NCBI GenBank assembly: GCA_951406725.2
Contig: OX597835.1
Location: 48,670,001 to 48,734,000 of the forward strand
Reading direction: 5' to 3'
From: Octopus vulgaris
Taxonomy: Eukaryota
DNA: 64,000 bases
Positions 1-64,000 of the stretch are shown one piece after another. A program made the translations under genes and the position numbers. The notes beneath the pieces were generated by a model. It was not told the origin of the DNA. It worked only from the letters and a program-made list of their open reading frames with translations, and did no database searches. The stretch's first letter is position 1; each line of letters begins with the position of its first letter.

Positions 1-403
1 CTGTATATACATGTGTATATGCATGTATGAACGCGTGAATATATGTGTATATACACATCTGTATATATGTGTGTCCCTGTATGTGCAAATATATATGTAT
101 CAGTGAATGGGTGAACGGGTGTTTTTGTGTTGTACAAGCGCATGCGCACGTGTGTGTTTACACACGTAGAACAAGGCAATATGTGAAGAGTGTCATGTGT
201 AAATGTATTTCATCTTTCGTAATGAATATCAAAGATGTCAGCTGAGTCGTTCATTATCGCCATATTGTCATCATGGCCGCTGTTGTTGTTCTTGATGTTG
301 TGTCTGTTTGATGACTTCCCTGGCTGTGGACAGATGGTCATCAGAAGGCTGGGATACGATGGTTAAGGTACGGGGATGGAAAAAGGGTCAAGGGTGGATG
401 AAG

Positions 404-532
404 GAGAGAGAGAATGTGTGAGAGAGAGAGAGAGAAAGGATCAGTGAATTGGAAATAGCGACAGAGAATACGATGAAGAAGTGTGAAGAGAGCATTTGGA
501 AACAAGAGAGAAATAAAGGGAAAGAATCAATA

Positions 533-573
<41 letters not shown>

Positions 574-848
574 TAGAAAAGTGAAGGGAAGGGAAGATAA
601 TGAGGGAATAGTATAACGAAGAGTGGCAGAGAAAAAGTAGAAGAGTTAAGAGAATAGGAGAGATGGAAACAAAATCAGAGAGAGTGGGAGAATCAGAACT
701 TGAGAGAGAGGGGGAGTGAGAAAGAGTGAGGGAAAGACAAAGAAAGGGAATCAATGAGAGGTGGAACGTAAAAGAGTGAAAGAGGGAAAGCAGCAGGAGA
801 GTCAGAGGAGAATAGAAGGCGAAAACTAACAAAAAAGCACTTCTATGC

Positions 849-885
<37 letters not shown>

Positions 886-973
886 CAAAGCGTACGAGAG
901 AGGGAAAGGGAGAGGAAGAGAGATCATATCTGCAAAAGAAAGGAGTGGTACAGTTTATATCTGAAAGAGAGAC

Positions 974-1018
<45 letters not shown>

Positions 1019-1160
1019 GAGAAAGAGAGACAGACAGACAGAAGTTGAGGTAGAGACAGATAGGCAGACAGGCAGAGAGAAATAGAAATATACAGATTGT
1101 CGCGGGGGGTGGGGGTGGCAGTGACACGGAGCGATCTGGAAAGAGAGAGAGGGGGGAGCA
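404..1160. repeat. GA-rich low-complexity region with (GA)n and (GACA)n microsatellites
   Basis: Direct: purine-rich plus strand with (GA)n runs at ~540-570 and ~852-882 and (GACA)n at ~980-1040. The ORFs here are repeat artefacts. Confidence 0.9.
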
Positions 1161-1377
1161 TGTAGGAAAGTAGTATCTGGGGGAGAATGACTTTCAGAGT
1201 GAGGGTTAGAGGAAATACTGAGGATTAGAGGGTCATACGATGATTTTCATTTGCCCCGTGACTTCCTTTTTTATGCATCGCTTTATGGGAACTAAATATG
1301 TGTATGTGCGTGTGTGTGTGTGTGTGTGCGTGTGTGTGTGTGTGTATATATATATACACATGTTACCTTTGACAAAT

Positions 1378-1727
1378 GGTAAGGCGCATGGCTCAGTGAA
1401 GGCACATGGCTCAGTGGTTAGAGCGTCGAGCTTACGATCGTGAGGTTGTGAGCTCGAATCCCGGACCGGGCTGCGTGTTGTGTTCTTGAGCAAGGCACTT
1501 TATTTCACGTTGCTCCAGTTCACTCAGCTATAGAAATGAGTTGCGACGTCACTGGTGCCACCTTTGTCTTTCCCTTGGATAACACTGGTGGTGTGGAGAG
1601 GGGAGGCTGGTATGCATGGGCGACTGCTGGTCTTCCATAAACAACCTTGCCCGGACTTGTGTCTAGGAGGGTAACTTTCTAGGTGCAATCCCATGGTCAT
1701 TCATGACCGAAGGGGGGGTCTTTACCC
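1378..1727 (+). mobile_element. tRNA-derived SINE (family 1) with 15-bp target-site duplication
   Basis: A-box TGGCTCAGTGGTTAGAGC and B-box-like GCTCGAATCC. CORE-like CTTGAGCAAGGCACTT follows. TTACCTTTGACAAAT flanks it at 1363-1377 and 1728-1742. Confidence 0.88.
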
Positions 1728-2759
1728 TTACCTTTGACAAATATGACAAAGCGTATTCAATACATACTCTAGCGTACCATAGATGTATCATACTTCTTTT
1801 TGTTCGTTACAAATAGCGATTGCTCTAAGGTTTTTTTATGAGCAGAAGCCCAAGGGGTATTTGTTCGTCAATGAGTCGTTGCCAAACCGTAAAACTTGTC
1901 TGGAAACTGATCTTTACTTTCTGTGCACCAAAAGAATAATAAGACGGGTTCCTGTATGTTCAAATTTTCTCAGGGAATTACCTTCAAAATACGTTAACTA
2001 CTTAAAAATTCATCACCTTAAGTTTTCTCAAACATAGAGTGTTTATAAATTCACATCATGTTGTGTAGAAATATGTATACAATGCCAAGAAATGCACTGT
2101 ACGCAAATTAGTTGGCCTCTTAGCGCTAAGATTTGACTTGTATCTGATTTAATTAGCAATTTGTTTCTTCACAGAGTATTTGTCCTCTCATTAATTATAT
2201 CAACCAGCCGTGAGGTATGTTAGAACAATCTCCTTTATTTTTTTAAAAAATAGTGAATAACATGTTTTTGCCTCTGTTTAAATTTCCATGGTGAAAAACT
2301 ATATTAATCTTATCGTAGTTTACATATATATATTTATGATGTGTTGTCCTAGAATTCATATCAAAATATCAATATGTATGTGAGTGTGTGAATGATACTA
2401 CGATAGCTAGATCCCAGTTCTTTACACTATTTTTTATGTGAAATGTAATGAAAATATTAAAAGGTGCTAGAAAGGATGTTTTTCATATCATCTCCATCGC
2501 CAATCTTAGTTCACGAGTTTAACTCCCTTGTGTATGACTTATAAGCATCCTAGATTTCCAGCAGGAGTCGGAAACAATTTCCAATTTGCGTATGACGCGG
2601 ATTATTTGATATATTAGGACGAGATTAGTATAAACACATGTATTTAGAATGGCACAACTGTCCAGACATTGTCATTCATTCTTTGATAATAAATAAAAAT
2701 CTCGTTTGATTTTTAAATGGATCCAGGAAAGAGATGAGCTTGAACGATGAAAGACTAAA

Positions 2760-3525
2760 TTTTCTTCGTTGGAACCAGGTGAAGAATACCTCAGGTTTTC
2801 CATTTAAAACATTGGTTTATGTATTTGACATTTTGCATTATTCTCCGATTATAACTTGTAAGTATTTCTCCGAGTGCCTCTAACACTCCAGGGATGACGG
2901 TTACTCTCTTCATTGCCCACATTCTTGCAATTTCGTCTTTTAGAAACTTAGCATTTTTCCATCTTTTCCATTCCTCTGTCACCTGCGTATGCGTCCCGAA
3001 GTATGGCAATATTTATAACCTTGGTTTCCTCCTTCCTTTTATTCACAATAATCTTCTGGACTCCGGCCATCACTTAGAGAGTCACACTGGATGTAAAATC
3101 AGATACGATCTTATATTTATTATTCTGAGTGACCCCTTCTATTTTACGTTCCCTGTTCTTCCAAGATCGTAATTCTCACACAAATAAATTCACCCATGTC
3201 ATTGTGCCTCCTTTTGTATACGTTTTATGAGACCGTTTTGTTTTTGCCGTCACACATCCTACAAACGGACGATTCACTGTTCTTATCTATTTGGGAATTG
3301 GCCTCACTACTTCTCAAAGCTCGGTCCTGGGCGTTGTTTACCAATGCGTCAGTGCTCTCCATTCCCTTCTTTCTTCACATAACCTACACCGTATCACATT
3401 AAGAAAAAAGCACATATATTCATCGCTCACATCTTTTTCTAATCTCAAACTAATTTGGTTCTTCTCTTCTAAAGCTTTCCTTCATCTCACTCTCCTTGAT
3501 TTTGTCACAGTACAAAATACCTAGA
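2760..3525 (-). mobile_element. Heavily decayed R4/Dong-like non-LTR retrotransposon 3' fragment
   Basis: Minus-strand translation gives RLE-region remnants (LKDEIARMWAMKRVTVIPGVLEALG) resembling the better-preserved copies (LEIEI.KMW.LKT.T.PVIVGALG). The 5' end abuts a (TTA)n tract at ~3530. Boundaries are approximate. Confidence 0.65.
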
Positions 3526-3549
3526 TGTTTTATTATTATTATTATTATT

Positions 3550-3580
<31 letters not shown>

Positions 3581-3597
3581 TTATTGTTATTATTACT

Positions 3598-4054
3598 GAG
3601 TGAGAGAGCAGCACATGCTATCAAAATGACATTGGGGTATAGATATACGAAGCCCAATGAACTACCCGTCAGATAAGGGTACACCAGGCACATGCTTCGC
3701 AAGCCATATGTGCACGACATGGTGATCTCTATTCAAAATAAACAGCGCATCATCTTGCAGGTGGGGCCCAGTTAGAATTTTCTTCAGGTTGACAAGTCCA
3801 TCCCACTCAAAAAGTCCTTGATTAAGGTTTGTTTAAGGATGTTGAACAAAACACTCACAATTCCATAAGTAGTTTATTCAAAACCCCAAAAATTCCTCTC
3901 AATACATGGCTGTGATGCTCCCCCACTACTTCTGCTCGTGATCAGAGATGCACATATTGTCAGCCACTAAGGGACATGCTCAACTGGTTACGGTCAAACA
4001 ACTGACAAACACATCTGTCGTATTGAACAGAATATTTAGCTGTAGCCCATCTTT
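3598..4054 (-). mobile_element. Non-coding interspersed repeat in a (TAA)n tract, copy 1
   Basis: Homologous over ~410 bp to 4603-5014. On the minus strand it ends CTCTCTCACTC and runs into an (AAT)n-type tract. Confidence 0.75.
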
Positions 4055-4174
4055 ATTATTATTTCTCTTTATCACAGATTTTGTTGGAGCTCCTGGAGTC
4101 TTGCATGCGTAGCAGGATTGCTACCTGCAGCCTTCGTTACCATGCTATTCGTTTTCAGCCATCTAATACGTTCC

Positions 4175-4602
<428 letters not shown>

Positions 4603-5014
4603 GAGTGAGAGAGCAGTTCATGCCATCAAAGTGACACTGGGGTAAAATATACGAAGCCCAGCATACCCATCATGACTACCCGTCTGATAAGGGTACACCA
4701 GGCACATGCATCACAACCATATGTGCGCGACATGGTGATCTCATATCAAGATAAACAGCACATGACCTTGCAGGTGGGACCCAGTTAGGATTTTCTTCAG
4801 GTCGAGTAGCCCATCCTGCTCAAAAGGTCCCTGAATAAGGGTTGCTTTAGGATGTTGAACGAAACACCTATGTTTCCAGTGGTGAATTATTCAAACTCCA
4901 AAGAATCCCTCTCAACACATGGCTATGATGCTCCCCCACTACTTCTGCTCGTGATCAGAGATGCACGTATCGTCAGCCACTAAGGGACATGCTCAACTGG
5001 TTAAGGTCAAACAA
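4603..5014 (-). mobile_element. Non-coding interspersed repeat in a (TAA)n tract, copy 2 (5'-truncated relative to copy 1)
   Basis: Same 3' end as 3598-4054 and ~40 bp shorter at the other end. (TTA)n on both sides. Confidence 0.75.
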
Positions 5015-5075
<61 letters not shown>

Positions 5076-6390
5076 GTCATTTACTTTTAATCTGTATGTT
5101 TGATGCAATCACTTGCCGGAGCACACCCAGCGTCCTAGGGCAAGCGAAGGTTAAGAGTTGTTGAAATATAGCTGAAAGCTTGGGGGGGAGTAGAGAAATA
5201 TCTCCATGTAATTTACATGTAACAAACATTTACATTGATAGGGTTTTTCTAAGGATGTGGGCAGTACTCGGATTTCCTTGAGACGTGATTCTCCAGGGAT
5301 ATTGTCTATGTGTTTCTGACATCCCTTTTTCATCATACCTAGGGCACCTACAATAACAGGAACAGTTTTTGTTTTAAGCTTCCACATCTTTTGTATTTCG
5401 ATTTCCAGGTCCTTATATTTACTAAGTTTGTCAAATTCCTTTACAGATATATTGTTATTAGTGGGGACGCTTACCTCTATTAGTCTGCAGGTATTTCCTT
5501 CCCTATCTTTAACAATTATGTCTGGTCGATTAGCCTTGATCGTTCTGTCACTGTTGACTGGAAAATCCCTGACATTTTTACCTTCAACAACTGGCTGAGG
5601 ATGATGTTCGTACCAGTTAGCAGGAGTGCCGAATTTGTAGTGTTTACATATCTTCCAATGTATATACTGTCCTACCCTATCGTGGCGATGTTTGTATTCG
5701 TTTGGTGTCAGCACAGGACATTCCGAAACGAGATGGTCTATTGTTTCGTCAAATGTGTCGCAGAATCTGCATTTAGGGTCAGTACCGTTTCGGAGAACGC
5801 TAGCCTGGTAATTTCTGGTAAACAAGCTTTGATCTTGTGCTGCCAGTATGAAGCCTTCAGTCTCTGCTTTCAATCCTGAACTCTTCAGCCACTGATGGGT
5901 TGTTGCTTGGTCTACATCAGCATTTTGGCTTCGGAGAATATATTGTCCATGCAGGGGCTTCTGGCTCCACCGCCTCTCAATTTGATTCTGCCCGTTCTTT
6001 TTTGCAGTCTGCTTGATTCGCTTTGCTTGCTTGGTAGCAGTGGTTTCCGGCTCTTCATCTGATTCAAGGTTAATGTCTAGTTCCCTTTCGAACTTATAAG
6101 CTTCCTTGACAATAGAATGCAGCTTTTTGCTGCTTTCGTGTTCGCACACAAGTCGCAGCATCCAGTTCTTTGTACTAGATAGGTACCTGTTCATTCCTAC
6201 AGTGGAGGTCTTATAGCACAGCTCTAATTGCATCATTCCTTTGCCCCCCCACCCGCTGCTTCTAGGTAGGTACAGGCGGTCTACATCTGCCCTAGGGTGG
6301 TGCATGTTTTTGGATGTCAGTAATTTTCTTGTCTTCCTGTCCAAGCGTTGGAGTTCCGTAAGGTTCCAGTTAATGATGTTAAAACTGTAC
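5076..6390 (-). mobile_element. R4/Dong-like non-LTR retrotransposon, family A, 5'-truncated
   Basis: ORF 5151-6344 contains HHPRADVDRLYLPR..GG.G, ETEGFILAAQDQ, the CCHC knuckle CRFCDTFDETIDHLVSEC, RHD and the RLE motif RPDIIVKD..CRLIEVSVP. (TTA)n on both flanks. Confidence 0.92.
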
Positions 6391-6464
<74 letters not shown>

Positions 6465-6465
<1 letters not shown>

Positions 6466-6912
6466 CATTCAGTAGTTTTATTTTTATAGCGTGCATTCAT
6501 TTCACTACCCGAGCACAGTTCTGTGTGCCTTGGGTATGTGCTATGGTTTGCTGTGATGCTCTGATGGTTACTGCGTGGGATGTGTGCAGTGCCTAGTAGT
6601 GCAATTTCCTGTGTGTTATATATTTTTGTAAGTCCTGGTGTTTTTGTTATGTATTTGTCTGAATATTTTTTTATCATGCCTAATGCACCTATTATGATAG
6701 GAATTGTTTCTGTTTTTAGATTCCACATTCTGGTTACCTCTATTTCCAGGTCTTTGTATTTTGAAAGATTCTCCATTTCTTTTAGAGACACGTTGTCATC
6801 TGCTGGTATTGATACATCAATTAGAAAGCATTTATTTTCTTCATGATCTCTGACAACTATATCGGGCCTATTGGCCTTAATTTCTCTATCTGTGTGTATT
6901 GACATATCCCAG
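6465..6912 (-). mobile_element. R4/Dong-like family B, short 3' fragment
   Basis: RPDIVVRDHEENKCFLIDVSIP and the 3' UTR ending ATAAAACTACTGAAT, near-identical to 28195-28656. (TTA)n on both flanks. Confidence 0.92.
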
Positions 6913-6919
6913 GAAATTG

Positions 6920-7010
<91 letters not shown>

Positions 7011-7469
7011 GGAGGTGCAATGGCCCAGTGGTTAGGGCAGCGGACTCGCAGTCGTAGGATCACGGTTTCGATTCCCAAACCGGGCATTGTGAGTGTTTAT
7101 TGAGCGAAAACACCTAAAGCTCCACGAGGCTCCGGCGAGTAGTTGTGGTGAACCCTGCTGTATTCTTTCACCACAACTTTGTACCTGTATTTCAAAGGGC
7201 CAGCCATGTCACACTCTGTGTCACGCTGAATCTCCCCGAGAACTACGTTAAGGGTACACGTGTCTGTGGTGTACTCAGCCACTTGCACGTTAATAAATGA
7301 GCTGCCACTTCACTGGTGCCAAGCTGTATCGGCCTTTGCCTTTATCTTTGATAACATCAGTTGTGTGGAGAGGGGAGGTTGGCATGAGTGGGCGACTGCT
7401 GGTCTTCCATAAAACACCTTGCCCAGACTTGTGCAATCCCATGGTCATTCCTGACCGAAGGGGAGGGTC
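7011..7469 (+). mobile_element. Composite SINE: head and body of family 2 (7011-7294) joined to the 3' half of family 1 (7295-7469)
   Basis: 7011-7294 matches the reverse complement of 47769-48155 (A-box TGGCCCAGTGGTTAGG). 7295-7469 matches ~1533-1720. Confidence 0.8.
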
Positions 7470-7474
7470 ACAAA

Positions 7475-7590
<116 letters not shown>

Positions 7591-7604
7591 CATTATTATA
7601 AACA

Positions 7605-7790
7605 CATCGTGAACACTTTGAACAAAATGACTACCGGTATTTCGTCCGTCTATATATTTTAAGTCAAATTTCCTGTTGTCCATTCGTGGTCGATAAAATA
7701 CTTTTATTGAGCATTCAGCTCTATATAATCAACGAGCCCTCCTCTCTCCCTGGATAAAATGTCAGGACTTGTTCCTATAGTATAAGGGAT
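7605..7790 (+). mobile_element. Decayed SINE (family 4, Meta-domain-like)
   Basis: GGTATTTCGTCCGTC...GGTCGATAAAATA...CAGGACTTGTTCCTATAGTA is similar to the reverse complement of 20936-21140. Confidence 0.55.
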
Positions 7791-8484
7791 CATCGCCACC
7801 ACCACCATCATCATAATCATCATCATCATCATCATCATCATCGTCATATTCATTATATAATGCATTAATCATAAGTTTTCTAAACGTTGTACCAGCATTA
7901 TATTTTACTGTAAAAACATACATACGTACCTGCACACACACCCTATGTATATATACGTGTGAGTGTGTGTATGTGTGTATGTGCGCGTGCGCAAGTATGT
8001 GTGTAGACATTTCAAACTTGGAGGGCGTGATCGAAGGTGTTTATATTACGATACGAAAAATCTGCAAAGAAGGAATTTGGCGGTAAATTAACTCAATATT
8101 AGATTTGTTTTGGAAGCAACTTGAATGGCGGCGACGGCGGTGACGATGGTGGTGGTGGTGGTGGTGGTGGTGGTGGTGGTGGTGGTGGTGGTGGTGATTG
8201 TTGTAGTGGATCTAGTTTTGGTGAGGACGGTATTATTAACATTGTTATGGTTCATTGTTATGCTCTTGTACTTTCGTAGATTTTATGACCGTGATGATGA
8301 TGATGATGATGATAATGACGATGATGGAGGGGAGGGACGTGGTGGTAGTGGTTATGATGCTGTTGGTGATAGCAGTTTTATTCTGTTTTGGTTATTTGTT
8401 TTTGTTTTGTTTGGAGGCAAGCAGTGATAATGTCGATGTTTTCAATAGGGAAGGTTGCCGTGTTAGTGCAGTCAACGCTATTAT

Positions 8485-8760
8485 GACCAAAGCCTTGGTA
8501 GTGGATTTGGTAGACGGAAACCGAAAGAAGCCCGTCGTATGTATATATATATATATGTTTGCGTGTTTGTGTTTGTCTTCTCAGCATCGCTTGACAACCG
8601 TTGTTGGTATGTTTATATCCCTGTAACTTAACGGTTCAGTAAAATAGACCGATAGAATAAGTACTAGGCTTATAAAGAATAAGTCCTGGGGTCGATTTGT
8701 TCGACTAAAAAGCGATGCTCCAGCATGGCCGCAGTCAAATGACCGAAACAAGTAAAAAAG
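8485..8760 (+). mobile_element. SINE family 3 (internal microsatellite), 5'-truncated
   Basis: GACCAAAGCCTTG..GTGGATTTGGTAGACGGAAAC, internal (TA)n, and the tail CCAGCATGGCCGCAGTCAAATGACCGAAACAAGTAAAA shared with 32036-32434. Confidence 0.85.
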
Positions 8761-9460
8761 ATATGTATGTATATTTATATCCTGATATGCACATGTATGT
8801 ATACAAAACGGTGATGGCATTATTCTATTCACAAAGACAATGCGCACATTCGGATGAAGAAAGTTAGAGAACAGAAAACCTGTTTTGAAAACAAACGGAA
8901 CAACGGGACGACATCAAATGCGACCACCGAAATGTATCGTCTGCAAATGGACGGATTTTTTCGCCCAAACAAATTCCAGTCCGCGGATATTACAAAAAAT
9001 GACAGGAGGCTTTGAGTATTGGAATGTGTGCAAAAGGATCACTTGAGCAGTCGACATTCGATTTAAAGCAGAGAAGTGTGAAAGCCACCTCTAACCTGCT
9101 TTTTCACTGTGGCCCCCCTAGAAAGAAACGTGGGTATAAATCATTATGATCCATAAAATGGCGTCACAAGTTTTGTGCAAGGTCTATGAATTTCAAGATC
9201 TAGAGAAAGTGGTGATGACTTGTTTGGGAAATGAGAAGAACATCTTTCTTTTTCTTTCATCCCGAGGAACGTTGCTGTGCTGTGATAAGCGAACAGCACG
9301 TTGGGACAACCAAAATCAGAAAGAAAAAAAAAACTTTAGGCTCGAAACGTAAAAGAATTTTTCCGTTCTTTCCGAGTCTTAATCACCTGCTGCTGTTCAT
9401 ACGCCTGTCATCGTCATTTCATTGCTATAAATTTGAACTATTTGTGTGTGTGTGTGTTTG

Positions 9461-9517
<57 letters not shown>

Positions 9518-10121
9518 AAACAATTATATATAAAAATACTCCTGAGAGCTAACGTGGCATTTTTCCCTATACACTCACATTATTTATATTATGTGTGTGT
9601 GTATAGTATATATATATAACAATTGCAGCGTGGAAGGTGTTTATGGTTTATAAAAACAACCTCCACGTTGCAATAGTTTTCGTTCCACCACACGATCTCA
9701 GATCAAGTCACTCGCTATGCAAGTACATCTCCGTAATGTATATATATAGGTGTGTGTGTATGTGTGTGTGCATGAGTGCGTATGTGTGTGCAGGTGTGTT
9801 TTTGTGCGTGTTAATGCATGAGATCTCATACTAGATAATCCCATATCTATTTAGATGTGTCTACACAACCAGCAGCCAGAGTCAGCCAGCGATTATCTAC
9901 ATTATATTATTTGCCATAAAAATTAAAGCAGCCAATACGCGCGCACGCACGCACACAAAGGAAGAAACACACATAAATGTTTTCCATCAATTAAAATACC
10001 ACTATAACTGCATTTAATAGTCACATAAATATATCGACTAATTATTAAATATCGTAATTAAATAGAAATATTCCGAATTCTTTCAGATTTTAAATTCTTT
10101 GCAATTATTCTCTAACTTAAA

Positions 10122-10130
10122 CATACACAC

Positions 10131-10180
<50 letters not shown>

Positions 10181-10259
10181 TTATATATAAATATATATAT
10201 ATATATGTATGTATATATATATATATATATATACCCACACGCACATTCTTGAATAAGCC

Positions 10260-10321
<62 letters not shown>

Positions 10322-10337
10322 CATATATATATTTATA

Positions 10338-10376
<39 letters not shown>

Positions 10377-10510
10377 GTATATGTATATGTATATGCATAT
10401 GTATTTGTATATGTGTATGTATATGTATATATATGTGTGTGTGTGTATATATATGCATGTACGTATGTATGTTTACTCAAACACATATATATATATGCAT
10501 ATCTATGAAT
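10122..10510. repeat. Compound (CA)n/(TA)n/(TG)n/(TATATG)n microsatellite block
   Basis: Direct reading. Confidence 0.9.
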
Positions 10511-10774
10511 TATGGATATTTAAATTTTATGTGCAATTTTATCGTTTTAATTACAATTAATTTTAATGTATGCGAGACTTATTGTATAGCTTTTTTTTAT
10601 CGTTTATAGATTGTTTGCGTGAGATTTTTGTGTAAACATGCGAATGCAAATGAATACATTTGAATATTATACATTAATTTTGTGCGTTTATATACGTATA
10701 CAAATGTGTGTATAAGTGCATATATATTTACGCGCCTAAAGGCGAGTATATATACACACACACACACGCACATA

Positions 10775-10819
<45 letters not shown>

Positions 10820-10861
10820 ACACACACATATATATATATATATAATATTTTATATATATTA

Positions 10862-10888
10862 TAGACAGACAGCCTAACAGATAGATAT

Positions 10889-10936
<48 letters not shown>

Positions 10937-11000
10937 GTAGGTAGGTAGATAGGTAGGTAGGTAGGTAGGTAGGTAGGTAGGTAGGTAGGTAGATAAACAG
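10862..11000. repeat. (GATA)n/(GGTA)n tetranucleotide tract
   Basis: Direct reading. It abuts the 3' end of the Tx1-like element. Confidence 0.9.
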
Positions 11001-11001
11001 A

Positions 11002-12277
11002 TATATATGTTTCTTTATTAGCCACACAGGGCTGCACACAGACGGGACAAATTACAAGGTAGAGCTTTTCTTTTTGGGGATAAAAAAAGGGGGTTTGGTT
11101 TTCGATCAAAAGGGATCGTAAAAGGAAAGAAAGAGGAAAGCAGTAAAAAAAAAGGGGGGATAAAAATAAAAGGAAAAAGAAAAAATCGATCAATAGGGAT
11201 CGTTATCACAGAAATGTCAACATAAAGTGTAATGGGGAGGACAGGTGAGGTTTACCCGTGGAACGAAAAGCCTACGGAAAAGACCACGGTAACCTCGGTC
11301 AATTAAGTCACATATTATATTTTATTTTTACAAATAAGCAACTCTCTGTATCAATTTTTACGGTTCATAGGATCATAGTCAAGGTGACTTCGTCATTCAT
11401 ACGTGCCATCTTTGCTACAATCACCCATCTTTTTTTAAAACATTCACTAGACAAAACTTGCCTCTCTACTCTCACTTTCCTCTTCAATTGATACTTGAAG
11501 AAGTTGATGAGAGATTGACCAGAGAGGAAAGTGTTTGTCTCCAATCCTTTCAGACGCGTCCACCAGATACATTCTTTCGCCATATCCACAAGGATGATGA
11601 AAATAGCTCTTCCTTCCCGTTTGAAGGAAGGAGGCGTGACAATATTGACGATAGACTCAGCTGATAAACCGACTCGTCCCACACGTGACAGCAGTCGTTC
11701 GACATAAGCCCACAGGTCGAAGATTGTTGGACACTGCACGATTGCGTGCAGAACGGTTTCGTCGCTCTGACCGCATCTCGGGCAGGTCGGCCCCGTGTTT
11801 CTGGAGCCCTGCCTATAGAGCTTATCCCGAACGGGTAGCGCTTCACAGTAGCACTGCCAGGCCAGGGATCTCTGGAAGTTGTCCATAGATCCCGGCCCGA
11901 AAGTCTTTTCAAACAGGTGGGTCAGGTATTCCTCTTCGACGCCCAGGCTCGCTCCAAGATCGTCGTCGTACCTCCCCTCCACTAATCCCCTATAGAATGC
12001 TTTGGTTGTGTTGAAATCACTCAAGGTCGACCCGGGACGGCAGAGTTGCTTGAGAGCAACGCGACACTCGCGGTGCCATCCGCCCTTCCTCGGCCTCTTT
12101 TTGATCCACGACTGCAGTTCATTAATGGAGACGAGCTGCGGGAACGCGTGCCTCACAAACGGCGACCACACCTGTTCACCGTCGTCTACATAGAGCCGGA
12201 GATGTCGCAGTCTCAGCGCGTGTCTGCGCATCATCAACCACGGCATGTCCAGCCCTCTTTTTAACGGGTGTTGACAG
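11002..12277 (-). mobile_element. Tx1/L1-clade non-LTR retrotransposon 3' fragment (ORF2 C-terminus with zf-RVT-type domain, plus 3' UTR)
   Basis: Open frame 11365-12277 with LAWQCYCEALPVRDKL and CPRCGQSDETVLHAIVQCP followed by W..K..IW..R, typical of the L1/Tx1 C-terminus. Minus-strand AATAAA at 11014-11019. The ORF portion above 12277 is only CT-rich flank. Confidence 0.85.
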
Positions 12278-12665
12278 AAAAGAAAGGGGGAAAAGGAAAC
12301 AAAGAGAGAGAGAAACAGGGACGAAGGCAACAAAGGGGGGAGAAGAGAGAGAAAGAAGGAATTAAAGAGGGGAGAAGAAAGAGTGCGTGCCAAGGAGGGC
12401 TAGTGAGTGCAAAGTGAGAAAGACAGAGAATTGTGAGAGAGTGGGGGGGGAAGAGTAGACCAAAGAATCAGAGGCAAGAAAAGAGAAAAGGAGGAGAAGT
12501 AGAGAGAGAGAGAGAGAAGGGAACAGATCAAAGTAGAGTGCAAAGTGTGAAAGGCAGAGAAACGTAGGAGAGAGAGACAGTGTGTAGAGTCGTACCTAAT
12601 TTATAGGAATATGTACTTACATAAGGCCAACGAGGGTACGGACGCCGCTATATATATTATATATA

Positions 12666-12805
12666 GAAAAATACAAACTGGGACAAGAACGTAAAACATT
12701 TAGAAGACGATACAAAAAACACGGACGGGACATTCGAAGCCTTCAATCTTCAGTCAAGAACCGGATCATCCTCACAATTTAGGCTGATTAATCTTGAGAT
12801 CGCTC

Positions 12806-12809
<4 letters not shown>
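12666..12809. mobile_element. Short non-coding repeat fragment embedded in TA-rich/(TA)n sequence
   Basis: Complex sequence between TA runs. The minus strand has CTGAAGA followed by a T-rich tail, an architecture similar to 33300-33570. Confidence 0.35.
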
Positions 12810-12847
<38 letters not shown>

Positions 12848-13292
12848 GGGGGGGGGGTGTTTGTGTATGTATAGAGAGTGAGAGAGAGAAAGAGAGAGAT
12901 ACTGATATATATTCTTTTTTTCGTCTCAGTCATGTTGCTGCGGTCATGCTGGAGCTCGTATGTGTGTATACACACATATCTTTTTTTCTTCTTCAATCAT
13001 CAACTTTAACAGAGTTAGGAAAGGACTCCATTGCAGCTTCACTAATCCTTCCTCTACCACTGTGAATCCAACCAGAAATTGACACGGGACTAAACAACAA
13101 TAACAGCAATAACTATTTAATAGGAGAGGGAGAGTTTAGCAAGAACATTGTTTTTGATGGAGTTGAATGAGGAGTCAGCAGTCGGGTCACAAATTTAGTA
13201 AGGGACGTTGTACAGTGTGATAAAACTTTAGGAATATATACGATGGCTATGCATGGCATGACTCCAATAGGTATAAGAAATAGGCCAGGGGT

Positions 13293-30656: not shown

Positions 30657-30902
30657 GTCTCTCTCTCTTTCTCTCTCTCTCTACACACACGCACAGGTGT
30701 AAGAATGTGTGTGTGTGTGTATGTCACTGTGTATATTTAAAATTTAGCAGAGTCAAAGCTGGAATGACTTTCACCATAAGTTTATTTGCTTCAGGAGGGT
30801 AACTTGGAGCTACCGAAGATGATGTTTACTACTAATAATACTAATATTAATACTAATACTAACACTAAGAAGAAGAAAAGATTATGATGATGATAATGAG
30901 GT

Positions 30903-30942
<40 letters not shown>

Positions 30943-31227
30943 AATGATGATGATGATGATAATCAACTATAGGAACTGCAAATGGGTGCATAGGTGTAAC
31001 TAATTTTATGTGCGTGAGTGTATGTGCGTATATGTGTTTGTATATATACGCGTGCGGATGTATGTGGGTGCAAGTGTGGTTTGTGTGTTCGTTTGTATGA
31101 TTTTGTGTGTTTGTGCGAGAGAGAACGGAAAAGCAGAGATGGGTTGTCTGATTGCCTTATGAATCCGAATAGGAACTTTCAGATTCGTAAAGAAAATCAA
31201 ATTTACACACAGACACACACACACACA

Positions 31228-31275
<48 letters not shown>

Positions 31276-31556
31276 TGCACGTCCAGAGACAGAATTTGAA
31301 AGAGGGACAAGGAACGGAAAGAGAAATATAATGTTAATTCAGGTCTTGAACTCTTGTATTTGGAATTAGTTCTTTACTAACTCCCACTTATACTCCTCAC
31401 TATTTTCCTCTCTTCTACAAACTCTTTCTGCAGTCTCCATACACTTACTTCTAACATTCCTGATTATCAGAAGAGTTGTTTACTTTTCTGCTTCACAGGT
31501 AAATTTTCATTCGAAATTTACGTTTGTGTGTAGACACACACACACACGCACGCACG

Positions 31557-31618
<62 letters not shown>

Positions 31619-31894
31619 CAAATATATAAAGAAATCCAATCATGACTGTTCGTCTATATGTATGAGTGTCAAGCTCCGTTTATGTGACAATCACTTTCTC
31701 TCGCTCTTTCTCTCTGTCTCTTGGTATTCATAAGTTCGTGTGTATATGTACATATATACATAACAATTATATGCATAACATATATATATATAGATACATA
31801 TAAATATATAACATACATATATATAGAGATACATATATACATGCATACGTACATATATACATATATATATATATATACATACATGCATACATAT

Positions 31895-31925
<31 letters not shown>

Positions 31926-31932
31926 AATACAT

Positions 31933-31980
<48 letters not shown>

Positions 31981-32035
31981 ATATATATATACATACATAT
32001 ATATATACATACATACATATATATATACATACATA

Positions 32036-32434
32036 GGCACAGGAGTGGCTGTGTGCTAAGTAGCTTGTTTACCAACCACATGGTTCCGGGTTCAGTCCCA
32101 CTGCGTGGCCCCTTGGGCAAGTGTCTCCTACTATAGCCTCGGGCCGACCAAAGCCTTGTGAGCGGATTTGGCAGACGGAAACTGAAAGAAGCCCGTCGTA
32201 TATATGTATATATATATACGCGTGTGTGTGCTCGCGTGTCTGTGTTTGTCCCCCTAACATTGCTTGTCAACCAATGCTGGTGTGTTTATGTCCCCGTTAC
32301 TTAGCGGTTCGGCAAAAGAGACCGATAGAATAAGTACTGGGCTTACAAAAGAATAAGTCCCGGGGTCGAGTTGCTCGATTAAAGGCGGTGCTCCAGCATG
32401 GCCGCAGTCAAATGACTGAAACAAGTAAAAGAGT
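32036..32434 (+). mobile_element. SINE family 3, full length
   Basis: GGCACAGGAGTGGCTGTGTG..GGTTCAGTCC, internal (TA)/(TG), tail GAAACAAGTAAAAGAGT. Confidence 0.92.
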
Positions 32435-32496
32435 GACAGAGAGAAAGAGTATACATATATACATACATACATACTTATATATATATATATATTATA

Positions 32497-33572
32497 TAAT
32501 AATATAATAAATGAATATAAATAATAGAATATATGCATATATACATACATATAAGTACATACTTGCATCTACATGTATATATTCATGCATATATATATAT
32601 ATGTGAGTACAGGACACCACAAATAAACGTAGAACACAACGAGAAACGAAACATAAAATCAAACAAGGGAACGGATTTTTTTTAACAACGAAAAAACAAG
32701 GAAACGGACTTTTTTAAAACAACGGAAAAACAGAGTACAGGACAAACAATAGAAGGAAAATTCCCCTTCATCAGCTGCCCATAGTTCAACTCAATGCGTG
32801 TTTCCAAGGTAAGGGCAGAACACAGCCAGACCGAAGCAGTCCTTCCTGCAAAAGGAATTAATTAAAATTCTTTTGCAGAGGGGTAAAACAAGTGACAAGA
32901 ACAGGACGTAAAAGCAATACAAATGAAGAAAAAACAGTACAAATAAAGAAACAGGACAGGGAACCAACAATAAGGGCTTTTTTTGCCTATACGGTGGAAA
33001 AATTAGTTATAACGCATGTGAAAAATCGGCTTGCGACAGACAGGGAAGTCGATTTATACTTGTTGAAGCACGAAACTGAAAGAAAGTTTTAGTAGCCCTC
33101 TGGTCAGGAGGAGAGAGAGAGGGGGGGAAGAAACCAGAAAGGGTGAAAAATAAGAAGGAGAGAGACAAGTAGAGAAGAAGACAGACAGGAAGGAAAGGTC
33201 AAAGAGTAAGAGTGCGCGTCATGATTATTCAAATAAAAACTTACTTGGAGAAGAGAAGTAGAGAAATAACGCGTGCGTTCGGTCATATAATAATATAATA
33301 AATTTTTACTTAATTCCTTTTGCAGGAAGGACTGCTTCGGTCTGGCCGTGTTCTGCCTTTACCTTGGAAACACGCATTGAGTCGAACCAGGGGCAGCTGA
33401 TGAAGGGGAATTTTCTTTCTATTGTTTGTCCTGTACTCTGTATTTCCGTTGTTTTAAAAAAAAGTCCGTTTCCTTGTTGTTTCGTTGTTAAAAAGAGTCT
33501 GTTCCTTTCTTTGATTTTATGTTTCGTTTCTCGTTGTGTTCTACGTTTATTTGTGGTGTCCTGTACTCACAC

Positions 33573-33657
<85 letters not shown>

Positions 33658-33789
33658 TGTATATATACATGTAGATGTAAGTATGTACATGTATGTATGT
33701 ATACATGCATATATTTTATTTATTTATTATATTATCATATGACCAAACGCACGCGTTATTTCGCTATTTCTCTTCTCCTAGTAAGTTTT

Positions 33790-33790
<1 letters not shown>
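32497..33790. repeat. Inverted repeat (arms ~32497-32870 and ~33300-33735) with a permuted extension
   Basis: GTGAGTACAGGACACCACAAATAAACG... at 32603 pairs with ...CGTTTATTTGTGGTGTCCTGTACTCAC ending at 33570. 33735-33790 is the reverse complement of ~33236-33290. Confidence 0.88.
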
Positions 33791-33847
<57 letters not shown>

Positions 33848-34198
33848 CATATATAGACATAAATTCGTACGTACGTATGTATGCATGTGTCTGACACTTA
33901 GGAAAGAGTAATAACTTGTTTTTTGGGAAACGGTATTACCACATATATTTCTAAATGAATGCTCGCCACAATGAATGATAAAATTTGAATAACTGCGTGG
34001 GTACAAAATTATACACTGAGTACAAATAAAACACCAAGTAACCAACAATAATGAAAGTGATGATGGTCATGACCATCATAATGATGATGATGAAGGGAAA
34101 CAAAGACTCAGAGGACAGGGACTCGACGATGACGACAGCAACACAAATGACAACGACGACAATCACTAATAGTATTATTATTATTATTATTATTATTA

Positions 34199-34322
<124 letters not shown>

Positions 34323-34327
34323 CATCA

Positions 34328-35042
<715 letters not shown>

Positions 35043-35046
35043 AATT

Positions 35047-35139
<93 letters not shown>

Positions 35140-35282
35140 ACATTGTCGTTGCCAAAATAGAAAACTTTGATTACAAGCCATAAGCAAAGATACAAAATAT
35201 AGCATTGCTTTATTTCATCTAGGTAATTATATTTCTGAATGGGTATATATCCATTTGTGTGCTTGCATGTATGTGTGTAGTG

Positions 35283-35367
<85 letters not shown>

Positions 35368-35370
35368 ATT

Positions 35371-35403
<33 letters not shown>

Positions 35404-35669
35404 ATATATATATATATATGTACATATATATATGTATTATATATACATACATACATATATGAATGTATATATGGATGTATGTATGTGAGTATTTATATAT
35501 ATACATATATATATATATATAAACATATATGTAATTTATATACATATATATATACATGTATACAGATAGAGAGAGAGAGAGAAAGGCAGACAGACAGACA
35601 TAGATATGAGCAAAATGATAGTGGAGTTTTCGACATAGTGTCACTAAGACTGTTTGACATTTTATGTAC

Positions 35670-35715
<46 letters not shown>

Positions 35716-35911
35716 CTTACATATAAACATACATATATACACACATACATAATACATATATATATACATACAAATATAACTACATATGTGTGTGTCTGTG
35801 TATGTGTGTAGTTATAAAATTGTACACATACATGTGTAAACATATATATTCATTTTTATTCACTGGCCAATATATATATATGTCTGTGTGTGTGTATGCG
35901 TGTTTGTGTAT

Positions 35912-35946
<35 letters not shown>

Positions 35947-36191
35947 AAGATAGATATATAGACACGTACAAGCTTACATATGACATTAATATGTATATAT
36001 ATTTACATTGAAGCACACACGAACTCAGACAAATATTCTCTCTCTCTCACACACACACAAACACACCCACCCACACACGCGCACCCGAACTCACATACCT
36101 ATATTGGTTTATTCATAAGAACAGTAATGTATGTATAACTTCTTATGTATATACATCTATGTACATATATATATATATATATATACATGTA

Positions 36192-36244
<53 letters not shown>

Positions 36245-36667
36245 ATTTTTGCGTCTGTGTCACAATTACCTTAGAACATTCCTCAGTGCTATGCTTAAAT
36301 AAACATTGCTATAGAGTCTTGAGAGACACTGTTCTAAGGAATTTTCATTCTAAGGTAAAATTAGATTTGATTTTAAAGTATTTGTTGGTCTCTGAAGTAT
36401 TGTAATGTGTGTATAGTTAATTCTGTTGTATAAAATAGCATTGATACAGCTGAAAGCTTACAATACTTCCCTAATAAACACGTGTATACTTTTATAAATA
36501 TACATATATACGACTTTAAGTATATGTTTGTGTGTGTTTGTGCATGTCTGTATGTAGAGGGAGGTATATATATATATGCGTGAGTGTATATGCGTGTGTG
36601 TGTATAATATATATATATATATATACATACTGACAAACATATATAAAATATATATATATATATACAC

Positions 36668-36797
<130 letters not shown>

Positions 36798-37032
36798 CAT
36801 ACATATGCATATACATATCTGTTCGTGTGCTACAAGTATCTATTGGATAGTATATCGATAATATATACAAATACGAATATATATAATATATATAACGTAC
36901 AAATTTGTGTGTGCGTGTGAACCTCTTATTTACAAGTGTGAACAAATGTTATGATTGTTTATTAGGCGATCTAAATATTTATCTTCGCATATGTATACGT
37001 ATGTGTATATCTACATATATACATATAAATAT

Positions 37033-37082
<50 letters not shown>

Positions 37083-37274
37083 CCACATATGTAAGTATGC
37101 CTAAATTCATGTATAGATGCAAAGTCAGGTTTAATATTAGTCTAATTTCTTCACCCGTGACTCGAGGTCTGCACATACAAAATATAACAATATAATTACT
37201 TTCTAGTATGAGCTAATTCTCACATACACCCATAACAACACAAATGTAACCGTCAAAATATACACACACACACA

Positions 37275-37319
<45 letters not shown>

Positions 37320-37538
37320 AGTGAGAGAGAGAGAGCGAGAGAGAGAGAGAGAGGGGAAGAGAGAGAGAGAGAAAGACAAATATACAAACTACATAACGTT
37401 TCCCTTCCGAACACAGATAAACGTGGAGCTTTTCAGAAGCACATACATAAACGTGTAGAAATCCACGTCACCTACGTACGACTATCTATATACATATGTA
37501 TAAGCGTGCATTCAAACATATACGTATGTATATATTTG

Positions 37539-37698
<160 letters not shown>

Positions 37699-37943
37699 TA
37701 CATCCACCTGTATTTATATATGAATATACACGTCATTTGGATTTCAAACATTTTTAGCCTAAGCCCAGTAGATAAAAGTTTTGCACTGCTTCAAAAGTGA
37801 AAGTAGAATATATTTATATATCTTAAAACTGCATTGACTCCGTCTACAGAACAACAAGTAATTCCTCGTAGATTCTAAATTATACAAGAATTCAACATAA
37901 TTCCTTTTTTTTTTCCTTTTTTATATTTGTTTTTGTGCCTTTC

Positions 37944-37985
<42 letters not shown>

Positions 37986-37986
37986 C

Positions 37987-38017
<31 letters not shown>

Positions 38018-38027
38018 TGTGCATATA

Positions 38028-38087
<60 letters not shown>

Positions 38088-38284
38088 TATAGATATATAT
38101 ATGTAGATAGATACATATATATACCTACATATATACACATACACACGCACGCTTGCAACAATACACACTCATACGCACGCACACACACACACACATATAT
38201 ATATATACTCTGAAATATATTTCTTTGTTCTTTTATTATCTTACACGTTTTCTTTCATTCTTAGTTTTGCGCTTTCCGACAAAC

Positions 38285-38325
<41 letters not shown>

Positions 38326-38586
38326 CTACTGCCCAACTCTCAATCGCAGAGGTACACACACAGATACTCTCTCCTTCTCTCTCTCTCTCTCTATCTCACA
38401 CACACACGCACGCGCGCGCGCCCACAGACTCTCACAAGCATATGTGCATCTGTTCATACACTGCATATATCATGTACCTCTCACTGAAAGTTTTATACTT
38501 TGCAAACATCTTTTTTCTTTTTTCTAGAGTTGTTTACAGCAATTTCTAAAATCTACTTCCTCGTACAATTTTTGTTTAATGTATGT

Positions 38587-38654
<68 letters not shown>

Positions 38655-38657
38655 ATA

Positions 38658-38704
<47 letters not shown>

Positions 38705-38747
38705 GTACATATGTAATCATTGTTTGTATGTGTGCCTATATATATAC

Positions 38748-38800
<53 letters not shown>

Positions 38801-38815
38801 TTCTGTTCTATTTCT

Positions 38816-38855
<40 letters not shown>

Positions 38856-39915
38856 CATCTATATATATTTTATTTCATTTAATACATATATAGATAGATA
38901 CATACATATATATAAGTATGTATGTATCTCTATGCTAGAGTGCTCGTGGTTATGGGCGTTTGTATATATATCATTCTCTGGGTTTGTATATATGCACAAT
39001 GTGTACATGTGTATGTTTAGTTTATATATATATATTGTTGTCTATATTATGAGCTCGTCTTTGTGCTACCCTATTTATATTCATATTCCGTTTTGTATAT
39101 TATTATCCAGATATCTTTATTATGAATACGCAAGCATAATTGCATACATTTTCTATCTTTCTCTCTTTATCTCACGCGCACAATGTCTATGTAAATGTAT
39201 GTGCGCAGTCCTGTGTGTGAGTGCTAGTTCATATGCATACGGATATTGCTATGCATACACACACATATTCTGTTTGACAGTACTCTCACACCTCTTACCA
39301 AGTTTATGTCTTTGATGGCGAATACTGATCAAAACTGTTGACCAACGAAAAGTATTTATCTTTATTGTCTCGTATAGAAATGTGTTAACTGCGGTTAAAT
39401 ACACAGTTATGCCTGGTTTCGTATATAATTAAGATAGGCAAAAACGGAATGATTATGTATAGAGTATTCCCAAAACCAAATTCTTTACCAGAATATTAAA
39501 AGAAAACCAATGCACGTCTCACTAATGACCTAAACTATGGATGCTCTTTATATCTGCAGCATGCCCATTCAAGACCGAACACTTCTCAGGCTCTCCTTAG
39601 ATTCTATAGAACTCTTCGGGATCAGGCAACAGCACCAGTTAGATGTGATTACTAATAAGACTCCAAACTGAAAGTTTGTGTGAGAGAGAGAGAGAGAGGG
39701 CCCGGGGGGTGGGTTATCTGCACTTTAAAATGGAGGAACGAGTCTCCATATTCTACAGTGTCGTAATTATTGCTAAAATACACTCCAGATTATATTACCA
39801 TCCAGAGAAGCGAGCATGGAATTACCCATCGGAGAAATTTAGTGTGAGTGATAACTAAAAGTAGTTACCATGGTTTCCGTCCGGATAATATATCTCTCCA
39901 AACGCACACGCTATG

Positions 39916-39952
<37 letters not shown>

Positions 39953-40249
39953 GTATTGGAAGGTTTGGAGATGATCTACAGGTATTTTATATTAGAAGAA
40001 ACGAGGTACTTAGAAAATCGGATGGTTTTATATTTACAGATATTTATTTGTATATTACATGTTTTTATACACCATATAACTTAGATCATGTATCAGCGCT
40101 TTCTCCCATTCTAGTGGGGTTTTCAAATCGAACTAAGTTCTTGGGAAAAAGTTTTGACCATTTTATAGTGGTATTGAGTTTGTAGTGGTGGGGGGGGGAC
40201 ATAAGACAGTACAAGAGGGTGATGGATGAGGAGAAAGTGAGAGAGAGAG

Positions 40250-40306
<57 letters not shown>

Positions 40307-40691
40307 ATGTGTGTGCGTGTGTGTGTTTTTGTATCTGAAAAGAGTGTTAAAGAAAAAGAGAGGAAGGGCGAAAAGGGAGAGAGGGAAGAAGAAAAAATGG
40401 TTTTGCTGGTTTCTTTTGTAGTTGGTCAGGATGTTTACTCCAAGGGGGAGGGGTCTAAGATCTTGGGGAAAAGAATTTAAGTTTTGACCATTTTATAGTG
40501 TTATTGAATGTGTAGTGGCGGGGAGGGATATAAGATTGTACAAGAGGGGGATGAATGGGAAGAAAGTGGGTGAGAGAGCATGTGTGTGTGTGTGTGTGTG
40601 TTTGTATCTTAAGGGAGTGTTAGAAAAGAAGGAAAGGAAGAAAGGGGAGGGAAAGTAGACCATAAATTATATTTCCTTTTTATCATTGTCT

Positions 40692-40733
<42 letters not shown>

Positions 40734-40889
40734 TGTGTGTGTGTGTTTAAGGAGGAATGGTCAAGTTGTTAAGAGTATTCAGTGCCACTTTTGTTTTTAT
40801 TTTTTGCAACTGTAAATGGTTTTTGGTTTTTAGAAATTGGCCATTTCAAAGAAGAATTTTCTGGAATTCTTTTTATTATTGTTTTGTGA

Positions 40890-40925
<36 letters not shown>

Positions 40926-41027
40926 GTGTGTGGGGGGGCCTGTGAGTCTGGAAAGGGTGTCGTTGGAGAAGGGAAGAAAGAAGAAAAGAGGAAGAAGAAA
41001 TAATTGTGTTGATATTTATACCACTAT

Positions 41028-41069
<42 letters not shown>

Positions 41070-41153
41070 TAAATGCTACACTATGTTTGTTAAATTATTA
41101 ATTGAAAGATTTGTCCTTCAATGTATGATGAGCAAAATTTCATAAGGTCCATA

Positions 41154-41220
<67 letters not shown>

Positions 41221-41279
41221 ATAGATGATAGAGAAATATTTTGATGAAATTTTATTTAACAATAAGAAAATTCAGGTAA

Positions 41280-41378
41280 CACAACAACATGTTTAGTAAC
41301 TTAAAACTTGTCTGCATTAACACGAAATTCAGAAATCTTTCAGAATAATGCAGATTTTACGCTACGCCCTCAGGTGAA
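41280..41378 (-). ncRNA. Degenerate type I hammerhead-like motif with a long stem II
   Basis: Minus strand: CTGAGGG-C, stem GTAGC/GTTAC, stem TCTGCATTA/TAATGCAGA, TAAA, palindromic ACATGT. Two core positions deviate and stem I is weak. Confidence 0.4.
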
Positions 41379-41576
41379 AGATTTGTGAAGTAAAGAGGGC
41401 GATAGAATAAATACTTGGTTTAGAAAAATAAGTCCTGGGGTCAATTTGTTCGACTAAAACCCTGCAAGGCAGTGCCCCAGCATAGCCGCAGTCAGATGAC
41501 AGAAACAAGTAAAAGATATACGTGTGGGTGTGTTTATGAAATAAAGTACTATATTTTTATGGGGAGGTTTATATAC

Positions 41577-41614
<38 letters not shown>

Positions 41615-42063
41615 ACGCAGTATCTGTAAATCTGTAAATCTTTTAGGTCTGAAGAAAATATAGAAACATTGTAAACTCAGTAAATGGTAAACACTTAGCT
41701 AAATTAGTTTATAGATAATATTGGCTCTCCGAATATTAGCTATAAACTAATTTAGATAATTACATAAGTGTCTTGAAATCGTAGAGTCGTTTGATCTCAT
41801 TGCTTGTAGCATGCCACTTAAAGCCACTCTTTCTAATTTCTCTCTAAATTCGAATGTTAATTTCAAAATGCCACTTACCAAACAATGTCTGTTGGATTCG
41901 TCATGATCGATTTATTATCTCACCTGTTTCATACTAGTTTAATATTTTACATGAAGATAGTGGATTATATGCTATGATGTAATCTAGGAATACACCAATA
42001 AAATTCTACCGAAACAGCTGTCGTTGATTTTAAATTCCATTTGTGTTTTGTTTTTATAAAAAT

Positions 42064-42500
<437 letters not shown>

Positions 42501-42517
42501 ATATATATATATATATA

Positions 42518-43450
42518 TTGGGATATCCCATAAATAATGCAGTATTTTTATACTTCTGTTTTTCAAAATTAAGATAAACTAAAACATACTCTCCTTCATT
42601 TTCTACAATGCTCTTCCATCTATCTGGTGCACTTGCAAGGCCTCTCTTCCAAAATTCACTTGTCCGGGACGAAAAATACTCCTACAGTACTGTTCTGACC
42701 CCGTCCATAGAATTCATATTTTTGCCGTCCAAATGATTTTGAAGACAGCGGAATAAATGATAATCAGATGGAGGAATATCTGGCGAATATAGTGGGTGAG
42801 GCGTCGTTTCCCATTCAAACTGCTCCATCCTTTGGAATGTCATCTCCGCGGTATGTGGCCGAGCATTAGACTCGGAAAGTTTGTGAGAACCCCATTGACC
42901 CAATTTGCTGACTTTTCCGATGGTACGCAGGTGTTGATGAATGGTTGAATGACCAAATCCAAGCTTCTCTGCTTGTTACTCAACAGTTACGATGGGATTT
43001 TGTTTCACCAGGTTTTGCAGGACATCCTAGTCGAGCTCTATAGATCTTCCATGACAAGATTCGTCTTCCGGGCTCTAGTTTCTGGCCCGGAATTTCTGGA
43101 ACCACCGTTGACACTGGGTTACGTTTATTGTCCGATCCCAATATAGCGCATTAATATTCCTCGCACTTTGCGTTGCGCTGTTGCCTTTATTAAACCCACA
43201 AGAGAAAGCAGGCCGAATATGCTCTTTTGTCATTTCCAATATAGCTTTGAAAAAAATAAGCCTTTAAAATCGAACTGCACTCTTCAAAATTTACACTAAG
43301 TATAAGGACAAGGTAAAATTACTAATTGCTATTACAGCAAGTTGATGCAGTTAGTTTATCCCGTCCCCCTCCGATATTTAGTTAATGTGATTGAAAAAAA
43401 CGCATTATTTATATGGGATGAAAAACGGCATTATATATATAGGATGATGC
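42518..43450 (-). mobile_element. Mariner (Tc1/mariner) DNA transposon remnant, internally deleted, with TIRs
   Basis: Minus strand NARPHTA and PHPLYSPDIPPSDYHLFR (mariner YSPDL motif). TIR ATCCCATAAATAATGC pairs with GCATTATTTATATGGGAT (43402-43419), and the right TIR is partly duplicated. TA runs on both sides. Confidence 0.85.
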
Positions 43451-43507
<57 letters not shown>

Positions 43508-43815
43508 ACATGTAAATACAAAGAAGCGAGCCTTAACGTACTTAACGTACTAGAAAGAACAGTCAAAAACTGTATAGTAATGAATTCCGTTAAAAAGACT
43601 TTCTCTTCACGGTGAATGGTAACGAAAACATATACAAGAAGGGAAATGCACGCAGTTTTATATATATGTTGATATATTTTAGGAGATTTTGATAGAATAC
43701 CGGTTTCCTGTTTTACAGGGAAATTGGTGAACATATTCCAGTTACCTATTATCTTATATATACCATATAAATATCATTAGAACAGATTAAATACAAATAT
43801 AAACGTATATATATA

Positions 43816-43901
<86 letters not shown>

Positions 43902-43919
43902 CATATATATACATATATA

Positions 43920-44116
43920 TACATGATGGATCGTTAGCCACTACAAACATTCTTTTCTCTCTTTGTTTCTGTCCTTGTTTTTTCTGTGTCCCTTTCTGTA
44001 GAAGAGCGTAGGCTCGAAACGTAAAAGACAATTTCTATTCCTGAGCGTTATACTAATACATCTGTTTGTTTTGTACACCACCTGTCTTCGTCTTTTTTTT
44101 TCGTAAACACTCCCTA
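43920..44116 (+). mobile_element. Short TA-embedded repeat carrying a minimal hammerhead-like motif (43992-44027)
   Basis: CTTT-CTGTAGAA-GAGC-GTAG-GCTC-GAAA-CG-TA-AAAG. Related fragments occur at 9337-9356 (+) and ~29706-29746 (-). Confidence 0.55.
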
Positions 44117-44123
44117 TATATGC

Positions 44124-44174
<51 letters not shown>

Positions 44175-44524
44175 GAGAGACCTGAATATATTTATTTAAA
44201 CATTTGATAACCGTTGGATTTCAAGTGTTGAAATAAATATCTTCACCCCTTATACCTCCTGACTTTCTGTGATTTGTACCCTCCTTATCAAATATTTTCC
44301 TCCATTGGCTCACATGAGTTTCAGCTGCACAGAAATCTGCATTACATTCCTCTGCATTCGATTACAAAGTAGTAAGGCAGCCGGATCTACTGACTGTGAC
44401 GGCCACAGCACTTTGTGTATCCATACTTTGTATTCCACACGTGTGTAGAGAGAGAGTTAGAGATAGATACATACATACATATATACATATATACATATAT
44501 ACATAGATACATAGTTATAGATTC

Positions 44525-44557
<33 letters not shown>

Positions 44558-44724
44558 CATACAGATATATATATATATATATATACATATATATAAATAT
44601 ATATAATTGTATTTATATTCATTTATATATACATGCATGTATCTATTTTTATACATATCTATACATATGTATATTTATGTATATATGCATATATAAGTAT
44701 TTCTGAGTCTATATATACACACAG

Positions 44725-44850
<126 letters not shown>

Positions 44851-45023
44851 GTAAGTATTTACCTATATACATGCATATATGTTCATATATGCATATGTAA
44901 CATTATTCCTTTATTGGTTAACGTGAAAAGATATCCGTATGCATATGTAGAAATTAATCCTGGCTGTATACACATAATTGCTGTTAAATGTGTTGCATAA
45001 TAGTAACGTGTATACTTATATGA

Positions 45024-45081
<58 letters not shown>

Positions 45082-45219
45082 GTATATGTATATGTATATA
45101 TGCATATATATATATATATATAAATAAATACATATATATATATATGTATATGCGTGTATGTGTGTGCGTGTGTGTGCATATGCCTATATTTACACGAACA
45201 CACACATACACGCACCCAC

Positions 45220-45253
<34 letters not shown>

Positions 45254-47415
45254 GTATATCCTCAGTCATAAATAAGTATGTATATGTGTATATGCATTTT
45301 GAGTGAGTCTGCATCTGTTCATTTGATTATGTGTGCTTAAATGCTTATATATGACTAAACCACATGTTCCTAAATATTCAGAAACACACAATTCAATGCC
45401 CAAACATATGTATATGAATGTATACACACACACTTACACACACACACACATACACTTGCGTATGCGATTTTACTTACCACGATTGATTACCTGTGCATAA
45501 ATGATCTAATATGGCAAAAACATACGGGTAGAAAACATTCAAGGAAAGAAAAGTATGTATTCGTAAATATATATTCTTATACGTACATACATGCACGTGT
45601 ATATGCAGTCACAATTTATTCAGGTTAAACGTGTACGAATCAATACTCGTTGTTTCACGCCTCCGATATTCGGACGATCATGCAAATGAAAAATGATATT
45701 TTATATATAAAAAGTATTGAACGCAATATTTCAATGTCATAATGAACGTTGGTAAGAATAGTTGAAATATATTGCATAATAATATACATGTTGTTCGGAA
45801 AGAGAAAAAATTTGCATCTTACAATATAATATATATAAATAAAGCGATCTGTATTTGAAAATATAGAAGTATTTATGTAAAAAAGCAAGTGTTGACAATT
45901 GCACGTATATATAAAACTTAGAATGACACAGGAAAGATATCAAAACTTTTTGATATGTATGAAATATAGAAATTTCCAAGTGATTAGCGTTATAATAGTT
46001 GAAATTTTTTGAATATCTAAATCGAGTGAATCCATGATGATTTCTTGAGAAACCATTCTTAATTGCAAAGGAGTATTGGCGTGTGTATTCAATAGCCTAA
46101 AATTTCTGCTCGATCTCAGCAAAAGAATTATGTTTTAATTTCTTCGTAAATGACACCTGTCCCTCTTCTTAAAAACAAAAACAATTGTTCGTTGAGTCTC
46201 GTGCAAAATTTTTTAACCTTTCTTAAATAAATGAATATTTTGCTAATCATTACAAATTTGAAGGCAACTATTCGTAAATCTCGTGTAATTTCTGATGATG
46301 CTAAAGTTATTTAATTGGCAAATTAAATCAGGCTTTCGAAAGCCTATTATTTGTGTTTAAAAATTGTACACCACTGAGGTTGAAATGGCTTAAGCTTCGG
46401 AAATTAGAATTGTTTCTTACATTAGAAATAGCTTATGTTAACCATGTTCTATGTGATCTAAGAATCTGTGGCAATTTTAATGTCTACTAATGTCTAATAA
46501 CGACTGCAATATACCGTAATGCACTGCCCAGTCCATTGTTTCGCGACTGAAGGACAAGATTACGACGTTTAGTCTGTTTGTAACGCCGCCTCTATAACGA
46601 ATGGATTTCTTTTAATAATGGGAAGCACTTTTGAGCAAAGCCACATTTGAACATAAATACTTACAAATATTAGAATCTCTTTCAAAGTTTCAGCTGAATA
46701 AGTGTACAATCATCGTAGACACATCGCGAAGTATTCAGTTTCAAATTTAAGCTCATCCAAATAGTAAGCTCAAAAGGAATACGAACTCTATATTACTGAA
46801 TAGTCTGAAAGCTTAAAATAATAGGACTTCAATCGTATCATTGTTTGTCATGATCTTTAAAATTATAAATTGTGTGCTGCTTTGAAAACATTTACAGCCG
46901 TTCGAAAATCGGCAACGAGAGACTCAGAGTAACAATTGGTGAAAGCTTCAAATAACAGGACTTCAATGGTAAAGACTTTAATGAAATCTTAATCTGACAA
47001 ATTTTTGAATCTGTTAGACATTTAACACACGTGATTTGAACCCTTTGGTATAAATACATGTATCTTTATATGTGTGCGCGTGCGTGTGTTCTTATATCAC
47101 TTTCAACACTTACCTCTACTATTTCAGTGTGAACCTAGCTTCTTTCTATCTTCCCCAAAACCATTATGGTTATAGGATAACGGAGTCAGATTCCGTCAGC
47201 CTATATCACATGAAACATTGCTTGTCGTGATATTTAAAATTATATATTGTGTGTTCCTTTTTAAAACATTTATAGTAGTTCGAAGATCGGCAACGAGAGA
47301 CTCAAAGTAACAATTAGTGAAGTTTCAGCACCAATAAATTACATAAGTCAAATTTTAGTATTTAGAACCCATTTGCTATATATATATGTGCGCGCACACG
47401 CACACACACACACAT

Positions 47416-47456
<41 letters not shown>

Positions 47457-47768
47457 CTTGATTGTTGCTTAAGTGCTAGTATAGTACACATCAAGTCACG
47501 AACAACGAGGAAAGGTAATTAAAATGTAAAAAAAACAAACAATAAATAAACGGATAAGTATACGACACAAGTCTAACACGAAATTAAGTCCGACCATATG
47601 GCTATGTAACATAGAGTGCAGTATCAACCGTTATTGTAGCAATGTTTTCATGAACAGATCAAATGACATTTTGCGCTAAGCCTCTTGCCGTTTGCGGTTG
47701 CAAACATGATTGGAAGATTGGCAGCGACGTCTTCTATTTCGATTCCAATCTTATCTAGAATGCATTAT

Positions 47769-48155
47769 TGGAAGGGAGCACTCCGTCGGTTACGACGACG
47801 AGGGTTCCGGTTGATCCGAATCAACGGAACAGCCTGTTCGTGAAATTAACGTGTAAGTGGCTGAGCACTCCACAGATACGTGTACTCTTAACGTGGTTCT
47901 CGGGGATATTCAGCGTGACACAGAGGGTGACAAGGCCGGCCCCTTGAAATACAGGTACAACAGAAACAGGAAGTAAGAGTGAGAGAAAGTTGTGGTAAAA
48001 GAGTACAGCAGGGATCACCACCATCCCCTGCCGGAGCCTCGTGGAGCTTTAGGTGTTTTCGCTCAATAAACACTCACAACGCCCGGCTTGGGAATCGAAA
48101 CCGCGATCCTATGACCGCGAGTCCGCTGCCCTAACCACTGGGCCATTGTACCTCC
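47769..48155 (-). mobile_element. tRNA-derived SINE family 2, full length, 12-bp TSD
   Basis: Minus strand GGAGGTACAATGGCCCAGTGGTTAGGGCAGCGG...GGTTTCGATTCC. AGAATGCATTAT at 47757-47768 and 48156-48167. Confidence 0.92.
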
Positions 48156-48537
48156 AGAATGCATTATAAGAAAACGAAGTCGCCTCTGACTTTTAGCTGC
48201 TGCTGAATCTTATCGGTTCCATAATCCTCCCTGAGATCAATGTTACCTTTTATCCTGACAGAGTCATTAAATAAATGCACCATTCCAACGCGTTCGATGG
48301 GTGAAACTGTGACAAGATCGGACCGGATGTATTTATTCCAATTCTTCCATATCCTACATCGGCGTTGGTCTTAAAGCTTCGTCCAGTTTAATAGCCCCAC
48401 GTCTGTTCCTTCGGGTGCCTTTGGTAAATAATACTCAGTTGCAAGTATTTGGACAATATTTGTCGGTTTGAGAATATCGTCCTCCTTCTCTCTCTCTCTC
48501 GTTATATCTCTTTATCTCTCTCCATTTCTCTCTCTCC

Positions 48538-48627
<90 letters not shown>

Positions 48628-48628
48628 C

Positions 48629-48675
<47 letters not shown>

Positions 48676-48714
48676 GCGTGTCTCTTTCATCGTCGCAAGC
48701 AATGTTTTACCGCT

Positions 48715-48929
48715 TCATCTTTTATCTTGGACTTGTTTCAGTCATTAAGCTGCAGCCATAATGGGACACCGCCATCAAGAAGTTTTATTCAACCCCAGTA
48801 CTTAATTTTTTAAAGCCTGGTACTTTTTCTATTGTGATCTTTTACCGAACCGCTAAATTTACGGAGACAACTGTCAAGCTGTGGTGGGGAGGGATCAAAC
48901 ATAGACACAAAGACACACATGCATATGTG

Positions 48930-48995
<66 letters not shown>

Positions 48996-49070
48996 CGAAG
49001 GGCTTCGTTCAGATTCCATCTACCAAATCTACTCACAAGGCTTTGGTCGGACCAAGGCTATAGTAGAAAA
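48715..49070 (-). mobile_element. SINE family 3, diverged, 5'-truncated
   Basis: ACTTGTTTCAGTCATT...TACCAAATCTACTCACAAGGCTTTGGTCGG with internal (TA)n. Confidence 0.8.
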
Positions 49071-49134
49071 CGCCCTAATAAGCTGCACTGCCAACTTTTG
49101 TTATTCCAGTGCGAAGGAGACCAGCGTAACCGCA

Positions 49135-49790
49135 CTTTGAACACACCCTGGTGACTAGTTTGCAGAATGCAGTCAGGATAGGAAGACGATTTGGAAGCTC
49201 GCTTATAAACTGGGCTACAAAAACCTATGAAATATTCCAGATTAATTTATATGAACCGAATATCTGTTTTATGCAAGAGGAAGATGTTTAAGGTCGGTAG
49301 AGAAGAAGTGAGAGGTGATGAGAGGTACGGAAGACAGAAAGACGTCATAGCATCAAAGCTGGTTGAGAAATTTCGCAATTCTCTGAAAGGAGACTGTCGT
49401 ATATCCATAAAGACGATAAATATACAGTCCGGACTTGGTGGCACAACTATTATTTATGAAGATCAGAACATGCGCAAAATTTGTACACAGTTTGTCGCCA
49501 GGGTTCCCAGTGGCGAGCGCCCTGGTAACCAACTGCTTGTCCATCCAGACCTTGTTCCCTCACCCTCTGACTTTTGGTTGTTCCCCAAGGAGAACCTCCG
49601 GGCAGTCGTTTTTGAAATGAAGCTGGCTGTAGCAAGAGTTCTGGACACCTTCGCTTTGAGTGCTTTCCATGGGGCTTCAAGAAGTGGCTGAAGCGCTGCA
49701 ACAAGTGCGTTGAAGTCAAAGAATCCTATTTTGAAAGAGATTAGAGATTTGGGCTTCTTTGAAATTAATAAATGTTTTTATAATGTTCTC
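49135..49790 (+). mobile_element. Mariner-like transposase remnant
   Basis: FKVGREEVRGDERYGR (HTH region F..G...D..RSGRP), MRKICTQFVARV (WVP-like) and PDLVPSPSDFWLFPK. Confidence 0.75.
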
Positions 49791-51084
49791 ACCACCATAC
49801 TGAATGATGTTGAAACCACAATGATATCCGTTAAGCAGCAGAAGATGGGATGTTTGCGTTTGATGTGCTTCTTAATTTATACTTTTGTTGTTGTCAATGA
49901 GCTTTTTGTATCATGCTTTCCCGAGGTCTATGAGCTGTCCGTCATTGGGATTCTTGGACATGTAAGCTTAAACTTGTTCGGGAGTTCCTGGTATATGACT
50001 TTTTTTTGCACTACGCTCTCCTTCACTGACACCCCCCACACACACACACACACACGCACATACATAAATAGAAATAAATATTTCGTCTATAAATGTAAAA
50101 AATAAATCCACGGTAATAAAAGGGTCAAGTACTTACGGATCGTTAAATATAAACACGTTGTTATATTGCAGAAAATCCAAGTTGAACAGACTTACATGTG
50201 TATACATAATCGGCTAAAACTATATATTTTAGATCAACATATCTAGAATAATAGCAGAAAAAGCATAGGTTTCATATACAGTTCATGCTTTAACTATGCT
50301 TAACAGCTGTTTCATTTATATAGATATCATTAAAAGTATTATTACATAATTGTGATACATAATGAATTTTAATTTAATTTAAATTCAATTAATTTAAAAG
50401 ATGTATTTACCCAACACATCAGATGTATTTTAATTTATACTAATCGGAAAATCTTTCCCTGTTTAAATTTTAAATTCCGGTTTTTGAACCAGTAACAATT
50501 TGTATGATATAATTATCCTGTTGATTTTGGAGAGACACGGCTTTTAAATCAATCTAATTTCACGTAATTAAAAGATTAGTTAATTGTGTATAACAATTAT
50601 GGAATTATACATGTAATGATGTTTATCTTAAAACTGGTTGAAAACAAAATATTTAACGTTTTGCCACATTCAGACTTCTCTACTTTTATTTATGTAAACT
50701 TCCTTCTTATGATTACACATAATTAGATGTTATATAATTGCAATTTTGAGTATATTTTTCGAAATAATTGTCTTTTCATCTTTATAATAGTTAATTTTTG
50801 ATTTGGTTCTTAATGTGAATCAAAATTAGAGCTAATTGCGATTTGCTCACTCTAAGAAGAAAAATAAAAAGGAAAGTCTATGTGAAGGTACAACTATTCT
50901 TTACATACATGTATACCTACGTTCATACATTCTTACATATATATTCATACATAAATGCGAACGTCTGACAGAAGACTGAAGAGTCTGCAGTATGGAAGAG
51001 AAAACCCTATTATAACAGAATCCTATGAGTTTATATTTATAAGTCCATATTTTTCTTCATTTATTCCTTTTATTTTTCAGATTT

Positions 51085-51545
51085 CACTTGTTTCAATCAT
51101 TGGACTACGTCCATGCTGGGGTAACGCCTTGAAGAGATTTTAGTTGAACCAGTCGGCTCCCGGCGCCTTTCTTTTCAAGCAGGTGCTTATTCGAACGGTC
51201 AGTTTTGCCGAACTGACGGCTAGTTTGAAAGGGCGTAAACAAACTAACACCGGTTGTCAAGTGGTAATCAGGGACAAACACGGACACAAACACACTCGCG
51301 TGCGCACACAAATACACACGCGTGCGCACACAAACACACACACATACACATAAACACACACACACGATTCTTCTTTTTCTGTTTCCGTCTACAAAATTCA
51401 CTCACAAGATTTTGGTTGTGCCACTCACAATCTTTGCCCAAGTGTCTGTTGAAGACACTTGCACAAGGCTTTGACTGGCAATTGCAGAAGACACTCGCCC
51501 AAGGTGCCACGTGGTTGGGAAGCAAAATTCTTACCACACAGCTTA
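51085..51545 (-). mobile_element. SINE family 3, old and rearranged
   Basis: CTTGTTTCAATCATTGGACT...GTTTCCGTCTACAAAATTCACTCACAAG...GAAGACACTCGCCCAAGGTGCCAC, with GAAGACAC-type motifs locally duplicated. Confidence 0.7.
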
Positions 51546-51831
51546 CGGTATATGTCATGTCCAAAGGTCAAGTAAAGAATCTGTATTCGTGAGAGCACTT
51601 TGACAAAAACTCCGTCCGTGTTTTTAATGTGCTTTGAAAAGGTCTTTTTGAATTACAGAAACCTCTGAAATTCTAGCAGACTGTGTAACATTTGCTGAAG
51701 AGCGATATAAATCATCCACTTTGATATAATATGCAGTGATATAAACATATAAACATTCTGCAATTGACCTTAATGCATCACGTAGCTTGAAGAAATATAC
51801 CAAGTAACGGGATATCCTATACACATATATG

Positions 51832-51944
<113 letters not shown>

Positions 51945-52887
51945 GCACATATATATATATATATATATATATACTTTACGTAAGTACATATATATTTCTA
52001 TATGTGTATATGTATACATATATGATATACATGCAGACAGTCAAGCGCGCACACGCACACGTATTAATGCACATGTTGAGGCTAATATAGTCTCAGATAT
52101 TTCCAGGTGTCTTATTACTTGATTTGCTTAACCAAAGTAAGCTACGTGATGCAGGAAGGTCAAGAGTGGAATGTTTATATTACTGTAAGTTATGTTAAGC
52201 GTTTGCTTTATGGAAGAACTTAGAGAGCAGAGTTCCAACAGTGAACCATAATCAAAACCAGCGCATTTACGCCAAACAAATTAAATATGAAATGTATTAA
52301 TCAAAATCGTCGCATATAATCTCATCTAACACACTTATGTTTGTGTGTGTGTGTGTGGATGTGTTGAGTCACTTCCGTCATGCACTTCCGTCGGACCTTT
52401 CTTTTCCGTTTCGCCGGACCTTTCCACTTTCTAAAAAAATGAGCTATGCTCGAAAAGTCACGCGCCATATTTTTTTTCCGTTTTCAACTGAGCCTCAGCC
52501 TAATACACTCACTGTACGCCACCTTGTGTTGTTTTTGTACCAGTGTGCGTGCGCGCATGCGTGTGCTGCTTGGTGGCAGTGTTGATGCGATCTCTGTATG
52601 TGTCTGGCTAAGGTGAATCTTTGTGCCCTGAGGGATGCATCTGTGTGTGACGGTGTATTTCTGTATGTGTGTGTAGCTGTGTGCGTGTCTGGTATACTGA
52701 CATACATGTGGTGCTATGTACCGGCGTCTGCCCACCAGTATAATTATTAATTTGCGCTTCTGTGTGTCTCTGCATTGATTTAAACGTAGGAATGTGTGCG
52801 CCTGTTTGTCTGTGCGTCTGTCTAACTGTTAAAATCTCTCAATACAGCAACACTCAAATGTAAACCTCCCAGCTTAAAACCTTTTTA

Positions 52888-52996
52888 TCCCATCCGAGGA
52901 GTCTTGTATGCACTGTGCGTTGCATCTGGTGTCATTGCATCGTTCCACACCCACGAGGGTGCAGTGCATCGTGAAGACGAAACAATTGTTGTGGGA
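52888..52996 (+). ncRNA. Type I hammerhead ribozyme-like motif (U4C core variant, ~80-nt stem II, palindromic stem III)
   Basis: Stem I TCCCAT/GTGGGA; core CCGAGGA 52894-52900; stem II GTCTT/AAGAC plus ATGCACTGTGC/GTGCAGTGCAT; GAAA 52979-52982; ACAATTGT; NUH triplet GTT. Confidence 0.7.
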
Positions 52997-53253
52997 ATAT
53001 ACATTTCTTGTTGGTACATTCCGTCTTCTCATTTTATCCTTAATATTTACTCAACATCCATCCTAGAATTCCTGGAATTTTAACAACGATGTTTGCTAAG
53101 GATCGCTGATGATGCCTGGTAGCCATAAGTGGTGAACGTGCTCCACAAACACACGACCTGGCACTTAGCGTTAAATAAGATTTCCATATTGTTTAACATA
53201 TTTCCTTAACCTTAATACTGAATTCTGTAACCTTATGTTTGGCTTATTGTATG

Positions 53254-53308
<55 letters not shown>

Positions 53309-53359
53309 GCACACATATATGTATCTGTGTGTATGTGTATGTATGTATGTATGTATGTA

Positions 53360-53535
53360 TTTGTTTCTGTCCTGAGACTGCGGCCATGCTGTGGCACCGA
53401 CATTCGAGAAATTTTTGTCGCAGGAATCGACACCGGTATTTATTTATTTTTTAAGCCTGATATTTATTCAATTGAGCCCTTTTGCCTAAGCGCTAATTTA
53501 CGGGATGTAAACATAACACCGGTTGTCAAGCGGTG
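53360..53535 (-). mobile_element. SINE family 3 tail fragment
   Basis: GACTGCGGCCATGCTG...ACACCGGTTGTCAAGCGGTG. Confidence 0.7.
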
Positions 53536-53978
53536 AAGCCTCCAAATTTCAAAATGGTGGTTTTTCCTTTGCGACGAGATAGTAGAAATGATTACCATTA
53601 TGTTAAGGCTGAGCTCTTTCCAAATTATATCTAAAGGTTTATATTTTAAATATAAGCTTAACAGTTTCACTGAGTTCTAGAAAAAAGTTTCCTGATTGTA
53701 AGCCATACGGCTGCCACGTCGTGGTATGTAAGTGCTACACGCAGAATATTCACACAGTCACAAACGCATGCGCGCACACACACACACACATACACATCTT
53801 AATATATATGTATAACGTTCGTACGTAACAACATGAACCTATGTATAAAATGATAAAATTATAGGGTGATAGATAGAGAGACAACTGGCTAGCTAACTAA
53901 ATAGATAGGTAGATACATACATACATAAATGCATACATACATAGACAGACAGGCAGCTAGATAGATAGATAGATAGAC

Positions 53979-54082
<104 letters not shown>

Positions 54083-54282
54083 TAGATGGCATGAGGAGTG
54101 ATATGTGAGACAGTTAAGAAAACAGAGAAGTCAACAGATTCTTTGTTCAATTGAGAAAATTGATAAATTCTCGTCAGCAGAATTTCTCGGGTATTATTTT
54201 ATGCCTGCTGAACATACAAACACACATACATAGCTATACACAAGTATGCGTGCGCAGGCGCACACAGACACACACACACATT

Positions 54283-54320
<38 letters not shown>

Positions 54321-54541
54321 TGTATGTTACAATGGTACACGCAACTATGTTTACATGTATCTTTAAGTGTATATAATAGCTATGCATGTTTATGCCTGAG
54401 GATTTTTGTGCCTCTGTATGTGTATGACTGTGTGTGAGAGGGAGAGGTGGGTATGTGTGTGTGTGGGCGTGTATGCATGCACGTACATTCGTGTGGATAC
54501 ATATATACTTACATATAAACATACTATGTATGTATCTGCAC

Positions 54542-54601
<60 letters not shown>

Positions 54602-54615
54602 ATGTATGTGTGTAT

Positions 54616-54659
<44 letters not shown>

Positions 54660-54672
54660 ACACATATATATG

Positions 54673-54707
<35 letters not shown>

Positions 54708-55003
54708 TTATCTTTATATATATATATTTATTTATTTACACGTATACGAGTGTATGTATGTGTGTGTGTGTATGCATGAGAATATATATAAGACAAGGAT
54801 ATAGAAATGAGCTAAGTCTAGAAATACCCCTTTCCCTAAATATGTAGTTTGAATTTTTCTTCTTTTTTTTGTTGTTGCAATAAATACTTATGCTACTTAC
54901 ATATGCTTACATACTCGCACACACACAAGTACACGCATATGTATGTATGTATATATACGTGCGTATATATATATACCTATATACATATACGTATAAATAT
55001 ACA

Positions 55004-55126
<123 letters not shown>

Positions 55127-55172
55127 GTATGTATGTGTATACGTATATGTATGTATGTGTATACGTATATGT

Positions 55173-55929
55173 AAATTATAAAGAATGCACAAAATTAAAG
55201 AACCATATACGTTTAGCACATATTAAACATGATAATTAAATACAAGCGAGTTTCTTTTAAAAAGACTTTTCCGATTTCACTGAAATCGATATGTAATTCC
55301 AAGACACCATGAATTTCTTGCTATACAAATATACAATATCGAAAAAGAGTTGTTAAACAAAACTAAAATAACAAAATCTTTTACACATGGAAGGATATAG
55401 GGTAAATGCACCAAGAAATAAGAGTAATATCAAACAAGAGCACTGAGAGAACGCAAACCTCTGCCAAGGCAACACCAACGTCCTCTCAACGATTAGCCAG
55501 GGATGATTTTTAGAACGAGAACGGTCGGGTTCATTTTTCGTATTCTCGTTTGTGAGAGCAGTCGAGTTTATTTCAGATATTCTCGTTCTAAAAATCATCC
55601 CTGGCTAATCGTTGAGAGGACGTTGGTGTTGCCTTGCCAGAGGTTTGTGTTCTCTCAGTGCTCTTGTTTGATATTACTCTTATTTCTTGGTGCATTTACC
55701 CCTATATCCTTCCATGTGTAAAAGATTTTGTTATTTTAGTTTTGTTTAACAACTCTTTTTCGATATTGTATATTTGTATAGCAAGAAATTCATGGTGTCT
55801 TGGAATTACATATCGATTTCAGTGAAATCGGAAAAGTCTTTTTAAAAAAAACTCGCTTGTATTTAATTATCATGTTTAATATGTGCTAAACTTATATGGT
55901 TCTTTAATTTTGTGCATTCTTTATAATTT
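55173..55929. repeat. Near-perfect inverted repeat: 349/350-bp arms, 58-bp spacer
   Basis: 55173-55521 is the reverse complement of 55580-55929. I count about 5 differences by eye. Confidence 0.95.
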
Positions 55930-56031
55930 TTATATAATTTTTTTTTACACGTTTATTTTCATTCCTCTCATTATCTTTATGTATTTGACAAATGAAAGAC
56001 GTAAGATGGAATATACGAGAATTTATTATTA

Positions 56032-56140
56032 ATCACGACAATTGTTTCGCCATATCTACCATCGATTCCTCGTGGGTGGGCGGACGCTCAACAACTGGTT
56101 CAGGATCATCCGGCGGAGCAGATGTATCTCATCGGGTGAT
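56032..56140 (-). ncRNA. Type I hammerhead ribozyme-like motif, second copy of the 52888 family
   Basis: Minus strand: stem I ATCAC/GTGAT; core CCGATGA; stem II G-C closure plus ATCTGCT/GGTAGAT; GAAA; ACAATTGT; triplet GTC. Confidence 0.7.
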
Positions 56141-56259
56141 AAATAAATACAATTCGTTGAAATAACTGTTCTGCAATGTAACATCTCATTTTGTAGAAAG
56201 AAAAGCAGCCAGTCGGAGGAAATATCTTCATTTGTGTAGAAGATCAAAAATTAAACCAC

Positions 56260-56848
56260 AGATGGCGAAAAGAGAAGCGAACACGCAATCCAGTGAGAAG
56301 AGTATTACAAATAACCGTTAACAAATATGGATGCATAAATGCCTTCAGGCAAGCTGAATGGTGTGAGTACACTCGCCCATATAAGCATCCGCATACGATA
56401 AATGTATATCTAAATGGTCATGCAGAGAAAACTGAAAACGTCCCTTGAGGAATCTCTCTATTAGTACAAATCTCTCTATAAGTATATAAATGCACCGCGC
56501 ACACAAGGGGAGAGCCGTATTCTTACATTGACGGCTGATCCATTTAAGAATCGTTATCGTAACCATGTTGCTGGTTTTAAGACAACCAACAAGAAACATT
56601 CAACAACTTTGGCAGATTTTTTATGGCGACTGAAGAAGGATAAAATGAAGTACAGCATAAATTGGTCCATAGTAAGGTACGCGAAACCATAGAATATAAT
56701 TTCCAGGAGATGCCGTCTCTGCTCCGATGAATCCCTGTCTACTCTGTAGAATAACCAGAAGACCGTTAATAGAATCTCTGAACGACTCTCGAGATGCCTA
56801 CACGTGTATAATTGTACTTTCGCACAATGCAGTGGGAATGAAATTTGA
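56260..56848 (+). pseudogene. Penelope-like element GIY-YIG endonuclease remnant (Naiad-type motif spacing)
   Basis: Manual translation across a frameshift and stops: SCREN*KRPL..VYKCTAHTRGEPYSYI/LTADPFKNRYRNHVAGF..STTLADFLWRLK..INWSIV..CRLCSDE..VNRISERLSRCLH. This matches the GIY-YIG plus CxxC/CxH pattern of PLE endonucleases. The 5' boundary is approximate. Confidence 0.75.
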
Positions 56849-56963
56849 GTAACCTTTAACAGAATTTAATTTACTTTTAACTTCGACATTCCTACAAACA
56901 CCAAGTAGATAGTTAACTCGCTTTGTGATCATGAGTGCACCAATATTCACTTGGTTTAATTAC

Positions 56964-57014
<51 letters not shown>

Positions 57015-57155
57015 GAGTGTATTTTACCTTGTTAACAATTAACACGGATAAATGAATGAATAGCTACCAGGGCAGCAAAATCTCACAAGTAAAGATGTTG
57101 AAACATATGTAGAAACAAAAAATACTTGTTTAAACCTGCGTTGACTCCATTTTTT

Positions 57156-57211
<56 letters not shown>

Positions 57212-57479
57212 ATTTTTAAGAGTTTTCAACATTTTTTCCTGATTGGCGCATTTCAAATGTTTTCCGGGATTTTGCCTACTCCCCCCACACACACACATAT
57301 ATATAGGTATAGATAGATAGATTATACATACGTGTACACGCAGGCAGGTATATTTTTGACTGTGTGTGTATATATTTGGCTGTGCCTGAAACACTGTATA
57401 TGTATATCTCTTCTATGAATAGGTCAGTATAAATGTATGTATGTGCCAATGCCCTGTATTGTTTATATACATGCATACG

Positions 57480-57512
<33 letters not shown>

Positions 57513-57786
57513 CACTCATATGTGTGTGCGAGTGTGTAAGTTTGTGTGTGTGTGTGTATTTTGCGGTGAAAAAAATTGTAGTAGATATCGTTTACACTTA
57601 TATAAACCATATAAATTCTACTTTATTTGAAGGTCAAAGGTTATGAAATATGATCTTTCCCCCAAAAAAAATTGAAGCAAAGGAGAAAAAAATGGAGCAG
57701 CTGAATATCTACAGAATATCTAAACACATGCGGAAACCTACACACATACTTCTACACGGATCCGTAGATGTACACATACACTCATA

Positions 57787-57837
<51 letters not shown>

Positions 57838-57841
57838 ACAT

Positions 57842-57874
<33 letters not shown>

Positions 57875-57890
57875 TGTGTATATATGTGTG

Positions 57891-57930
<40 letters not shown>

Positions 57931-58199
57931 CACGCACATACACACATACACAGACTTGAAGGGAAAATACTACCCCCTTCGCCTTTACCGCAGAGAAACA
58001 AAAGGAGACACCGCACCACAACAATAATAAAGGCAACAACTGCAACCCGAAAGACAGCTTCCAATATCGCAACAACAATATCAACAATAATAACAAGATC
58101 AACCTTATTCGAAACAATAACAAGAAGGAAAACGATAAGTACAACAAATACAGTAAACCCCAAAACAACCACAACAATCACTACTACTACTACTACTAC

Positions 58200-58254
<55 letters not shown>

Positions 58255-58687
58255 ATTACTACTACTACTACAGACAGATCGGAAGTAGCAGTTAGCCTAT
58301 TGCCACAAGGCAACAGTCTACTACAATTACAACCACCACAACTACAACAACAACTACGACAATAATCTTAACCACAACAATAATTTCAAATACAAATGAA
58401 ATTACAAGAACTTAGAGAACGAGATCAGCCATTACGAACCCACGAGTTAGTCCCTACATGGTGGCGCTACCTGTTAGAAATCGTCCCCAAGATTTCCTTA
58501 AGTAATACCCTACTGTTTTATGCAAATAGTATTACGTATTTAAACACTATATACACACACACACACACACACACATACATATATATATATATTTATATCA
58601 TACATATATATCATATATATATATAATATATATATATAAATATATATGTATATATATATATACATATTTATATTATATACATGTATG

Positions 58688-58737
<50 letters not shown>

Positions 58738-59229
58738 CACAGTTCTGCATAACCCCTAGAATGACTTGATGGTCACGGATGGAATTGTGAATCACTTGGG
58801 TTAAACAACATCAGCAGCAACAACAGCAAAAACAACTAGAACTACAATAACGACCACACCAACCACTAACGGGTATCAGTACAACAACAGCAACAACAAC
58901 CAACAACAACTACAACAATAACGAAAACAACAAACCTACAACAACATTAATGTTTTAAGATGCTAAAATGAAAACAGTAACTGAAGTTATTTTTATAAGA
59001 ACAAAAAAACAAAATCTAAAAATAATTTTTTTTTAAACTGGTAAAATGTCAACAAAAGTGAAATTTGAACTGAGAGCAGACGATCAAATATGGCGGTGAA
59101 AGGGGAGTAAATGAAACTGGTTTTAGGATGGCCTGCTTGTTTTATTTCCAACTTGATATGCTTTAATAAACCACTTCTCAGTGTTTGTTTTAGAAATACG
59201 CCTGTATGCTTTTTGTATGTGTATATATA

Positions 59230-59274
<45 letters not shown>

Positions 59275-59434
59275 ATGTGTGTGTGTGTGTGTGTATGAGT
59301 GTATGTACATATGTGTGTGTGTATGTAGTATACTTATATCGCATACACATATATACTCATATACATGCACATGAACGTATCTACACACAAATTATGATGG
59401 ATATAAAAATAATTAACCTCATAAATGCGTATTA

Positions 59435-59478
<44 letters not shown>

Positions 59479-59652
59479 GTATATATATATGTGTGTGTGT
59501 GTGTGTATGTATAATCTTACGTATGTATATATGTGTTTATACTTATACACAAATCATTTCCAACTGCGCCCTCGATATATAATTGATGGCAGGTGTCTAA
59601 ACAACACAAAAAGAGAAAAATTGTAGAAGACAGAAATATGTACTTCCTCTCC

Positions 59653-59694
<42 letters not shown>

Positions 59695-59816
59695 ATTTCT
59701 CTCTTTCTCCCCTTTCTCTCTCTTTCTTAATCTCTATCTATCTATCAATTTATCAATTTTTCATGTTCAAAGGAAACTTGGCGTTGTGTGCCGTAACGTT
59801 TCCCTGGATATTTTTT

Positions 59817-59851
<35 letters not shown>

Positions 59852-59877
59852 TACACACACACTTGTTTATAGATATG

Positions 59878-59909
<32 letters not shown>

Positions 59910-60142
59910 TAGATATACATGCAGACACAGAGAGAGACAGAGACCTGATTGATATAGGTATATAGACAGCATATATGTGCGTATACTCATATATACACAC
60001 ACGATGTATACGCACACACTTTTATAATATAAGTAGATAAATAGATAGATTCATAGATATTATTACCATTTTCTTCTATCCAGCGTATCAATAGCAGAAT
60101 TTATCTGAAACTGATTCTAATCTGTACCGATTCCAAGTTTAC

Positions 60143-60216
<74 letters not shown>

Positions 60217-60221
60217 ATCTG

Positions 60222-60256
<35 letters not shown>

Positions 60257-60265
60257 TTGTGTCTC

Positions 60266-60294
60266 TGTGTGTGTATGTGTGTATGGATAATTTC

Positions 60295-60345
<51 letters not shown>

Positions 60346-60382
60346 AATATATGTGTGTGTGTATGTGTGTATGGATAATTTC

Positions 60383-60422
<40 letters not shown>

Positions 60423-60468
60423 ATGTATGTAAATATATGTGTGTGTGTATGTGTGTATGGATAATTTC

Positions 60469-60506
<38 letters not shown>

Positions 60507-60570
60507 ATGTATGTAAATATATGTGTGTGTGTATGTGTGTATGGATAATTTCATATATATATGTCTATAT
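60266..60570. repeat. ~86-bp minisatellite built from microsatellite blocks, about 4 units
   Basis: The anchor GGATAATTTC recurs at ~60285, 60373, 60459 and 60543. Confidence 0.85.
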
Positions 60571-60908
60571 ACTCACACACCCATATGTTCGTATGTTCAC
60601 CACTGCCACAATCAGGACAACCACTATAACAACCACCACCATCACCATCACCATCATCAGCAACTCAGCTCACATTACCACTTCCATCCCTGTCCCCTAC
60701 CACTTTCACTACCATCACCAACACCACTATTACTACCCACCCACCAAGACTACCCCTTTATTACCGACAATACCGCCACCACCGCCATCATCATGACTAC
60801 CACCATTTCTACCACCCATGTTATTCTAGGTATCAACTACTCTTTGTCAATTTTGGTATTATACGCATTCCGACATCTACCATATTTCCTTTCTTATTGC
60901 TGTTGTTA

Positions 60909-60967
<59 letters not shown>

Positions 60968-61227
60968 TGTTATACTTGTTGTTGTTGTTTCAATTCTTGT
61001 TATTGCGGTGTTCATTTTTTTATTTTTTGTTCTTTTCTTGTTCTTGTTGACCGATTTATTTTCTTTTGTTTCTTCAGCACTTTTACAAATCATAGTCTCT
61101 ACATTTTACTAATCTTTCACTTACAGTCTTACGTCTATTGTTGGTGTTTGTTTTATAATTTTTTGTAGTGTTATTTTGTTTTGTCTTTTATTTGTTATTG
61201 AAATGTATTGTCAGCCATATTATCTGG

Positions 61228-61587
61228 CTAGTAGATTTATCGTTTAATCAACCAGCTTGTTTAGCTGAGAGACGCTCTGTTCAGTAATTTTGTCTACCTG
61301 GTAGATATATCGTTTAATCAGCCATATTGCATTGCTGGCAGACTCATTGTTTAGCTATCGATATATCTTCAATCTGGTAGACTTCTTGTTTAGACTATTG
61401 CCTCGCTGGTAGACTTTCTACTAGTCATATCCTCTACCTGGTAAACAGCTTTCTTAGTCAATTATACTGTATGGTTGGTACACCTATTTAGTCAGCTATC
61501 CTTTTTGGCTGGTAGACTCTCTATTTAGCCACCATATTGTTTAACAGGTAGACTTATTCTTAAACCACATAATTTTACTGGCTGACA
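61228..61587. repeat. Degenerate ~35-bp-period array with a conserved CTGGTAGAY motif, 11 units
   Basis: Motif variants start at 61228, 61265, 61298, 61335, 61374, 61406, 61438, 61475, 61509, 61545 and 61578. Confidence 0.7.
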
Positions 61588-61719
61588 TTCTCTGACCAAT
61601 ACATTAAAAATATCGTTCCATCCCTATATATTCAACCCTACACTAACAGATTAATGAACATCCTTCTCATTTTCTTTTTTGTATCCTTTGGAGTCTAGTC
61701 TGGCTAACTGACCAGGAGT

Positions 61720-62332
61720 ATTGTACTTAAATTTTTCCTTTCTTTGTTTATGGAATAGAGATTTTGTTATACTTGGGTATGTACATATTTTACTAATTGT
61801 TTTCTACAAGTGCTCCACCCTTATTGCAGCCCCTATTTATTCCATCTACTTCTCACTATTTTTACTCACTGTTCCCAGGGCCCCGACAATTATTGCTACT
61901 ATTACAACCATTTTCATCGACCACAACTGCTTAACCTCCCAAGCTAACCTGTCATATCTATCGACTTTTCTTTCTTTCTTATCGCATACCTTGTCAGCTA
62001 AGCATGCTATATCTATGATCCAGCATAGTTTGCTTTCTTTCCCAATTAGCACTGCGTCTAGTTTCTATCTCATGGTCGCACTAAAATCCCACAGTATCTT
62101 TGCATTATCATTTTCGATGATACCTTCGGGTTTATGTTCATACCACTTTTTTGCTCTGTCAAGTCCATACTTGTTGCAAAATGTCCAATGGACAATCCTT
62201 GCTATATTGTCATGACGTCTCTTATATTCTTTCTGATCTAGAAACGTACATTGTCTGGTAATATGCCATATGGCTTCACCATTTTGCCCACTAATTCTGC
62301 TCTTATCAATTTCTGATGTGTTGTCTATTCTG
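61720..62332 (-). mobile_element. R4/Dong-like fragment of a further family, decayed
   Basis: EYKRRHDNIARIVHW..KWYEHKPE..KILWDF and CWIIDIAC..EVKQLWSMK..IIVGALG. The 5' end abuts a (TTA)n tract. Confidence 0.85.
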
Positions 62333-62358
62333 TATTATTATTATTATTATCATCATTA

Positions 62359-62440
<82 letters not shown>

Positions 62441-62466
62441 CATCATTATTATTATCATTATTATTA

Positions 62467-62503
<37 letters not shown>

Positions 62504-62534
62504 CATTATTATTATTATCATTATTATTATCATT

Positions 62535-62635
<101 letters not shown>

Positions 62636-62839
62636 CATTATCATGGTACTGGGTAGTATTGTTGCTGTTATTATTATCATTTTTCGAGCTCTGTCTAAGG
62701 TCTTTCGTCACACATCATGTGACCTCATCAGCGACTTTCTATCCCACGTGTCTCCACTTGTTCCATTTATTTTATTTCCCAAGCAGAACAACGTCTGTTT
62801 CAACACACGGTCTCACATGAAGAATCTCGCAAAACAAAT

Positions 62840-63420
62840 ACATAGGAGTGAGTCGTAAATACAATTGTGTATAACTTTTATTTTAATCGTTGCTGCTTAC
62901 CGTTCCTTTAATGATTTCATACTAAACTTGTTGCTTTTTTCATTGTACTTTTGTTTAGGCCTAGTTCAGCATTGGTCGAGTTGGTGATACTCAAGCTCAA
63001 ACCATCTGCAAGATTCAGTTGCCCTTTGGCGATGATGCTATGCTCAAAACCCAGATTAAGGAGTTGTACAACCGCTTCAAACATGGCCGCACCTCAGTGA
63101 GGAGCGAGGCACGTTCAGGCAGGCCATACGCAAGCCGAAACGAGGGACCGATTGAGAAGATTCGGTGAATGGTCAAGGAAGACCGTCGTGTAACAATCTA
63201 GGAAATTGCTCACGAAGTGGGAAAAAGCACAGGATCTGTGCATTTCCTTTTAGCGGAGGATTTGTGCATGCAGAGGGTGACGGCGAAAACCCTAAAGTGC
63301 TGGCGGAGTAGCAGAAGCAACTCAGCATGGAAGGTGGTCAAGGATGCTGGTCTGTGCAAATCACGACCCACACTCCAAGAAGACCGTCATCACTGGTGAT
63401 GACACTTAGGTTTATGCTCT
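62840..63420 (+). mobile_element. Mariner-like transposase 5' remnant
   Basis: QIKELYNRFKHGRTSVRSEARSGRP and VITGDDT (first catalytic D, TGDE motif). Confidence 0.75.
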
Positions 63421-63454
63421 CTACTTGATGCGTTCTGTCATCTTGCATGAAAAC

Positions 63455-63750
63455 GAAAATCTCTCCCTTTGTCTCTCTCTCTCTTTGTCTCTCTCTTTCT
63501 CTCTCTCCCTCTTTCTTTCTCTCTCTCCCTTTCTTACTCATTCTCTCTCTCTCCCCCTTCCTCTCTCTCTCCATCTCTCTCTCCCCTCTCTCTCTCTCTC
63601 ACTAATATATATTTACTCTGTCGTTCTCCATGCCTGAATCTCTGATTCTATCCTTCATGTTCACTCTCACTTTCTTTGGGCCTAAACTACACACCTTATG
63701 TTTCCTTCTTTCCTGCTTTCCCTCTCTCTCCGCTTCTGTCTCTCTCTATA

Positions 63751-63807
<57 letters not shown>

Positions 63808-64000
63808 CTATCTGTCTATCTATCTATCTATCTCTTTCTGGCTCTTTTTCTTTCCTTCTCTCGCGCTTTCTTTCTTTCTCGCTTTCTTCCACCCCACCCT
63901 CTCTCTCTCTCTCTCTTTCACACCTTATTTGTCACATACACAAGTACAGCGACCACGCACACACCCTCTCTCTGCCACCCCTCTCTCTCTCTTCCTCCTA
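63455..64000. repeat. CT-rich low complexity and (TCTA)n
   Basis: Direct reading. Confidence 0.9.

Follow-up and report, generated by a model that had tools for sequence, protein, structure and literature searches.

Hammerhead motifs with a long stem II arm at the 3ʹ ends of Penelope-like elements in Octopus vulgaris

Two hammerhead-like motifs in a 64,000-nucleotide stretch of Octopus vulgaris DNA (hereafter the window) raise the question of what kind of sequence carries them and whether a stem II domain of about 80 nt defines a structurally conserved ribozyme form. The surrounding genome, that of an animal, measures 2.8 Gb and is rich in microsatellites. The canonical type I hammerhead core reads CUGANGA / GAAA / NUH, and both window copies meet it at all positions except U4, which is C in each. 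An earlier note on this DNA had located and described the two motifs correctly (Table 1). In copy 1, nucleotide 52990 is U17, and cleavage is predicted 3ʹ of it. Its stem II domain is predicted to comprise a proximal stem, an internal loop, an 8-11 bp stem, an apical hairpin and a side hairpin; the MFE fold contains stems I and II as the earlier note drew them, but with a z of only -1.26. Copy 2, read on the minus strand, has the core CCGATGA at 56135-56129, with C4 in the state of its family, stem I at 56140-56136 paired with 56036-56032, and C17 at 56037. The claim that its diverged stems still pair holds for stem I and fails for proximal stem II, which carries two mismatches (10.2 A-G and 10.5 C-A) and is unformed in the MFE fold, where the long stem II is missing altogether (z 0.04). 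A comparison with the Rfam hammerhead families, proposed in that note, gave no match: no family reached the gathering score for either motif, and a search of 52000-57000 at E<=10 returned no hammerhead family, only microsatellite-driven matches. Because the window copies are single, decayed and on opposite strands, little or no activity is expected there. They are old and probably no longer active, and in themselves they are ordinary fossils.

Table 1. Features of the two motifs and their host insertions in the window.
Feature	Position	Strand	Remarks
Copy 1 stem I, 5ʹ strand	52888-52893	+	pairs with 52991-52996
Copy 1 core C3-A9, CCGAGGA	52894-52900	+	C4 private to copy 1
Copy 1 stem II domain, 78 nt	52901-52978	+	predicted fold
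Copy 1 11-mer CACCCACGAGG	52948-52958	+	side-hairpin region; 2 positions off family A's commonest letter
Copy 1 G12-A15.1, stem III and U17	52979-52990	+	GAAA at 52979-52982
Copy 1 self-complementary stem III ACAATTGT	52982-52989	+	
Copy 1 stem I, 3ʹ strand	52991-52996	+	
Copy 2 hammerhead motif, family B	56032-56140	-	80-nt stem II domain, proximal stem damaged, ACAATTGT
Family A, 5ʹ-truncated 3ʹ end (3ʹUTR/pLTR, long tail) of old PLE	52536-53219	+	
(TA)n at 3ʹ end of family A insertion, likely target	53258-53299	none	
Family B, 3ʹ end (3ʹUTR/pLTR) of old PLE	55972-56393	-	
Inverted 5ʹ part of copy 2's own family B insertion	56405-56953	+	broken GIY-YIG endonuclease C-terminus
(TA)n closing family B insertion	56968-57007	none	
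Fragment of a third long-arm family (E)	57004-57164	none	94-98% identical to pLTR region of intact L317

The best explanation, and a probable one, is that the window motifs are the decayed, 5ʹ-truncated 3ʹ ends of two families of Penelope-like elements (PLEs) with a Hydra-type endonuclease, whose hammerhead has a lineage-wide arm of 50-80 nt and likely cleaves itself as a dimer in active tandem elements. The earlier note had missed this host, namely the PLE 3ʹ ends and the inverted endonuclease fragment beside copy 2, and had treated the two copies as one family; they fall into two different old PLE families, A and B. Dispersed copies like copy 1 are 80-87% alike (40 scored of 221 first-look candidates) and those like copy 2 are 85-88% alike (40 scored of 2547), both totals being first-look candidates and not copy numbers. 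Copies of A and B have variable 5ʹ ends, fixed 3ʹ ends at (TA)n and inverted pairs; the main 3ʹ end lies ~60-100 nt after G12, and a longer tail is optional. Long B copies extend into the RT thumb and the GIY-YIG endonuclease, and 4 of 30 family A loci extend into a related GIY-YIG endonuclease. The order is that of a PLE with a C-terminal endonuclease (EN+), RT and then GIY-YIG upstream of the motif, read in B from RT, thumb and endonuclease pieces and in A from the endonuclease alone. The pLTRs, 5ʹ truncation, inverted copies and optional tail of A and B, together with direct repeats around intact ORFs in sister families, agree with this host. Beside copy 2, the broken endonuclease C-terminus occupies ~56501-56839 and retains CxxC and CxH motifs; an inverted layout of this kind with an endonuclease fragment has been described for PLE insertions (PMC8557442). 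A Pfam search for GIY-YIG gave a weak match to one C-type copy (E 0.004, below cutoff) and none in the family B pieces, and a protein search with the broken B endonuclease matched nothing among longer proteins. None of the A and B copies examined reaches the N-terminus of the ORF, so the RWK/DKT region is absent from them. Naiad and Nematis assignments of the host were set aside in view of domain order and the linker motif.

Several further features accompany these insertions. The word ATTCCRTCTT is common to A and B right before the main 3ʹ end (53010-53030 and, on the minus strand, 56015-55990), and related words precede the family C 3ʹ end; it may indicate the point, described for PLE tails, where reverse transcription begins. 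A second core-like motif (CTGATGA, ~60 nt, GAAA and UU, with complementary arms GTATCG/CGATAC around it) is present in the long tail of family A, at ~53100-53185 in the window and more clearly in L018 and L013. It lacks a clean stem II and a palindromic stem III and is possibly a degenerate second long-arm hammerhead. The family E fragment, which sits inside the (TA)n closing copy 2's insertion, consists of an inverted tail and the 3ʹ half of a hammerhead, with GAAACATATGTA at 57100-57111 (+) and the palindrome ACATATGT. Elsewhere, ORF pieces of a non-LTR retrotransposon, read from translation and presumably RTE-like, adjoin a family A copy (L074:3963-9493).

The long arm is not peculiar to the window. 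An exact pattern of the form core-N(55-85)-GAAACAATTGTH matches the genome 2084 times, versus once in the reversed control, and the N(25-54) version matches 2462 times versus twice. With thousands of matches against one or two in controls, the motif is not due to chance, and chance is excluded as its origin. That short motifs have merely fallen together, or that the host has domesticated a ribozyme at this very locus, is accordingly hardly credible as a reading of the window. Copy 1 does have a better stem I than most of its family, a point in favour of this reading; against it, besides the match counts, both copies lie in truncated repeats 80-88% alike to others, and copy 2 is damaged in stem II. 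The patterns require the core but neither stem I nor stem II, and the individual matches described here are the first 100 of each. Core conservation in families C and D is partly circular, since these patterns required the core. Families A and B were retrieved by DNA similarity, independently of the core pattern, and have the commonest letter intact at every core position except for B's C4.

Across the families examined, intact elements and young 534-bp tandem arrays included, the arm measures 50-80 nt. It is 57-60 nt in the young family C (among the matches listed) and 49-60 nt in family D, where ~50 is typical and 60 is found in the subfamily D', and it occurs in every own-genome subclade whose motif could be located. 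Its apical loop lies far beyond the distance of the canonical loop 1-loop 2 contact. Short-arm families with the same CAATTG also occur in this genome (1924 matches vs 8). Among 78 related metagenome loci, 48 have a sense motif, in all cases with a stem II domain of 11-25 nt, as read with a scanner that allowed domains up to 120 nt and recovered 10 of 13 long ones from the octopus genome itself. That scanner found no motif in the remaining 30 of the 78 loci, which may include truncated ones; an initial metagenome scan had given no matches. Three of the metagenome relatives (L247, L251 and L271) show the U3-A8 core covariation already described for PLE hammerheads.

Conservation of structure is evident from pairing between families. 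The covariation set comprises 83 distinct matches in 13 clusters (among the matches listed). In stem I, 53 of 65 cells are paired against an arm-swap mean of 38.9, and at positions 2-4 of stem II, 34 of 39 against 18.5; none of 20000 arm swaps reaches the observed pairing in either stem. Because the clusters are related, and 8 of the 13 comprise one copy each, the arm-swap figure does not amount to a probability corrected for phylogeny; the L127 cluster pairs in neither stem. This covariation bears out the earlier proposal of a type I hammerhead form that is conserved in structure and whose stem II is very long. Within A or B, where the variation is neutral decay, RNAalifold finds no consensus structure, as would be expected. 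The stem II domains of four young copies (C, D and D') fold as long hairpins (z -4.0 to -4.9), whereas z is weak in the old copies, at -1.5 in copy 1 and +1.4 in copy 2, and in three copies of C type, which range from -1.1 to -2.2; both the RNAalifold null and these weak values count against the best explanation. Stem III is an 8-nt palindrome that is kept through substitutions: 17 motifs have a word other than ACAATTGT, and 13 of the 17 remain fully self-pairing. ACAAUUGU is common to more than one family, and other families have a different palindrome. The predicted energy of ACAATTGT is -6.4 kcal/mol as a duplex versus +2.4 kcal/mol as a monomer hairpin.

Whether the arm itself is selected is a separate matter. 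It is possible, if rather unlikely, that the long arm goes back to a neutral expansion of loop 2 in the past, with arm and C4 unselected and only the core-proximal pairs of importance, a reading compatible with the best explanation as far as catalysis is concerned. The variation of arm length from 50 to 80 nt would fit it, as would the thriving of short-arm CAATTG families in the same genome and the restriction of a CCCAC side hairpin, weak in several copies, to A/B-like families. On the other side, the folds of young arms are far better than those of shuffled sequences, both strands of the apical stem change in concert from one C subfamily to another (TGCAA/TTGCA vs TGTAA/TTACA), and long arms are found in every own-genome subclade with a locatable motif.

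The arm also contains short words of other kinds. In family C (L109-L138, L309 and L311), AATAAA or ATTAAA falls within the paired part of the arm, on its 3ʹ side, with ~25 nt between it and the predicted cut; in family B, AATAAA directly follows stem I instead. The apex of the D and D' arm, at the apical hairpin, reads GTAAGT or GTGAGT, which is the splice-donor consensus. Some PLEs have a spliceosomal intron in the pLTR. An intron donor in the arm is nevertheless unsupported here, GTRAGT being constant in D (among the matches listed) and absent in B, with no splice joint in 4 of 21 runs. In family A the donor-like site is mixed, with GTGCGT in 8 copies, GTGCAT in 8 and GTGAGT in 7 (n=33). 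The arm is likewise ruled out as coding sequence in family C, where the ORF starts ~265-290 nt after the core.

The earlier note had regarded a C at core position 4 and an identical 11-mer as conserved in both copies, and each claim stands in part. The family A alignment comprises 33 of 35 full-length matches (two near-identical duplicates dropped), and that of family B 51 of 52 matches (without one short copy; four had been retrieved with the 11-mer as pattern). These copies are the best matches to the window copies, and the counts therefore lean towards window alleles, not away from them. Position 4 is T in 30 family A copies, C in two and a gap in one (n=33); in family B it is C in 40 of 51 and T in 11 of 51, and 8 have G5A. 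The B changes C4 to T and G5A match what CpG decay has done at the other CpG sites of this family. Because the columns differ in this way, C4 is ancestral in B and a private change in copy 1; its sharing by the two window copies is a coincidence, and C4 as such is real in family B and other lineages. The 11-mer CACCCACGAGG occurs exactly twice in the window, against 0.17 expected (an expectation with up to one mismatch). Of the 33 A copies one has the exact word, as does one of the 47 B copies that were retrieved independently of it; the perfect match of the two window copies is partly coincidence. In the same region A and B agree in their commonest letter at 8 of 11 positions. This looser motif is conserved in the lineage, related words being present in several further old copies, frequently within a little side hairpin, and is absent from the young families C and D.

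In young families, position 4 can be followed further. The pattern anchored on D and D' gives 2030 matches with U4, 67 with C4 and 2 with A6G; the 67 represent 38 loci by our own count, in several sub-lineages, and amplification of few lineages inflates the C4 count. A6G belongs to the same mutation class as U4C, yet is found only twice, a scarcity to be expected if catalysis matters. Both repeats of intact L317 carry C4, and so does the metagenome locus L248. C4 is thus compatible with mobilisation, given its presence in D/D' lineages and in L317. A tie of C4 to C17 holds in B and D, but L317 combines C4 with A17. Predicted mispairing of core nucleotides 4-6 with stem III in D/D' is 0.58-0.89 for C4 versus 0.20-0.43 for U4 (11 vs 7 distinct copies). 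U4C is a natural variant of a viroid hammerhead, with an activity that is lower in vitro and enough in vivo (PMC3088659); the substitution is the same, though here whole subfamilies of retroelements have it as their commonest state. In the best explanation U4C is a tolerated core variant, probably a slower one. That U4C lowers activity in vitro, yet C4 lineages are widespread, counts against this explanation.

The autonomous relatives of these fossils are still at hand. Intact ORFs turned up in the genome when the N-terminus of a homolog served as protein query. In L312 (903 aa) and L317 (775 aa), a motif with a 55/56-nt arm lies on both sides of the ORF, giving a unit in which one RT-endonuclease ORF stands between terminal repeats that both carry the long-arm motif. 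Of 12 intact elements examined, four others (L309, L310, L311 and L315) have it on one side, and six have no long-arm motif within the range scanned. Unit length is ~3.7 kb for L312 and ~2.9 kb for L317, and the 3ʹ UTR of family C exceeds 1.2 kb. Upstream of L316 there is a short hammerhead, but (TA)n lies between it and the ORF, and it is probably part of another insertion. Many Hydra-type ORFs are intact (775-1072 aa; L279-L299 and L308-L319), and some are near-identical on several contigs, which suggests recent or current activity.

Hydra-clade PLEs are described as having a CxCX5C endonuclease linker, no CCHH, and CxxC/CxH (PMC8557442). Two B copies (L071 and L077) and the family C ORFs have the CxCX5C linker, no CCHH, and CxxC/CxH flanking E and N. 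RWK and DKT are also present in the family C ORFs and in intact relatives of the clade of A and B, and insertion into (TA)n is found for A, B and related copies. A regular-expression search for the linker found none in L312, L315 or L317. In a FastTree restricted to own-genome and metagenome relatives, all own-genome pieces and two homologs form one clade apart from the metagenome loci (support 1.0); A and B are each recovered, and the relation between them is weakly supported.

A second, non-autonomous form of the motif is found in family D, which consists of young 534-bp head-to-tail units, each non-coding and with one type I long-arm hammerhead. These arrays (L159-L170 and L186-L192; G000 C1:40931793-40938492 and many others) often contain an inverted part and account for ~2100 motif matches; family D sequence is also present in runs labelled as three organisms. 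The units have no match to PLE proteins. From its sequence and layout, family D looks like a non-LTR retrozyme, and its motif and insertion layout would link it to the PLE clade. Metazoan non-LTR retrozymes likewise consist of head-to-tail units with one type I hammerhead (PMC7229834 and bioRxiv 10.64898/2026.07.22.740005). It is family D, not the window copies, that resembles them, and its arm of 49-60 nt differs from the short helix II of retrozymes. The head-to-tail joint of family D is present in contigs of all 4 runs, and since one of these is likely a DNA run, tandem DNA explains the joint. In the same contigs (4 of 21 listed runs, with no run recorded as RNA), no splice joint was found, only the tandem joint.

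The closest known systems share most of this organisation. Hydra-clade PLE hammerheads are type I, lie in sense at the 3ʹ end/pLTR, and have a near-palindromic stem III and (TA)n insertion; the elements have a C-terminal endonuclease with CxCX5C, CxxC and CxH, and RWK and DKT in the RT (PMC8557442). The motifs in File S2 of that report have a stem II of 3-7 bp, loops of 3-10 nt and a CUGA core, in contrast to the 50-80 nt and recurrent C4 found here, and intact units here can exceed the length 'generally <3 kb' given there for the clade. With the min-HHRs of metazoan PLEs (Cervera and de la Pena 2014, PMC4209133), the present motifs share the pLTR site, palindromic 15.2-16.2, the dimer model, and many dispersed truncated copies and inverted pairs. 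The min-HHR descriptor of that work specifies a stem II of 3-7 bp, a loop of 3-10 nt, GAAANNUH and cuganga, which upholds the earlier expectation that short-stem searches would miss these motifs: the window motifs, with domains of 78 and 80 nt, do not fit it in the lengths of arm and stem III, and C4 families depart from it in the core as well. The long-arm motifs also differ from the variants of PMC4209133 in having no extra nucleotide between 9 and 10.1. The nearest arm in length is that of spike-moss PLE-X1 hammerheads (29-35 nt loop 2, marked as deviating from canonical in PMC8557442 File S2), which belong to an endonuclease-less plant element in rDNA, comprise two single consensus entries and are set beside this lineage by arm length alone. 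PLE-terminus hammerheads, palindromic stem III, retrozyme arrays and U4C are each known already; what is new is the 50-80 nt stem II arm. A full-text literature search found no lineage with such an arm, one PLE variant survey and some supplements, which could list long-arm or C4 motifs, lying outside its scope. A term search of the main text of a 2026 octopus repeat annotation (PMC13282606) found no mention of ribozymes.

Cleavage of dimers has been reported for metazoan PLE hammerheads (PMC4209133), and the model applied here draws on that work and on a review (PMC6765202). Read-through transcription of a tandem pLTR-ORF-pLTR locus, or of an array, would put two motifs on one RNA, and their palindromes would pair to complete stem III. 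Each motif would then cut 3ʹ of H17 and free a unit-length RNA, which may circularise and then be retrotranscribed into (TA)n. The first 4-6 bp of the arm would close the core like an ordinary stem II, the rest being a hairpin extension that likely carries other element signals; the long arm would be tolerated because the core is closed as usual. The location in terminal repeats, stem covariation, retention of the palindrome and rarity of A6G are observed points in favour of this mechanism, in which the cleavage itself is predicted. In the active PLE Poseidon, however, catalytic mutants leave in vitro insertion unimpaired, and RNA-seq reads have no ends at the site (PMC11167929).

These Poseidon mutants would fit an unlikely alternative, in which the motif would serve above all as a fold for recognition or processing by the protein of the element itself or by host machinery, with slow or incidental cleavage and the arm as the working part. 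The spread of C4 in B, D, D' and both L317 repeats would agree with it, as would the greater predicted mispairing of C4 cores in D/D', the short distance from G12 to the main 3ʹ end, and the AATAAA/ATTAAA and GTRAGT words in the arms of C and D. Such a role does not readily account for the scarcity of A6G beside U4 and C4 in D/D', for arms that are very different in sequence and length between families, or for a palindromic stem III that is maintained, and no splice joint appears in the contigs of 4 runs. Dimer self-cleavage in tandem elements is the preferred reading.

A bolder and doubtful proposal is that stem II has turned into a separate RNA domain of 50-80 nt that carries processing or recognition signals and gates cleavage, with U4C repeatedly picked as a brake that mispairs the monomer core, and that this domain lets intact elements mobilise a large non-coding retrozyme family. 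Candidate arm signals are the poly(A)-signal word of one family, the splice-donor word of a second and, in A and B, a conserved CCCAC side loop. If stem II is such a gating domain, this would be a naturally regulated hammerhead that exists in thousands of copies and has an autonomous partner of its own. In PLEs, hammerheads cleave poorly in vitro, and the motif was dispensable in an in vitro insertion assay (PMC11167929). The octopus genome offers natural variants that bear on their role, namely families that differ in arm length but agree in stem III, otherwise near-identical young copies with U4 or C4, and intact autonomous elements together with a tandem non-coding family. Moreover, thousands of motifs can escape counts made with a descriptor, a point of relevance to elements reported as hammerhead-less or, like Naiads, as having only 'half cores' 35-50 nt apart (PMC8557442).
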